NCBI GenBank assembly: GCA_044376115.1
Contig: JBILLK010000010.1
Span: forward strand, 64,001 to 128,000
Length of the DNA stretch: 64,000 nucleotides
DNA from: Polyangiaceae bacterium
Lineage (GTDB): Bacteria; Myxococcota_A; Polyangia; Polyangiales; Polyangiaceae
Reading direction: 5' to 3'
The translations under genes were made by a program, and so were the position numbers. This document shows positions 1-64,000 of this stretch, one piece after another; position 1 is the first letter of the stretch; the number at the start of each line of letters is the position of its first letter. The notes under the pieces are model-generated. The model made no database searches, was not told the DNA's origin, and saw only the letters and a program-made list of their open reading frames with translations.

Positions 1-1116
1 GACAATGACGCCCGCTTCGTATGGGGCTTCGTCAATCGTGCAATCGAGTCGGGCTGCGCTGCGGTCAACTATGTCGAGGCCGAGGGCGGCTCCCGCGAGG
101 GCGACCATTGGGTGGTTCCGGCCCGCGACAAAAGCAGCGGCGCCGCGTTCACCATCCGTGCCCGTGTACTGGTCAATGCCGCTGGCCCCTTCGTCGATGC
201 GAACAACGAGCAAACGGGCGTAACGACGACGACGAGACACGCCTTCTCCAAGGGCATTCACCTGCTCGTTGACCGGCTTACCCCCCATGACCGAGTCCTG
301 GCCTTCTTTGCCGACGACGGTCGCCCCTTCTTCGTGATTCCGATGGGCCCGCGCAGTTGCCTCGGCACCACCGACACCCCCGTCACAGATCCCGTGACCG
401 CCGTGACAGAGGAGGATCGACGCTTCGTTCTCGAGAACGTCAACAAGCGCCTCAAGCTCAAAAAGCCGCTCTCCGAAGAAGACATCATCGCTGAGCGCTG
501 CGGCGTAAGGCCGCTCGCCGTCAGCGGCGCCTCCGGCACGGGGGATTGGATGTCGCTGTCGCGCAAGCACGTGATCGAGGTCGACTCAGTGCGCTCCCAC
601 GTCAGCATTTTTGGGGGCAAGCTGACCGACTGCATCAACGTTGGCGAGGAGATGTTTCACGAGGTAACCAAGCTCGGCGTCAGCTTCTCTCGGCCAAAGG
701 AGCGCTGGTACGGTGAACCTGCCGCAGACGCGCTCGCGGAGTTCATGCAGAAGGCGGCGCAGATTCGGCTGGACGAAATGACGTCGCCGCAATCCTCCGA
801 GCTACTTTCTACGCGCTTGTGGCGTCGCTACGGGAAAGATGCCTTCACCCTGCTCGATCGCATTGCTGCAGATCGAACAGCGGCCGAGGTGCTGATTGAG
901 CGCGCTGAATATCTACGTTGCGAGATTGAGCTCGCGGCCGAGAAGGAAATGATCGAACGGCTCGAGGACTTCCTCAGGCGCCGCTCGAAGATCGCCTTGG
1001 TCGTTCGGCATGAGGACATCGCGCGGGCTCCAGGGCTCCGCGAGGCCTGCCGCATCCTGTTCGCCGATCAGGCTGAAGCGAAGCTCTGCGAGTGGCTCGA
1101 AAGCTCGGCCAGCTAG
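1..1116 (+). CDS. glpD: FAD-dependent glycerol-3-phosphate dehydrogenase/oxidase, 5'-truncated by the window edge
   Basis: Frame is open from base 1 (DNDARFVWGF...). Motifs VNAAGPFVD, SKGIHL, GTTD, GVRPL, GGKLT and LEDFLRRRS. Confidence 0.85.
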   Translation, partial: DNDARFVWGFVNRAIESGCAAVNYVEAEGGSREGDHWVVPARDKSSGAAFTIRARVLVNAAGPFVDANNEQTGVTTTTRHAFSKGIHLLVDRLTPHDRVLAFFADDGRPFFVIPMGPRSCLGTTDTPVTDPVTAVTEEDRRFVLENVNKRLKLKKPLSEEDIIAERCGVRPLAVSGASGTGDWMSLSRKHVIEVDSVRSHVSIFGGKLTDCINVGEEMFHEVTKLGVSFSRPKERWYGEPAADALAEFMQKAAQIRLDEMTSPQSSELLSTRLWRRYGKDAFTLLDRIAADRTAAEVLIERAEYLRCEIELAAEKEMIERLEDFLRRRSKIALVVRHEDIARAPGLREACRILFADQAEAKLCEWLESSAS

Positions 1117-1172
1117 CGCCAAGCGCGCCACAAAAGCGTGCCGCCCGAAAGCGAACGGGCTAAGGCGCTCGG

Positions 1173-2228
1173 ATGCTGCGCTCGAAAATCCTGGGCCTGG
1201 GCTCGTACGTCCCCGACCGCATCGTCACCAATGATGACCTCGCTCACTTCGACAATCGGCACGTGCGCCACGCCGAAAAGCAGATCGACATCACCGACGA
1301 ATGGGTGCGCGAGCGCACGGGCGTTGAACAGCGCCGCTACGTGCCGAACGACGAATCCACCACCTGCAGCGACTTGGCGCTGCGCGCGTCGCTGGCCGCC
1401 CTCGAGGACGCTGGCGTAGCGGCGAAGGAGATCGACTGCATCATCTACGCGACCCTTTCGCCCGATATTCACTTCCCCGGGTCGGGCGTCTTCCTGCAGA
1501 CGCGACTCGGGATCGGCGGAGCGGGCGGCTGCCCTTGCTTCGATATCCGTCAGCAGTGCTCGGGCTTCATCTACGGCCTGCAGATGGCCGACTCACTGGT
1601 TTTGACCGGCCACTACAAGCGCGTATTGGTCGTCGGCGCGGAGCTGCACAGCCACTCTCTGGACTTCACGACCCGCGGGCGTGACGTAATGATCCTGTTC
1701 GGGGATGGTGCAGGCGCGGCCGTCGTTGGCCCCGTTGAAACCGAGAACCCTCGCGAGGGCATCCTCTACACCAAACTCGGTGCAGACGGTGGCGGCGCCA
1801 AAGACCTTCACCTCAACGTGTTCGACTCGCGGCGTATGCCACATATCGAGTACACGGCCGAGTGGGGGGTACCGGCCCAAGCCTTCCCGCAAATGAACGG
1901 TAAGAAGGTGTTCCTCAATGCAGTAAGGGCGATGAACCTCGGCACCCGTGCAGCGCTCGAGAAGATGGGCTTTGGCTGGGATGACGTGGATTGGTTCGTT
2001 CCCCATCAAGCCAACCTCCGCATCAACGAGGCGGTCGCACGGCTCGCTGAGATTCCGGCTGAGAAGGTGCTCAATACCATTCAGTTCTACGGCAACACCA
2101 CCGCAGCCACGGTGCCGCTGACGATTGACCACCATCGCAAGGCCGGTCGCGTAAAGAAGGGTGACCTCGTGGTCTCCAGCGTGTTCGGCGCTGGCTTCAC
2201 TTGGGGTACGGCGATCTTCTCGGTCTAA
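1173..2228 (+). CDS. fabH: 3-oxoacyl-ACP synthase III (FabH family)
   Basis: GSYVP, QCSGF (catalytic Cys), FGDGAGA, PHQAN, GNTTAA and FGAGFTWG. Confidence 0.9.
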   Translation: MLRSKILGLGSYVPDRIVTNDDLAHFDNRHVRHAEKQIDITDEWVRERTGVEQRRYVPNDESTTCSDLALRASLAALEDAGVAAKEIDCIIYATLSPDIHFPGSGVFLQTRLGIGGAGGCPCFDIRQQCSGFIYGLQMADSLVLTGHYKRVLVVGAELHSHSLDFTTRGRDVMILFGDGAGAAVVGPVETENPREGILYTKLGADGGGAKDLHLNVFDSRRMPHIEYTAEWGVPAQAFPQMNGKKVFLNAVRAMNLGTRAALEKMGFGWDDVDWFVPHQANLRINEAVARLAEIPAEKVLNTIQFYGNTTAATVPLTIDHHRKAGRVKKGDLVVSSVFGAGFTWGTAIFSV

Positions 2229-2357
2229 CGTAGCTTTCTTGGCCAGCGTACGCGTTGTGGCGTAGGGCCTGGCGCTATGCATCGAATGACTCGCAATGGC
2301 TCGGTCGCCCCGTTATCCGAAGAGTGCGGCCGAAAGGCAGATGGCGTTCGCCATACT

Positions 2358-3089
2358 GTGCAACGGCGCGTCGGTGCGATGTTGGTAACGGCTTCGCTGC
2401 TCTCGGTTTCGGGCGCAGCAGCCGCCACCTCCGGGCGCGTTACGCGGTCCTTCGTGGTGGACGTTGAGCCCGGGAACGCAACCATGCTCGGCACCATCGA
2501 GATCGTTGGCAACGAGCCCAAAGAGAAGGGCGACAAGACCCGCGTCGATCTCTCGATCACCCCCGCTGGGCTCGCCGAAGGCAAGCCCGTCGCTGGCGAC
2601 AAGAAGAAGAGCAAGGGCACCGCCCCGAAGACCCACGAGCTTCATGTGGACGTGACGGTGTCGGCCAAGGACGCCGTGCAGTCGATCGAGGTGAGCGATC
2701 TCAACTTCGATGGCTACCGCGACCTTTGGATTTTACGTGAGAACAGCGCAGAAGGCGCTCGTTATGAGGCCTTCATCTTCGACCCGAAGCGCGGAAAGTT
2801 CAGCCAATCAGCCTTCTCGAGCGAGCTCGGTAAGCTGACCAACCCCGAGCTGGATCCTTTGGCCAAACACTACACCTCGCGACGCACCGGAGAGTCCCCG
2901 ACTCGGGTGGTTCACCGCGTGACGCAGGGCAAGCTCAGCGTGATTGAGAGCTGCGAGTTCAAGCCCTCAGCTAAGCCCGCCGATGGTGCTACCCAAGGAA
3001 CGTTGACGAAGAAGAAGCTTGTCGACGGCACCATGAGCGTCTCGAGCAAAGAGGTCGCGATCCCCAAAGGCTTCAACCCCTGCGAATGA
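2358..3089 (+). CDS. Secreted protein with an XAC2610-like C-terminal domain; start uncertain (2277, 2358 or 2379)
   Basis: Signal-peptide-like N-terminus; DLNFDGYRDL Ca-binding-type loop followed by YEAFIFDPKRGKF and NPELDP. Confidence 0.55.
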   Translation: MQRRVGAMLVTASLLSVSGAAAATSGRVTRSFVVDVEPGNATMLGTIEIVGNEPKEKGDKTRVDLSITPAGLAEGKPVAGDKKKSKGTAPKTHELHVDVTVSAKDAVQSIEVSDLNFDGYRDLWILRENSAEGARYEAFIFDPKRGKFSQSAFSSELGKLTNPELDPLAKHYTSRRTGESPTRVVHRVTQGKLSVIESCEFKPSAKPADGATQGTLTKKKLVDGTMSVSSKEVAIPKGFNPCE

Positions 3090-3096
3090 GCCGAAC

Positions 3097-4905
3097 CTAG
3101 AACCACCCGTCTTCCATCTCGAGGGTGGTGGTATCTCTCGCCGCAAGCACGGAGAGCCAAGCGTCCACCTTGGGCAACTCGTAGCCGAAGAAGTAGCGAC
3201 ACGCCATGAGCTCGCCCCGATAGAACGATTCATCGTCCGCCGGCCGGTCAGCCCGCGTTGCCACGATGGCGAGTTCGAGCCATGTCCAAGCAAGGACGAT
3301 GTGCCCGAGCGCCTGCATGTAGTTGGTCGCATTGGCGAGCGCGGCCTTTGGGTCGCCGCCGGCAAACAGGGAGGAGGTCACCGACCCAAGCTCCATAACC
3401 TTGCCCGCCAATGCCTCTCCCCACGGCTGCAGAGCTGGCTCTAGCGAGGCTTTGCTCACGGTCCGTTGGATTCTCTCGGACAGCGCAAACAGCGCTGCGC
3501 CACCTTTCATCGTCACTTTCCGTCCCAAGAGGTCGAGCGCTTGAATGCCGTGGGTGCCCTCGTGAATCGCGTTTAAGCGATTATCCCGGTACATGCGCTC
3601 TACTGGATAGTCCCGAGTGTAGCCGTACCCGCCGTGCACTTGGATCGCTAGGCTATTGCCCTCGAGGCAAAACTCCGAGGGCCAGCTCTTGGCGATCGGC
3701 GTTAGCAGCGATAAAAGCAGCGATGACTGCTCGCGGACGTGAGCCTCCTCCGCGGTGCGCTCCTCATCGACTAGCCGCGCGCAATAGAGATTGAGCGCCA
3801 ACGCGCCCTCCGCATAGGCCTTCTGCGCAAGCAACATTCGCCTTACATCCGCGTGCTCGATGATGGGGACCTGAGCGGACTCTTGATTACGTTCTCCAAG
3901 TCTGCGCCCTTGGGGGCGGTTCCTCGCGTAATCGAGCGAATGCAGAAACCCCGTCATGCCAAGACAAGCAGCGCCCAATCCCACGGTGATGCGTGCCTCA
4001 TTCATCATCTGGAACATACAAGCGAGCCCCTGATGGACCTCCCCAACGAGATAGCCCAAAGCCCCTGGCGCCGAGCCGGGGAGAAAGCGCCCATCGCCAA
4101 AGGCCAATAGCGTATTCACTGTACCGCGATAGCCCATCTTGTGATTGAGCCCGACCAGCGAAACATCATTCCGCTCGGCCAACTGACCCTGTTCATTCAC
4201 GAGAAAGCGCGGCACCAGAAAGAGCGAGATGCCCTTGCTCCCAGGCGGCCCACCCGGAATCTTGGCGAGCACCAAATGCACGATGTTCTCCGCGAGCTCG
4301 TGCTCACCGCCAGAGATCCACATCTTGCTGCCGAAGAGGCGATAACTACCATCGGCTTGCGGTTCAGCTCGCGTGGTCAAGTCTCCGAGGGAGGACCCAG
4401 CTTGCGGTTCCGATAGGCACATTGTGCCGAAGAAGCGACCTTCCAACATCGGTTTGAGATAGTGCTCGATCTGGCTTTGCGAGCCGTAACGCGCCAGCAG
4501 ATTGGAGGCGCCAATGGTCAGTAGCGGATAGGACGCAGTCGCAACATTGGCAGCCAAGAACCAGGCAAAGCCCGCCTTTTCAACCACCATCGGCAACTGC
4601 ATCCCGCCGATCTCCTCGTCGTGGCCGGCGGCAACCAGACCCGCCTCACCGAAGGCGCGGAGAGCTTGCTGGATCTCGGGGATGAGCATTACCTGGCCGC
4701 CCTCGAGCCGCGGCTCGTGCTCATCCGACTTCTTCGCGTGCGGAGCAAACAGCTCCGTTGCCATCCGTTCGCAGGTCGCCAGCATCACCTCCAGGTTCTC
4801 TCGGGTGTGGCTCTGATAACGCGGTCGCTGAAGCAAAGCCTCCGTATCCAACCACTCGAAAAGCAGGAAGGAGAGCTGACGACGCGAGAGCAGCTTGGAG
4901 TTCAT
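3097..4905 (-). CDS. Acyl-CoA dehydrogenase (long, about 600 aa type)
   Basis: GTMCLSEPQAGS, GSKMWISGG, KMGYRG, MMNEAR, QVHGGYGY and IHEGTHGIQ. Start placed at MNSKLL. Confidence 0.92.
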   Translation of the reverse strand: MNSKLLSRRQLSFLLFEWLDTEALLQRPRYQSHTRENLEVMLATCERMATELFAPHAKKSDEHEPRLEGGQVMLIPEIQQALRAFGEAGLVAAGHDEEIGGMQLPMVVEKAGFAWFLAANVATASYPLLTIGASNLLARYGSQSQIEHYLKPMLEGRFFGTMCLSEPQAGSSLGDLTTRAEPQADGSYRLFGSKMWISGGEHELAENIVHLVLAKIPGGPPGSKGISLFLVPRFLVNEQGQLAERNDVSLVGLNHKMGYRGTVNTLLAFGDGRFLPGSAPGALGYLVGEVHQGLACMFQMMNEARITVGLGAACLGMTGFLHSLDYARNRPQGRRLGERNQESAQVPIIEHADVRRMLLAQKAYAEGALALNLYCARLVDEERTAEEAHVREQSSLLLSLLTPIAKSWPSEFCLEGNSLAIQVHGGYGYTRDYPVERMYRDNRLNAIHEGTHGIQALDLLGRKVTMKGGAALFALSERIQRTVSKASLEPALQPWGEALAGKVMELGSVTSSLFAGGDPKAALANATNYMQALGHIVLAWTWLELAIVATRADRPADDESFYRGELMACRYFFGYELPKVDAWLSVLAARDTTTLEMEDGWF

Positions 4906-5017
4906 CGCGTTCGACGGTGCGAACAAACGAAGCGCGATGCAAGTGGCATCGCGCTTCGAGTTCCCTTCGCTGCAGTTCTTTCGGACTGGGAGCGAGGCTG
5001 CTTGGTTGTCGGAAGTG

Positions 5018-6553
5018 TCAGCGGGTGAGCGCGTCACGAGCGGCGTCGGCAACGCCTTCGTAGTGCGACTGTGTCAGCTGCGTGAGCATCTTCTTGGCGG
5101 CGGGATGCTCGGCGTGCCGACGCAGCCCGTTGAGCACAGCCCACGCCATATCGCTCGAGCCATCCTGGGTCAGGAGCTGGCCATAGAGCTGGGCGGCCTG
5201 CTCCGGTCGCATCATGACGGCCATGCTGCCGATACACTCGTAGCGAACCTCCGCTGAAGGATCTTGCTGAGCGGCTTGCTGAGCGAGGGGGAGCAATTGC
5301 GGGAGCTCCTCGAGGTTGCAAAACTGGAACGCCATCGCCCGCCGTACTTCCTCGTCTTGGTCGCTCATCAAGCGCGAGGCGAGCCCCCAGATTCGCTGGA
5401 AAGCCTCTTTGGGCAGACAATGAAGGCTGCTCGCGATCTCCTTCTTCACTTCGCGGTTGGGGTTTGCCGCGTGCTTCTCGAACACGGTCAGCGTGAGCTC
5501 GCCCATCCCGTAGTGGTGAGCGAAGGCGAGCGTCGACATGCACGCCGCCTGCACCTCGGCGCTAGGGTCTCGATCAGCCTGATTGGCGACGCCATGCATG
5601 ACTTGTTGGTCGTCTCGATAGCTGGAGAAGCCACCAATCGCAGCCGCACGCACCTGGGGATCCGGGTCCTGAGTCAGTGCGATCAGCAGCTCGCGCTTGC
5701 CATTGAACTTCTCCGCTGAGTGAAAGCGCAACCCGCTCGCGACTTCGCGTCGGATGTGAGCGTCACCCGCCTGGGCTAACTGCTGTACGAGCTGATAGGC
5801 GCCTTCCTCGGCGAACTTGCAGGCCGCCACGATCACCTGATCAAAGGTGGCTTGATCGAGCCCGGGGATGTTGGCGACGGCGTAAAGCGTCTGCAAGTGC
5901 TGGGGCTTTACTCGATTATCCACCAAGTTGGCCCAGGCCGTCAGCGCGGCGCGACGAACGTTGACCGTCCCCTGCGCCATCAAGTGAGACAGATAAGGCT
6001 CAATCTCCATTAGTTGCGAGCCCTCGGAGTAGCAGGCAATGAACAAGTCATTGAGCGCGTCCTCGAGTTCGTGCTCTTGCTGGCTTCGCAGAGCGGGATA
6101 GCGCGAGAAGATCTCCTCGATCGGCAACAGCCTGAATTCGTCATCGGAGGCGTCCACCACCTTGAGCTCTTTGCTGTCGCTCGGGTCCTTCACGCCGGGA
6201 ATGTCGGCCGCGGCCATGACCGTGTACGAGACGTTGTGCGCTGTGGTCTCGGTGCCGTGCGGAACGGTGAAGCGGAAGGCGAAGTTCTTGACCGACTCGG
6301 GCGCGAGGTCTTCACCAGCGGCCACCGTCTGAGTGAGTAGGATCTCGGTCTTGATGTCCGGCAGACTTTGACCTTCTCGCGAATGCACCGAGACAAAGAG
6401 CAGTTTGACCGTGAGTTCCGTGAGCTTGAGCGGCTTCTTACCGCCGTGCAGGGTGATCTTTCCGCCAACCACGCCGCCTGCCGAAGCCTGCGGAGTGTCG
6501 AGTGTCATCGTGAGTTTGGTTCCCCCGCCGAACATCGAATCGAGCATTCCCAT
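5018..6553 (-). CDS. Spo0M/arrestin-like N-terminal domain fused to HEAT repeats
   Basis: N-terminal beta-sandwich pattern (GKITLHGG...FAFRFTVP...ADIPGVKDPSD); repeated DPxxxVRxAA HEAT motifs. Confidence 0.7.
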   Translation of the reverse strand: MGMLDSMFGGGTKLTMTLDTPQASAGGVVGGKITLHGGKKPLKLTELTVKLLFVSVHSREGQSLPDIKTEILLTQTVAAGEDLAPESVKNFAFRFTVPHGTETTAHNVSYTVMAAADIPGVKDPSDSKELKVVDASDDEFRLLPIEEIFSRYPALRSQQEHELEDALNDLFIACYSEGSQLMEIEPYLSHLMAQGTVNVRRAALTAWANLVDNRVKPQHLQTLYAVANIPGLDQATFDQVIVAACKFAEEGAYQLVQQLAQAGDAHIRREVASGLRFHSAEKFNGKRELLIALTQDPDPQVRAAAIGGFSSYRDDQQVMHGVANQADRDPSAEVQAACMSTLAFAHHYGMGELTLTVFEKHAANPNREVKKEIASSLHCLPKEAFQRIWGLASRLMSDQDEEVRRAMAFQFCNLEELPQLLPLAQQAAQQDPSAEVRYECIGSMAVMMRPEQAAQLYGQLLTQDGSSDMAWAVLNGLRRHAEHPAAKKMLTQLTQSHYEGVADAARDALTR

Positions 6554-6632
6554 ATGGACCTCCAGGCTCTCGATACGATGAGAGCGAGCCAGGCCTTGTA
6601 CGGCGAACCGAGGGTATTCCCCCCTGCTGCAG

Positions 6633-7010
6633 CTAGCGGCTACTCTCGCGCGAGTCCGCCATCGCTTGAGCCAAGCCCTGACTAAACTTTTGGCGGTCGG
6701 AGAGGATCGTAAGGTCGCGACCGATCACCAACGCTGACACGCTCAAGGCCATCGCTAGGACCTTGGACTTCACGAGGAAGACAGGGAAGACCAACTTTTC
6801 TTTGGTAGCTGCCCAGTCGCGGTAGGGCGAGCGCACCTCAGGGTCAAAGCCGGTGATACCCGTCCAGTCATGAAAGACCTGCAGCGTTTGACCTTTCATC
6901 AACAGGCGATCGATACGTTGCGTGTAGAAGTGCAGCGCGTCCAATTCGACGTGCCCGCTGACGCGGGTGCATACAAGCGTCGGCGTCAGCACCCAAAACA
7001 GCGCCTCCAT
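6633..7010 (-). CDS. Hypothetical STAS/SEC14-like small protein; start may be 7094
   Basis: RVSGHV...VFHDWTGITGFDPEVR...FLVKSKVLAMALS pattern typical of myxobacterial STAS-like proteins. Confidence 0.55.
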   Translation of the reverse strand: MEALFWVLTPTLVCTRVSGHVELDALHFYTQRIDRLLMKGQTLQVFHDWTGITGFDPEVRSPYRDWAATKEKLVFPVFLVKSKVLAMALSVSALVIGRDLTILSDRQKFSQGLAQAMADSRESSR

Positions 7011-7138
7011 CCGTTGCCCGGCCAAACGCTCGGCCTTCTCCTCGTTGAGCTCCACCCGGCGATGAGGGTAGTCCAACTCGCAGCCGATTCGCACCCCTTC
7101 TCACGCTAACGACGTGAATCGAGCGCAGCGGTCCTCCG

Positions 7139-8347
7139 TTAGCGCAACACACCCAAGCGTCTTCGAGGAGTCACGCGGCTGGGCTGCCAATTCGTCTCCG
7201 TTGCCGCAGGCTCGACGATGACGTCCCACTGCCCATGGTCGAAGGGAGAGCCATCTCCAACCGCAACAGGAACGAGTCGCTCACGCAGCCCCTGCTCCTT
7301 CATCTTGAGCGCGCGGTGATGGCAATACGGGTTATTGCCTCGCCGACCAAAGAATACGTGCGCTGTCCAGGAGCAACCGCCTTTGCAGATCGTGCGATAG
7401 TAGCAACCGCCACAATAGCCCCATAGCTCCGCCATACGGTCTTGGCGATTGAAGGTTAGCGCCGAAGCGTTTTGCCAAATCGACTCGATGCTTTGGCTGC
7501 GCACGTTGCCCCCGACGTAGCCCGCGGTTGGCAAGGAAGGGCAGCCCTTCACAGCGCCGTCTGCCTCTAGCCCAAGCCCGGCGATTCCAGCGTGACAGCC
7601 CTGGAAGTGGGCCACTTCTCCGGGCCGCGCCACCACACCGCGCAGCTCCTGCTCATGGGGCCCGAAGTATCCAACGTTGTTGCCTGGGAAAAGCCGCAGC
7701 CCCCCAGCCTTCGCTCTTCTCGCCAGCTCAGCCAACTTGGGGAACACGAGCAGAAGGTCCTCGGGTTGGAACAGCCAATCCGGATGCTCTTGGGCACGCC
7801 CCATCGGGACCGTCATAGCGACCTGCCAGCCGTGCGCCCCGTGCGCGAGGAACAGGTCCAACATCGCGTCGAGGTCAGGGAACGATAGGCGGTTGAGCTG
7901 GGAGTTAGCGGAGACAGGGACGCCGGCCTCACGCAGGTTCTCGAACGCGTTCACCGCCCGTTCAAAGCTGCCCACCACACCGCGTTGCACGTCATGGGTC
8001 TCGCCGATCCCGTCGACCGAGATGCTCACGCTATCCACGCGAGCGGCCTTGGCCGTGCGTGCCAGCTCCTTGGTAAAGCCGCGCCCGCCCGTCACCATGC
8101 TGCAGATCATCCCAGCATCCGAGATCGCGCTGGCGATCTCCGCCCAGTCTTCTCGAAGGTAGGCCTCACCGCCGATCAGCGACACTTCGCGCGCGCCCAT
8201 CTGGGCTAGCTGCGAAACGACGTCGAGCGCCTCCCGCGTCGAGAGCTCCCCTTCCCGCTTCTTGGCCGCTCGCGAGCCGCAGTGCCCGCACGCTAGATCG
8301 CAGGCGAGCGTCAGCTCCCAAACGACGTGCCGAAGGGTCGTTGCCAT
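7139..8347 (-). CDS. Radical SAM/SPASM peptide or protein maturase, splicease (PlpX)-like candidate
   Basis: VWELTLACDLACGHCGSRA (CxxxCxxC), IGGEAYLR, SVSISVDG; SPASM cysteines CHAG..GCPSL..CGGCYYRTICKGGC..NNPYC. Confidence 0.88.
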   Translation of the reverse strand: MATTLRHVVWELTLACDLACGHCGSRAAKKREGELSTREALDVVSQLAQMGAREVSLIGGEAYLREDWAEIASAISDAGMICSMVTGGRGFTKELARTAKAARVDSVSISVDGIGETHDVQRGVVGSFERAVNAFENLREAGVPVSANSQLNRLSFPDLDAMLDLFLAHGAHGWQVAMTVPMGRAQEHPDWLFQPEDLLLVFPKLAELARRAKAGGLRLFPGNNVGYFGPHEQELRGVVARPGEVAHFQGCHAGIAGLGLEADGAVKGCPSLPTAGYVGGNVRSQSIESIWQNASALTFNRQDRMAELWGYCGGCYYRTICKGGCSWTAHVFFGRRGNNPYCHHRALKMKEQGLRERLVPVAVGDGSPFDHGQWDVIVEPAATETNWQPSRVTPRRRLGVLR

Positions 8348-8359
8348 CGCACTTACCGA

Positions 8360-8782
8360 CTACTGCCGTTGCTTCGGATCGCGCGGGGGCGGGCCGTACA
8401 CCTTGACCGAGGGCTTCACGGTGGGCGCGGCGCTTGGAACAGCGCTTGGGGTGGCGCTCGCTGATGCGCTCGGGACAGGCGTTGGGAGCGGCAATTCCCG
8501 AGCAGACGGGTCTACCGGCGGAGGACCGTAGACGGCCACCATCTCATTCGGATTGGGCGTTGGTGCTGTATCAGCCGATTGGGCTGCGCTGGCGGAAACG
8601 CGCGCGTCCGGGTCGACCGGCGGAGGGCCGTAAACGTCATTGGGCGCGCTGCAGGCTGCGGCGAGACTGAGCACCGCGGTGAGCGCCAAAAGGTTGGGGC
8701 GACCACGCAGCCCGCAATGAGGACAGGCAACTTCAGCACCGAAGGCGTGGCAACCGCACGAGGGACAGACGACCAGCGACAT
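8360..8782 (-). CDS. Small Zn-ribbon lipoprotein with three VYGPPP motifs; putative rSAM substrate
   Basis: CPSC..H..CPHC, hydrophobic helix, lipobox-like LAAAC, three VYGPPP in an Ala/Ser/Pro linker; ends 12 bp before the rSAM start. Confidence 0.8.
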   Translation of the reverse strand: MSLVVCPSCGCHAFGAEVACPHCGLRGRPNLLALTAVLSLAAACSAPNDVYGPPPVDPDARVSASAAQSADTAPTPNPNEMVAVYGPPPVDPSARELPLPTPVPSASASATPSAVPSAAPTVKPSVKVYGPPPRDPKQRQ

Positions 8783-8805
8783 GGCCCGAAGTTACCACGC
8801 CCACC

Positions 8806-9135
8806 TTACTTTCGTTGATTTGGATCACGCGGCGGCGGACCGTAGACCTCGCTCGGAGAGTTGGCCGTATTGGGCAATTCGGTAGCCGACGGCTCGCTGG
8901 AGGCCGGCGCCGAGGCGGAGGCCGAGGTTGCGGCCTCGCGTGCGGATGGATTGACCGGAGCTGGCCCGTAAACACCTACTACATGGTCTGCGTGGTTAGT
9001 GCATCCGACCGCCGCCAAGCCCAACGCCAACGAAAGCGCAAGCAGCGTAGGCCTACCGCGAAGACCACAATGAGGACACTCGGCCTCACTCGCGAACGCA
9101 TGTCGTCCACACGAGGGGCAAACGATCAGCACCAT
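8806..9135 (-). CDS. Paralogous Zn-ribbon lipoprotein with VYGPAP and VYGPPP motifs; putative rSAM substrate
   Basis: Start MVLIVCPSCGRHAF aligns with the neighbour's N-terminus; lipobox-like AVGC; shared C-terminus VYGPPPRDPxQ. Confidence 0.8.
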   Translation of the reverse strand: MVLIVCPSCGRHAFASEAECPHCGLRGRPTLLALSLALGLAAVGCTNHADHVVGVYGPAPVNPSAREAATSASASAPASSEPSATELPNTANSPSEVYGPPPRDPNQRK

Positions 9136-9228
9136 GCGCTGAACCCTATCATGCGCGCAGCAAGCTCGTCTGCGGTCCGCAAGCCGTCTGATGCATCCAC
9201 CTTCGGCGGAATGGACTAGCCTGGGCGG

Positions 9229-10011
9229 GTGAAACGCACCTTCGTCATTGGCGACATTCACGGGGACATGTTCCACCTCACGCAGCTCATGGCCAAGCTG
9301 CCGCCGCTGGGAGCCCGCGATACGCTGGTATTTCTTGGTGACTACCTCGATCGCGGACCGGCCTCGGCTGGGGTCATTGAGTACGTTATGAGCCTCCCGC
9401 GAAAGACCCCCGCGCGGGTGGTCGCGCTGCGTGGAAACCATGAAGACGCCTGGTTGCGGGTGCTCGACCAAGGCTGGCCCGAGTTCGTCATTCCGCGTAC
9501 CAACGGCTGCCTCGAGACGCTGCGCTCCTACAAGCGACAGCCAGCACCTCAACCGGATGACGCGCCGGAGCCTCACGAGTTTGGCGAGATGCTCAAGGGC
9601 TCATTCTTCCCGCCTCACGTGGTCGAGTGGATGCGCAGCCTGCCGTATTACTACGAAGACGAATTCGCTATCTACGTGCACGCTGGCATTCCCAAGAAGG
9701 ACAACGAGTTTCGCCACCCGAGCATGGTCGAACCGAAGACCGCGCTGCTTTGGACGCGGGATAGCGACTTCTTCAGGAACTACCGCGGTAAGACTGTCGT
9801 CTTCGGCCACACCAAGACAGCGCTATTGCCAGCGGAGCTATCGCAGTACACGCCCGAGGATCCGGAAGACATGTGGGCGGGACCGGCGGTGCTCGGCTTG
9901 GATACCGGCTGCGGCAAGGGCGGGTTCCTCACTGCGGTAGAGTTCCCGCGCAAACGCGTCTACGAATCTCGCAAGCGCCGGCGCAATGCCCCCCCACGTA
10001 CCGTGCGCTAG
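9229..10011 (+). CDS. Calcineurin-like metallophosphoesterase (PPP-type Ser/Thr phosphatase family)
   Basis: GDIHG, GDYLDRG, RGNHE, VHAG, FGHT and LDTGC. Confidence 0.9.
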   Translation: MKRTFVIGDIHGDMFHLTQLMAKLPPLGARDTLVFLGDYLDRGPASAGVIEYVMSLPRKTPARVVALRGNHEDAWLRVLDQGWPEFVIPRTNGCLETLRSYKRQPAPQPDDAPEPHEFGEMLKGSFFPPHVVEWMRSLPYYYEDEFAIYVHAGIPKKDNEFRHPSMVEPKTALLWTRDSDFFRNYRGKTVVFGHTKTALLPAELSQYTPEDPEDMWAGPAVLGLDTGCGKGGFLTAVEFPRKRVYESRKRRRNAPPRTVR

Positions 10012-10013
10012 CG

Positions 10014-10877
10014 CTAATTATTATAATAAATGAAGTAATCGTCGCCGTTGGTGACGGTCACGTAGACGATCGTGTCGGCCTTGATGGCTGGGTCAATCAT
10101 GTCGTATGCGGCGACCAGTGATGCAGCGTGCTCGTCGGTCTGGGCAATCACCGCGAGAATCTGCTTTTCCCAGGCGTCTTCTGGAGCCACATTCATCGAG
10201 CTTTGAAGGATGTCGGAGAGCTTCCCCTCGAGCACATTGAGGGCTTGCGATACGGGGTAAGCCGTCCCCTCTGGGAAACTCACGGCGCGCACGACACTGA
10301 CCCCAACCTTCTCGCCGTCAATCCCCACGAGCAAGTCAGTCTTCTTGCCTTCAGTTTGGTAGACAATCTCGGCCTCGCCCTTGAGGTACTCGGCGCCTTC
10401 ACAGCGAAAGAGCACTTCATAGGCGAAGATCTCGGAGTAAAGCGAGCTACCCCCGAGGTTGCCATCGGCGAAGATCTGCTGGCCGCCTGGGCTGAGCATC
10501 TCCGGCTGTAGAGCCGGTTCACCACTAAGATCTAGCGTGTTCTCGAGATACTCGGGCGCAGGCGACGCAATATCGTCGAGATTGACCTCACCACAGGTGC
10601 CAGAGATCAGGCCGTAGTAGTCAGGCGCGCTCCCACCGGCGCCGCCTAGACCACCCTGCCCACCAGCGCCCCCCTGGGCGCTGCCGGCGCTGCCACCACC
10701 GCCGAGGCCACCTTCACCGCCAGCCCCGGCGCTAGCGCCCTCCCCCATCCCCGCGGTCCCACTGCTGCTGGAACCGCCGGAGGAGGAGCTGACCGGCGAG
10801 CCACCAGCGCCCCCCGAGCCTTCTCCATCGCCACAGGCCACGAGCGTCACCAAGAGAGATAGAGCGAGTGCGCGCAT
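10014..10877 (-). CDS. Gly-rich lipoprotein with an AAC4-like C-terminal domain
   Basis: Lipobox LVAC, Gly/Ser linker, then NLGGSSLYSE..YEVL..EAEIVY..KTD..VGVSVVRA. Confidence 0.65.
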   Translation of the reverse strand: MRALALSLLVTLVACGDGEGSGGAGGSPVSSSSGGSSSSGTAGMGEGASAGAGGEGGLGGGGSAGSAQGGAGGQGGLGGAGGSAPDYYGLISGTCGEVNLDDIASPAPEYLENTLDLSGEPALQPEMLSPGGQQIFADGNLGGSSLYSEIFAYEVLFRCEGAEYLKGEAEIVYQTEGKKTDLLVGIDGEKVGVSVVRAVSFPEGTAYPVSQALNVLEGKLSDILQSSMNVAPEDAWEKQILAVIAQTDEHAASLVAAYDMIDPAIKADTIVYVTVTNGDDYFIYYNN

Positions 10878-10916
10878 GGCCGGCACTATCTCATGAAATC
10901 GGCGATTTGCTAAGGC

Positions 10917-11957
10917 TCAACCAGGCTCGCACACGCCGTTCTGACATTGAAGATTGTTGCCGCAATCGTTGTCTTGAATGCACTCAACACAGTTGCCGTT
11001 CTCGCTACAGAAGGGTGACGCCTCGGTGCAATCCGCGTTCAGCAGACACTCGACGCACTCGAAATTGTTATCGCAAAGCGGCGCGCCCGGCTCACCGGCG
11101 CAGTCGGCGTTGTCGAGGCATTGCTCACAATTGTTGTTGGGTGAGCATACCGGGTTATTCCCGCCGCACTCCGCGTCTACCACGCACTCGACGCAGATGC
11201 CTTCTGCTGTATCGCAGGCCGGCTGCTCAGGGTTGGGGCAATCTGCGTTGGTTGCACAGGCGGCGACACAGTTATTGTTGAGGCAGAGCGACCCGCTCGG
11301 GCAATCCGGGTCGATGATGCACTCACGGCAGCGGCCGGCACTGACTTCACAATGAGGCTCTGCCAGAGCACATTCGGAGTCCATCGTGCACTCGGCACAA
11401 ATACCTAATTGGCTATTGCACAGCGGCTGCTCACCGGGGCAATCATTGGCGCTCAAGCACTCGACGCAGGCGCCAGTCGCTGCATCGCAGAAATCAGCCT
11501 GCCCTTGGCCACAGTCGTTGTTGCTCGTACAGGCCGTATCGCACTCGTGGTTGGTCGGGTGACAATACTGATTGGCGCCACAATCGGCGGTGGTCGCGCA
11601 TTCTTCGCATTGACCAAAGAAGCAGGCCGGCTGCCCAGGATCGAGGCAATCCGCGTTGGTAGCGCACTCCACGCAACCAAGCTCCGGGTCACAGAATTGA
11701 TTGACGTTGCATCCTGAGCAGACGTCTGTTCCGCCGCCGGTGCCGTTGCCACCGGTAGCGTTACCGCCGTTCCCTCCGTTGCCCATTCCCCCAGCGCCAC
11801 CGCCACCACTCTGCGTGCCCCCCGCGCCGCCAGCGCCAGCGGTACCGCCACCACTTCCCCCGGAAGCCCCAGTAGCCCCAGTGCCGGTCGAGCCGTCGTC
11901 AGAGCACGCAACCAACGAAAAGCCGAGGACGGCAGCGAGAAGCGAATAGCGCATCAT
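10917..11957 (-). CDS. Cys-rich repeat lipoprotein
   Basis: GGAGG RBS, lipobox LVAC, Gly-rich linker and about 11 CxEC-x4-DC-type units. Confidence 0.8.
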   Translation of the reverse strand: MMRYSLLAAVLGFSLVACSDDGSTGTGATGASGGSGGGTAGAGGAGGTQSGGGGAGGMGNGGNGGNATGGNGTGGGTDVCSGCNVNQFCDPELGCVECATNADCLDPGQPACFFGQCEECATTADCGANQYCHPTNHECDTACTSNNDCGQGQADFCDAATGACVECLSANDCPGEQPLCNSQLGICAECTMDSECALAEPHCEVSAGRCRECIIDPDCPSGSLCLNNNCVAACATNADCPNPEQPACDTAEGICVECVVDAECGGNNPVCSPNNNCEQCLDNADCAGEPGAPLCDNNFECVECLLNADCTEASPFCSENGNCVECIQDNDCGNNLQCQNGVCEPG

Positions 11958-12069
11958 GAGAACCTCCAATGAAGATTAGTGGGTTGTGCAAAGGCGCGCG
12001 GCCGCACCCCTGACTTGCCAAGGGTAGAGGAGCCATTCGCACTGCAGGCTCGGGAACGGAGCCTGTCAG

Positions 12070-13335
12070 CTAGTTCGCGTGTTCCCCGAGAACACGCGCT
12101 GCGCGCTCGCCAGCTAGCAAGCCAGCACGCGCTGCGATCAGCATCGTCCGCGCGTGGCCCGCGACGATATCGCCGGCGGGAAACACGCGAGGGAAGCCGC
12201 GCAAACTACCGTCGGGCTCGAGCACCAGCCCCACTCTCTCAAGCGCCCCCGCTTGCGTCCCGCGCGGCCAAGCCGAAGCGTCGAGCACAGGCCCTTCAGC
12301 CGAACCGACGAAAGCTGGCCCGTGCTGCGTTGCAATGGCTCCCTCCAGCCCTTTCAACGAAAGTTCGAAGCTTGGCCCAATCTTCGTCGCGCCGTCTGCA
12401 GGAGCACCAAACGACGGCGGCGAAAACACGATGCCGCCACCGACCAAACCGCCTGTCGCCAAGACCACACAATCTGGCTCGAGCGTTTGACCATCCCCGC
12501 GTAGAACGAGCCCTGAGCCCTCTTGCTCAACACTCGCCACCTCACGATCCGAGAGCGTGATCGCCAGCCGCTCACACAGCCGCGCGCGCGCGCGTTCAAA
12601 GCGAACGCCAAACGTTCCTGAGTGCGGGGCAACGATCTCGCCGACAGGCGCTCCCGCAGCGGCTTCCAACACCGAGATCGAGTCCGCCTCGCGCCCGAGC
12701 CACGGCCCCAAGAGGAACGCGACCTCACCGGGATGAGCCTGTTTGGCTCGCACCAACTGCTGGCCTAACCAGCGCCTCCGCTCCGGCTCATCAAAGCGCC
12801 GTGCGAGCTCCAAATCAGAGATGAAGCTCTCATCGTCAAAGCGCAGGATGGTCGCGGCCGACTCTTGAAAGCGAAGGCCATGCGCATTGTCATTGAGGGA
12901 CCGCACCAAACTGGCCGAGTCCCAATGAGGACGATCGACAGCGGGTAGGAGCACGGTCCGGCCGCGCGCCCGATTGAGGTCCAAGATCGCGCTGGCATGA
13001 GCCAACGTATGACGAAGGATGCCGCCTGTGGTTGCGACCAAGGGCCGCTCGAGCGGATCGCCCTCACGTCCAGCCGCTTTTAAAGCGAAGATACCGAGTT
13101 CGACCAACAGCTCAGCGCAGGCTGGGTCAATGGCCCAGGCGGCGCTTACGCCGGTCACCTTCTCCGCCTCGGCCACGACGTCCCAAGGGGTCTCATCGAG
13201 CGCGCCGGGCGATAATGAAGTAGCGCCTATGCGGCCCGTTATTAATGTTATCTGCAAGGAAGGGCGCCGGCGTTTCGCCGCGTACGCGGCAGCAACGCCA
13301 GCGATACCGCCACCGACGACTACCAGCTTGTTCAT
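12070..13335 (-). CDS. FAD-binding protein, anaerobic glycerol-3-phosphate dehydrogenase subunit B (GlpB)-like
   Basis: VVVGGGIAG, GATSLSPGALD, VVLATGGLVGGGI and VFPAGD; ATGA overlap with the upstream glpA-like gene. Confidence 0.7.
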   Translation of the reverse strand: MNKLVVVGGGIAGVAAAYAAKRRRPSLQITLITGRIGATSLSPGALDETPWDVVAEAEKVTGVSAAWAIDPACAELLVELGIFALKAAGREGDPLERPLVATTGGILRHTLAHASAILDLNRARGRTVLLPAVDRPHWDSASLVRSLNDNAHGLRFQESAATILRFDDESFISDLELARRFDEPERRRWLGQQLVRAKQAHPGEVAFLLGPWLGREADSISVLEAAAGAPVGEIVAPHSGTFGVRFERARARLCERLAITLSDREVASVEQEGSGLVLRGDGQTLEPDCVVLATGGLVGGGIVFSPPSFGAPADGATKIGPSFELSLKGLEGAIATQHGPAFVGSAEGPVLDASAWPRGTQAGALERVGLVLEPDGSLRGFPRVFPAGDIVAGHARTMLIAARAGLLAGERAARVLGEHAN

Positions 13336-15040
13336 CGCGGCTCCGACTCGCGTTGCGACTCGAGGTCGACGTCGGCAACCCCGAGCTCGGCGCGAACCGT
13401 CGCCTGATTCAGAGCCTCCTGGCGGGCCTGGGCTGGACTCAGCGCCACTGAGCGAGTGCGCGCCTGGCGCAAGATGAAGCGCAGCGCCATTTCGCGACCG
13501 TAGCGCGGCGGCAGACCTCGCTCCTCGGCTACGATTTGCCCGCAACGCGCCGCGCACTTCATACCGCCACAAGCTCCAAGGCCAAGGCGCGTTCTGCGCG
13601 AAACATCCTCCACGCTACGCGCATATTCGCTCGCCACCACGTGGCGAACCTCAGCCTCGAGGATCGGCTCACAGGGGCAGACGACAACAGCCTCTCGCGG
13701 CCGCTGCTTGATGCGCTCCTCGATCCGCTCGACGCGACTGCCATGCCGATAGACGAGCCGGCGCGCTGCAACACCATCAATCTCCAGCCGCTCGGCGAGC
13801 TCACGCGAACTTACCTTCCTATCCCCACCGGGAAGAAAGACCTTGTGCGTGGTGCAGGTTGCACCCAAGGCGAAACGCGCTGCCAGGATGTCCGTCATCT
13901 CCTCGGCAAAGAGCCGGTAGCTCGCGAGCTTGCCCCCGACCATCGAAAATAGCCCTTTAGCGCCGTGCTTGCCGTGGTCGATGATTTGGTGGTCGCGGCT
14001 GAGGCCGTCCTCATGCGGGCCATAGGCATATAAAGTAGGCCGCACACCGGCATAGGTATGTATCGCGCGGGCCCCGGTTATTGCGGGAAACACCCGAGCG
14101 ATCCCCTGCACCAAGTAGCGGACCTCCTCGCTGGTAGCGACCACATCGTCGAGATCACCGTAGTAGTCATCGTCGGTCGTCCCGATGATGCTCATGTTCT
14201 CCCACGGCTCGAGGAAGATTTGACGATGGCGTAGTTGGTTAGGCGACGGTCATACGCGATGTGGATGCCCTTGCCGCCACGAACGCGAGCCTTGGTGGCT
14301 GGCAGCCCCGCGCCGGAGGCGGTGATCGGCGCCCAAGCGCCCGTCGCGTTCACCACCGCCGAGGTGGTGATGCGACCAGTCTTGCCGTTGCGAACATCGC
14401 GGTAACGGACCGCGAATACCTCTCCGGTGTCTTCCCGTCGCTCGATCTGCTCGACGGTGGTGCCGCCGAAGATCTTGGCGCCCCTCTCCGCTGCGTCTAG
14501 CACATTGGCAATCACCAAGCGCGGACCGTCGATCCCCCACTCATCGAAGGAGAAACCTCCGAGCACGTCGCCGCGAAGCCCCGGCTCGAGCTTCGCTAGC
14601 TCCTCTGGGGTCAACTTGGCGTGAGGCTTTCCATGTTTGAGCGGCTGATAGTCGTCGTACGCGTGAAAGAAGGCGTCCATCAGGGTGAACATCACTTTGG
14701 CGCTGGCGGACTTCTCAACCGGTACCAGGAACGGAATGCGGAAGAGCAGGTGGGGCGCGATGGTCTGAATATGGCCGGAATCCCTGCAGCTCGTCTCGGT
14801 GACGGCCGGGTCATAGGTGAGATAGCGCGGGCCACCGTGAATCATTCCGCTCGAGTTGCCGCTGGCACCAAAGGCAAAGTCGTTGCGCTCGAAGAGCGCC
14901 ACCGAGAGGCCGCGCAAGGCGGCGTCCCGCGCAACGCCCGCGCCATTCACTCCTCCGCCGATCACCACAACGTCAACCTCGCGACCGCCGCGGATCGAAG
15001 GCGCAGGCGCATCGCTGTCTCGCGTCAGGGGGCGCGTCAT
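13332..15040 (-). pseudogene. GlpA-like glycerol-3-phosphate dehydrogenase with C-terminal BFD-like [2Fe-2S] domain, frameshifted near 14222
   Basis: N-half has IGGGVNG and SGMIHGGPRYL; C-half has GTTD, GVRP, GGKL, CPCE and RTRLGLGACGG..C. The frame switches between NYAI and RQIFLEPWEN. Confidence 0.75.
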
Positions 15041-15088
15041 GGGCGAGGGTATAGGGCCGTCGGGAGAGCGCGTCGAGCGGCAAGCCGG

Positions 15089-15826
15089 TCAGCTCGGACG
15101 TGGGCTCTTTCGCAAGGCAACGAATAGCTTGGCCAAGCGAACGAATACCGCTGGAACGCGGCGGGCCAAATGAATGCTCGGTAAGCGCTTCTCTGCGATG
15201 GTGATGGGGATCTCGGCCACTCGCAGGCCCTCCTGCTCAGCGCGCAAAACGAGCTCGCTCGCGAAAACGTCCTTGTCTACCACACAGCGCCTCACCACGG
15301 GTAGCAGCGCCTCGGCTCGCAGGACTTTGAGACCATGGGTGTCGGTACCTGAAAAGCCGAACAAGCTACGCAGCAACTGACTATAGGCTCGGCTCGCGAC
15401 CCGCCGATTCAGGGGCCGACGATCGCGCGAGTTCGTCATTAGCTTCGAGCCGATCACAAGGTCGGCGGCATCTTGCTCGAGCAGCTGGAGCGCGCGCTGT
15501 TGGAAATCGAAGTCACAAAGATCGATCTCTTCGCAGACCAGGTACCGACCACGCGCTAGCAGCAGCCCAGTGAGCAGCGCTAAGCCGTAATTAGGCTGGG
15601 GCACCGAGACAAATCGAACCTCAGGCAACTCCGCTGCTAGCTGCTCGAGGACGCCGATGGTGCCATCCCACGAGCCGTTTTCAGCAAGCAGCACCTCGAA
15701 GGAGTCCCCCGTTGCACGCAGCTCGTCGCACAACCCGCGGACGGCCTTGGCGACCAGCTGCTCCTCATTGAAGACCGGAATCACCACGCTGAGTAGCGGA
15801 CGATCCTCAGCGGAAGCGTGGCTCAT
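15089..15826 (-). CDS. Glycosyltransferase family 2 (Dpm1-like)
   Basis: SVVIPVFNEE, ENGSWDGT, NYGLAL, DLVIGSK and TDTHGLK. Confidence 0.88.
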   Translation of the reverse strand: MSHASAEDRPLLSVVIPVFNEEQLVAKAVRGLCDELRATGDSFEVLLAENGSWDGTIGVLEQLAAELPEVRFVSVPQPNYGLALLTGLLLARGRYLVCEEIDLCDFDFQQRALQLLEQDAADLVIGSKLMTNSRDRRPLNRRVASRAYSQLLRSLFGFSGTDTHGLKVLRAEALLPVVRRCVVDKDVFASELVLRAEQEGLRVAEIPITIAEKRLPSIHLARRVPAVFVRLAKLFVALRKSPRPS

Positions 15827-17127
15827 GTTGCGCCCTCGGCCAATAGCGCTTGCGCTGCGCATTGGCCAGCGAAGAGGGCGTCTTCCATTGAGCTGTATTC
15901 CCAAGCGCCGTAGCGGCCAACCGAGTGGATGCGGTGCTGCGAGAGGAAGGAATGAAGCACGTTCAGCGCCTGTTCACGGCGCGCGTCGTAAAGAACGTAA
16001 GCGTTGGGGATACGGCGCAGGCGAGCAAAGCGAATAGCGTCGCGCCCACGAATGATACCCATCTGAGTCAGCGCGTCCGCGACCTCGGGCAACACTTGAC
16101 CAAGCGTTGGAGGCGTCTTGGAGGCGAGCTCGACGTAGAGCGACGCCTTGGCCGTAGGCGCCATCAAACGAGAAAAGTTGGAATAGGCGCCGACCCGGTA
16201 GAAGGGTATCTCGGGTTCTGGCACGTACACCCAATGGTAAGGCAGCTCTACCGGTGTATTCAGCGCTACATCCAAGTAGTGCAAATCGACCGAGCGCAGC
16301 TCCGAGGCTGCCTGCCGTATGTGCGCTGGGAGCGGAGTCAGCTGGCGAAACAAGTTGCTCAGGCTCATCGTCGACAGCAGTTGATCGAAGGCCACTTCAC
16401 TGTCCCCTGCGCGCAGCGTCCGGCGCTCGAGGTCGATTGCCGATACCGGTGTAACGAGCTCGACCGGATTTGCGCGTTCGACCAGGGCGTCCACCAACAT
16501 GCCCATACCGCGGCGTGGATAAACGAAGTGCGCGTTGTAACCCATCGCTGGGTTGGGCAGCCCCACGGCACCGCGCAACACCTCATCGAGCGTTGGTCGC
16601 GGGACGAAGCGCTCGCACCACGTTGCGGCCAACTCGCGCGGATGAACGCCCCATACCTTTTCGTTGTAGGGCACCATGAAGGCCTCACTCATGGCCCGAC
16701 CAAAGTGCGTAACGCAGTAGTCCTCGAAGGTTACGATATCCGGCTTGGGCTCTTGAAAATGGGCTTTGACGAAGTCGCTGACACAGCGGAACGCCAGCTC
16801 CTTGGGCAGGCCGAAGACGTTGGCTTGGAAGGGATACGGGGTGAACGTGCCGTGCGAGTAAACGGCACTGCGACGCTCGATCTGCAGCAGGTTGTCCTCG
16901 CCCAGAAGCTCGCGAATCAACTCCGCCATCTGCGGCTTGCGCAGATGCAGTAGGTGGCCGGTGCAATCGAAGGAGTAGCCAGCTTCGGTCACTGTCCGAG
17001 CGAGCCCGCCAACCGCGTCGCTCGCCTCGAGCAGCCGGTGGGGCTGGCCTTTGCGACGCAAGTGCATCGAGGCGGAGAGGCCTGTGAGGCCAGCGCCGAT
17101 CACGAGCAAGTTGGGGGCATGACCCAT
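15823..17127 (-). CDS. FAD-dependent oxidoreductase (protoporphyrinogen oxidase/UDP-galactopyranose mutase-like family)
   Basis: IGAGLTG, VGGLART, FDCTGHLLH, PYNEKVW and GRYGAWEY; coupled to the GT2 gene. Confidence 0.8.
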   Translation of the reverse strand: MGHAPNLLVIGAGLTGLSASMHLRRKGQPHRLLEASDAVGGLARTVTEAGYSFDCTGHLLHLRKPQMAELIRELLGEDNLLQIERRSAVYSHGTFTPYPFQANVFGLPKELAFRCVSDFVKAHFQEPKPDIVTFEDYCVTHFGRAMSEAFMVPYNEKVWGVHPRELAATWCERFVPRPTLDEVLRGAVGLPNPAMGYNAHFVYPRRGMGMLVDALVERANPVELVTPVSAIDLERRTLRAGDSEVAFDQLLSTMSLSNLFRQLTPLPAHIRQAASELRSVDLHYLDVALNTPVELPYHWVYVPEPEIPFYRVGAYSNFSRLMAPTAKASLYVELASKTPPTLGQVLPEVADALTQMGIIRGRDAIRFARLRRIPNAYVLYDARREQALNVLHSFLSQHRIHSVGRYGAWEYSSMEDALFAGQCAAQALLAEGAT

Positions 17128-17243
17128 CGCGGGGGGACCTTAGCAGCCCCGCCGGCTGTTTTCGGCAGGGGAATGCGTGGGCCCCGCTGGGTAGCTCGCT
17201 CAGGCTTCGGGTTGGCGCGGCCCTGGCTCCGATCTAAGGGCTA

Positions 17244-19250
17244 ATGATGAGTCGCCCTGACCACGTGCAGATCTCGGGTCGCATCCTCTACCTAACGGAA
17301 GATGCCGACCTCTTGTCGAAACAGCTCGCTGGCACTGATCTCAGTGAAGAGGAGGTCAAGCGCGTCGATGACGGCTCGCTCTCCCTGATCGACAACATCT
17401 CGACCGATGAGCTCACGCCAGGCTGGGTTTGTTACTACTACGACGAAACGCTGGCACGCTATTGCCTGGTCGGCTTGCGCGGCAACGTTGTGCAGAAGGA
17501 CTCGATCAAGCAGGGCAAGTTCGAGGTAATCGTGAGCGGCCGCTCAAAGGGCTGCGGCTCCTCACGCGAGACGGCGCCGTACTCCGAGCTCGAGGCCGGA
17601 GTGAAGGTCGTATTCGCCAAGAGCATCGAGAAGATCTACGGGCAAAATTGCCAAAACATCGGTCTCCTGACCACCACCGATCCAGCCGTCTTCGCACGCC
17701 TTCGGCGCGGAGAATCGGTCGAGGTCGATGAGTTCACGCGGGGGCTCGATGCCATCAGCGCTGGCGTGGTTCGCGCAGGCGGGCTGTTTGCCTACAACAA
17801 GAGCCGACTCGCGGGAGAGGTGTCGCCACCAGCCATCACCACCGAGCAGCGGCCGATGACGCTGGCCGAGAAGATCATCGCGAGTCGCGCCATTCGCGAC
17901 GCGCGCAGCGGTGAAGTCGGAGTGCCCTTCGTCAAGCCGGGCGATTCGTTGTTCGTTCGAACCGACGTCCGCTTTTCGCACGAGTACGTGACGCCGATGG
18001 CTGAGTCGCTGTTCGTCGCAGCGCTCGGTAAAGACGCAACGGTGACGGATCCCGCGAGCGTCTGGGCATTCCGCGACCACCTCACCTTCCTCGACAAGGT
18101 GATGCCGGAGGCCCACCTGAAGCTCGGACTTCGCGAGCAGGCCAATCAGCTGGCGACCGTGCAGGAGGCGTTCACCAAGCGGCACTCGGTGAAGCTGTAT
18201 GGCGAGATCGTGCGGGACGGCAAGACGGTGGGTTCCGATGCGATTTGCCACAACAAGGTGATCGAAGCGATCGCGCTGCCAGGTCAGGTGGTCGCCGGCA
18301 CCGATTCGCACACTTGTATGGCCGGCGTGCTTGGCTGCTTCGCCTTCGGCGTTGGCTCCACCGACATGGCGAACGCTTGGTTCAGCAAAGACATCCGCGT
18401 GGCTGTACCGGAGACGGTTCGTTTCAACTTGCACGGGCGCTTGCCTGCAGGCGTCACAGCGAAGGACGTCATGTTGCATTTGCTCGCGCAGCCCTTTTGG
18501 AAGGGCGGCCAAGGCATCGGGAAGGTGCTTGAGTTCGCCGGAGAAGGCGTTACCAACATGCCTCTCGACGAGCGCGCAACGTTGACCAACATGGCCGTCG
18601 AGGCAGGCGGCTTCACCGGCATCATCGAGGCGGATGAGGTGGTGGTCGAGTACCTTGTCGCCCAGCGCGGGCTCAATGCCGAGGACGTGCGCAAGCGGAT
18701 CGTCAAGGCCGATGCGAACGCCGAGTACTTCGAGTCCTTCGACTTCGACCTCTCGACCTTCGAGCCAATGGTTGCGCTGCCCGGTGATCCGCGAAACGGC
18801 GTTCCGCTCGCCAAGCTGCGTGAACAGTCGGGTGGGGACGTCGCGATCAACATCGCGTACGGCGGTTCGTGTACCGGCGGCAAAAAGGCCGACATGGATA
18901 TGTACGCCGACGTACTGCGGCAGGCCGTCGAGGCCGGACGCTCCGTCGCACCGGGCGTCCATCTCTACATCCAGTTCGGTTCGCAGGACATTCGCGCCTA
19001 CGCCGAGTCGCGCGGCTACATCGAGATCTTCCTGAAGGCCGGCGCCGAGCTCGTGGATCCTTCATGTGGAGCTTGCATCAAAGCCGGGCCAGGCGTTTCG
19101 TTCACCAAAGAGGAGGTAACGGTCAGCGCGATCAATCGCAACTTCCCTGGCAGAAGCGGCCCCGGCAAGGTGTACCTGGCGAGTCCGCGCGTAATCGCGG
19201 CCAGTGCAATCGCGGGGCGAATCGTCTCCCCGACCAGCTTCCTCGATTGA
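17244..19250 (+). CDS. Aconitase-family dehydratase with swivel (LeuD-like) domain fused N-terminal to the large (LeuC-like) domain
   Basis: DNISTDE and GCGSSRE (swivel); TLAEKI, GTDSHT, GGSCTG, SCGAC, NRNFPGRSG and YLASP (large domain). Confidence 0.85.
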   Translation: MMSRPDHVQISGRILYLTEDADLLSKQLAGTDLSEEEVKRVDDGSLSLIDNISTDELTPGWVCYYYDETLARYCLVGLRGNVVQKDSIKQGKFEVIVSGRSKGCGSSRETAPYSELEAGVKVVFAKSIEKIYGQNCQNIGLLTTTDPAVFARLRRGESVEVDEFTRGLDAISAGVVRAGGLFAYNKSRLAGEVSPPAITTEQRPMTLAEKIIASRAIRDARSGEVGVPFVKPGDSLFVRTDVRFSHEYVTPMAESLFVAALGKDATVTDPASVWAFRDHLTFLDKVMPEAHLKLGLREQANQLATVQEAFTKRHSVKLYGEIVRDGKTVGSDAICHNKVIEAIALPGQVVAGTDSHTCMAGVLGCFAFGVGSTDMANAWFSKDIRVAVPETVRFNLHGRLPAGVTAKDVMLHLLAQPFWKGGQGIGKVLEFAGEGVTNMPLDERATLTNMAVEAGGFTGIIEADEVVVEYLVAQRGLNAEDVRKRIVKADANAEYFESFDFDLSTFEPMVALPGDPRNGVPLAKLREQSGGDVAINIAYGGSCTGGKKADMDMYADVLRQAVEAGRSVAPGVHLYIQFGSQDIRAYAESRGYIEIFLKAGAELVDPSCGACIKAGPGVSFTKEEVTVSAINRNFPGRSGPGKVYLASPRVIAASAIAGRIVSPTSFLD

Positions 19251-19282
19251 GCTCAGCGGGGGACTCTCCTAGAGAGAAGCGC

Positions 19283-20320
19283 ATGTCCTCGTTCGGGCTT
19301 CGCACAGTTTCTCGCGTGCTCTTGACCGTGCTGGCTTCGTCGCTCGCAGCGTGTGCACCTTCCATGTTGCGCGTCGGCGTGGTCGACGGCGCGGTCATTC
19401 TTCACAAGGCACCGGGAAGCGAGGTGCTCTCGCTCAACGCCAATACCGGCGAGCCGCTTTCGACATGGACGCATGACGGCGCTGGAAGTGCGCCCACCAC
19501 CGTGCCAACCGACGTCTTCGGTCGCGCGGTGGTGTTGGTGCACGGGGCGAATGGCGTAGCCGTTCGCGACGCGCGCACGGGCGAGATAACGCAGCGAATC
19601 TTTGCGGCCATTGACCCGCACGACCGTCCCGTCTTGTCGCGGACCGCGATGTTCCTGCCAACCTGGGCGGGGGAGAGTTCAGTGTGGGTTGGTTTTGATC
19701 TGCAGACGGGTCGACGCAGCCTCAACTTGCGTTGCGATTCGCATGCTCCGTTGATCGCGAACGACGACGTCCTCGCAACGATGAAGGAAGGCGTCCTCGT
19801 TGGCTACAGCGCGGACGACGGCCGTGAACGCTGGCGTTCAAGCCTCGTCGTTGAACGTCCGGTGCTGATTCGCGGCAGCCATCTGCTGGCGCGGCTGGAA
19901 GATGACGTGCTCGGCGTCTTCGTCGCTAGCTCGGGGGCGCTCGCGCGCAAGCTCGAGCCCAACTCGGAGGTGTTCGGCACCGGCCTCGGCGGCGCACCGA
20001 AGCTCGTAGCGTGGGAGAACTCACTCGGAATGCTGACGAGTGAAGGGCTCACGGTCGTGGACCTTGAAACGGGTCGGAATCAGTTCCGTCACGAAGGCGC
20101 AGAATCCTGCGTTTACTCGGGGTCGAGGGTCGTGGTCTCGGTGGGAACTGAGCTGCGTGGGCTCGACGCGGCAACCGGCGCAACGCGCTGGAAGCAAGAA
20201 CTCGGCGCAAAACCTGTTGCAGTGACGGCGGACGCCCGTACCACCCTTGTTCAACTCGAGGACGCTCTCGTGGCTCTGGACGCGACCTCTGGAAAGAAGC
20301 TCTTTACGCGGCCGAATTGA
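19283..20320 (+). CDS. PQQ-like beta-propeller lipoprotein
   Basis: Lipobox LAAC; repeated D-x-x-TG-x-x-x-W motifs. Confidence 0.7.
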   Translation: MSSFGLRTVSRVLLTVLASSLAACAPSMLRVGVVDGAVILHKAPGSEVLSLNANTGEPLSTWTHDGAGSAPTTVPTDVFGRAVVLVHGANGVAVRDARTGEITQRIFAAIDPHDRPVLSRTAMFLPTWAGESSVWVGFDLQTGRRSLNLRCDSHAPLIANDDVLATMKEGVLVGYSADDGRERWRSSLVVERPVLIRGSHLLARLEDDVLGVFVASSGALARKLEPNSEVFGTGLGGAPKLVAWENSLGMLTSEGLTVVDLETGRNQFRHEGAESCVYSGSRVVVSVGTELRGLDAATGATRWKQELGAKPVAVTADARTTLVQLEDALVALDATSGKKLFTRPN

Positions 20321-20401
20321 GCAGCGCCCTAGGCGAGGCCTCGGCTTTGGGGTTGATCGCTTGGGAGAATGAGCCGCAAGGAGTAGCATCGGGAACAGCG
20401 G

Positions 20402-21724
20402 ATGCTCGGCACAGTCCTCGCCAATCGCTACAGGCTCGCTCGGATCATCGGTTCGGGTGGGATGGGCGACGTTTATGAAGCTCAGCGCATTTCCGACGGG
20501 TTCCGCGTTGCCATCAAGATTCTGCGTGAGGAGTTGGTCCGCGAGCATGAAGCTGTAACGCGTTTCCACCGCGAAGTGCGCGCGGCTGCCGCGTTGCGAA
20601 GTCCGTACGCCGCGAGGATCTTGGACTTTGGCGAGGGACCCAACCGCCAACCGTACATGGTGATGGAGTACCTCGAGGGTCGGGATCTGATGGCGGAGAT
20701 CGAGGCCCGCGGAATCATTCCCGTCGCAGAGGCCACCAACTACCTGATGATGGCCTGTGAAGCGATGGCCGAGGCCCACGACCTCGGCATCGTGCATCGT
20801 GATCTAAAGCCACCGAACCTCTTTCTCGCCAACGACAACGGCCGGCGCATCGTCAAGGTGCTCGACTTCGGTATCTCGAAGGTGAATCAACTGCTCGACG
20901 GCCACATCACCTCCACCAAGATGTCGTTCGGGTCACCGCTCTACATGTCGCCGGAGCAGATCCGTTCGACCAAGCTCGTCGACGGGCGCAGCGATGTTTG
21001 GTCGTTGGGAGTCATCTTTTACGAGGCCATCACGGGCGAGCCGCCCTTCGTCGCAGACTCGCCGAGCGGCCTCGCGGTGGTCATTTCGGTAGACGCTCAT
21101 GTTCCACCGTCCCTCCGTCGTCACGGCATCTCCAAGAAGGCCGATGAGATCGTCGAGCTTGCGTTGCAAAAGGATTGGGCCAAACGCTACCAAAGCGTGC
21201 GCGCGCTCCACAGCGCCCTTGGCGAACTTGCTCGCGAGCTCGCTGTGGCGGATCCCGAGACGGCAGCGGACTCGCGCCGCTTCACCGACTCGCGGCGTGC
21301 GGCAGAGGTTGGGGCGGCTTCCCCCGGACGCATGACGCTGGGCCCAGCCACCACCGATCCGCCGGAGACTTCACCGCAGAACGAGCGGCTCGGAAGATTG
21401 GCCGCCGCCGTATTGATACCGTTCGGGGCGATCGCCTTCGCCTTCACGATCTGGCTCTACATGAATCGCCGACCATCCGAAGAGTCGACAAGGTCGGTGG
21501 CGGCGAGCGGTGCACTTTCAGCTGAGGCTCCGGCGTCGAGTCCTGTGCTTACCGCCGCCGCACCTGTTGTAATGAGCGCTCCCAAAACGACCGCGAGCGC
21601 GCAAGCCAGCTCGAGCGCAGCCGCTACAGCAGCGTCCTCGGTTGCGTCGGCGAAGGTGAAAGCTACTCCCCCCGGCTCGAAGAAGAAGACGAAGGAAAAG
21701 CCCAGCCCAGGCAAGCTTCGTTGA
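20402..21724 (+). CDS. Hanks-type Ser/Thr protein kinase, single TM
   Basis: GSGGMG, VAIK, HRDLKPPN, DFG, YMSPEQ and SDVWSLG. Confidence 0.95.
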   Translation: MLGTVLANRYRLARIIGSGGMGDVYEAQRISDGFRVAIKILREELVREHEAVTRFHREVRAAAALRSPYAARILDFGEGPNRQPYMVMEYLEGRDLMAEIEARGIIPVAEATNYLMMACEAMAEAHDLGIVHRDLKPPNLFLANDNGRRIVKVLDFGISKVNQLLDGHITSTKMSFGSPLYMSPEQIRSTKLVDGRSDVWSLGVIFYEAITGEPPFVADSPSGLAVVISVDAHVPPSLRRHGISKKADEIVELALQKDWAKRYQSVRALHSALGELARELAVADPETAADSRRFTDSRRAAEVGAASPGRMTLGPATTDPPETSPQNERLGRLAAAVLIPFGAIAFAFTIWLYMNRRPSEESTRSVAASGALSAEAPASSPVLTAAAPVVMSAPKTTASAQASSSAAATAASSVASAKVKATPPGSKKKTKEKPSPGKLR

Positions 21725-21755
21725 GCTTGTGCCAGCTAAATCGCGGAAGGTAGCC

Positions 21756-23039
21756 TCAGTTGCGTAGGACCACTTCGTAGGCCTTGGCCAGCGCAAAGTC
21801 CTTCCCCGTGGATGGGTTTTGAGGAACGTCGGAGAGGCGCACTGTGGGTTGCGCGGTTGAAGCCGGTGCAACTACCACTTCTTGATTCGGCCTCGATGCG
21901 ACCTTCGCCTCGGCCTCGAGGTGACCATCCAAATCGCGCTCGCGGATTGGATCGGTCGCTTTTGCAGGTTGGATCAAGACGTCGGGATCGATGCCTTGCG
22001 CCTGTATGGCCCGCCCGTTGGGCGTGTAATAACGCATGGTGGTGAGCCGTAGACCTGCGCCCCCGGGCAACTCGAAGATCGTCTGCACTGAGCCCTTACC
22101 GAACGTGACCGTGCCTACGACCTTGGCGCGCCCTTGATCCTGCAACGCACCAGCGACGAGCTCGGCGGCGCTGGCGGAGTACTCGTTGACGAGGATCACC
22201 ACTTTTGCACGAGACAGCGCGCCGCCGGCCGTCGCCTCAACCACGTCAAGCACGCTACCGCGATGACGAGTCGAATAGATCACGCCCCGCGGCATGAACT
22301 CATCGGCGACGAGCTCCGCTTGATCGACGAGCCCGCCGGGGTTGTAGCGCATGTCGAGCAAGACCCGCTCGATCGGCGCAGGGGACTGTTTGCGTAGATC
22401 GGCGATCACGCGCAGCAGCTCCTCATGCGTGGACTCCTGAAATTGCTTGAGCCGAATGAAGGCGACTCCCCCCTCGAGCCGCTTTCCCTCCACGCTCGCT
22501 ACGCGAACGATGGCCCGCGTGATCTCGAGGGCGATCGGCTCGTCAACGCCACTGCGCCCGATCAAGACGCGCACTGTCGTTCCGGGCTCGCCGCGCATCA
22601 GGTCCACGATGCGCTCGATCTTCGTCCCTCGCACCGGCCGACCATTGACCGCGAGGATCTGATCGCCCGGGAGAACGCCGGCCTTGGCAGCTGGAGAGCC
22701 GTCGATTGGAGCAACCACCGTGACCCGGTCGTCTCGCACGTCGACCTCGACCCCGATGCCTGCGAACTGCCCCTCGGTATCGCTCTGAAACTCCGCAAAT
22801 TCCTCTGGGTTCATGTAGCTGGAGTGCGGGTCGAGCTCAGAGACCATGCCGCGCATAGCCCCGTCGAGTAGGCGTTCGCGATCGGCCGGCTCGACATAGC
22901 TCTGCTCGACCATCAGCAGCACCCGGGCCATTTGATCAAAGGGAAGGTACGGACTGGTGGGCTCGGGCTTGGCCAACCCAGTAGAAGGGCTCGAAAGTAC
23001 TGCAACCACGCCGCCCAACACCGCCCAAACTCGTGCCAT
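21756..23039 (-). CDS. ctpA: S41 carboxyl-terminal processing protease with PDZ domain
   Basis: LDPHS, GIG, SPA (PDZ), DMRYNPGG, SASAAE, GKGSVQ and YYTPNG. Confidence 0.9.
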   Translation of the reverse strand: MARVWAVLGGVVAVLSSPSTGLAKPEPTSPYLPFDQMARVLLMVEQSYVEPADRERLLDGAMRGMVSELDPHSSYMNPEEFAEFQSDTEGQFAGIGVEVDVRDDRVTVVAPIDGSPAAKAGVLPGDQILAVNGRPVRGTKIERIVDLMRGEPGTTVRVLIGRSGVDEPIALEITRAIVRVASVEGKRLEGGVAFIRLKQFQESTHEELLRVIADLRKQSPAPIERVLLDMRYNPGGLVDQAELVADEFMPRGVIYSTRHRGSVLDVVEATAGGALSRAKVVILVNEYSASAAELVAGALQDQGRAKVVGTVTFGKGSVQTIFELPGGAGLRLTTMRYYTPNGRAIQAQGIDPDVLIQPAKATDPIRERDLDGHLEAEAKVASRPNQEVVVAPASTAQPTVRLSDVPQNPSTGKDFALAKAYEVVLRN

Positions 23040-23294
23040 GGCCCCATGCTACTCCCCACAAAGCCCAAACGCCCCGGAATTGCGGGGATTTGCAGGGAGC
23101 GCAAGAATTCGGGGCCGAACCGAAGAAGCACCCAAGGGAGCGAAGAGCTTGTTTGTCCAAGTGATCGTGTTCGGTTATCGTCGCGCTCTCGCCGATACGG
23201 CTTGCCAACCCGGTTGTGGGAAGGTGGACGTGCACGATGCCGGAAAGATGCGCCGGCCATGTTGTTCGTCCCGGATCGTCGTGAACGTGAAAGC

Positions 23295-23882
23295 ATGGGA
23301 GGCGCTTCCGACCGTGAACTCATCGACCGCGCAAGAGGCGGTGATACAGACGCGTTCGGACTATTGGTTCGTCGCCACCAAAGACGGATCTACAGGCTGG
23401 CGGCACACATGCTGCGCAACGCGTCAGAGGCCGAGGACGTCACCCAGGACGTATTCGTCCGCGCCTTCCAGGCCCTCGACCGCTTCGATGGCCGCAGCGA
23501 ACCCTTCACGTGGCTTTACAGGATCGCCGTGAACCTCTCGTTGAACCAGATCCGCTCGAAAAAGACGCGGGGCCGAACCACCGGCGGGGATGATCCTCGC
23601 ATGTTGTCGGTGCTGGCCGAGACCAAGGCCGGGATGAGTAGTGACCCTGCCGAAGACAGCGAGAACCGGCAGATTGCTGAGGCGCTCTACAGCGGCGTCG
23701 ACAAACTCTCAGAGAGCTTGCGAACGACGCTGATTCTCGTCTGCGTCGATGGGCTCTCTCACGAGGACGCAGCGCAGATCCTCGGCTGTCCCGAGGGGAC
23801 CATCGCTTGGCGCGTCCACGAGGCGAGGCGCAAACTCAAGGCGCACATGTCCGATCGTGGCTTTGGAGGCGAGACCGAATGA
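23295..23882 (+). CDS. ECF sigma-70 factor
   Basis: AEDVTQDVF, FTWLYRIAVN and EDAAQILGCPEGT..R...AR. Confidence 0.92.
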   Translation: MGGASDRELIDRARGGDTDAFGLLVRRHQRRIYRLAAHMLRNASEAEDVTQDVFVRAFQALDRFDGRSEPFTWLYRIAVNLSLNQIRSKKTRGRTTGGDDPRMLSVLAETKAGMSSDPAEDSENRQIAEALYSGVDKLSESLRTTLILVCVDGLSHEDAAQILGCPEGTIAWRVHEARRKLKAHMSDRGFGGETE

Positions 23883-25246
23883 ACTCCCCCAAAGACAAGC
23901 TAAGCCAGCTTTTTGACCGCACCGAGGTCAAGCCGCCGCCGAGTGTGCAGCAAGCCGACGCAGCAGGCTGGGATGACTTCGCAGAGCGAGTTGTACGTCA
24001 GATCAGTGTGCGTTCGCGTCCTCAGCAGGAGGACGTGGACCAATGGTTGGCGCCCCCCCTGCTCGAAGCAGAGGACGGGGAACCGCGCCTTGCAACAAGC
24101 AACGAGTCCGTTAGAACGAGCCGTAACACAGGAGCAGCGACCATGTCTGAAAGTGACCGTCCGAAACCCTCAATCAAACGCCCGAGCCTGAAAGAGCTGG
24201 CCGAGCGGGTTTCGAAGGCACCGCCGCCGTCGGTACAGACGCCTCTGCCGGTTTCGCGTGCCGCGTCGCCAAGCGAAAGCGCTCCGGCCAGCCTGGCGCC
24301 GAAGAGCCTTGCGCCTGCGAGCGTCGCACCGCCGAGCCTTTCAGCGCGCGCACCTGCGAGCGTCGCGGCTCCTAGCGTCGCGCCTGCGAGCGTTGCACCA
24401 GCGAGCGTTGCCGCTCCTAGCGTCCCGCCGGCGAGCGTTGCGCCAGCGAGCGTCGCGCCGCCGAGCGCGGCAGCGCCCAGCGAAGCGGCGGCCAAGGTCG
24501 TTGCGTTGCCAGTGAAGAAGGTCGAGGAGGAGAAGTCCGGCGGCTCGATGACAGGGCTGTACATCGCCGCCGCTGGGCTCGCTGCGGCAGCAGGCTTGTT
24601 CTTCTTCCTTCGCTCGTCAGACAACACCCAGCCAAAGACGGCAGCTCCGAAGGCTGAGGTAGTGGAAACGACCACCGCACAGGCTGCGACCACAGCCACC
24701 GCAGTCGAGACGGCGGCTCCTGCACCTGCAGCGGAGAAAAAGGATGACGGCGCGCTTGATCTTGCCGATCTCGCGTCCGACTCAGCGGCCCCGGCAACCG
24801 AGCCAGTTCCCGGTTCAACAGGCGCTGTCGCTCAGTTGGGCCCGGACGCAGCCAAGCCGGAGCGGCCGGTGAAGATCGAGATGGAGGGCACGCTCGAGGA
24901 CAAGATGAAGGAGACGGTGGGCCCAATCGAAGAGAAGACGGCGGCCGTGCCAGCAGCAGGTGAGGTAGTTCCCAAGAACGTCCCAGACCAGCCGCCGCAA
25001 GGTTCGGTAACCGCAGCCGTTGGCAAGGTCATGGGCTCGGCCAAGGCCTGCGTAGCGGGCGCCGATGAGCCTTCACGCGCGACCATCACCTTCGGCTCTT
25101 CTGGCGCGGCACAGAACGTCAGCGTCGGTGGTTGGGCAGCCAAGAACCCTTCCGCTTCATCGTGCATTCAGGGCGCGTTGAAGGGAGCGAATGTTGGGCC
25201 CTTCTCCAAGCCGACCTACTCCTTCAGTGTGACGATTCGTCCCTGA
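23879..25246 (+). CDS. Putative anti-sigma or membrane protein with PxSVA repeats, TM helix and AgmX/TonB-C-like C-terminal domain
   Basis: ATGA overlap with the ECF gene; TM LYIAAAGLAAAAGLFFFL; C-terminal domain with two Cys. Confidence 0.6.
   Translation: MNSPKDKLSQLFDRTEVKPPPSVQQADAAGWDDFAERVVRQISVRSRPQQEDVDQWLAPPLLEAEDGEPRLATSNESVRTSRNTGAATMSESDRPKPSIKRPSLKELAERVSKAPPPSVQTPLPVSRAASPSESAPASLAPKSLAPASVAPPSLSARAPASVAAPSVAPASVAPASVAAPSVPPASVAPASVAPPSAAAPSEAAAKVVALPVKKVEEEKSGGSMTGLYIAAAGLAAAAGLFFFLRSSDNTQPKTAAPKAEVVETTTAQAATTATAVETAAPAPAAEKKDDGALDLADLASDSAAPATEPVPGSTGAVAQLGPDAAKPERPVKIEMEGTLEDKMKETVGPIEEKTAAVPAAGEVVPKNVPDQPPQGSVTAAVGKVMGSAKACVAGADEPSRATITFGSSGAAQNVSVGGWAAKNPSASSCIQGALKGANVGPFSKPTYSFSVTIRP
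24283..24483 (+). repeat. Imperfect 15-bp coding tandem repeat encoding P-x-S-(V/L)-A pentapeptides
   Basis: Recurring cc(t/g)gcgagcgt(c/t)gc units; protein reads PASLA PKSLA PASVA PPSLS...PASVA. Confidence 0.8.
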
Positions 25247-25282
25247 CGTTCGCGAGGCCCGCCGCCAGCGCCGCCGATGCAG

Positions 25283-26977
25283 CTATCGGTAGGCGCCTCG
25301 GCGGGTCGCTCCGGCTAGCGCCGCACGCAACGCGGCGAGCGCCGCTAGCGCCTCAAGCAGCTCGCTCGGGTTCGTGACGACGGAGCTTCGTACCAGGCGC
25401 AATTGCGGCCCCTCGAGCGAGAGGCCGGGCCAACGAGACGCCGCCTCTTGGATGCGTGCCTGAGCCGTCGCTGCGTCCAACAGCTCTGCGCCCAGTGGCA
25501 TCGTAACGACCGTCTCCTGAGCCTCGCCGTCGTTGGACCAGGTCGTCTCGATTTCGACCTCCGTGTCGTCCCAGGCGAAGGAGCGCAACGAGAGACTGCC
25601 GACTTCAAGCCGTGCGCGGTGCACCGCGGCGAACTCCTGCCACGCCGGTAGCAGCGCGGCTGCACGGGCCGGCGGCGGAACGTCAGCGATCGTTCGGTCG
25701 AGGAGCCGAGCCAACTCGAGCACGTTGGTTGCGACCTCGAGCAACGTGTTGGTGCGCTGGGAACCGCGCGGGAAGCGGACGAGACAGGAGCTGTCATCGA
25801 CTTCGAACGACTCGAAACGGCTGAGCACTGCGACCAGTGCGGCGCCGCAGAACGGGGCGACTTGCGGTTCCTCGCGCGCCGAAACGAAGAGCCCCTCGAC
25901 CGGCGATTGCTTGAACAGCCGAAAGCCGTCGGTCCAATCCGACCTGCGCATACGCAGCTCAATCCCAAGTGAGGGCCACGAGAGTTTGCCCTCCAAACCG
26001 AACTCCCCCGTAACCCCACGCAACTCCACGCTCACGTTGCCGACGGTCTTGCTCAACAGCTGCGCGTTACCGCTGAAGGTCATGGCCAGTCTACTACCAA
26101 CCTCCGCCCAAACACGCAGCTGGCGCTCTTCACCGATGGGCGGCAGCGCGACGACGGGCGGCGCGCTCTGGAGCGTCGCCATCTCCACCGGGATCTGCAA
26201 GCGCAGCGGCGCACCACGCGAGAATTCGGCGCTCAACTCGAAGACCCAGTGAATGCGAGAGAGCGACAGCTCGAGACTCGGGACCTCATTGGCCGGGACA
26301 GCAACCGAAAACAGCAAGCGTCGACCGGCTTGTTCAGGCTGGCCCAAGGTCGCTTCGTAGCGCCTGAGGATCGCGGGGGAGCCGCCGACTGCACGGGTTG
26401 GCGTACTCATGATCAGTAGCCCTGCCCGCAACCGTTTGGGGACGAGCGAGATCGATACGGCGCCCTGAACTTCGCCGCCAAGCGCAAGTGCCCCCGGGTC
26501 GAGCGTGGCCTCCATGTATGGGTCTCCCTGCTTGGGCCCATCCGAATGCGTGGCAAAAACCTTTGCGCCGCGCGGGTTGGCCGGCACGAGTCTTGGACCG
26601 AACTGCAGCGCAAAGTTCTCCTCCAGTGTGAACCACCATGGGATTTCAACCCGGACGGTCAGTGTTGCGCTGACGCTCGTACTTCCCTCAAACGTGGGGG
26701 GCAGATTCCCTGGCAGATCGAAGAGGACCGAGATCCTTTTCGTACCTGGCTCGAGCACCTCCGCTCCGAAGGTGGCCTCGAGCCGAATGAGCTCAACGAC
26801 GACAGCGGACGACTCTTGCCCCGCCGCGACACGTCGCTCGCTGACCGCCAGCGTAACGACGATTCGCTTAACGGGAGTGCGACTCTTGCTCGTGAGGGCA
26901 AGCCACACTGTCAGCCTGTCACCTGCCCGCGGCACAGCAGGTGAGGTCTTCACATTGAGCTTGGGTTTGCGTCGCAC
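25283..26977 (-). CDS. Hypothetical protein with arrestin-N-like beta-sandwich domains
   Basis: FDLPGNLPPTFEG...VRVEIPWW pattern; 564-aa ORF; start uncertain. Confidence 0.55.
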   Translation of the reverse strand: MRRKPKLNVKTSPAVPRAGDRLTVWLALTSKSRTPVKRIVVTLAVSERRVAAGQESSAVVVELIRLEATFGAEVLEPGTKRISVLFDLPGNLPPTFEGSTSVSATLTVRVEIPWWFTLEENFALQFGPRLVPANPRGAKVFATHSDGPKQGDPYMEATLDPGALALGGEVQGAVSISLVPKRLRAGLLIMSTPTRAVGGSPAILRRYEATLGQPEQAGRRLLFSVAVPANEVPSLELSLSRIHWVFELSAEFSRGAPLRLQIPVEMATLQSAPPVVALPPIGEERQLRVWAEVGSRLAMTFSGNAQLLSKTVGNVSVELRGVTGEFGLEGKLSWPSLGIELRMRRSDWTDGFRLFKQSPVEGLFVSAREEPQVAPFCGAALVAVLSRFESFEVDDSSCLVRFPRGSQRTNTLLEVATNVLELARLLDRTIADVPPPARAAALLPAWQEFAAVHRARLEVGSLSLRSFAWDDTEVEIETTWSNDGEAQETVVTMPLGAELLDAATAQARIQEAASRWPGLSLEGPQLRLVRSSVVTNPSELLEALAALAALRAALAGATRRGAYR

Positions 26978-27009
26978 GTTGAGCTTTGTTCTGTATACTC
27001 TTCGCTCCC

Positions 27010-28413
27010 GTGAGTGACGACCACCTCAACCTACCGGCAGGCACGACGCTCGACGGCAAGTGGTGCATCGAGGGCCTGCTTGGAGCAGGCGGGATGGGCA
27101 CCGTATTCCGAGCACGCCACGTTCGAAATGGCCGTGAAGCGGCGATCAAAGTGCTTCACCCGATGGTCGCGGCAGACCCTTCGGCCAAGGAACGCTTTCT
27201 TCACGAAGGCTATGCGGCCAACCAAGTGGGGCACCCCGGTACCGTACAAGTCCTCGATGACGGCATTGCGCGCGAGGGCGCCTATCTCGTCATGGAGCTC
27301 CTCGAGGGTGCACCCGTTGACAAGCTCGCAGAGACCAACGGCGACGTTTTGCCGCTACCAGCGATGCTCTCGATCGTTGATGCGTCGCTTTCGGTGCTCG
27401 CGGCAGCTCACGAAAAGGGCATCATCCATCGGGACTTCAAGCCCGAGAACCTGTTTCTGACTTCGGACCGCCAGCTGAAGATGCTCGACTTCGGTCTTGC
27501 CCGCGTTCGCGAAACCACGACCGGGATGCGACTCACGGCGACGGGCGTGCCGATGGGCACACCAGCTTTCATGCCGCCCGAACAAGCTTTGGCGCATTGG
27601 GACGAAGTAGACGCGCGCAGCGACATCTATGCGGTGGGCGCTACGATGTGGACGCTCCTCACCGGCCAGCTCGTTCACGACGCGCGCACCGCCCCGGAGC
27701 TTTTGGTGATGGCTTCCACCAGGCAAGCCCCGTCGATCCTTACGAAGTATCCCTCGTTGCCTCCTGCAATTGCTGCGGTCGTCGACCGCGCGTTGGCGTT
27801 CAATCGGATGGCTCGCTACGCCAACGCCGGAGAGATGAAGCTCGCGTTGAGTCGAGCGGTCCACGAGTCGGGGATGACCTTCGCTCCGCTCGCCGCGGCT
27901 GAGCTCACCGGCCCCGCGACGCATGATCCGTCGGAGAACCCAACCACGCCGAAACAGCGAGCCGCTGCTGCTTTTCAGCCGACCGCAACGGTGGCGCCGA
28001 TCACCACGGATAGCCAGAGCGCACGCAAGAGCAAAGCTCAGGTCTACGTGATCATGGGCATCGCGGCGTTCGCTGGGGTTGCGGGCGGAGCAGGCTTCTT
28101 CTTCTTTGGCGCCGCTCGGAACAACTCCCCGACCACATCCACAACGCTCTCCGCCGACGAGACGCCACCGTCCACTTTGCGATCAGCTTCGACCTTGGAG
28201 GTGAGCGCTGCACCAAGTGGCGAACCAACGCCGACGGTCTCAGCGAGCGCCCAACCAACGGTGTCGGCGGTGGTTTCGGTCTCGCAACCAACCGCGAGCG
28301 CTGTAGTGCGCACGACGGCCGCGCCCAAGACGGCCACGCCCGTTGCCACGTCACAACCCACGGCTCCGCAGCCTCCGAAGAAGTGCGATCCGTTCAAAGA
28401 GTATTGCAAGTAA
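27010..28413 (+). CDS. Hanks-type Ser/Thr protein kinase, single TM
   Basis: GAGGMG, AAIK, HRDFKPEN, DFG, GTPAFMPPEQ and SDIYAVG; start assumed at GTG 27010. Confidence 0.95.
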   Translation: MSDDHLNLPAGTTLDGKWCIEGLLGAGGMGTVFRARHVRNGREAAIKVLHPMVAADPSAKERFLHEGYAANQVGHPGTVQVLDDGIAREGAYLVMELLEGAPVDKLAETNGDVLPLPAMLSIVDASLSVLAAAHEKGIIHRDFKPENLFLTSDRQLKMLDFGLARVRETTTGMRLTATGVPMGTPAFMPPEQALAHWDEVDARSDIYAVGATMWTLLTGQLVHDARTAPELLVMASTRQAPSILTKYPSLPPAIAAVVDRALAFNRMARYANAGEMKLALSRAVHESGMTFAPLAAAELTGPATHDPSENPTTPKQRAAAAFQPTATVAPITTDSQSARKSKAQVYVIMGIAAFAGVAGGAGFFFFGAARNNSPTTSTTLSADETPPSTLRSASTLEVSAAPSGEPTPTVSASAQPTVSAVVSVSQPTASAVVRTTAAPKTATPVATSQPTAPQPPKKCDPFKEYCK

Positions 28414-28454
28414 CGCCGGGCAATCGCGCGACCAAGGCCGCGTAGCTCTGCGCG

Positions 28455-29423
28455 TCAGAACTGCCCGAGCACTCGCAGTCCGGAGCTGCTGCCGTTGGAG
28501 AAGAAGGAGAGCGCTGCCTTCGCCCCGGGCGCACTCGGCGTTCCGTCATCGTCGGTAGCTTCCAACACGAAGAAGGTCACGGAGAGCCCGCTGGCGATGC
28601 CTGCAGCAACCCAGAGAACGGCGTTGGAGATATTGAGACCAGCGTCGGGCGCCTCAAGAGTGGAGTCATTGAGGCATTCACCGCACTTATCAAGCCAGAC
28701 TGCACTCGTTGCGGCGACACCACCCCACGCCGCAACACCGATGCCGAACGTGATCCACGCAGGCAACGCCCAGTCGGTGTCGTTGCTCGCTGGCACCGGC
28801 GTTGGGCCTGGGCCTGGCTTGGGGTCTGTCGTCTGCTGTGCGGCGCCGGCCAACAGCTCGACCGTCACAACCCCGCGCTCAACGGTCACTTCTTTTTCTT
28901 CGCGCTCGGCGCCCAACGTGGCGACTACGACGTGTTTGCCCACATCGACTGCGAATGGGGCTCCAGGATCTGCCGCTTCACCGTCGATGGTGATAGCCGC
29001 GCCGTTCGCTCGGGGACCTACTTGCACGACGATCTTCGGCAGCTTGTCGGCAATCGAAGAGGCACCACCCTGGGCCAGGATCTGCGCGGTTGAATCGCCC
29101 TGCGAGCGCGCGAGGTCTGCAGCTTGCTGCCAGGTCTTCAACGCCACTCGCATGCGCCCTCGCGCTTCCTCACAGCGCGCGAGGTTGAGCAAGGGACTCA
29201 GCGATTTCTCCGCGGCAAAGCTCTGCTCAAACTTGGAGCACGCCTCGGCGTAGAGCTTTTGATCGCCACTCGCCTTTGCCTTATCGAGCAGCTCCAGCCC
29301 TTCTTTGAACAGCCTTTCCCCATCACTTGCCTGAGCAGCAACGGGAAGAGCAACGATGGTTACGGCCACCAAAAGGAGGAACGGCAGCAAACGAAAGAAG
29401 GGGACCGACACGGGCGGAAGCAT
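28455..29423 (-). CDS. Secreted TPR plus PEGA-like protein with C-terminal TM segments
   Basis: ACSKFEQS..LLNLARCEE..G TPR; ITIDG..VDVGKHVV PEGA-like segment; hydrophobic C-terminus. Confidence 0.7.
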   Translation of the reverse strand: MLPPVSVPFFRLLPFLLLVAVTIVALPVAAQASDGERLFKEGLELLDKAKASGDQKLYAEACSKFEQSFAAEKSLSPLLNLARCEEARGRMRVALKTWQQAADLARSQGDSTAQILAQGGASSIADKLPKIVVQVGPRANGAAITIDGEAADPGAPFAVDVGKHVVVATLGAEREEKEVTVERGVVTVELLAGAAQQTTDPKPGPGPTPVPASNDTDWALPAWITFGIGVAAWGGVAATSAVWLDKCGECLNDSTLEAPDAGLNISNAVLWVAAGIASGLSVTFFVLEATDDDGTPSAPGAKAALSFFSNGSSSGLRVLGQF

Positions 29424-29649
29424 AGAAGCGCACAGCAACCGCCGTCCACACGACATTCAACCTAAGCTTGATCAAGCAATCAGAACTTCGAGAGAAACGG
29501 CCGAAGGCTCGCTAAGGCCCGTCGGTCCCGACTTGCCGCGAGTCATTCCGCCGAAGGTGGATGCAGCAAAACAGAACGAGCCGCGAGAACGCCGCCCTCG
29601 AGAGAGTGGACGGAGTCCCGCAGCGTCGCTTGGCACGAGCGCGTTGCGG

Positions 29650-30627
29650 TCAGGAGTTCGTGGGCGTCGGCGTGCTGGGCAGTGGCGTCGAGTCGACCTC
29701 TTGTGGCTCCCTAGGAGGCAAGGTCTGATCGTCCGTTGGACTCGACTCGAAGGCCACATCCTTGGCTTCTGCTGCCCCGCGAATCACGACGACTGGACGG
29801 TGCGATGAAGGAGCGTCCTCCGACACTTCAATGCGAATGGCGAGGGCGGTGATGTTGTCTTCTCCACCCAAGTCGTTGGCTCGCTCGACCAGGCGGGTGC
29901 AAAGCTCCTCCAACTGAGCCAAGCTCCGCTCCGGACCTGCATCCTCCGAGGGGAATGAAATGACCTCATCGAGAATGATCTCGTCGGCGAGCATGCCGGA
30001 GAGCCCGTCCGAGCAAAGCAAGTAGACGTCCCCCGGGTGACTCTCGTCGCTCGTGAGATCCACCACGACGTTGTCCTGCATGCCCAACGCGCGAGTGATG
30101 ACGTTCTTCGGCAGCTCGGCTCGCTCGGCGTCGGACAACTCAGGGAACGGCTCATTCGCCAAAGAATGATCGCGCGTTAGCTGCTCGATCTTGCCCCCGC
30201 GAATGCGATAGGCGCGGCTGTCACCAACGTGGCCCACGTACATGCGCTGGCGCTTCGACGAGAAGTGCGCCCCAACTACCGTCGTCCCCATACCGGCGAG
30301 CGAGCGCATCGACTGGCTCTGCTCGAAGATGCGACGGTTCGCGATACCGATGCTAGTGACCAGCCGATTCTCCTCATCGGAGAGCGATCGATCAAACTGC
30401 GAAGGCCATGTGACGTCCTCGCTCGAGAGCGTGCGGAAGAAATCAGCGATGGTGCTCGTTGCAAGTCGACTAGCGACATCCCCCGCCGAGTGACCGCCCA
30501 TCCCATCCGCCACCACGAACAGACCGTGGTCCAGATCGATGGCGTAGCTGTCTTCGTTGTGTTCACGTTGGCGGCCGACATCCGTCATTCCGGCAGCAAA
30601 CGCTCGCACCGAGATCGCGCGACGCAT
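29650..30627 (-). CDS. PP2C-family Ser/Thr phosphatase (Stp1-like)
   Basis: REHNED, VADGMGGH, GMGTT, HVGDSRAY, LTRDHS, LCSDGL and GGEDNIT. Confidence 0.95.
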   Translation of the reverse strand: MRRAISVRAFAAGMTDVGRQREHNEDSYAIDLDHGLFVVADGMGGHSAGDVASRLATSTIADFFRTLSSEDVTWPSQFDRSLSDEENRLVTSIGIANRRIFEQSQSMRSLAGMGTTVVGAHFSSKRQRMYVGHVGDSRAYRIRGGKIEQLTRDHSLANEPFPELSDAERAELPKNVITRALGMQDNVVVDLTSDESHPGDVYLLCSDGLSGMLADEIILDEVISFPSEDAGPERSLAQLEELCTRLVERANDLGGEDNITALAIRIEVSEDAPSSHRPVVVIRGAAEAKDVAFESSPTDDQTLPPREPQEVDSTPLPSTPTPTNS

Positions 30628-30734
30628 GCGATCGACGGTCCCACTATGTAGCTCTTCTGTCAAGGCGACCTTTCGGTGACGCAACTGCGCCCTTGGAAGC
30701 AAAATTCTTGCCGCGATAGACACTGACCGAAAGG

Positions 30735-31292
30735 TTAGACTTCCATCACGTCTTTTTCTTTACCCGCGATCACCGTTTCAACGGCTTTCACGAGTTCGGC
30801 GGTCGTGTCCTCAATCTTTTTCCGCCCGCGCTCGGCATCATCCCCGGGAACGTCGCCGTCTTTCTCGAGCTGGTCGATCATTTCCATCGCATCTCGGCGA
30901 TGCTTTCGGATGGCGACTTTGCACTCTTCGCCGTTCTTCTTGATCACCTTGACCATCTCTTTACGACGGTCTTCGGTGAGCGCAGGAATCGGTATGCGGA
31001 TGAGATCCCCATCGACCTGGGGATTGAGACCGAGGTCCCCCTCACGAATCGCCTTGTCGATCGCCTTGACCTGACCCTTGTCCCACGGTTTGACCGTAAT
31101 GAGCCGCGGCTCCGGCACGTTCACCGTAGCCATCTGCGCCAACGGGGTCGTCGTGCCGTAGTAGTCCACGCGAACGCCGTCCAACATCGACGGGTGCGCC
31201 CTTCCAGTTCGAACTTTGGCGAGGTCGCGACGCAACGCCTCCATGGCTTTGTCGGCTGAGCTTCGCAGGTCTGAAAACACGTCATCGAGCAT
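30735..31292 (-). CDS. frr: Ribosome recycling factor
   Basis: VRTGRAHP, VDYYG, LGLNPQVDG and PALTEDRRKE; 185 aa. Confidence 0.97.
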   Translation of the reverse strand: MLDDVFSDLRSSADKAMEALRRDLAKVRTGRAHPSMLDGVRVDYYGTTTPLAQMATVNVPEPRLITVKPWDKGQVKAIDKAIREGDLGLNPQVDGDLIRIPIPALTEDRRKEMVKVIKKNGEECKVAIRKHRRDAMEMIDQLEKDGDVPGDDAERGRKKIEDTTAELVKAVETVIAGKEKDVMEV

Positions 31293-31369
31293 GGTCTTAA
31301 CCTCGGGCTGTGGGACCGCGCGGGAGCTTAACAGCACCTTTGGGTCGGAGCGAGGCTATCCTCTGCCGG

Positions 31370-32800
31370 ATGGAGGAGATCGATTACAAGAGCTTCACGG
31401 TCCTCGTGGTCGACGACGAGGAGGACAACCTCGACGCCTTCCGATTTTCTTTTCGAAAGACCTTCAACCTTTCTTACGCAAACGGTGGGGTTCAAGCGCT
31501 CGATCTGCTGGATCGGCTCGATGCAGCGGTGATCGTCAGCGACCAGCGAATGCCGAAGATGAACGGCATCGACTTCCTGCGAAAAGCCAAAGAGCGGCGG
31601 CCCGATGTTTTTGCGGTGCTGCTCACGGCCTACGCAGACCTTGCCGTGCTCGCTGAAGCGCTGAACTCCGGCTCGGTCGATCGTTACATCCAAAAGCCCT
31701 GGGATTCGAAGGAGCTGACCGCGATCATTCGGCAAGGCATTCGCAACTTCGCCACCTTGCGCGAGAACAAGCGCCTGCGAGAGCAACTTGCGCAGTACGC
31801 CGGGTATTTGGAACGCGAACAACGAGACCCAATCGACTACGGGGTGCTCGCCGGGGAAAGCGCCGCGATGCGACTCGTAGCCAAGCGCATGGAGCAGGTC
31901 GCTGATTCCTCAACGCCGGTGGTGATCGAGGCCGAGCCTGGCTCTGAGCAGGAGGTCGTCGCGCGGGCGCTACACGTTGGTTCGAGACGTGAGGAGCGCC
32001 CCTTTGTGCGAGTCACCTGCGCCGCGTTCCCAGGAGACACGCTCGAGCGGGAGCTGTTCGGGTACCGCAAAGGTTCCTTTCCGCAGGCGTTCGATGATCG
32101 TGCCGGGCGCGCCGAGCTCGCGGATACGGGCACGCTCTTTTTGGAAGCACCGGGTGTTCCCAGCGCGTCGCTGCAAGCACGACTACTGCGCCTGGTTGAG
32201 GAAGGCGTCGTTGAGCGCGTCGGTTCGACCGATTCGCAGCGAGTGGACGTTCGCCTCGTGCTTGCGGTCAACTCGGATCTAGCCTCCGCATGGCCGGAGG
32301 TGCTGCCGGCGCTGGTGTCAAAGCTGGACGTCTTCCCAATCAGGATTCCGCCACTGGCAGAGCGGCGAGAAGACATCGTCCCGCTCGCTCATCATTACTT
32401 GCGGAAGTACGGTCGACGTAACGCTCGGGCAGCCACGCAAATCAGCGCGAGTGCTGAGGCGATGTTGGCGCGAGCTGACTTCCCTGGGAACGCTCGGGAG
32501 CTCGAGAACGTGATTGAGCGCGCGGCGATCTTGGCGCGCGGCGATGAAATTCTGCCGGAGCACCTGGCGTTTCGCACAGCCCGCCCAAGCCCTACCGTGG
32601 CGCGTTCTGATCCTCCCAAGCTGGCGCCCGAGGATGCGACCAACCAAGCCCTGCCCGCACGACTCGAGGAAGTGGAGCGGCGAGAATTATTGGGGGCGCT
32701 CGAAAAATGTGCCGGGAACAAGGCGGAAGTTGCGCGTTTGCTGGGCATTCAACGCACCACGCTGTACTACCGGCTCAAGCGACTCGGCATCGAAGGCTAG
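31370..32800 (+). CDS. NtrC-like response regulator with degenerate AAA+ domain
   Basis: Receiver domain (VDDE, SDQRMP, KPW), sigma54-activator-like core (ELFG, PGNARELEN) and Fis HTH; Walker A, Walker B and GAFTGA are altered. Confidence 0.88.
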   Translation: MEEIDYKSFTVLVVDDEEDNLDAFRFSFRKTFNLSYANGGVQALDLLDRLDAAVIVSDQRMPKMNGIDFLRKAKERRPDVFAVLLTAYADLAVLAEALNSGSVDRYIQKPWDSKELTAIIRQGIRNFATLRENKRLREQLAQYAGYLEREQRDPIDYGVLAGESAAMRLVAKRMEQVADSSTPVVIEAEPGSEQEVVARALHVGSRREERPFVRVTCAAFPGDTLERELFGYRKGSFPQAFDDRAGRAELADTGTLFLEAPGVPSASLQARLLRLVEEGVVERVGSTDSQRVDVRLVLAVNSDLASAWPEVLPALVSKLDVFPIRIPPLAERREDIVPLAHHYLRKYGRRNARAATQISASAEAMLARADFPGNARELENVIERAAILARGDEILPEHLAFRTARPSPTVARSDPPKLAPEDATNQALPARLEEVERRELLGALEKCAGNKAEVARLLGIQRTTLYYRLKRLGIEG

Positions 32801-32938
32801 CTTGAGGAGGCGTCGAGCTAGGCTGGCTCGCAGCTCCTCGACACACCGGGAAACGGGCCACTTTCCGTTGTGAGTCGGCAGGAGGCAAGAAACTCGCTCC
32901 CGAGTCCTGGCGCGACTAGTCTCTCGCCAGAGGCGAAG

Positions 32939-33976
32939 ATGCGGTTCTGGCCCTTTGGCAAAGACGAGGAAGCTCCTGCGGAGATTGAGTACGTCTCGCG
33001 CGTCGTAGCGGCGAAGGCAAAGGATGGCGCGGTAGTGCGGGCCAAGCTGCACTTGGTGTTCGAGTCTCCCGTTCCAGAGCAGCACGCTGAGCGCATCGTC
33101 GAGGCGGCACAAACGAATCTTCGGTTGCACTTTGAAGCCTCGGCGAGTGCCGACCTCTTGGGTGAAGAAGCAAGAGCAGGTGCGATCGTGATCGGAGCGC
33201 TGGGGGCGTCGGAGCGGGTTCGCAGCGCCGACGTCGTGGCGATTCACGTGGTTGGAGGTAGTGAGCCGCCGCGCCGAGCGAGGATGCCTTCGGCACCGTT
33301 TCTCGCCCCAGCCGGCGCTGGACCACAAACTCGCCGCCCGAGCTCCACGCAAATGCTGGCCGTTCGCGACTCACGGTTGATACCAGCTGGAGTCACAGCA
33401 GAGGGAGCTGGGCTCGCCCTCGTTCCGCTGTTCAAAGACGCCGCAATACGCATGCTGGTTGGCGTATTGCGCATGTACGATCTCATCATCGTGCGCGGAG
33501 TATCAGCGGCTGGCGGAGAGAACGACCTGGCAGAGGTTGTTCCCGTTTCCAGTGTTGCACCTGGTCTTTTCGAGTTCGAGAGGCGACCGGAACTTAGTCG
33601 CTGGGAGGACGTGCTTGGTACCAATCCCCTCGCGGCTCTGCGCGCCGAAGCGCAAGCCCTGGTTTGCTTCTGTCTTTGGCACGGGCTGCAAGAAACCGAG
33701 GTTGAAAAAGCCCTGGGACAAGCGGTGCTTGAGTCGGCGGCGCGGGCTGCCTTTCCTCAGAGTGACGCGCTGGATTTGTCTGCAGCCTATCAAGCCGGCC
33801 GAGAAGCGCCGGCGGGCCTGCTAGCAGTACGCGCACTCGTCGTGCTCTCACCGAGCAAGACAGACCTTCCGGCCGAAGAGTTCCAAGCGGCGCTCAGCTC
33901 GCTCTTAGCAACGATCCAAGCCGACTTCACCTTCGCCGCCGAGCAAGTGAAGATCGGCCGCATAAGGCTTGGCTAG
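32939..33976 (+). CDS. Hypothetical protein; start may be 32870
   Basis: Long ORF filling the gap between neighbouring genes; no recognised motif. Confidence 0.6.
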   Translation: MRFWPFGKDEEAPAEIEYVSRVVAAKAKDGAVVRAKLHLVFESPVPEQHAERIVEAAQTNLRLHFEASASADLLGEEARAGAIVIGALGASERVRSADVVAIHVVGGSEPPRRARMPSAPFLAPAGAGPQTRRPSSTQMLAVRDSRLIPAGVTAEGAGLALVPLFKDAAIRMLVGVLRMYDLIIVRGVSAAGGENDLAEVVPVSSVAPGLFEFERRPELSRWEDVLGTNPLAALRAEAQALVCFCLWHGLQETEVEKALGQAVLESAARAAFPQSDALDLSAAYQAGREAPAGLLAVRALVVLSPSKTDLPAEEFQAALSSLLATIQADFTFAAEQVKIGRIRLG

Positions 33977-33977
33977 C

Positions 33978-35198
33978 TCACAGCGCGAGTACGTGCTCGA
34001 GCGTCAGAACAACCTGGTCCGCCTCGTCGACGGCGTTGGGCCAGTGCGGCGAGAAGCGCAGTACACCGTCGGGAACGGCGCAGGCCACCCCTTGCGCGAC
34101 AATGCCACGGTAGAGCGCCCGCACGTCTTTGCCCAACGGCGGCAACAGACACAGCGAACCGCTCCGTGACGAGGGCTGGCTCGCGCGGAGTGAGCGATAT
34201 CCCAGTTCGAGTGCTCGCTCCTCGATCGCATCGTGAACGAGCTGCACGTGGGCGAAGATGCTCTCAACGCCCAAATGCTGCAGCGCCGAGAGGCCCGCCT
34301 CCAAAGCGGCGAAGGAGATCGTGCTGACGTTGCCGACCTCCAAGAAGGACAGTTCATCGCGAACCGGCTTGTCGTAGCGCAGGAAACCGGGGCCCTCGAA
34401 CAGGAAGTCCACCGGCTCTTCGTGGCTCAACCAACCAGCGAGCGAGCGACCGAGGTGGGCAAATGCGGCCGCCGAAGCGTACAGGAACCCCGCCCCCTCG
34501 GTGCCCATCAACCACTTGTGTGAACCGCTCGCGAGGAAGTCGATCCGAGCGCTGCGAACATCCAAGGGGACGACTCCGCATGCCTGCACGGCGTCAACGA
34601 AGAGCAGCGCGCCATGCTGGTGACAGAGCGAGGCCATTTCAGCGAGCGGCATGCGAAAGCCCGTCTGAAACTGTACTGCGCTCACTGCAACGAGCCGCAC
34701 GCCACCGCGCTCTAGCACTACGCGCAGCTGGTGCAGCGCGGCTTCCTGATCCTGCAGGTAGAGGCGACCATCGAGCATGGTGAGCGCGAGCGAGTGCTTT
34801 TGTGCGGCCATCTGCCAGGGCGTCACGTTCGCCGGAAATTCTCCGTCGAAGACGATCACCCCATCTCCAGCCTTCCACTCGAGCAACTGCGCGACGGCGA
34901 TCACTCCGTTCGTCGTGTTCGACATCAGCGCGAGTTCACTTGCGTCTGCACCGATCAAGCGCGCTAGCGATTGCTTGAGCCGCTGCCGCTGATCGATCCA
35001 ATGAGGAAAGGCACCAGCCCCGAGCTTCGCGTAGTCGAGCAAGGCCGTGTTGACGGCCTTCTTGACGAGGATGCTCGGCGGAGAAATCCCCGCGTGGTTC
35101 ATGTAGACGAGCGGCTCGAGGCCCGAGAACAGGTCGCGATTACCAAGCACCGGACGCAACTCCGGCACGTTCGGGAACAGCGCCGGGGCTGAGCTCAT
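33978..35198 (-). CDS. PLP-dependent aminotransferase class V (cysteine desulfurase-like)
   Basis: YMNHAG, NTTNG, EFPAN, VDAVQ, GSHKWL.G..GAG and RFSPH; ATGA overlap with prfC. Confidence 0.88.
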   Translation of the reverse strand: MSSAPALFPNVPELRPVLGNRDLFSGLEPLVYMNHAGISPPSILVKKAVNTALLDYAKLGAGAFPHWIDQRQRLKQSLARLIGADASELALMSNTTNGVIAVAQLLEWKAGDGVIVFDGEFPANVTPWQMAAQKHSLALTMLDGRLYLQDQEAALHQLRVVLERGGVRLVAVSAVQFQTGFRMPLAEMASLCHQHGALLFVDAVQACGVVPLDVRSARIDFLASGSHKWLMGTEGAGFLYASAAAFAHLGRSLAGWLSHEEPVDFLFEGPGFLRYDKPVRDELSFLEVGNVSTISFAALEAGLSALQHLGVESIFAHVQLVHDAIEERALELGYRSLRASQPSSRSGSLCLLPPLGKDVRALYRGIVAQGVACAVPDGVLRFSPHWPNAVDEADQVVLTLEHVLAL

Positions 35199-36802
35199 TC
35201 GACCTTGGGGGCGCTCGAGCCCAGTTCTACGAAGCGCGAGTTCGGAAACGCCTTTGCACAGGTTTCGAGCTGCCACTCACCCTTGAAAAGCACCACCGGA
35301 GCACCGTGAATATCGCGCGCGCCGTAGCCAAACAGCAGTGACTCCAGGCGTGACAGCGGAACTTCTTCGCCTTCGACCCAGCGAGCGAGTTGGAAGCTCA
35401 TCCGCTCCATGCGGCAATCCACGCCGTACTCCGCCTGCAAACGATGCTTTACGACATCGAATTGCAGCTCTCCGACCGCGCCCACAATCGACTCGCCTTC
35501 ACGACCCTCCGGTGGACGGAACAGCTGAATCGACCCTTCTTGAGCAAGCTGGTCCAAACCCTTCTTCAGCTGCTTGCGCTTCATCGGGTCGAGCATGACG
35601 ACCCGCCCGAAATGCTCCGGCGGGAACTGAGGAAGCGCGTCATAGTTGAAGGCGCCGCCGTCGGTCAGCGTGTCTCCGATGAGGAAGATGCCTGGATCGA
35701 ACACGCCAATGATGTCGCCGGCAAAGCCGTCGTCCACCACACTGCGATCTTGCGCCAAAAATTGGGTGGGGTTCGAGAGGCGAATCTCCCGGCCGAGTCG
35801 GACGTGCGACAGCTTCATCCCGCGCTCGTACTTGCCGGAGCAAACGCGCAGAAACGCCATACGATCCCGGTGTGCGCGATCCATGTTTGCCTGGATCTTG
35901 AATACGAACGCAGAGAAACGTGTGTCATCAGGAGGGATGTCGCCCTTGTCACTATGCCGAGGCGCGGGCAAAGGCATCATCGATACGAAGGCGTCGAGGA
36001 ACTGAGGCAGGCCGAAGTTGGTAAGCGCGCTGCCGAAGAACATCGGCGTAACCTCGCCACGCGCTAAGCGCCCTTCATCGAGTGCATCGCCAGCCGCGTC
36101 CAGCAGCTCAAGTTCGGAAAGCAACGACTTGATGGTCGCCGGCTCCAGCTCGGCTAGTAACTGCTCATCCTCCAAGCGAAACACACGCTCCGGTGCCTTC
36201 TCGGCGCCATGCGCAACCTGGTCGAAAAGGAAGACACGCTTTTCGATCCGGTGATAGACGCCCCGAAACTTACCGCTCTCGATGATCGGCCAGGTCATTG
36301 GGTAGACACCGATCCCGAGCACGTCCTCCACCTCTCCGACGATGTCGAAAGGGTCTCGGCTTGGGCGATCCATCTTGTTGACGAAGGTGAAGATGGGCAT
36401 CTTCCGCATCTTGCAAACACGGAAGAGCTTGCGCGTCTGTGTTTCAACGCCCTTGGCTGAATCGAGCAACATGACGGCAGCATCCGTCGCGACGATGGCG
36501 CGGTAGGTGTCTTCGCTGAAGTCAGCGTGACCTGGAGTGTCGACCAGGTTGAGCAGCCGACCGTCGTAGGGGAACTGCAGCACGCTGGACACGATCGAAA
36601 TGCCGCGCTCACGCTCCATCTCCATCCAGTCGCTGACCGCGTGTGCGCGGGCCTTCTTGGCTTTCACGGCTCCAGCGAGCTGAATCGCACCTCCATAGAG
36701 CAACAGCTTCTCAGTGAGAGTGGTCTTGCCCGCGTCGGGGTGGGAGATGATCGCGAAGGTCTTGCGCTTCAACGCTTCGCGACGAATGTCGGGGCTCTGC
36801 AT
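35195..36802 (-). CDS. prfC: Peptide chain release factor 3
   Basis: TFAIISHPDAGKTTLTEK, SDWMEMERERGIS, DTPGH and FKIQANMD..HRDR. Confidence 0.97.
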   Translation of the reverse strand: MQSPDIRREALKRKTFAIISHPDAGKTTLTEKLLLYGGAIQLAGAVKAKKARAHAVSDWMEMERERGISIVSSVLQFPYDGRLLNLVDTPGHADFSEDTYRAIVATDAAVMLLDSAKGVETQTRKLFRVCKMRKMPIFTFVNKMDRPSRDPFDIVGEVEDVLGIGVYPMTWPIIESGKFRGVYHRIEKRVFLFDQVAHGAEKAPERVFRLEDEQLLAELEPATIKSLLSELELLDAAGDALDEGRLARGEVTPMFFGSALTNFGLPQFLDAFVSMMPLPAPRHSDKGDIPPDDTRFSAFVFKIQANMDRAHRDRMAFLRVCSGKYERGMKLSHVRLGREIRLSNPTQFLAQDRSVVDDGFAGDIIGVFDPGIFLIGDTLTDGGAFNYDALPQFPPEHFGRVVMLDPMKRKQLKKGLDQLAQEGSIQLFRPPEGREGESIVGAVGELQFDVVKHRLQAEYGVDCRMERMSFQLARWVEGEEVPLSRLESLLFGYGARDIHGAPVVLFKGEWQLETCAKAFPNSRFVELGSSAPKVE

Positions 36803-36845
36803 AATGGCTCGAAAGGCGCGCGACACTAGCACGCTCGCACAAAGA

Positions 36846-36879
36846 GAGAAAAGGCGAGCCGCAAGGCCCGCCTTTTCTC
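36846..36879. terminator. Intrinsic terminator downstream of pilQ, possibly bidirectional
   Basis: gagaaaaggcg-agcc-gcaa-ggcc-cgccttttctc inverted repeat with A and T tracts. Confidence 0.75.
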
Positions 36880-36897
36880 AAGACCGCTCCCGGGGAC

Positions 36898-39309
36898 TTA
36901 TCGGCCCAAGGACTCGGCGCGATTGACGATCCGGGGCGTGATGAAGATCACGAGCTCGGAACGTTGGTCGCTCGTTTGGCGCTTCTGGAACAGCACTCCA
37001 AGAATCGGGATGTCCCCCAGCACCGGAACCTGCGAGAGGCTCCGCGATGCGTTGCGCGTGTAGATACCGCCGATGACTGCCGTGTGACCATCTTGCACCA
37101 ACAGCTCGGTCTCTACGTCGCGCTTGAGGATGGTCGGGTCACCGCGAGCACCACGATTACCGAAGTCGGGCTCGTCTCGATTGATCTTCACTTCAAGCGA
37201 AACGCTGCCGTCTGCGGTCACGTGCGGCTTCACGAGCAGCTGCAGTTTGGCCTCTTGGAAGACCGTCTGCACGCCCTGAGCACTAACCTGGGAAAACGGA
37301 ATCAACGTGCCCTGGGAGATACGCGCCTGCTTGTTGTCCAAGGTGAGCACGCGGGGGCTGGACACGATGCGCACCATACCGCTGGATTCGGCGGCAGATA
37401 GCCTCACGCTCAAGTTGAATAGGTTGTTGATTGAGCCAAAGGTGAACCCGAGCGCACCACCGGTGCCGGCGCCCGTGGCGGCCGGGAGGTTGACTGCGAA
37501 GTTGGGACTGCTGACTGAGTTCTCGGTAGGCGAAAGCCCGTCCGTAGGAGCCGCCGCGTCATCTGCAGCACCAAAGATGCCGACCGAGTTGGGAAAAGCG
37601 AGGCCGGTGTCCACACCAGTCGACTGACCAAGGAAGGAACCACCACCCCACTGAATGCCGAGCTCGCGATTGAATCGACTCGAGGCTTCAACGATGCGAG
37701 CCTCGATCAAGACCTGCGGGGTTTGCGTATCCAACGCGCGAACCAGCTCCTCGATTTGGTTGAGGTTGCCCGTAACGTCTCTTGCGATGATGACGTTGGT
37801 TCGCTCGTCCACCGACAAGGTACCGCGCGGGGAGAGCAACTCGCCTCCACGTGCGACCATGTCGCCGGCTTCAGCGTAGCTGACTGGAATCAAGCGGGTC
37901 TCGAGCGGTGCAAGCTGGAATTCGCTCTGACGTCGGGCGAGCGCGAGTTCCCGCTCCTTGTTCAGCTCGGCCAACAGCGCAACACGAACCAAGTTGCCTT
38001 TGCGAACCATGCCGAGGCCTTTGGCCTGAAGCACCGTCTCGAGAGCTTGGTCCCACGGCACGTTACGCATGCGAATGGTGACGGAGCCGGAGACGTTGTC
38101 CGCCGTGATCACGTTGATGCGGCCGACGTCGGCGAGCAGCCGAAGTACGTCGTGAATGTCGGCGTCTTTGAGATCCAGGTCTAGCCGCCTGCCGCCGCTC
38201 GCTGCCTTGGTCGGATCGGTGTTGTTCTGCACCTGCCCAGCCATGCCAGGTAGAAAGGCGTCGGCCTGGTCCGGTTCAACCTCGGAGACGTCCCCGATGC
38301 TAGTCTCGACGGTCGGAAGCTCGTAGGCGGCTTCACGCGCCACTGTCTTGGTCTTCCGAGCGACGCCGCCGTCCTGCCCCTTGCCGCTCTCGCTCGACTC
38401 AAAGCCGTTCTTAGCGATGGTGCAAACGAGCTGATTCCCCTCGCGCGACAGTTGGTGAGCCGCCCCGGGTAGACGATCGATTTCGATTATGACCTTGCCG
38501 GGATTTGCCTTGTCACGGAATGACGAAACAGATGTGACAGCGCCACCGAAGGCCGAAACATCGAGCGTACGTTCAAGCGACTTGGGAAGGCGAGCATCGA
38601 CCTGGATGCGCAACTTCCCCTTGCTTGAGCTCTCGACAAACTTGGCGTCCTTGTCGATCTCGATCACGACCCGATCGCGTTCGGATGCGAAGCTATAGCG
38701 CACGTCACGAATTGATGCCGCGCCCTTGCTTTCCGCCTTGGCGGGTTCGGCAGACGGCTTCACCTCGTTGGCGAGGGGCCCCGTCTTGTCAGCGGAGAGC
38801 AACTCCACGACGAGCCCGTCTTCTTCACGACGGATCGAGTAGGAGGCGTTGTGAGCCAACTGGATCAGCACGCGAGTAACCGCTGGATCCGAGAAGGATT
38901 GCGTCATCACGCCAGAGACCACAGCGTTACCTTCGACGATCGCCGAGGGAGCACCGGACACGACGCTCTCAGGGAGGTCGAGAATGATGCGTTTTCCACC
39001 TTCAGCGACCCGAGCCGTGTACGTCGACGTTCCGCTCGTCTTGATGACGATGCGGGCGGCTCCGGCCTTAGGCGCGCTGAGAGCGATGTCAGTTACTTTC
39101 AGCGTCGCTTGTTGGGCAAACGCAGGTAGGGACAGGAACGTGGAGAGAACCCACACGCTCCATCCGACGACGAGTGTTCGAAACCGGGCTCGCCTTCTCA
39201 GGACCGCGCTCGCTCTTGCGAGAGCGCTCCCCGAAGCGCCCGTATTGGGGCTTCCTGGAGCGGCCGGCTCACTCGCACCGCCGGCCCAACTTTTGGTAGG
39301 GCTTTTCAT
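36898..39309 (-). CDS. pilQ: Type IV pilus secretin with AMIN domains
   Basis: LDLKDADI, VPWDQAL, VDERTN, QVLIEARIVE, LGIQWG, VPVLGDIPILG and ELVIFITPRI. Confidence 0.95.
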   Translation of the reverse strand: MKSPTKSWAGGASEPAAPGSPNTGASGSALARASAVLRRRARFRTLVVGWSVWVLSTFLSLPAFAQQATLKVTDIALSAPKAGAARIVIKTSGTSTYTARVAEGGKRIILDLPESVVSGAPSAIVEGNAVVSGVMTQSFSDPAVTRVLIQLAHNASYSIRREEDGLVVELLSADKTGPLANEVKPSAEPAKAESKGAASIRDVRYSFASERDRVVIEIDKDAKFVESSSKGKLRIQVDARLPKSLERTLDVSAFGGAVTSVSSFRDKANPGKVIIEIDRLPGAAHQLSREGNQLVCTIAKNGFESSESGKGQDGGVARKTKTVAREAAYELPTVETSIGDVSEVEPDQADAFLPGMAGQVQNNTDPTKAASGGRRLDLDLKDADIHDVLRLLADVGRINVITADNVSGSVTIRMRNVPWDQALETVLQAKGLGMVRKGNLVRVALLAELNKERELALARRQSEFQLAPLETRLIPVSYAEAGDMVARGGELLSPRGTLSVDERTNVIIARDVTGNLNQIEELVRALDTQTPQVLIEARIVEASSRFNRELGIQWGGGSFLGQSTGVDTGLAFPNSVGIFGAADDAAAPTDGLSPTENSVSSPNFAVNLPAATGAGTGGALGFTFGSINNLFNLSVRLSAAESSGMVRIVSSPRVLTLDNKQARISQGTLIPFSQVSAQGVQTVFQEAKLQLLVKPHVTADGSVSLEVKINRDEPDFGNRGARGDPTILKRDVETELLVQDGHTAVIGGIYTRNASRSLSQVPVLGDIPILGVLFQKRQTSDQRSELVIFITPRIVNRAESLGR

Positions 39310-39396
39310 TGCCAGTCGATGCTAGGACCGCAAGTCGTTTCGGGCCCAATTTTCGGTGCCGATCGTCGCGTCGTAAACGCACGCGACAAACGCGCA

Positions 39397-39440
39397 CAGA
39401 ACGAAGCAAGCCGCCCAAAGGGGCGGCTGACTTCGTTCTG
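39397..39440. other. Strong stem-loop between pilP and pilQ
   Basis: cagaacgaag-ca-agccgccc-aaag-gggcggct-ga-cttcgttctg: 10 bp plus 8 bp stems. Confidence 0.7.
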
Positions 39441-39453
39441 CCGTTCGTAAAGC

Positions 39454-40143
39454 TCAGCCTTTTGAGGCGCCAGCACTCGAAGCGGGCGGCGCTTCGTCGG
39501 GGCGTGTGCCACGAATGCCCGTCCGAATCTCCTGCTTCAGCTCCTCCGGACTACGCATCGAGATCACGCGCGTTGTCGCAGGGGTCGACGGGTCTGGACT
39601 CTCACGAATAAAGACAACGTCATTTTGCCGAATGCGGTCCAGGCGCCAGTGCACAGGAACCGTCGTTCCCTGCCCGCCTCGTACGCCCTCCTCGCGACCC
39701 ACAAAGTCCCCAACTCGCAAGACCCAACCTAGTCCCGTTGGATCCTGAACCAGAACTCGAGCGACGGTGCCGGTCACGATGCCGACAATCTTCAGCTCCT
39801 CGAGGGCGTACTTTCCGACCAAGACCTCTTGCTTGTCGCTGGAGGTCTCCGAAGGAAGGGGCGCGTCGATTTGTTCGGTGAAGTTCTTGAAGGGGTCGCG
39901 ATTCGCCGGGGATTCCTGAAAGTCGCGCTCCGCGAAGTCTGCGACCGGAAGAGGCGGTAAGTCAGAAGGCCCAGCAGCAGCGCTCTTCGCCGCCTGGGGA
40001 TCTGCACCAGCCTCAGCGCCGGGTTGCGCGGGTGCAGAAGGAGGGGCCGGAGGCGCCTCGTCCTCGCAGGCAATCACGCCGAAAGGGAGAGCAAGCAGAA
40101 TTGCGAGCGCGAAGCGTTTCCACCGAAGGTTGAGTTGTTTCAT
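39454..40143 (-). CDS. pilP: Type IV pilus lipoprotein PilP
   Basis: Lipobox VIAC, RDPF and YALEELKIVGIV..VLVQDPTG; operon position. Confidence 0.9.
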   Translation of the reverse strand: MKQLNLRWKRFALAILLALPFGVIACEDEAPPAPPSAPAQPGAEAGADPQAAKSAAAGPSDLPPLPVADFAERDFQESPANRDPFKNFTEQIDAPLPSETSSDKQEVLVGKYALEELKIVGIVTGTVARVLVQDPTGLGWVLRVGDFVGREEGVRGGQGTTVPVHWRLDRIRQNDVVFIRESPDPSTPATTRVISMRSPEELKQEIRTGIRGTRPDEAPPASSAGASKG

Positions 40144-40754
40144 TTTCGTCGACCTGCCTTTGAGCCGCCCGTCTCGCCGGCCTTCTTCGCTCGGAATGCC
40201 GTTGCGAGGCACTTCACATCAAGCATCACTTCGCGTGTCACCGGGTCGGTCGTTTGGGTGATCTGGATGTCCTCGATGTTGATCACACGATCGAGTTGCC
40301 CCACCCCGAAGAGGAACCGCGCGACCTGGTGGAACCGCCCAACAAAGGACAGGGACATGGGCACACGGATGTAATACTCGTCCATCACTTCGTCTTGCGG
40401 CTGATAGGACGACAGCGACACCCCGCTGGTTGTCGCGACGCCCTGGACAGCGGCAAGGAAGGACGGCGTCTCAGCTTCGTCGGGGAGCACCTTTCGTTGC
40501 TCACGCTCCAGCTGTTGCCGGCGCGTCTTGTCCTCGAGATCTCGCTGATAGGCAATCTTGGCCTCTTCAGCCTTCTGAAGATCGCCGCGGAGCGTCTGCT
40601 CTGCAGCGATGGCTTGCGATATCTGTCCGTCGATATCGGCGAAGAAGACGATGAGGTAGACCGCCGCCACGATACCTGCCAGCAGGAAGCCCACGACGAT
40701 CTTGGCGGAGATGGACAGTCGCCCTAGCGGGCTTCCCGGTGCTCGCGGCGCCAT
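40140..40754 (-). CDS. pilO: Type IV pilus assembly protein PilO
   Basis: TM, coiled coil, LPDEAE and GRFHQVARF..V..LDRVINI. Confidence 0.92.
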   Translation of the reverse strand: MAPRAPGSPLGRLSISAKIVVGFLLAGIVAAVYLIVFFADIDGQISQAIAAEQTLRGDLQKAEEAKIAYQRDLEDKTRRQQLEREQRKVLPDEAETPSFLAAVQGVATTSGVSLSSYQPQDEVMDEYYIRVPMSLSFVGRFHQVARFLFGVGQLDRVINIEDIQITQTTDPVTREVMLDVKCLATAFRAKKAGETGGSKAGRRK

Positions 40755-40755
40755 G

Positions 40756-41424
40756 TCAGTACCTCACCTTCAGTTGCATGCCAAAAGCGACGACCGAAAC
40801 GTTCTCTGCGGACTTGGGGCCAGCGGCGTCCTTGCGCCCTGGCAACAGCTTGACGTCGTAGAAGTACGACGAGGCCTTCAATCGATAAGCCAGCTCAGAG
40901 ACATCGGTTGAATCCCGGGCAAAGCCTGTGACCTCAACCACACGGCCCTTCTCTTTGAAGCTGCCGAGCCACACGCGATGCGGATCCCAACTAGGGTTGA
41001 TCGCCTGCAACGGGTTGTTCTTGGTTTGCTGCTGGAAGCGATCCGGGTCCACCGTGGGTCCCTTGCCTGGCGTCAGCATGCGCGAGAGTTCGAGCATCGC
41101 GGCCGTCGGCCCCGTCCTCGCCCCTTCGAGCTTTTGAATGGCCTGTTCACGGTCTTTCAGTAGCAGCAGGTCCTTCTTGACCTGCTCGTGTTGAACGACG
41201 AGCTGACGAATCGTCGCGATCTGCCCATCGAGCTCCGCGTTCTTCGCCATTTGCGTCTGCAAGTCCTTGGTCTTCGTTTGGTGGAAGAACAGGAAACCGA
41301 TGATCTCCAGCAGAACGACGCCGAGCACGACCAAGAGCCAGCGTTGTCCGCCGGAGCTCTCGGCGGCACCGCCGGCTGAACGCTCAGCACGTTTTTTCTG
41401 GGGTAATAAATTGACTCGAATCAC
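40756..41424 (-). CDS. pilN: Type IV pilus assembly protein PilN
   Basis: MIRVNLLP N-terminal motif, TM, coiled coil and RVWL. Confidence 0.93.
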   Translation of the reverse strand: MIRVNLLPQKKRAERSAGGAAESSGGQRWLLVVLGVVLLEIIGFLFFHQTKTKDLQTQMAKNAELDGQIATIRQLVVQHEQVKKDLLLLKDREQAIQKLEGARTGPTAAMLELSRMLTPGKGPTVDPDRFQQQTKNNPLQAINPSWDPHRVWLGSFKEKGRVVEVTGFARDSTDVSELAYRLKASSYFYDVKLLPGRKDAAGPKSAENVSVVAFGMQLKVRY

Positions 41425-42476
41425 AGGCGACGCTCCCGGTCCTTACGCATCGAAAGACCCAATGCGACACACAGCTGAGCTGCGCGCGCTTGAAGCAATT
41501 GAGGATTTACATCTTTGCCCTCAATCGGAATCCGTTCCAGCGGCGGGATGAGTTCAACGCCAACGCGAGCACGCCGGCCGATCGCGTTCATCAGCTGCGG
41601 CAAGTTCGACGAGCCACCCGTAAGGAAAATGCGGTGCATTTCGGGCTCGCCGCTGGTGGCGTGGAAGAAGTCTAGGCTGCGTTGAATTTCACCGGCGATG
41701 CTGTCGCAAACCGTCTCGATGATTGAACCGATTTGCGGGTTGGGACTGGTGCCGGCAGAGACCATCACTTTGAACTCTTCAGCCTGCTCGAAGGGGACGC
41801 CGAGCTGCTTCTGAATCTGCTCGCTGATGTAGTTGCCACCATTGGCGATGTCGCGAGTGAAGGCGCTGGCTTCTTTGGAGATGATGTTGATGCTGGCGAG
41901 GCTGGCGCCCACATTGATGATGGCAAACGTCTGATCGGGCGGCAGACCGCGGTTGAACTCGAAGATGTTTTGCACCGTGAACGCGTCAATGTCGACGACG
42001 ACAGGACGCAACTTCGCCTGGCGCGCAATGTCCGTATAGTCAGCGACCTCTTCACGTTTGGCGGCAACGAGCAGCAGGTCCATTTGACCAGCCTCCGGCC
42101 TTCGTCGCAGCACCTCGTAGTCGACGTGAACGTCCTTGATGTCGAACGGGATATGCTGCTCGGCCTCCCACTGAATCTGCTCGTCAAGCTCTGCAGGAGT
42201 CATCATCGGCACGGTGATCTTGCGGATGATCACCGCCTGGCCGCTGATGCTCAAAGCGACGTCGCGGTCCTTGATCTTGGCCTCGGCGAAGACGCGATTG
42301 AGCGCCTCCACCACGGCAGACGCGTTGAGGATGTGCCCGTCGACGATGGTTTGGCGAGGAAGCGGGGTGTACCCCAGCTTGACCAACCGCGGTCCTTTGC
42401 GGGTGTCCTTGAGCTGACAGACTTTGATCGAGCTCGTCCCGATATCGACGCCGACCAGATTCTTCCCTTCGGACAT
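41421..42476 (-). CDS. pilM: Type IV pilus assembly protein PilM
   Basis: VGVDIGTSSIK, WEAEQHIPF, LLVAAKR, EIQRSLDFF and LTGGSS; start at MSEGKN. Confidence 0.95.
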   Translation of the reverse strand: MSEGKNLVGVDIGTSSIKVCQLKDTRKGPRLVKLGYTPLPRQTIVDGHILNASAVVEALNRVFAEAKIKDRDVALSISGQAVIIRKITVPMMTPAELDEQIQWEAEQHIPFDIKDVHVDYEVLRRRPEAGQMDLLLVAAKREEVADYTDIARQAKLRPVVVDIDAFTVQNIFEFNRGLPPDQTFAIINVGASLASINIISKEASAFTRDIANGGNYISEQIQKQLGVPFEQAEEFKVMVSAGTSPNPQIGSIIETVCDSIAGEIQRSLDFFHATSGEPEMHRIFLTGGSSNLPQLMNAIGRRARVGVELIPPLERIPIEGKDVNPQLLQARAAQLCVALGLSMRKDRERRL

Positions 42477-42949
42477 GTTTCTTCCTCGATTTGCGTGACA
42501 CCGATGACCCGCATTGGTCGTGAGAGAGGCGTCGCGAGAATCATCGTATGCGCGCCCCCCACCACGCGGCCAAGAATCCGCGAAACGAAGTTGAACTCTA
42601 GCGGCGGAAAGCGGCTTCGCCAGCGCAGGCACGAGCGCGCCTGAGCGCCTCGTGAGGTCGAACTCAAGCGCCCAAGCTCGTTGGCGTTCGTGTCCTGCAA
42701 CAGTCCTGGAACGAGCGACCTCGCCCGCTCGCCGCGCCAGCTCCGAGGAGCGGTGGCGCGCGCTCCTCTGTTCATCATCGGCCCAACCACTTGGCTCTCG
42801 TGAGCAGGGCTGCACGTCCATTGCTGAGGTTCGCTCGTTCAGTACCTCGGGGTTCTCTGAAGCAGCTGTGGGCGAGCAGCTCGGAGAAGGCGCTGGTTCA
42901 CTCGCGACAACCGCGCAAGAGTCACGATTGACTCCTTATTGAAGCGCCA

Positions 42950-42990
42950 ATTATATGTTATTTTTAAGGTAATCGTAACGCGTATCAAGC
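42950..42990 (-). promoter_or_regulatory. Candidate sigma70-type promoter in an AT-rich patch upstream of pilM
   Basis: Perfect TATAAT on the minus strand (42950-42955) inside a locally AT-rich stretch; the -35 match is weak. Confidence 0.4.
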
Positions 42991-43202
42991 CATCGTCATC
43001 GCACCTAAGCATACATGGTCGGGACCAACCTGCTCGTTCGTTTGTCGGTGCGGACGTTTACTGCACAGTTGTTGGTGCAACTAGCGAGCACGGTACTCAG
43101 GCTGGCAAGGTGAACAAACGACGACGCCTGGTCAACGTCGAACCCACTCGTGGGGACGCGACCAGGCGGCGGAAGCCCTTGGGGGGCCGGTGCAAGCGCC
43201 GA

Positions 43203-45215
43203 TTAAGGCGCGGTGACGTTGCCCGAAAAGGGTCGCTCGAAGGCGACCAAAGCGGTCTCCTCGGAGCTTGGGACCGAACCCGCCAAAGGCTCGAAGTGGA
43301 CGGGCGGCTCGGACCCCCTATCAACACGGACCGCGCGTACACAGCCAAGCTGTGCGAGCACGGTGGCGTTCGCCTCGTGACTATCGAACTCCGAGATCGC
43401 GATCAGTAGACGGCCGTCGGCGAACGCGCACAGATCTGCGCGCGATTGAAGCGGCCCCCGTTGGCGAGAGGCGTCGGTCGGTGCGCCATCGTCGACGCTG
43501 AGCGGGAGCTCGGTCGCGTCGTAGGCGCACGGTCCCTTCGGCTCGCAGATCGGCTGATCTCGACCTGCTTGCACGCGAGCGAAACCAGCGCCTACCTCGA
43601 GCACACCCTCCACCGACGAAAATGCGTGACCGAGGTTGCCGAAGCTCCGCAGCCCCCGCGGCCGTTTTCGCTTACCAACCCCGAGCGGGAGCCGAAACAA
43701 AGCTGGGGCCTGCATGGTCGCCGGAACGCCAAGCTCGAACTTGCCGCCCAAACGATGCAACTTCTCGCTGCTGCCAACCACGAGCCGCAGCTCGTAACGC
43801 TTCAGATCGACAGCGACGAGCTGCACCCCGGTGCCGAAGGCCTCGCTCGCGGCTTGGTGCAAGGCGGGGAGAAAGGTCGGGGTAGGAGCGCCTTCGAGCT
43901 GCGCCTTCCAGCTCGCTTTTTCGAGCTTGATGGGGGGCTCGCTGGGGACGGGGAACAGGAAGAGGACGGGCTCAGCGCTCCCGCTGAGCGCAAGCGCGGC
44001 GGGATCGGTCGCTCGTTCGAGGCTGCCAGGCAGGGTGATTGCACCGCTGCACGAGGTTGGCAGCAGGCCCTCGGCGCTTTCGGCGGAGCTGCCCGACCCA
44101 ACTGCGAGATGGCCATCGACCGTAGCGCAATAGGAGACCACGGTCTCGCTCGCCGGTTGGCTGCTGATGAACGGCATGACGGCATCAACGGGCACGTTTT
44201 CGATGGCGGCCTCTCCAGTCGCGAGCAACAACTTACCTCCGGCGCTCGCCAGCACCGGCGCGCCCGAAGGAATCGGCGTGAGGGCGTTGTTTTCGCTGCG
44301 TCCGCCGCCTGCGAGACCACGCAACACATACGCCGCCACCGGCACTGGCGCGCTCGAGGGTAGACGGCCCGCAGGCCGAAAGCCCGTCGACGTGCTGGTC
44401 TGCCAACCTTGAGCCAACACAAAGCGCAACTGCCGACCATCGAACAAAGTCAGCCCGGACTCACCTTCTCTTCGTGACCCTACCGCAGGATGTCCGCGCA
44501 CCCACTCAACCTCGGCGCTGAGACCGTCAAAGTTCGTAGCCTCCGAGCTGGGCTTCCGCGCCGAAACGACAGCCGCGACGGGCTCGCTGCTAGCCGTTGC
44601 AGCAAGCGTGCGCAGCGGCCCCTCCGAGCCAACCTCGAGCTCCACGCCGGTGTTCGCAAAGAGCGCCACGAGCTTGCCTTCGGCGAGCTCCATACGCGCG
44701 CCCGGAGCCGGCGCTGTCATGGGTAAAATCTGGACGGTTGCGCGCTCTGCCGCCGAGCCGAACACGATCGTTTGCAACACGCCATCGCGCTCGACGCGAA
44801 ACGCAAAGTGTTGGCCATCAGCCACCAGCCCCGTCTCGTCTGCGAGCGTGGTCGGCAGGATGGGCGCGACCTCGCGCGCCCCAAGCGGATGGCCCCAGGT
44901 GGTGAGGCGTACCTTCGCGCGGAACGCCTCGACGGTGGACGCTTTTGAGCTGCGCGCGAGAAAAACGATCTCGCGACCTGCGAGTAAATCCGCCGTCCGG
45001 CCTTGTGACGGCAGCCAAACGAGATCTTCGATCTCGGCCTCGACGCCGAGCTCTTTGCAGAGCGCCGACTTCACGTCCTCCACGGTTGGATCAGGGATGC
45101 GCCCGGCTAACGCAACCACCGCGGCGCCCGCGAGCAGCACCGCAGGCGCACGCGACACAAGGTAACCAATCCGCCCGCGTGACGACGCCTCCACAGGCGA
45201 CCCAGAGGACGACAC
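43203..45215 (-). CDS. Large hypothetical membrane-anchored protein
   Basis: ORF of about 670 aa with an N-terminal hydrophobic segment; start GTG 45215 chosen to avoid overlap with the upstream gene. Confidence 0.6.
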   Translation of the reverse strand: MSSSGSPVEASSRGRIGYLVSRAPAVLLAGAAVVALAGRIPDPTVEDVKSALCKELGVEAEIEDLVWLPSQGRTADLLAGREIVFLARSSKASTVEAFRAKVRLTTWGHPLGAREVAPILPTTLADETGLVADGQHFAFRVERDGVLQTIVFGSAAERATVQILPMTAPAPGARMELAEGKLVALFANTGVELEVGSEGPLRTLAATASSEPVAAVVSARKPSSEATNFDGLSAEVEWVRGHPAVGSRREGESGLTLFDGRQLRFVLAQGWQTSTSTGFRPAGRLPSSAPVPVAAYVLRGLAGGGRSENNALTPIPSGAPVLASAGGKLLLATGEAAIENVPVDAVMPFISSQPASETVVSYCATVDGHLAVGSGSSAESAEGLLPTSCSGAITLPGSLERATDPAALALSGSAEPVLFLFPVPSEPPIKLEKASWKAQLEGAPTPTFLPALHQAASEAFGTGVQLVAVDLKRYELRLVVGSSEKLHRLGGKFELGVPATMQAPALFRLPLGVGKRKRPRGLRSFGNLGHAFSSVEGVLEVGAGFARVQAGRDQPICEPKGPCAYDATELPLSVDDGAPTDASRQRGPLQSRADLCAFADGRLLIAISEFDSHEANATVLAQLGCVRAVRVDRGSEPPVHFEPLAGSVPSSEETALVAFERPFSGNVTAP

Positions 45216-45222
45216 GCTCGCT

Positions 45223-46545
45223 TCAGCGCAAACCGAGCAGCGAGCGCGCTCGATCCGGCCCCACCACCTCGCGACCGACCTCACGCGCGAACGCAGCCGC
45301 GCGCGCTACGAGCGGCGCGCTGCCTTCCGCGAGCACGCCCTTCTCGAGGTAGATGTTGTCCTCGAGACCGAGCCGCGCGTGACCGCCCAGCTTGATGGCC
45401 AACTCGGTCATGGGCCGTTGGAAGCGGCCAACGGCGGCAACGCCCCACGTTGCGCCGCTTGGAACTTGCGACACAAGGAAGCGGAGGACGTCTTCACGCG
45501 CGCCGGCTCCGCCGCGAATGCCGAGCACGAATTGGAAGTGAAGCGGGCCTTGCAGCACGCCCTCTTTCACCAGCAGCAGCGCCTCATCGAGGTGGCCGAT
45601 CTCATAACATTCGAGCTCAGCCACGCTGCCCGACTCACGAATCTTGAGCGCGAGCTCGCGGATTTGCGGACGCGTATTGACGAACACGTCATCGCCGAAA
45701 TTGAGCGTGCCGCAGTTGAGTGTGGCCATCTCCGGCTTGCAGGCGAGCGGCCCGCTGCGCTCCTCGATCGACATGCCGACCGCGCCGCCTGTGGAGGTCT
45801 GGATGATCACGTCGGTCTTCGCGCGAATCGCGTCGATCGCGGCTTGGAACAGCTCACTGCTCTGCGACGGCGAGCCGTCGGCGGTGCGCACGTGCAGGTG
45901 AATGACCGATGCGCCAGCGTCGCGGCAGCGAGCCGCTTCGTCTGCGATTTCTTGGGCGGTGATCGGTAGGTGCGGCGTGTCTTTGCGCGTCACCTCGGCA
46001 CCAACGATGGCGGCCGTGAGGATCAAATCCGAGGGCGGCGGAGTGACCACCACGCGCGGCGGCGGAGTAATCAGCGGACGGGGCTCGGGCAGCTCGGCGT
46101 GCGATGGCGCCTGCGCTGAAAGCGCCGGGAGCACGAGGTCCACCTTACGTTGCAGCTCTTTCGGTACCACGCAGGTGCCGACCGCGCGACATACGACCGT
46201 AGGCTCGGCAAGCGCGTCGGCGGCCGAGACCGCCAGCTGGGGATTTCGGCAATTTCTGACGACCTTGCGCGCCTCGAAGGCAATCGTTCGGCTTGTGTTA
46301 CCGACGCGAGTGATGACGCCGGTGGCCTCGATGTAGTCCCCGGCGTAAACCGGGGCTAGAAACTCAACCAGCTCGTAGGCACGAAAGAGCCCCTCATCCC
46401 CGTCGAGCCGAATCAAAAGTTCCGTAGCGACATCCCCGAACAGCGCAAGCATTCTCGCGCCATCCACGAGCTCACCAGCGTAGTGAGCATCGTGAGAACC
46501 CATCCGAAGCCGCAAGGTTACCGTGAGCCCAATCCCAGCCACCAT
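45223..46545 (-). CDS. Fusion of 3-aminobutyryl-CoA ammonia lyase (Kal, hotdog fold) and 3-keto-5-aminohexanoate cleavage enzyme (Kce/BKACE)
   Basis: [37 protein letters not shown] (Kal); Pro-rich linker; [20 protein letters not shown] and RLGLEDN (Kce). Confidence 0.88.
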
Positions 46546-46648
46546 GATGCAAGGAGTTGACACGGCGGCGCGAGGAAGGGAAGTGGACTCGATGGCATCC
46601 CAAGTCGACACTTCATCTTCCCCAACGGTGGGGAGCGAAGCCTCGTCG

Positions 46649-47389
46649 ATGTCCTTCATCGAAGCTCGCAATCTGCCTCAGCACATTGGGATCATCATGG
46701 ATGGCAACGGCCGCTGGGCCACCCAGCGCGGCGAGCCACGCGAGGCCGGACACAAAGCTGGCTCCGCGGCGGTGCGGCGCGTCGTGCGTATCGCGCGGCG
46801 GCTCGGCATCTCCGCGCTGACGCTGTACGCCTTCAGCGAGCAGAATTGGGCACGCCCGAAGGGCGAAGTCGAAGCCTTGATGGGCCTGCTCGAGGAGTTC
46901 TTGCGCAGCGAACGCGAAGAGATCCTCGAGAACGGAATCCGGCTCGTGGCGATCGGTGATTTGGGGCGCCTCCCCGACCACGTGCGCCAGGCCCTCGATC
47001 CGCTCGCGCGCGAGTCGCACGAAAACGAGAAGATGACGCTGGCATTGGCGCTCTCGTACGGCGCTCGCGAGGAGATCGCAGAGGTGGCGCGCGCTCTCGC
47101 CAACGAAGCACTGCGTGGAGCCATCAACCCGGACGCGATCGACGGCGCCTTGATCGGCGCGCGCATCCCGAGTCTGAGCGTGGGGGAGCCCGATCTCATC
47201 CTGCGCACCGGGGGCGAACAACGCCTGTCCAACTTCCTGTTGTACGGTGCTGCCCATGCCGAGCTTTTCTTCTGCGAAAAGCTGTGGCCCGACTTTCACG
47301 AGCCGGATCTGTTCGACGCAATTCGCAGCTATCAAACCCGTACCAAAGTCTTCGGTACCCCGAGCGCAGAAAGACGCCGTGGCACCTAG
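46649..47389 (+). CDS. uppS: Isoprenyl transferase (undecaprenyl diphosphate synthase)
   Basis: [31 protein letters not shown] and [13 protein letters not shown]. Confidence 0.93.
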
Positions 47390-47420
47390 TCCGGAACCGA
47401 CCAAGGAGTCTTCTCGCGCA

Positions 47421-48254
47421 ATGGAAGAGAAAAAGCCTGCCTCGAACCTTCAGATGCGGCTTCTCTCGGCCGTCGTGGCAATTCCAGCCATTTTGGCCCT
47501 GCTTTACAAGGGCCCAGCGTTGGCTTGGTTGGCGTTCATCGCCGTCGCCGCCGCCATCGGCGCCTTCGAGCTGTTCGGGATGACGCACCCTGAAGATCGC
47601 GTCTCCCAAGTCGCAGGCACGGCACTGTCGGTGGGGCTCTTGGTAGGGCTCTGGTTCATCGGCCGGCAGCCGACCTTTCTGCTGGCGGTCATGCTGCTGT
47701 TGCCCATCCTCGCGATGCTGATGACGCTGTGGCGTTTGGGCTCGATCAACAGCGCTGCGTTGCGCGTCATGGCGATGGCCTTTGGCCCGCTTTATCTCGG
47801 CGGCGGCATGGCGTGCCTCGCGATGCTGAAGAAAGACGCTGGTGATGATGGCCCTGGCTTCGTCTTGCTCTCACTGATGTTGGCGTGGATGAGCGATACC
47901 GGCGGGTACTTTGCTGGGCGCTTTCTGGGCAAGCACAAGCTGTACGAAGCGGTCAGCCCCAAGAAGACGATCGAGGGCGCGATTGGTGGGCTCTTCGGGG
48001 CCGTGGCCGGCGCGGTGGCAGGCTCCTTCATCTATCTGCAGTCGCTGCCGGTCCTGCATGCCGTTGCGCTTGGCGTCGTAGGTGGAGCGCTGGGGCAGCT
48101 GGGGGACTTGGGGGAATCGCTGCTCAAACGCTCGGTGGGGGTAAAGGACTCTGGCGGCCTCGTTCCGGGCCACGGCGGGATCCTCGATCGCGTGGATGCA
48201 CTGCTGGTGACGGCAACGCTGAGCTATCTGTACGTGATGTTCGTGCGGGGCTGA
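47421..48254 (+). CDS. cdsA: Phosphatidate cytidylyltransferase; alternative start GTG 47379
   Basis: SDTGGYFAGR, SPKKTIEG and GDLGESLLKR..GVKDSG..PGHGGILDR.D. Confidence 0.95.
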   Translation: MEEKKPASNLQMRLLSAVVAIPAILALLYKGPALAWLAFIAVAAAIGAFELFGMTHPEDRVSQVAGTALSVGLLVGLWFIGRQPTFLLAVMLLLPILAMLMTLWRLGSINSAALRVMAMAFGPLYLGGGMACLAMLKKDAGDDGPGFVLLSLMLAWMSDTGGYFAGRFLGKHKLYEAVSPKKTIEGAIGGLFGAVAGAVAGSFIYLQSLPVLHAVALGVVGGALGQLGDLGESLLKRSVGVKDSGGLVPGHGGILDRVDALLVTATLSYLYVMFVRG

Positions 48255-48401
48255 TCGACTTGCGTCACAGCCTCGTCGCGCCGCCGCAACAATGACGCGG
48301 CGCGCGAATCTCCTCTCGGCTCAGTGCGTTAGAGAATTGCTAACTCTCGTTGTACAACCTTCGGTTGAATGCCTTCGGGATCGGCACTAGAACCGCGGGC
48401 C

Positions 48402-49721
48402 ATGAGCGAGCCGACTCCCGCTACTGCACCGAATGCAACCCACTCGATGAAAGCTCCTGCCCCGGCGAAGTACGACTTCTTCGGCGTGGTCCAGGGCTAC
48501 CTCGACGAGGCTGCAAAACTCATCAACCTGCCTGAGTACATCCGCGTCATCCTCAGCCAACCGAAGAACGAGTTCATCGTCCACTTCCCGGTCAAGATGG
48601 ACAACGGAGACATCCGGCTGTTCAAGGGTTACCGCATTCAACACAACAACGTGCTTGGCCCCTACAAGGGCGGTATTCGTTATCACCAAGACGTCTCGCT
48701 CGACGACGTGAAGGCGCTCGCGGCGATGATGACGTGGAAGTGCGCGCTGATGAACCTGCCGTACGGCGGCGGTAAAGGCGGCGTCAAGTTCGACCCGCGC
48801 AGCGTTTCGCGAGGAGAGCTCCAGCGCATCACGCGCCGCTTCTTCCACGGCCTCGGCGACAACATCGGGCCGGAGACGGACATCCCCGCTCCGGACGTCG
48901 GGACCAACGGGCAGACCATGGCGTGGGCCATGGATACGTACATGAACATGACCGGCCAGAAGGGTCGCCAAGCCGTGAAGGGCGTCGTCACCGGCAAGCC
49001 CGTCGCTTCGGGCGGCACCATCGGCCGCGAGAAGGCTACCGGCCAAGGTCTCGTGCACTGCATCACCTACTGGGCCAACGAGAACGACTTCAACCTCGAA
49101 GGCTCGACCATGACGGTGCAGGGCTTCGGCAACGTCGGCTCGCATACTTCCGTCATCCTCTCCAAGCTCGGTGTGTCCACCATCGCGGTCGGCGATCACT
49201 CCGGCTACCTCTACAACCCCGAAGGCTTCAACCCTCACAAGCTGCAGGAGCACGTCAAGAAGACGGGCGCCATCGCTGGCTACTCCGGCGGCAAAGCCAT
49301 TTCGCGCGAGGAGTTCTTCAAGATCAAGACGGACATCTTTGCTCCCTGTGCGCTCGAGAATCAGATCGGCGTGGACGAGGCGCGCAGCCTGAATTGCCGC
49401 ATCGTCGGTGAAGGCGCCAACGGCCCGTGCTCGCCCGAGGGCGAGAAGATCCTGCTCGAGAAGGGCATCACCATCCTACCCGACGTTCTGGCGAACGCCG
49501 GTGGCGTGACGGTCTCCTACTTCGAGTGGATCCAGAACAAGCGCAGCGAGAGCTGGTCGCTCGACGAGGTGGATGAGCGGCTCGAGAAGGCCATGCGTCG
49601 CGCCTGGAAAGAGACCACCGAGATGGCGCGCAGCAAGAAGAGCTCGCTGCGTATTGCCGCGTACGCCGTAGCTCTGCACCGCATCGCGCAGGTCTACGCC
49701 GAGCGCGAGATCTTCCCCTGA
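48402..49721 (+). CDS. gdhA: Glu/Leu/Phe/Val dehydrogenase, probably glutamate dehydrogenase
   Basis: GPYKGGIRY, GGGKGG, DIPAPDVGT, VTGKP, QGFGNVG and NAGGVTVSYFEW. Confidence 0.9.
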   Translation: MSEPTPATAPNATHSMKAPAPAKYDFFGVVQGYLDEAAKLINLPEYIRVILSQPKNEFIVHFPVKMDNGDIRLFKGYRIQHNNVLGPYKGGIRYHQDVSLDDVKALAAMMTWKCALMNLPYGGGKGGVKFDPRSVSRGELQRITRRFFHGLGDNIGPETDIPAPDVGTNGQTMAWAMDTYMNMTGQKGRQAVKGVVTGKPVASGGTIGREKATGQGLVHCITYWANENDFNLEGSTMTVQGFGNVGSHTSVILSKLGVSTIAVGDHSGYLYNPEGFNPHKLQEHVKKTGAIAGYSGGKAISREEFFKIKTDIFAPCALENQIGVDEARSLNCRIVGEGANGPCSPEGEKILLEKGITILPDVLANAGGVTVSYFEWIQNKRSESWSLDEVDERLEKAMRRAWKETTEMARSKKSSLRIAAYAVALHRIAQVYAEREIFP

Positions 49722-49753
49722 CCGCGGGGGCTCAGCCTCGCTGAGTCAATCGT

Positions 49754-49791
49754 GAGCGAGCGAAGTCCACGGGCTTCGCTCGTTTACTTTT
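49754..49791 (+). terminator. Intrinsic terminator after gdh
   Basis: cgagcgaagtcc..gggcttcgctcg stem followed by tttactttt. Confidence 0.7.
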
Positions 49792-49859
49792 GTGTCAGAG
49801 GCGGCGCCACTGCCTAGGCTCACGCGCCACTGCGGCATCCACCCTCGGTGGCACCGGCC

Positions 49860-50621
49860 CTAACGAACTCGACGGAAGCCCTCCGCCTCTTGCTCGGCGA
49901 TGAGCCGCGTAACCTCCTGCACCGGATTTGTGCAGCTGCGTTCACGGTACAGCGGGTCTTCCACGTCTCCGATGCGCAGCTGGTAGGTACTGCGCCTCGC
50001 GCGAATGGCCCAAGCGCTGCCATCGTCGTGCCGCAGCTCCACCCAGGCCGAATCCCCGGCGTGAAAACGAGCCGGCGCGCGCCGCTCAGCGTCCTCCTTT
50101 GGCAGCGGGATCACGACCGCTGCTTTACGCTCCGTGGCCCAGTGCACGCAGCCTGAAGCCAGGTCACGCGGTGGTACCAGATCAAGCACTGCGAGCATCG
50201 CCTCGAGCCAATCGTCGAGCGACGGGAACACCTGCCAATCCTCCCCGCCCTTGAAGTCGAAGGCCACGACCTGCCCTGCTGGACCGCCAAAACACTCCTC
50301 GGGTGCATAGGCGAATTGCAGGTGCGAGTTGTCGTCCGCCAGCGGCAGCCAGCTGGCTGACCACAAAGCGTGAGAGAAGTTGCCGCCTCCGGCTTGATAC
50401 TCGGCGGCTAGCTTGTCCCAATGGGCCTTCTCGACCACCCAATCGGCGGGAGAGTTGAGCCGTAGATCCCGCACTGCACGAAAGCCTGCAATCGCGCGCA
50501 AGAAGCGCTCGTAGTCCTCTGGGAGGGAGCCACCAGCAACCTCGGTAGGAACGCGCGACTCCACCGGCGAGGCTGTCTCGATTGCGCTAACAAACCTCTT
50601 CAGCAGCCGCTCACTCAGCAC
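49860..50621 (-). CDS. SMI1/KNR4 (SUKH) family protein with WGR-like C-terminus
   Basis: LPEDYERFL, WSASWLPLADD, GQVV and SLDDWLE; C-terminus LIAEQEAEGF. Confidence 0.65.
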   Translation of the reverse strand: MLSERLLKRFVSAIETASPVESRVPTEVAGGSLPEDYERFLRAIAGFRAVRDLRLNSPADWVVEKAHWDKLAAEYQAGGGNFSHALWSASWLPLADDNSHLQFAYAPEECFGGPAGQVVAFDFKGGEDWQVFPSLDDWLEAMLAVLDLVPPRDLASGCVHWATERKAAVVIPLPKEDAERRAPARFHAGDSAWVELRHDDGSAWAIRARRSTYQLRIGDVEDPLYRERSCTNPVQEVTRLIAEQEAEGFRRVR

Positions 50622-50732
50622 CTGGGGAAGTTGCCGCCCTTAGCTGCACAAGTCAACGAAGTCGAAGTAATTGGCTCAATTGGCGCCCCGGACTCAGCTG
50701 GGCCGCCGGAGGCGAGGCAGCGATCGGTGCAG

Positions 50733-50942
50733 TCAAGGTGCTGGAGACGCCGCGGGTGCCACGCCAGACGCTGAGGGGACGGCAACTGGCTCGGCTGACG
50801 ACAACTCAAGCGGTGGCGGATTCATGTGGCATTCCGGCGGCTCGCACGCTCCGCTCGCCCCTCCGCAACCCGGAAGAGCTGAGAGCGTGACGACAAAAGA
50901 CGCCGCGAGCTTACGAGCGCGTTGCTTGGACCGCTGTTTCAT
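50733..50942 (-). CDS. Small putative lipoprotein with CHMNPPP motif
   Basis: Basic N-region, hydrophobic core, LPGC lipobox and Pro/Ala-rich tail. Confidence 0.5.
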   Translation of the reverse strand: MKQRSKQRARKLAASFVVTLSALPGCGGASGACEPPECHMNPPPLELSSAEPVAVPSASGVAPAASPAP

Positions 50943-51008
50943 CGCGCCATGCTTTCATAGCCAAACAGGCTCTTACAAACGAATCGATCGAGCTTTCTTT
51001 CGAGTGAA

Positions 51009-51046
51009 TTGATAACGCCAGCCGTGGCCTTGATACTTCGTTGAGA
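51009..51046 (+). promoter_or_regulatory. Phased TTGA(T/G)A direct repeats, candidate KdpE-type site
   Basis: TTGATA at 51009 and 51030, TTGAGA at 51041; same motif as upstream of kdp. Confidence 0.55.
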
Positions 51047-51069
51047 CCGGGCTCACTAGCGTTTGGGCC

Positions 51070-52683
51070 GTGAACTCATCGACCGCAATCGCTTGCAGCG
51101 TCCTGTTGCTCCTAACCGCCAAAGAAGCCCAAGCTCAGCCGACCGTTGCCCCGCCCGTCGAACAACAGGCGGGAGCGGCAATGCCCGCAACTACCGAAAT
51201 CGATCTTGCGGCGCTGGAGAAGCGCCTGCGCGAGCTCGAGCAGCGCGCGACCGCGGCTGAAGCGCGCGAGAAGGCGACACTCGAGCGCGTCGCAGCCCTC
51301 GACAGTGAGCAAAAAGCGTTGGGAGAGTCCGAGCGTCAACGTGCCCAGGAAGAAGCCAAAGCGAAAGAGGCTGCCGGCCGCAAAGCCAAGGACTTTACCC
51401 CCGAGAAGGTGCCATTCTCCTTTGGCGACTTCAGTTGGGTTCCCGGCGGCTACGGCTCCTCGGATAGACCGTTTGCGCTCGGTCCCTTTACAGGTGAGTT
51501 TCGCGTCGACGGCGTCTATCACTACAGCTTCAACGAGCCCGTGGACAACACCATCTCTGGCTCGAGCGAGGTGTTTCGCCACAACGAATTTCAGGTCACC
51601 CAGCTCGGTATCGGCGGGGATTTTTACTACAAAGGCGTTCACGGCCGACTGATGACACAGTTTGGCATGTATTCGCAAACGACGGCCCGCAACGACGCGA
51701 GCGCTGCGCGGGGGCAGTGGAACCTTGACGACGCCTATCGTTACCTATCCGAGGCGTATGGTGGTTATCACATTGACGCTTTGGATGGCATCAACCTACA
51801 GGCCGGCATCTTCATGTCTTACGTAGGGCTTTGGAGCTACTACAACTTTGACAACTGGACCTATCAACCAAGCTACGTATCCTCCAATACACCTTGGTTC
51901 TTCAACGGCATTCGAGCTCAGTTCTTCGTCAATGAGCATGTGAAGATTGAGCCTTGGATCGTCAATGGCTGGCAAGCCTATGGCAAGTTCAATCAAGCGC
52001 CTGGCTTCGGGCTCCAGGTGTTGTGGCGGCCTACGGAATGGTTGTCGATTCTCGGCAATCAGTACATTGGGACAGATCAGCTCGGGCTGCCGGATCGATT
52101 TCGTATTCATACGGATGACAGCGTGATGGTTCGCTACTTCGAGAACAAAGGCGGCGCACTCTCACGCGCCGCGGCCTCGCTGACGGTTGATGCTGGTTGC
52201 GAGTGGGGCGGCGAGGGTACCGCCGTAGCGCCTGATGGTTCCGAGCGTTCACTCGACGTCTCTTGCGGAGATCAGTTCTTCGTCGGCTTCATGGCCTATA
52301 ACCGACTTTGGTTTGCCGACGATTTGCTTGGCTTGACTGTCGGTGGCGGCGCCATTCGTAACCCTGGTCGTTACCTCGTACTCATCCCCCCGGTTAACGG
52401 CGCTACAGGCTATTCGGGCACACCACACTTCACGGCGCTTCCCGGCGATTCTTACGACGCCTGGGATATGCAGATAGCGGGCGACGTCATGCCCAACTCC
52501 TTCGTAACGTTGCGCCTCGAATTCAATCACCGCGCGTCGAGCGTTCCGTACTTCTCAGGTCCGGGCGGCGTTACTCCGCCCGGTGGCAACCAGGGCGGCG
52601 CTGGCTCACTGGTCGAAGGCTGGCAGCCCGATCTAGTGAAGACGGAGGACCGGCTGAGCGGTGCCGTCATGGTCAAGCTGTAA
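51070..52683 (+). CDS. Outer-membrane beta-barrel protein (putative porin) with N-terminal coiled coil
   Basis: Signal peptide, coiled coil, aromatic-rich alternating beta strands (EAYGGYH, AGIFMSYVG, NTPWFFNG) and C-terminal AVMVKL. Confidence 0.8.
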   Translation: MNSSTAIACSVLLLLTAKEAQAQPTVAPPVEQQAGAAMPATTEIDLAALEKRLRELEQRATAAEAREKATLERVAALDSEQKALGESERQRAQEEAKAKEAAGRKAKDFTPEKVPFSFGDFSWVPGGYGSSDRPFALGPFTGEFRVDGVYHYSFNEPVDNTISGSSEVFRHNEFQVTQLGIGGDFYYKGVHGRLMTQFGMYSQTTARNDASAARGQWNLDDAYRYLSEAYGGYHIDALDGINLQAGIFMSYVGLWSYYNFDNWTYQPSYVSSNTPWFFNGIRAQFFVNEHVKIEPWIVNGWQAYGKFNQAPGFGLQVLWRPTEWLSILGNQYIGTDQLGLPDRFRIHTDDSVMVRYFENKGGALSRAAASLTVDAGCEWGGEGTAVAPDGSERSLDVSCGDQFFVGFMAYNRLWFADDLLGLTVGGGAIRNPGRYLVLIPPVNGATGYSGTPHFTALPGDSYDAWDMQIAGDVMPNSFVTLRLEFNHRASSVPYFSGPGGVTPPGGNQGGAGSLVEGWQPDLVKTEDRLSGAVMVKL

Positions 52684-52763
52684 TAGCCCCAGCACGCGGA
52701 CGAGCGCGCTGCTCACTTTGAGCTTCCGCCGTCTGAGCAGGCACGGGCTATAGTGACGCCCCG

Positions 52764-53417
52764 ATGAGCGCTCCGAAGCAGCTGACGCTGGTGGGCTATG
52801 GCTGGCACTTCGTCCCGCGCATCCCGTTCGAGTTGGGCCGACTGGCTTCGGGGGACGTGGTGGTGGTTCATCACGCCCAGCCCAGGCTTCCGAAGCTGCG
52901 GCTGCAGCCCTATGAGCAGGGCGTTCGCGTCGCGCTTGGCCCTGGTACCCAGAGTGCCGACGAGGTCGTGGATGACTACGTCGATGGACAAGCACCGGAG
53001 GGCCCTGATTGGTCGCTAGGGTTCCAGGCCGGGTACCTCATGCCTTGGCCGCTCGGCACGAGTGTTTGGTCAACCAAGGATCACGTCGATTGGCCCGTGG
53101 AGCTCACGTTACAAGGTAGCCAGCGGGACGAGATGCTCTACGTGCAAGGTCCTTTCGAGCGAAAGCGCAGCGTGGTGCTCTCCGGACTTGTCGGTCCAGG
53201 GATGGAACTCGCTTCAGCCGCTGAGTGGAGCGCAGCCTCGGGTCGCGTCGAGTCGATCGTAATGCGACATTGGATCGAGCAGCGTGAGTGGCGCCAATAG
53301 CGATGTCTCGTGCCGCTCGGTGACGAGTTCGACCTGCTCGTGACCGCCCAAGCAACGCTGGCGAACGAGCAACGCATGCGATCGATCGTTGAACTTGTGG
53401 CGGCTGGGATTCGCTGA
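52764..53417 (+). pseudogene. Hypothetical protein apparently interrupted by an in-frame TAG at 53298-53300
   Basis: The frame continues WRQ*RCLVPLGDEFDLLVTAQATLANEQRMRSIVELVAAGIR to TGA at 53417. Confidence 0.5.
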
Positions 53418-53474
53418 GCCGCCGGAGCCAAGTCGCGATACACTGCTCGGCTTGTGTCACGGGGGAATGGGGCT

Positions 53475-54068
53475 GTGAGCGAACAACCTTTGGAAGCCAA
53501 GGGAGTGATCTTTTTGTCGATGCTGGAGGCCGTCGCCGAGGTGGATGGCCACGACGCGCGAAACCGCGTCGTCGCAGCATTGCAAGGCCCACTTGGCGAG
53601 GCATTGCGTTCGGGCGCCGTTACGCGAGTGGGCTGGTATCCGATTGCTTGGTACGGCGTGCTGCACGAAGCAATGCAGAGAGAGCTCCGAGGTGGGCACG
53701 AGAAGGTTCGCTTGCTCGGTCGCAAGTCGACGTAGATCGACACACGTGGCCTGCTTCGTTATGTGCTGGCGCTTTCTACGCCGAACCTCTTATTCCGCTA
53801 CGGCTCCAAGATCTTCGGCTCGTACCTGCGTGGTGGGGAGGTCTTTTCCGAGCACGGCGACGGCGCTGCCGAACTTCGCTTCACCAACATGAGTGAAGCG
53901 CCTGACGTCATGTTCGTCGAGTGGCAGGGCGGCATCGCGAGCTTGCTCGAGCACGCAGGAGCGCGCAACGTCGTGGTTCACCCCGCGGTGCGCAAACGCT
54001 CCCATCCCCTGCAACTGCCAAGTAGCGCCCCCGGCGACCTTGTATCCATACGCGTAAACTGGGAGTAA
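53475..54068 (+). pseudogene. DUF2378-like myxobacterial protein interrupted by an in-frame TAG at 53733-53735
   Basis: AKGVIF..GWYPIAWY..RKST*IDTRGLLRYVLALSTP..W.GGI..LLE.AGARNV; both ORF fragments are in the same frame. Confidence 0.65.
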
Positions 54069-54157
54069 CGCGCTGAGTTGAGCCGAGCGAGGGCAGCCTT
54101 TCGCGTGCACTTTCAGCGTGCCGTCGGAACCAGCCCGTTGGCCTTTCGCAAAGCGTT

Positions 54158-54544
54158 TCAGCCTTCCGGCTGACTCAAGGGCACACAGCCGTTGCCGTCC
54201 CAACAGGCGTCGCCCGCGTCGGGAGAGCAGCAGCCACCTTGCTCCGAAAGGCCGCCAGCGCAAGGCGCGTAAAGCAGCTGGTCTTGCGCAAGGCACACTT
54301 CCACCAGTGCGTCAGGATCGCTAACACAGCGCTCCCCGTCCCAGCACTCACCAGGCTCGCTGCAAACACAACCTGGGCCATTGGAATGCGTACAAACCGT
54401 AAGGTCGCAGTGGTCGAAACTGCCACCGCAGTCGCCCCCGCTCCAATCGGCACCACCGGCCTCACAGATCTCCTGTTCCGAGGGGGCCACAACCTCGCTG
54501 CCGCAGGCCGTTAGCGTAAGCGCGCCAACGGTCACAATACCCAT
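54158..54544 (-). CDS. Small Cys-rich lipoprotein
   Basis: Lipobox LTAC; internal repeat CWDGERCV / CWDGNGCV. Confidence 0.6.
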   Translation of the reverse strand: MGIVTVGALTLTACGSEVVAPSEQEICEAGGADWSGGDCGGSFDHCDLTVCTHSNGPGCVCSEPGECWDGERCVSDPDALVEVCLAQDQLLYAPCAGGLSEQGGCCSPDAGDACWDGNGCVPLSQPEG

Positions 54545-54570
54545 TACGTTGGTACGACTGAGGCTCACCA

Positions 54571-55497
54571 TCACAACCCCAAGAAGAAGGAGCGAATGCC
54601 AACCCCAGCGAAGCGTGGCCATTCATGACCGCCCGAGTGTTCACACCACATTACGGGCTCGCTGCACCCTTCATAACTGACGCACGGCGAAGGTTCACTG
54701 GGAGCGCTAGGCGCGGCGGCACAACCGTTTGCCTCGAGCCAGTGCTCTCGACTGTTGAGCCCGTTCTCGATGGGAACATCGCTATCGGCGGAGCCGTGCA
54801 CCAGCATCGCAGCCACCGAGCCGGTGCACTCTCCTGCCCACGGTCCGCCCCCTGCCACCGGTGCAATGGCGCGGAAGAGCTCCGGCCGGTAGCAACCGAG
54901 ATGGTTGGAGAAGGAGGCGCCATGACTGTGCCCCGCAGCAAAGACGCGCGCAGGGTCAATGCAGTGTTCGGCGCTCAGCTTGGCTACCAGCGCATCAATG
55001 AAGGCGACGTCCACCCCGTCTACCGTCATATCCCACCCGATACCGCCGTTCTGATCGGGCAGCGGCAAGGCCTGCGGATAGGCGTATACCGCGGCCTCGG
55101 TTCCGGTGAGATTAAAGTATTGGCTGGCCGCATCACCGGTACCACCAAAGCCGTGAAAGCCGAAGATCAGCGGAACAGCGGTCGAACCATCGAGCGCAAC
55201 AGGAATAGCGAGTACATAACTTCGGCTCGCACCGTTTACCTCGAGCGTCTGCGTTGTTGTCCCCGCGGCCGAGACCAAGCCAGCGCACGAAGGGCCATTG
55301 CCTCCACCACCGCTGCCTGGCGCCCCGCCATTGGCGGAACCACCGGCTCCCCCGCTAGAGGAAGGAGATGCGCCCGAACCATCGCTTCCTCCCGCATCCC
55401 CCGCTCCCGAAGCTCCAGCCCCGGCCTCACCGCTCGAGCCAGCATCGCCACATGCCGACAGCAACAGCACACTGCCAACGAGCCAAACACTACGCAT
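54571..55497 (-). CDS. Lipoprotein alpha/beta-hydrolase (PHB depolymerase/LpqC/feruloyl esterase-like)
   Basis: Lipobox LSAC, FHGFGG, DVAFID, GHSHG nucleophile elbow, HGSAD and GGHEWP. Confidence 0.85.
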   Translation of the reverse strand: MRSVWLVGSVLLLSACGDAGSSGEAGAGASGAGDAGGSDGSGASPSSSGGAGGSANGGAPGSGGGGNGPSCAGLVSAAGTTTQTLEVNGASRSYVLAIPVALDGSTAVPLIFGFHGFGGTGDAASQYFNLTGTEAAVYAYPQALPLPDQNGGIGWDMTVDGVDVAFIDALVAKLSAEHCIDPARVFAAGHSHGASFSNHLGCYRPELFRAIAPVAGGGPWAGECTGSVAAMLVHGSADSDVPIENGLNSREHWLEANGCAAAPSAPSEPSPCVSYEGCSEPVMWCEHSGGHEWPRFAGVGIRSFFLGL

Positions 55498-55590
55498 GGC
55501 TCAATGCTCGCAGTCGAGGCGCCAAAACTCCAGCGTGGCGAGGGTGCTTTGAACAAGGTTGAACCTTGCGCGCCTAGCTCGAACGCTAGC

Positions 55591-55917
55591 TCATCGCGCG
55601 CTCGGAGCGGATGGCGCGGTCTCCGGCGTGGCACGAATTGCATCGTAAGCGCCCTCGAAAGCTGCCTTGGTCTCAGACCAAAATTTGTCGACGCCAGTGA
55701 CAAATTCGTCCCACTTGTCGTCGGTTGCCTCAGCCATTTCGACAAGTTTGGTACGCGCGTGCTCCAGTTGCTTCTTCACACCCTCGAGGTGAGGCTGCGC
55801 GGCGATCTTTGCGTCCGCGGTGAGTTTGTCTTGATGGGCGGAGAGCTCCTCCAGTTTGGCGGACCACTCGTGAAGTTGGGCTTGGTACTTGTCTCGGTAA
55901 AGCTCGCGCTTGGTCAT
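55591..55917 (-). CDS. Small coiled-coil protein (sll1863-like)
   Basis: AAGGAG RBS; YRDKYQAQLHEWSAKLEEL...WDEFVTGVDKFW. Confidence 0.7.
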   Translation of the reverse strand: MTKRELYRDKYQAQLHEWSAKLEELSAHQDKLTADAKIAAQPHLEGVKKQLEHARTKLVEMAEATDDKWDEFVTGVDKFWSETKAAFEGAYDAIRATPETAPSAPSAR

Positions 55918-56007
55918 GGTGCTCTCCTTGGGCATGGTGCCCAGCTCCACCAAGCAACTTTGGGTCCAGCAAGCGTGTGCCGAGGAAGCGGCGTAAGCTG
56001 CGCAGCC

Positions 56008-56595
56008 GTGAGTGTTTCGGGCTTCTTCTCCTTGCCGCTTTGGAGCCGCGTTGCGATCGGCGTGATTGTCCTGAGCGTGGCCGCCGGCGCGGGAGCCTTG
56101 ATAGAGAGCCACAAACACAAGGGTCAACGCCTGTCCACGGATCCTGAACCGCTACAGTCGCTGCGTGTGTGTGAGCAGAGTCCTGAGCAACTACAGCGAC
56201 TGCTCGAGCGCAACGCAAGCCAGCTTCGGCTTTGGACAGTCGGCTTGCTTCCACAGGGCCTCGCCGCAACTGGGCAGACCAAAGACGGCCGCTTGGTATC
56301 GTTGTTCTGTGCTGCACCGCTGGAGTCCTGCGTAAGCACCGCTGTGCCGCAACAACCACCCGTTGCACTCGTCCGGGGGTTCGACACGACCGAGATTCCG
56401 TGGGAACAACTTGCTTCACACTGCGCCGACGCTGAACGTCGCTTTGCTAACGAGAGTGAACTGCGCGGCAAGGCAGAGAACGTTTTTTTCGCTAGCGAGA
56501 AGTCGAAGACCTGGACCATCGCCGTCAGCGACGGGCGCTCGACCTCCCAATATTGCTACGATACAGGGAGGAACGCCTTCGGCTGTGAGCCATAG
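56008..56595 (+). CDS. Hypothetical membrane-anchored protein
   Basis: 3' part of the long ORF 54625..56595; N-terminal TM followed by a Cys-containing domain; start uncertain. Confidence 0.45.
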   Translation: MSVSGFFSLPLWSRVAIGVIVLSVAAGAGALIESHKHKGQRLSTDPEPLQSLRVCEQSPEQLQRLLERNASQLRLWTVGLLPQGLAATGQTKDGRLVSLFCAAPLESCVSTAVPQQPPVALVRGFDTTEIPWEQLASHCADAERRFANESELRGKAENVFFASEKSKTWTIAVSDGRSTSQYCYDTGRNAFGCEP

Positions 56596-56602
56596 CGAGA
56601 CC

Positions 56603-56956
56603 TCAATAGCGCTCTGCCATCGCTTGGCGATTCCCTGACTGCCAGCGGGAGTAACGCACCACCAGCGCAACGCCACCGAGCGCAAATAACAAAGCGCCTA
56701 CCGCGATGGGTGCCCACAACCAGCCAAACAGCGTGCCCGCGCGCACGGCCGAAAGCAGGGGTACAGCTGTGACAACCGCCGTCACCCCGCCGGTAATGAC
56801 GCAGGCATAGCCTACCACTCGACTGTTATTGGATGGTGCCGACCGAGCCTTGAGTAACAGCACGAACCAGAGGATCCCATTCGGAATGGCGACCGCGATC
56901 GTGAGGACCAAGAGTCCAGCGTAAAGCAGGAACTCTGCCTCCCCACCCAAGCCCAT
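56603..56956 (-). CDS. Small hypothetical membrane protein (about 3 TM)
   Basis: Three hydrophobic segments. Confidence 0.5.
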   Translation of the reverse strand: MGLGGEAEFLLYAGLLVLTIAVAIPNGILWFVLLLKARSAPSNNSRVVGYACVITGGVTAVVTAVPLLSAVRAGTLFGWLWAPIAVGALLFALGGVALVVRYSRWQSGNRQAMAERY

Positions 56957-57117
56957 TCCACCGTTGGCGAATAACGCCGCCGACTGCTGATTAAGGCTCA
57001 CCGAACCTCCTGTTAGACGCCCGTTCGCCAAAGCGAATCCTCAGCAATCGCATGCCTTTGATGGGAGCACGCCCAGATGCAGCGTCAAGCCGGCTTGCCT
57101 GCGGATTCAGCAAGGAG

Positions 57118-57155
57118 TTGATAGTTTCTTGATACCCACGCGGCGTAGCTTGATC
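57118..57155 (+). promoter_or_regulatory. Phased TTGAT(A/C) direct repeats upstream of the kdp operon, candidate KdpE site
   Basis: TTGATA at 57118 and 57129, TTGATC at 57150 (11 and 21 bp apart). Confidence 0.6.
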
Positions 57156-57201
57156 TCGACGATACGGCACCAACGGTAAGACAGCCCGAGGAGCTGATCC
57201 T

Positions 57202-57288
57202 TTGGACTTCGTCTTCATTCTCATTACCTGCGGGTTCTTCCTGCTGAGCTGGGGTTTCGTGCGCTTGTGCGAGAAGGTGTCGTCATGA
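57202..57288 (+). CDS. 28-aa hydrophobic peptide upstream of kdpF ([28 protein letters not shown])
   Basis: GAGGAG RBS, TTG start, single TM; stop overlaps the kdpF ATG (ATGA). Not in the ORF track. Confidence 0.7.
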   Translation: MDFVFILITCGFFLLSWGFVRLCEKVSS

Positions 57289-57377
57289 CGCTGTTGCTCA
57301 TCATCGGCGGCGCCCTCGCAACAGCCTTGCTCGCCTACTTGGGCTTTGCGCTGCTCTACCCCGAGAGGCTCTCATGA
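57285..57377 (+). CDS. kdpF: K+-transporting ATPase subunit F
   Basis: [30 protein letters not shown] with the YL..AL..PER motif; ATGA overlap with kdpA. Not in the ORF track. Confidence 0.88.
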
Positions 57378-59114
57378 CCGCCAATACGTTTCTCCAGCTC
57401 GCTCTATTCCTCGTGCTGCTGGTCGCGCTTGCCGTGCCGCTCGGAGGCTATATGGCGCGCGTGTACAGCGGAGAAGCACACCTTGCGCAACGCATCGTGG
57501 GACCGTTCGAGCGACTACTTTATCGACTCTCGGGCGTTCGCGAAGACGACGAGATGACCTGGAAGCAGTACACCGCCAGCGTCCTTTGCTTCAACCTGCT
57601 CGGCGCGCTGATGGTGTATCTGCTGCAACGCGTTCAGGCCTCCCTACCCCTCAATCCCAACGGGCTCGCGAACGTGCCTCCAGAGGTTTCGTTCAATACC
57701 GCTGTAAGCTTCGCGACCAACACCAACGGCAAGCCTACAGCGGCGAGACGACCATGAGTCATCTGACCCAGATGCTCGGCCTCGCGGTTCAGAACTTCGT
57801 CTCGGCCGCCGTTGGAATGGCGGTGCTGATCGCCTTCATTCGTGGCTTTACGCGCAGCAGCAGCGAGCGGCTCGGCAACTTCTGGGTCGACCTTACGCGC
57901 TCCACTCTTTACGTCCTACTGCCTCTCTCCTTCGTGCTCGCGCTCGCACTCGTTTCGCAGGGTGTCGTTCAAACCTTGAGCGGCACCGCGACGGTGCAGC
58001 TGCTCGACCCGGTATCCACCGAAACCGGTGAAAGCCTCGAGCAGGTGCTAGCGATTGGGCCAGCAGCTTCGCAAATAGCGATCAAGCAGCTGGGGACCAA
58101 CGGCGGCGGCTTCTTCAATGCCAACGCCGCACACCCATTCGAGAACCCAACTCCGCTTGCAAACCTCCTGCAGCTGCTGGCGATATTGCTGATCCCGGCC
58201 GCCCTCTGCTTCACCTTCGGCGCCCTCGTGAAAGACCGCCGCCAAGGCTGGACGGTGTTCGCGGCGATGTTGACGATCTTCATACCGCTGCTCGTGGCCA
58301 CCACCGCCCTCGAGCAGGCAGGGAACCCATTGCTCACCGACGCTGGAGTCGACCAGGCCGCCTCTGCGCTCTCGGCAGGCGGGAACATGGAGGGCAAGGA
58401 GGTTCGCTTCGGCATCACTAACAGCGCGCTTTGGGCCACAGCGACGACCGCGGCGTCCAACGGCTCGGTCAATGCCATGCACGACAGCTTCACGCCACTC
58501 GGCGGTCTCATTCCGCTCTGGCTCATGCAGCTTGGGGAGATCGTCTTTGGGGGTGGCGGTTCAGGCCTTTACGGCATGCTCGTCTACGCCATCTTGTCGG
58601 TATTCATCGCTGGGTTGATGGTCGGCCGCACGCCCGAATACCTCGGTAAAAAGATCGAGGCCCACGAGATGAAGATGGCCTCGCTGGTGATTCTGCTCCC
58701 AGCGGCGGCCACGCTGATTGGCACAGCGATCGCGTGCGTTGCCCCGGCCGGCACAGCAACGCTAGGGAACCCCGGAGCGCACGGGTTCAGTGAGATTCTT
58801 TACGCCTTCTCGTCAGGAGCGAACAACAACGGCTCGGCCTTCGGTGGGTTGACAGCCAGCGGCAGCTTCTACGCCACGGCGATTGGGATTTGATGTTGAT
58901 CGGGCGCTACTGGGTCATTGTCCCAGTGCTCGCCATCGCTGGCTCCCTCGCAAAAAAGAAGCGTATTCCCGCGAGCGCCGGAACGTTGCCGACGCACACG
59001 CCGCTCTTCACCGGGCTCTTGGTTGGAACCATCGTGCTGATCGGAGCACTCACGTTTCTACCTGCGCTCGCGCTCGGTCCCATTGTCGAACACCTCCAGC
59101 TTGCGGGTCGCTGA
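57374..59114 (+). pseudogene. kdpA: K+-transporting ATPase subunit A with two apparent 1-nt deletions (near 57727 and 58892)
   Basis: SFATNTN[W][51 protein letters not shown] and FLPALALGP are spread over three ORF fragments. Confidence 0.88.
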
Positions 59115-59123
59115 AAGACAATC

Positions 59124-61235
59124 ATGTCTAGCTCTGCTCATCATCCTAAACCGCTGTTCGATCTCAGCATCATCCGGCCCGCAATCCTCGACGCGTTCAA
59201 GAAGCTCCACCCCCGGCGGATGCTCAAGAACCCAGTCATGTTCGTGGTGGAGGTTGGCAGCGCGTTCACTACGCTCCTGTTTCTGCACGCAGCGTTTACC
59301 GGCCAAGGGGACGCGCACCCTGGCTTCATCCTCGCCATCGCTTTGTGGCTCTGGTTCACGGTGCTGTTTGCCAACTTCGCCGAAGCCATGGCGGAGGGCC
59401 GCGGAAAGGCGCAAGCAGACACACTACGTAAAGCTCGACAGGACGTTGTGGCCAAGCGCGTTCGAGGCGGCCTCAAAAGCACCGTCTCCCTCGCGGATCC
59501 AGCCCTGAGGGCGGACGCGCTCGAGGAGGTGATCTCGTCGTCGCTGCGCGTGGACGACGTCGTCTTCGTACTCGCTGGAGAGCTCATCCCCGCCGACGGC
59601 GAAATCATCGAAGGGGTCGCCTCGGTCGATGAGAGCGCCATCACCGGCGAAAGCGCCCCGGTCATTCGCGAGAGCGGCGGCGACCGAAGCGCCGTTACGG
59701 GCGGCACCCGCGTGCTCTCCGATTGGCTGGTTATTCGCGTATCGACCAATCCCGGTGAGACCTTTCTCGACCGCATGATCGCCATGGTCGAGGGAGCCAA
59801 GCGGAAGAAGACGCCTAACGAGATTGCCCTCGACATACTTCTCGCCGCGCTGACGATCATCTTCTTGTTGGCGACAGTAACGCTGCTCCCATTCTCGCAA
59901 TACGCAGTCAAGAGCTCCGGCCAAGGCATTCCAGTGCCTCTCACCATCTTGGTCGCGCTGCTCGTATGCCTGATTCCTACCACCATTGGGGGTTTGCTAT
60001 CTGCAATTGGCATTGCCGGCATGGACCGTATGATCCAGGCCAATGTAATTGCGACTTCAGGCCGCGCTGTCGAGGCCGCCGGTGACGTGGACGTGCTGCT
60101 GCTCGACAAGACTGGCACCATCACGCTCGGTAACCGTCAGGCCACCGAGTTCCTCGCAGCGCCTGGCGTCGTTGAGCGGGAGCTGGCCGACGCAGCTCAG
60201 CTGTCCTCGCTCGCCGACGAGACGCCCGAGGGCCGATCGATTGTGGTGTTGGCAAAGGAGAAACACGGCCTGCGCGGTCGCGAGCTCGAGGGCTTGGGCG
60301 CGAGCTTCGTGCCGTTTACCGCCCAAACTCGCATGAGCGGCGTGGACCTCGAAGGCAGGCAGATCCGCAAAGGCGCCACCGATGCGATCGTCCGCTTCGT
60401 CGAGTCCAATGGCGGGTCGTTCCCACAGAAGGTTCGGGCCACCGTCGAGGAAGTGGCGAAGCAAGGAGCCACCCCGCTGGTGGTCGCCGATGGCGCTCGC
60501 GTACTAGGGGTGGTCCAGCTCAAAGACATCGTCAAAGGCGGTATCCGAGAGCGCTTCGCCGAGATGCGTCGAATCGGGATCAAGACCGTGATGATCACCG
60601 GAGACAACCCGCTAACGGCTGCGGCGATCGCTACCGAGGCCGGCGTCGACGACTACCTGGCAGAGGCAACCCCCGAGGCCAAGCTCGCGATGATCCGCGA
60701 CTACCAACAGAAGGGGCATCTCGTCGCGATGACGGGTGACGGTACCAACGATGCTCCTGCATTGGCCCAAGCCGACGTCGCCGTAGCGATGAACACCGGG
60801 ACCCAAGCCGCCAAAGAGGCCGGCAACATGGTGGATCTCGACTCCAACCCAACCAAGTTGCTGTCCATTGTCGAGATTGGCAAGCAGATGCTGATGACGC
60901 GCGGAGCACTGACGACCTTCAGCATCGCAAACGATCTCGCCAAGTACTTCGCCATTATCCCAGCGGCGTTCGTGGCAACCTATCCAGCTCTCGGCGCGCT
61001 CAACGTGATGGGTTTGCATTCGCCGTCGACGGCGGTGCTCAGCGCCGTGATCTTCAACGCACTCATCATCGTTGCGCTGATACCGCTCGCGCTGCGCGGA
61101 ATCACTTACCGCCCAGCGCCGGCCTCAACGCTGTTACGCCGCAACATACTTATCTACGGCCTGGGCGGAGTGCTCTTGCCGTTCCCCTGCATCAAGCTGA
61201 TCGACCTCGCACTCAGCGCCGTCGGAATGAGCTGA
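59124..61235 (+). CDS. kdpB: K+-transporting ATPase subunit B
   Basis: [30 protein letters not shown] and [10 protein letters not shown]. Confidence 0.98.
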
Positions 61236-61245
61236 AGGTAAAACC

Positions 61246-61818
61246 ATGTTTACCAGTCTTCGTCCTGCAATCACCCTGCTCGCGCTGTTCACTCTAATCA
61301 CCGGTATTGTCTACCCCCTGGCCGTCACCGCGGCGGCGCAGGCAGCCTTCCCTGTGCAAGCCAATGGCAGTCTGATCGAGCAGAATGGGCGCGTGCTCGG
61401 CTCCCGTCTAATCGCACAACCGTTCGATCAAGAGCGCTACTTCTGGGGGCGGCCTTCCGCTACGAGCCCATGGCCGAATAACGCCTCAGCCTCGACCGGC
61501 TCAAACGTGGGCCCAACCAACCCTGCGCTGAGCACCGCGGTGAATGAACGCGTCGCGGCGCTTCGCGCGGCCTCTCCCGCGCAGGGGGCGACGGCCATTC
61601 CGGTGGACCTGGTCACGAGCTCGGGGAGCGGGCTCGACCCGCACGTATCGCCGGCAGCGGCGCTCTTCCAAGTACAGCGCGTTGCGCTGGCGCGCGGCCT
61701 ATCCGAGGACCGTGTTCGCAGCTTAGTGGAGGAGCATACGGAACCACGGAGCTTTGGTATTTGGGGCGAACCTCGGGTGAACATTCTGCTCCTCAACATG
61801 GCGCTTGACGGGCTGTAG
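61246..61818 (+). CDS. kdpC: K+-transporting ATPase subunit C
   Basis: QANGSLI, YFWGRPSA, VTSSGSGLDPHVS and GEPRVN. Confidence 0.97.
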   Translation: MFTSLRPAITLLALFTLITGIVYPLAVTAAAQAAFPVQANGSLIEQNGRVLGSRLIAQPFDQERYFWGRPSATSPWPNNASASTGSNVGPTNPALSTAVNERVAALRAASPAQGATAIPVDLVTSSGSGLDPHVSPAAALFQVQRVALARGLSEDRVRSLVEEHTEPRSFGIWGEPRVNILLLNMALDGL

Positions 61819-61853
61819 AGCGGCGACAACGTAAGGCTGACGAAGCGCGACGA

Positions 61854-64000
61854 ATGACCGACCCAAGCGAAAGACCCGATCCCGATCAATTGCTGCGCCG
61901 CCTGCAGCAGGCAGAAGCTCGCGCGCAGCGCGGGAAGCTCAGGGTCTTCTTTGGCTTCGCGCCCGGGGTCGGCAAAACCTACCGCATGCTGCAGGTCGCG
62001 CGCGAGCTAGTCAGTAAGCAGAAGCTAGACGTCGTGATCGGCGTGGTCGAGGACCACAAGCGGATTGAGACCGCCAAGATGGTCTCTGGCCTGGAGCTTT
62101 TGCCACGCAGGAAAGTGGAATACCGCGGTAGCACGCTGGAGGAGTTCGACCTCGATGCGGCGCTCGCGCGTAAACCCGCTCTGCTGCTCGTTGATGAGCT
62201 AGCCCATACGAACGCCGTCGGATCGCGTCACCCGAAGCGGTGGCAAGACGTCAATGAGCTGCTCGATGCTGGCATCGACGTCTTCACGACCATGAACGTG
62301 CAGCACGTCGAGAGCCTCAATGACGTGGTCGCACAGATTACGCGCGTCCAAGTACGAGAAACGGTACCCGACTCGGCGCTCGATGCGGCCGACACGATCG
62401 AGCTCGTCGATATAGCTCCCGAGGAGCTGCTGGACCGACTGAAAGACGGCAAGGGTTACCTGCCGGAGCAAGCCAAGCGTGCGGCGCAGCACTTCTTTCA
62501 GCGCGGTAACTTGCTGGCGCTACGGGAGCTCGCGCTCCGAAGAACGGCGCAGCACGTCGACGAGGACGTCCGCGAGTACCGCGAGGAACATGACGTCGTC
62601 GTGCCCTGGCCTGCGGGCGAACGGCTGCTCGTGTGCATCGGTCCGGCCCCTAGCTCCGGCAGATTGCTCCGCGCCGCTGCGCGCATGGCTGCCGGCCTGC
62701 GCTGCCCTTGGGTTGCAGCCTACGTCGAATCAACCGTGCGGCCAATGAGCGAGGTGGATCGCACGCGGCTAGAGGCACACTTGAGCATGGCCGAGTCGCT
62801 GGGCGCCACGGTCACGAGGCTCTCCGGGGCGAGCATCTCCGAAGCGCTAATCGCCTATGCGCGCAAATACAACGTAACCCGACTGCTAATCGGCAAACCG
62901 ACGCACTCTCGTGTGTGGGACCGGCTACGCGGGTCGCTGTTGGATGAGGTCGTACGGGGCAGCGGCGACATCGACGTACTGGCTATAAGCGGGGGGCGCA
63001 GCAATGATGAGCAGGAGCCGCGCAAGCTGCCTCCACGCGAAGGCACCGCGCAGGCGTGGCATTATCTGGCGGCGACGCTAATCGTCAGCGCCAGCTTAGG
63101 CCTGGCTCTCGTACTGCGTAGCCTCTTGAACCTGCCAGATCTCGAGATGCTTTTCCTATTGGCCGTCATGGTAACGGCCGTATGGTTTGGGCGGGGCCCT
63201 TCGCTGCTCGCCGCTGCGCTCGGCGTAGCCAGCTACGACTTCTTCTTCGTCCAGCCGCTTTACACCTTCTCCGTTCACGACCGCCGCTACTTCCTGACCT
63301 TCGGGATGATCTTCGCCGTGGGCTTGGCCATGAGTGAGCTGGCACAACGGCTCCGCAGACAACAGCGCGAAGCCCAAGCAAGGGAGGAGCGTACGGCCGT
63401 GCTCTACGCCCTTACGCGCGAGCTCGCGTCCGCGGAGGCCCCCTCGAGGATCGCGACCATCGCGGTGCGGCACGCGGCGAATATCTTTGCAGCGCCAGCG
63501 AGCATTCTGGTCGTGGCCGATGGGGTACTGCAGTCGATCGCCTCCACGCCGGAAGAGGCCTTGCTCGATACGAAGGACGTCGAGGTAGCCACGTGGAGCC
63601 ATGAACACGGCCGTTCGGCCGGGCTCGGCACCGATACGCTGCCCGGTGCGAGAGTATTGTGCACGCCCCTACGAGCAGGCAGCTCGCGCCTCGGCGTGCT
63701 CGCGCTGCTCCCGCAAGACCAGAGAGCCCTGCGCGTTGATCAGCGTGACTTCCTCGACGTGCTCGGCCGCCAGGTCGCCGTCGCGCTCGAACGAGCGCGC
63801 CTCTCCGAAGAAGCCAAGCAGTCTGCGCTACGCGCCAAAACGGAGGAGATGCGCTCCTCATTGCTGTCCGCCGTGTCGCATGATCTTCGCACGCCGCTGG
63901 CGACGATCACGGGCTCTGCTACCTCGCTTCGTGACGACGATAAGCTGGAGGCTGCGACCCGCGGGGAGCTCGTTGAATCGATCGTCGATCAAGCCGAGCG
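61854..64000 (+). CDS. kdpD: Sensor histidine kinase KdpD, 3'-truncated by the window edge
   Basis: Read from the sequence (absent from the ORF track): RPDPDQLL, GFAPGVGKTY, LVDELAHTN, KRWQDV, Usp domain, TM region and H-box SHDLRTPL. Confidence 0.95.
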   Translation, partial: MTDPSERPDPDQLLRRLQQAEARAQRGKLRVFFGFAPGVGKTYRMLQVARELVSKQKLDVVIGVVEDHKRIETAKMVSGLELLPRRKVEYRGSTLEEFDLDAALARKPALLLVDELAHTNAVGSRHPKRWQDVNELLDAGIDVFTTMNVQHVESLNDVVAQITRVQVRETVPDSALDAADTIELVDIAPEELLDRLKDGKGYLPEQAKRAAQHFFQRGNLLALRELALRRTAQHVDEDVREYREEHDVVVPWPAGERLLVCIGPAPSSGRLLRAAARMAAGLRCPWVAAYVESTVRPMSEVDRTRLEAHLSMAESLGATVTRLSGASISEALIAYARKYNVTRLLIGKPTHSRVWDRLRGSLLDEVVRGSGDIDVLAISGGRSNDEQEPRKLPPREGTAQAWHYLAATLIVSASLGLALVLRSLLNLPDLEMLFLLAVMVTAVWFGRGPSLLAAALGVASYDFFFVQPLYTFSVHDRRYFLTFGMIFAVGLAMSELAQRLRRQQREAQAREERTAVLYALTRELASAEAPSRIATIAVRHAANIFAAPASILVVADGVLQSIASTPEEALLDTKDVEVATWSHEHGRSAGLGTDTLPGARVLCTPLRAGSSRLGVLALLPQDQRALRVDQRDFLDVLGRQVAVALERARLSEEAKQSALRAKTEEMRSSLLSAVSHDLRTPLATITGSATSLRDDDKLEAATRGELVESIVDQAE

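Follow-up and report, generated by a model that had tools for sequence, protein, structure and literature searches.

A putative splicease-type radical SAM/SPASM enzyme encoded with two zinc-ribbon, lipoprotein-like proteins that carry five Tyr-Gly sites in a Polyangiaceae bacterium

What does a radical SAM/SPASM enzyme act on when the genes beside it encode small zinc-ribbon proteins with a lipoprotein-type signal? This question was raised by a three-gene unit in a 64,000-nt stretch of DNA from a Polyangiaceae bacterium (GCA_044376115.1, contig JBILLK010000010.1, positions 64,001-128,000, forward strand), the whole of which is called the window here. An earlier note on this DNA had proposed that the enzyme excises tyramine from Tyr-Gly sites in the two small proteins, so that the cell may display ketoamides on its envelope. 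The unit lies on the minus strand in the order ORF A, ORF B, and the enzyme gene, with gaps of 23 and 12 bp. The coordinates agree with the same-strand cluster of 109- and 140-aa ORFs followed by a radical SAM gene that the note had described. The unit and its upstream spacer are laid out as follows.

7139..8347, minus strand: radical SAM/SPASM enzyme, splicease-type, 402 aa (TIGR04103/TIGR03913 scores, Pfam, tree)
8360..8782, minus strand: candidate substrate B, 140 aa, with zinc ribbon, signal with lipobox-type Cys44, Pro/Ala/Ser tail, and three VYGPPP sites (sequence, homologue alignment, complex model)
8806..9135, minus strand: candidate substrate A, 109 aa, with the architecture of B, Cys45, and two VYGP(A/P)P sites (sequence, homologue alignment)
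9136..9228, no strand: 93-bp spacer from ORF A to a divergent metallophosphoesterase gene (gene order)

Judging from gene order, the 9136..9228 spacer is presumed to be the promoter region of the three-gene unit. A sigma-70 scan returned no promoter-like site, and a terminator scan returned a single terminator-like site, located inside ORF A, with no excess over shuffled sequences. No gene for a protease, a transporter, or an RRE was found among the neighbours of the unit that were examined. In loci L046 and L108, both ORF A and ORF B are kept upstream of the enzyme gene. A longer version of ORF A (256 aa, from GTG at 9576) was rejected; most aligned homologues begin M-x-L-(V/I)-V-C-P. A 153-aa ORF downstream (6633-7094) was considered as a Y protein and excluded from the system, since it has no Pfam match, is unlike the Nostoc protein at the Y position, and is retained in only the two closest loci.

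ORFs A and B share the architecture that the earlier note had seen: CPSCG(R/C)H...CPHC, then a hydrophobic run ending in a lipobox-like Cys (Cys45 in A, Cys44 in B), and then a low-complexity tail rich in Ala, Ser, and Pro. Their parts are located as follows.

9067..9120, minus strand: zinc ribbon of A, Cys6, Cys9, His12, Cys20, Cys23 (sequence, homologue alignment)
9001..9063, minus strand: A residues 25-45, with Arg26/Arg28, hydrophobic run, and lipobox-like A-A-V-G-C (sequence)
8938..8973, minus strand: A site 1, VYGPAPVNPSAR, Tyr56 (sequence)
8812..8847, minus strand: A site 2, VYGPPPRDPNQR, Tyr98, at the C-terminus (sequence)
8714..8767, minus strand: zinc ribbon of B, Cys6, Cys9, His12, Cys20, Cys23 (homologue alignment, complex model)
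8651..8710, minus strand: B residues 25-44, with Arg26/Arg28, 13-residue hydrophobic run, and lipobox-like L-A-A-A-C (sequence)
8600..8635, minus strand: B site 1, VYGPPPVDPDAR, Tyr51 (sequence, complex-model contacts)
8498..8533, minus strand: B site 2, VYGPPPVDPSAR, Tyr85 (sequence, homologue alignment)
8366..8401, minus strand: B site 3, VYGPPPRDPKQR, Tyr129, at the C-terminus (sequence, homologue alignment)

The tails of A and B are disordered, and the homologue alignment bore out the claim that VYGP(P/A)P stretches are their only conserved islands, which read V-Y-G-P-P-P-x-D-P-x-x-R in full. The YG codons begin at 8393, 8525, 8627, 8839, and 8965 on the minus strand, exactly where the note had placed them, and the five tyrosines are indeed the only ones in either ORF. 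When the two tails were joined (160 residues) and shuffled, none of 200,000 shuffles had all five Tyr followed by Gly. The five 12-residue motifs, VYGP(P/A)Pxx(P)xxR, differ from one another in their synonymous codons, which argues that the peptide has been kept and that the motifs are not a recent DNA repeat. In an alignment of ORF B with 17 homologues, Y85, G86, Y129, and G130 were invariant, as was CPHC (C20, P21, H22, C23), and C6, C9, and H12 of the ribbon were present in at least 90% of rows. The X-Tyr-Gly expected in a precursor adjoining a splicease was found as five VYG sites, conserved in homologues.

The lipoprotein reading of A and B fits the sequence. Their hydrophobic runs are 13-16 residues long, the residues before the Cys are small, and 53 of 67 candidate substrates matched a lipobox-like pattern of our own definition. 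In the host genome, three matches to Peptidase_A8 (Lsp) and four to LGT exceeded the cut-offs; two of the latter are pieces of one open frame. Paralogous substrates carry envelope-type domains (OmpA, CarboxypepD_reg, MopE-type). The lipobox Cys of A and B, at residue 45 or 44, stands behind a 24-residue zinc ribbon; ordinary lipoprotein signals have their Cys earlier than this. A folded zinc ribbon ahead of a signal peptide is unusual, and it might instead remain cytoplasmic and form part of a membrane anchor. Some relatives (L031) have no Cys after the hydrophobic run, and in others (L029, L030, L033, L040) the lipobox Cys doubles as the X of X-Y-G, an awkward position for a residue that would have to accept a lipid and also become a beta-residue. 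Family searches with A and B gave only weak zinc-ribbon matches, with no Nif11 or NHLP leader and no assignment to DUF1843.

The enzyme carries VVWELTLACDLACGHCGSRA, with CX3CX2C at C16/C20/C23, and GGCSWTAHVFFGRRGNNPYC, together with seven SPASM cysteines (C251, C269, C312, C315, C321, C325, C342). Pfam gave 76 bits for Radical_SAM and 27.7 bits for SPASM, and both the radical SAM core and the full SPASM domain required of a splicease are present. The resemblance to PlpX-type enzymes that had been noticed in the motifs was upheld by a score of 491.3 bits against TIGR04103 over nearly the full length and by an alignment of 381 residues, at 49% identity, with a Nostoc enzyme whose own TIGR04103 score, 853 bits, is above the cut-off. 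A grouping with AhbD, NirJ, or PqqE was looked for in family-model scores and in a tree, and was not found; AhbD, the next unrelated family, scored 164 bits and PqqE 96 bits. The enzyme falls in the same tree group as members of both, but it lies under both cut-offs (725 for TIGR04103; 424.3 bits against a cut-off of 591.75 for TIGR03913). True members of the two families cross-score at 439 bits (a TIGR03913 protein on the TIGR04103 model) and 415 bits (a TIGR04103 protein on the TIGR03913 model), so the window's enzyme is as close to each named family as those two are to each other. The Azospirillum reference reached 760.6 bits on TIGR03913. Because it scores under both cut-offs, the enzyme is, on profile evidence, placed on an unnamed branch that is sister to TIGR04103 and TIGR03913. 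None of 21 related genomes held a TIGR04103 copy above the cut-off.

The enzyme tree (73 rows, built by a quick method, with matches shorter than 300 residues left out) contained a 67-row ingroup, with SH-aLRT 92, apart from six other radical SAM/SPASM proteins. This ingroup includes the window's enzyme, the Nostoc TIGR04103 member, and two DUF1843-linked enzymes, one of which passes TIGR03913, and the reference enzymes nested among zinc-ribbon-linked enzymes. The deep forks were weakly supported (81-92 by this quick method), and the window's enzyme fell in a 5-row clade with support 99, in which four rows have VYGP substrates. At about 49% identity, the chemistry of the enzyme could differ from that of the named families.

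YG-motif ORFs were found beside homologues of the enzyme, as the earlier note would have it. The host genome has nine such enzymes and about seventeen candidate substrates, and eight of the nine paralogous enzyme genes adjoin a zinc-ribbon/lipobox/XYG ORF. Genome-wide, 20 segments fit a zinc ribbon followed by a hydrophobic run and a Cys, and 16 of them have Tyr-Gly in the tail; half of these 16 are found no more than 3 kb from a paralogue, and zones of this width cover about 0.6% of the genome. The count of 16 in 20 is the unbiased one, since Tyr-Gly was required for entry among the 67 candidate substrates and enrichment over those is inflated. Elsewhere, the strict pattern picked out a partner at 25 of 41 related loci and a looser version added 3 or 4, with no such partner within the flanks of the other 12 or 13. 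Genuine partners escaped the pattern in L032, in L019, and in two ORFs next to the paralogue at C57:132263, so that the 'none found' labels in the tree partly reflect the pattern itself. The enzyme clades track the residue that precedes Tyr-Gly, with VYGP in one and PYGAPP or AYG(A/G)PP in others; some relatives (L039) have Tyr-Ser in place of Tyr-Gly. From its position in the tree, the paralogue at C43:447973 would be expected to act on PYGAPP proteins encoded 23 kb from it. A metagenome scan with the smaller substrate alignment recovered 15 loci, and the enzyme follows in all three contigs that have VYGP substrates and downstream sequence. The same kind of scan with ORF B alone found no relative. 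Matches in the Protein Atlas were to Myxococcota clusters only. A homologue (P0083) occurs in Sandaracinus amylolyticus, a cultivable relative.

A model of the enzyme in complex with B scored 0.86, against 0.00 for the best control. Of 157 solved complexes, 116 came up to this mark, as did 2 of 215 mismatched pairs; the calibration holds only roughly here, since the model carries ligands and alignments of our own. Contact agreement among runs was at least 75%, and the pLDDT of the partner was at least 68. In the model, Tyr51-Gly52 sits inside the enzyme barrel, and the zinc ribbon lies against the enzyme. The most confident predicted contacts with the barrel were those of Tyr51, Gly52, Pro53, and Pro54, which meet enzyme residues 9, 56, 58, 83-85, 108, 146-148, 173-175, and 220; among these, V9, I58, M84, S108, N148, W174, and Q175 are invariant columns in the enzyme alignment. 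Ribbon residues 1-5, 9-12, and 21 of B touch the enzyme in the model, His12 meeting residues 228, 232, 233, and 247. No similar solved complex was found in the PDB, the nearest being SkfB (70 bits) and PqqE (57 bits). The ribbon probably takes the place of a leader, in which case A and B would not be leaderless substrates.

We compared the unit with the known systems that it most resembles. Type I spliceotide systems (PlpX/PlpY/PlpA, and PcpXYA of Pleurocapsa; TIGR04103) were represented by the plasmid locus L117 of Nostoc sp. C057, whose 49% identical enzyme is of the same clade and shares the N- and C-terminal signature motifs. Both have X-Tyr-Gly followed by prolines, LYGLPP in Nostoc and VYGPPP in the window, and the end of the Nostoc Nif11 precursor, ...IALYGLPPELF, has the X-Y-G-x-P-P shape found in A and B. 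Type I precursors can hold several sites, as A and B do, according to passages of PMC11414181. Unlike type I systems, the unit has no Nif11/NHLP leader and no small Y/RRE partner gene, and no rSAM epimerase gene turned up in the neighbourhood that was examined; its candidate substrates have a zinc ribbon and a lipoprotein-type signal, and its enzyme scores 491 bits where 725 are called for. The type II binary spliceases (RhaX/RhaA, RcsX/RasX, Rheinheimera) likewise consist of enzyme and precursor with no Y protein, and passages of PMC11414181 and PMC11626197 describe a precursor segment, located before the core, that binds and activates the enzyme. For RhaX, PMC11414181 describes supplying this element in trans or fused to the enzyme. 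In type II the segment is an alpha-helix within the leader peptide, whereas the enzyme-touching element in the window is a predicted four-Cys zinc ribbon. Type II products are small disulfide peptides, not lipobox proteins, Rheinheimera being compared by description only. The GDL-motif (DUF1843)/TIGR03913 systems (Azospirillum sp. B510, L118; Aureibacter, L120) have enzymes of the same clade (46.5% identity) and small tandem precursor genes upstream, each with one X-Tyr-Gly (RPYGPAM, AAYGDVP). Those precursors are cytoplasmic-looking helical DUF1843 proteins with neither zinc ribbon nor signal, however, and the enzyme is longer (516 aa). TIGR04133 comprises radical SAM/SPASM enzymes named for their genetic link to a putative lipoprotein; compared by family model only, the window's enzyme is distant from it (154 bits against a cut-off of 425).

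A splicease-type enzyme next to five VYG sites on two small, putatively exported proteins makes ketoamide-studded envelope proteins probable. We give about an even chance to the full proposal, that the three genes form one unit in which the enzyme modifies A and B into lipid-anchored proteins with two or three ketoamides that bind or block proteases. A and B would be made in the cytoplasm, where the N-terminal zinc ribbon would dock on the enzyme and act as a leader, and each V-Y-G-P-P-P-x-D-P-x-x-R stretch would enter the barrel in turn. The enzyme most likely acts like its characterised relatives, and would then cut a tyramine unit (C8H9NO) from the backbone at X-Tyr-Gly, leaving a valine-derived alpha-keto-beta-amino acid, that is, a ketoamide. 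For this family, passages of PMC11626197 and PMC11414181 report a mass decrease of 135.06 Da at XYG and products that inhibit proteases. The modified protein would be exported via Sec and lipidated on Cys44 (B) or Cys45 (A), and the cut by signal peptidase II would take off the zinc ribbon and the signal together. With that one cut, the general lipoprotein pathway would do both the leader removal and the export, which in other spliceotide clusters fall to dedicated peptidase-transporters. The expected product is a proline-rich, disordered, lipid-anchored stalk with two or three ketoamide groups. It would most likely act on serine or cysteine proteases at the envelope, binding or blocking them.

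Several other readings of the unit were weighed. The same pair could carry out other chemistry, with the conserved Tyr cross-linked, hydroxylated, or otherwise rearranged and no tyramine excised. SPASM enzymes such as PqqE do act on Tyr in other ways, and the scores under both cut-offs, an identity of at most about 49% to an annotated PlpX-family member, and the Tyr-Ser of L039 point in that direction. We nevertheless consider it unlikely, given a site shaped like the core of the Nostoc precursor, reference enzymes nested within the clade, cross-scores equal to those between the two named families, and the 27 confirmed splicease-substrate pairs from many lineages given in passages of a review (PMC10849128). 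That the small ORFs are chance neighbours and not substrates at all is scarcely credible in view of the pairing at eight of nine paralogous loci and in many other genomes, the clade-specific motifs, and the margin of the complex model over its best control.

The remaining readings accept the modification and differ in the fate of the protein. Anti-sigma factors commonly combine a cytoplasmic zinc-binding head with one membrane span, and A and B might similarly retain an uncleaved signal anchor, leaving the ribbon in the cytoplasm and the modified tail in the periplasm. The late position of the Cys and its absence from some relatives (L031) would suit such an anchor; a run of 13-16 residues is short for a membrane span, and in most relatives it ends in a Cys that follows small residues, mostly in a lipobox-like context, so we judge the anchor quite improbable. 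Multi-core RiPP precursors usually have conserved sites and variable linkers, and in A and B a conserved Arg closes each site while the linkers between sites vary freely. The tail might thus be cut after export, for instance after the Arg that ends each motif, into short soluble ketoamide peptides, the signal serving for export only; the known spliceotides described in passages of PMC11626197 are small peptides. This outcome, too, has little probability, for the unit has no protease gene, the last site lies at the very C-terminus, and paralogous substrates have a single site beside folded OmpA or CarboxypepD_reg domains, an arrangement more in keeping with a modified protein than with peptide release.

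If the lipid-anchored, spliced form of A and B is the right one, it would extend tyramine splicing, so far a matter of small secreted peptides and engineered proteins, to natural products that are envelope lipoproteins with several ketoamides, and to a large-scale change of surface backbones in one bacterial group. It would also point to control of proteases at the surface of predatory, protease-secreting bacteria. A search of full-text literature, which did not cover the main splicease survey (Scott et al. 2022, Chem 8:2659), found no paper joining spliceotides with lipoproteins. For zinc ribbon and splicease, the only paper among the matches listed was PMC2034487 (2007), which predates spliceases, and for VYGPP-type motifs none of the matches listed was related by title. 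Final spliceotide products from native hosts were still elusive, according to passages of a review (PMC9811515). For recognition or activation of the enzyme, the zinc ribbon offers a candidate element that is compact and can be separated genetically, and it could serve splicease protein engineering of the kind described in passages of PMC11414181.

A broader reading, which we offer tentatively and hold to be possible though somewhat doubtful, is that of a RiPP-like pathway that has borrowed the lipoprotein machinery and expanded, backbone splicing having become a general decoration of the myxobacterial surface. The nine enzyme-motif pairs in one genome make up a natural specificity series. Each enzyme clade goes with an X-Tyr-Gly context of its own, and folded OmpA or CarboxypepD_reg proteins carry some of the sites.

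Two small genes and a radical SAM gene follow one another in the same direction on the minus strand, separated by gaps of 23 and 12 bp, in the order ORF A, ORF B and radical SAM gene:

8806-9135, minus strand, ORF A, 109 aa
8360-8782, minus strand, ORF B, 140 aa
7139-8347, minus strand, radical SAM gene (the enzyme), 402 aa

The two small proteins share an N-terminal zinc ribbon, M-x-L-(V/I)-V-CPSCG(R/C)HAF-x5-CPHCGLRGRP, followed by a hydrophobic run of 13-16 residues that ends in A-V-G-C in A (Cys45) and A-A-A-C in B (Cys44). Behind the cysteine comes an Ala/Ser/Pro-rich tail, and the motif V-Y-G-P-(P/A)-P-x-x-P-x-x-R occurs five times in the tails of A and B together. An earlier note had located the five Tyr-Gly codons exactly, and rightly held that neither protein has a tyrosine elsewhere. 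When the joined tails were shuffled 200,000 times, all five tyrosines were never followed by glycine. The five VYG motifs differ in synonymous codons, and thus the peptide is what is conserved.

Neither A nor B matched a fitting family in Pfam or NCBIfam, where only faint zinc-ribbon matches were obtained, and in the Protein Atlas they fall in unnamed Myxococcota clusters only. A search of a large protein collection returned 17 relatives of ORF B. The alignment of A, B and 16 of these (18 rows; the window's own shorter form, one of the 17, was left out) retains the four ribbon cysteines, His12 and Phe14, the cysteine that closes the hydrophobic run, the V-Y-G-P-P-P-x-D-P-x-x-R units, of which there are two to three, and the final arginine, with freely variable linkers separating the units. 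A 153-aa ORF at 6633-7094 on the minus strand, 44 bp downstream of the enzyme gene, is probably not a member of the system, since it has no Pfam match and is conserved (81% identity) only at the two closest related loci, L046 and L108.

The enzyme has a CX3CX2C cluster site (C16, C20, C23) together with a complete SPASM domain, all seven of whose cysteines are present. Over nearly its whole length it matched TIGR04103 (PlpX-type 'nif11-class maturase 3') with 491 bits and TIGR03913 ('GDL motif peptide-associated maturase') with 424 bits, below the curated cut-offs of both (725 and 591.75, respectively). Annotated members taken from plasmid records served to calibrate these scores. The Nostoc sp. 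C057 enzyme scored 853 on TIGR04103 and 415 on TIGR03913, and the Azospirillum sp. B510 enzyme 761 on TIGR03913 and 439 on TIGR04103. The window's enzyme is thus about as close to the two families as they are to each other, and by its profile scores it is placed on a third, unnamed branch beside them. Alignment with the Nostoc enzyme over 381 residues gave 49% identity and 68% similarity, and the stretches VWE(L/I)TLxCxLACxHCGSRA and GGCxWTAHVFFxRRGNNPYCHHRAL, the two motifs picked out in the earlier note, are common to both. In a quick maximum-likelihood tree of 73 rows, from which matches shorter than 300 residues were left out, the Nostoc and Azospirillum enzymes fell inside a 67-row group with all myxobacterial copies (SH-aLRT 92), while six other rSAM/SPASM proteins fell outside; the deeper forks within the group have weak support. 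Kinship with heme b synthase AhbD or with PqqE, the competing placement named in the earlier note, is contradicted by this grouping and by the scores of AhbD, the next family (164 bits), and of PqqE (96 bits). The PDB yielded no splicease structure, the nearest entries being SkfB and PqqE.

The strongest evidence for the system is the recurrence of the enzyme-substrate pairing. The window's genome (10.1 Mb, 94 contigs) carries nine enzyme copies, 45-52% identical among themselves, and eight of them adjoin an ORF of the same plan, with zinc ribbon, hydrophobic run, cysteine and low-complexity tail. The tail tyrosines of the paralogues' neighbours sit in X-Tyr-Gly (RYGIAP, KYGMPP, IYGASE, AYG(A/S)GP, CYGGGY, EYGVPA/DYGVPG, AYGAPG), a context that differs from enzyme to enzyme, and the rest of the tail is wholly different. 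An unbiased pattern of zinc ribbon, hydrophobic run and cysteine, which did not require Tyr-Gly, found 20 segments genome-wide, 16 of them with Tyr-Gly in the tail. Eight of the 16 lie less than 3 kb from an enzyme copy, a zone of about 0.6% of the genome; seven lie farther from any enzyme, one of these being a false match in a Cys-rich repeat protein. The pattern overlooked two real substrates beside the paralogue at C57:132263, so that there are about seventeen candidate substrates for nine enzymes, located on contigs C4, C32, C39, C43, C57, C74 and C84. Among the orphan substrates are PYGAPP proteins at a distance of 23 kb from the sole enzyme copy without a neighbour, and this copy groups in the tree with PYGAPP-linked enzymes of other genomes.

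The pairing extends to other genomes. Within the genus, the enzyme was present in 10 of 10 genomes, with three to nine copies each. Across the phylum, 38 of 401 genomes had a match to the small-protein profile. Of the 29 loci returned, 19 have an enzyme gene inside flanks of about 1.5 kb; in several of the remaining ones the flank is filled by a tandem array of as many as six substrate genes. Starting from the enzyme (41 loci at ≥46% identity in species-representative genomes), the YG-motif ORFs that the earlier note expected beside its homologues were found by a strict pattern at 25 loci. A looser pattern added three (L061, L062, L074), a reading frame at L066 carries the same C-terminal motif but no ribbon that could be recognised, and 12 loci had no substrate-type ORF by either pattern. 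Among metagenome contigs with VYGP substrates, the enzyme follows downstream in all three that have sequence there (a fourth ends too early); L122 and L123, with three tandem substrates, seem to come from a single organism, and L124 is the third contig. The window's enzyme forms a five-row clade (support 99) with those of L046, L048 and L036, all with VYGP substrates, and L047, where no zinc-ribbon partner was found beside the enzyme. Other clades go with PYGAPP(A/V)R, AYG(A/G)PP, (F/I)YGA and similar sites. Across 67 candidate substrates, Tyr-Gly is mostly followed by (A/P)-P-P. In the named families, LYGLPPELF closes the Nif11 precursor of Nostoc, and RPYGPAM and AAYGDVP occur in the DUF1843 peptides of Azospirillum; the site here is thus of the same shape. 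The enzyme-substrate pairing itself is very probable.

Of the enzymes that lack a zinc-ribbon partner, the closest (66% identity) is that of L047. Its neighbour at L047:5482-6474, a repetitive protein of 330 aa, has a signal of ordinary appearance and contains Tyr-Gly at three sites (EVYGD, SYGGG, TYGNL); this protein might be an alternative substrate.

The predicted binding of B to the enzyme is supported by a model of the complex, built from the enzyme (48-row alignment), B residues 1-65 (18-row alignment), SAM and three 4Fe-4S clusters. Its median score was 0.86, against 0.00 for the best of three controls. In the calibration set, which applies only roughly to a run with our own alignments and added ligands, 116 of 157 solved complexes reached this mark, as did 2 of 215 mismatched pairs. 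The runs had at least 75% of contacts in common, with partner pLDDT at least 68. In the model, the contacts of highest confidence are those of Tyr51, Gly52, Pro53 and Pro54 with enzyme residues 9, 56, 58, 83-85, 108, 146-148, 173-175 and 220, many of them invariant columns of the enzyme alignment. Ribbon residues 1-5, 9-12 and 21 contact enzyme residues 228-249, between barrel and SPASM domain, with some of the tightest contacts made by His12, which is almost invariant. The Piel group's AlphaFold models of known spliceases, described in PMC11414181, likewise place the XYG site in the active centre, whereas the position of the leader or Y-protein helix, which there binds and activates the enzyme, would here be taken by the zinc ribbon. 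Loci L127, L129, L131, L132 and L133 point the same way: their same-clade enzymes (~41-54% identical) are followed by a separate small zinc-ribbon protein without hydrophobic signal or Tyr-Gly, its tyrosines located within the ribbon, which could serve as a stand-alone activator or represent another kind of substrate.

The hydrophobic run is preceded by two arginines, ends in small residues and cysteine, and at 13-16 residues is too short to span a membrane in the usual way. A lipobox-like pattern is present in 53 of the 67 candidate substrates. Paralogous or related substrates carry an OmpA family domain (30.7 bits, cut-off 27.2), CarboxypepD_reg (46.2, cut-off 32.3) and a MopE-type metal-binding motif (32.6, cut-off 27), all typical of the envelope. 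The genome has three signal peptidase II (Lsp) matches and four Lgt matches, two of the latter being pieces of one open frame. Two Lsp genes and one Lgt gene lie side by side at C14:224105-226420, with the third Lsp gene elsewhere; the lipoprotein-processing genes are thus themselves multiplied. Since a radical SAM enzyme is expected to act in the cytoplasm, modification would precede export. On the simplest reading, Sec would then export the modified protein, Lgt would lipidate the cysteine, and Lsp would remove ribbon and signal in a single cut. However, the cysteine is unusually far from the N-terminus, is absent in some relatives, and in four (L029, L030, L033, L040) is itself the residue before Tyr-Gly. 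A lipoprotein fate for A and B is slightly favoured.

The unit's neighbours encode an acyl-CoA dehydrogenase, a HEAT/Spo0M protein, a metallophosphoesterase and two unrelated putative lipoproteins:

10014-10886, minus strand, putative lipoprotein, no Pfam match
10917-11969, minus strand, putative lipoprotein, no Pfam match

One of the pair has a Gly/Ser-rich linker, the other a long Cys-rich C-x-x-C repeat array behind a Gly-rich linker. No protease, transporter or RRE was found among these neighbours, in contrast to some known spliceotide clusters, which PMC10885120 describes as served by peptidase-containing transporters.

Homology predicts that splicing would turn the five sites into valine-derived ketoamides with Gly-Pro-Pro-Pro behind them, borne on disordered stalks with a lipid anchor; in each protein, one of the sites is at the extreme C-terminus. 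Tyramine excision at the VYG sites is reasonably probable. Spliced products inhibit serine and cysteine proteases and unspliced peptides do not, according to PMC11626197 and PMC9811515; protease inhibition as the role here is a tentative and rather doubtful proposal. For the whole account the chances are about even. The chemistry and the enzyme family are already known: PlpX-like enzymes with Tyr-Gly-rich neighbours have been detected in 189 genera, with 27 pairs confirmed, according to the review PMC10849128. In the texts searched, spliceotides are nowhere mentioned together with a lipoprotein, and among the papers listed, those on splicing contain no zinc ribbon and none discusses the VYGP-type motif; the primary survey behind the 189-genera figure may already include types from myxobacteria. 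Enzyme clade and site are thus the known parts; the new parts are the substrate architecture, the leader element and the route of export and leader removal, the last two being predicted.

Other substrate classes were seen. The lipobox cysteine itself precedes Tyr-Gly (..A-C-Y-G-P..) at L029, L030, L033 and L040 and, in the window's genome, on C12, C57:93684-94724 and C59; lipidation and splicing would here fall on one residue, and a MopE-type motif ends most of the relatives' copies. The PYGAPP class (L059, L061, L062, L067, L069, L070, L072, L074, L080, L082, L083) ends in (K/M/T)-P-Y-G-A-P-P-(A/V)-R-R-R-x-V, one site placed at the C-terminal end of a folded protein, and often forms tandem arrays of up to five genes. 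In those checked, a CarboxypepD_reg domain lies behind ribbon and signal, above the Pfam cut-off in L061 and just below it in L074. A paralogous substrate at C74:4659-5393 of the window's genome, seen through L013, has a single I-Y-G immediately before its OmpA-family domain. At L039, two zinc-ribbon lipobox proteins adjoining an enzyme copy have D-Y-S instead of X-Y-G, perhaps a naturally occurring form of the site.
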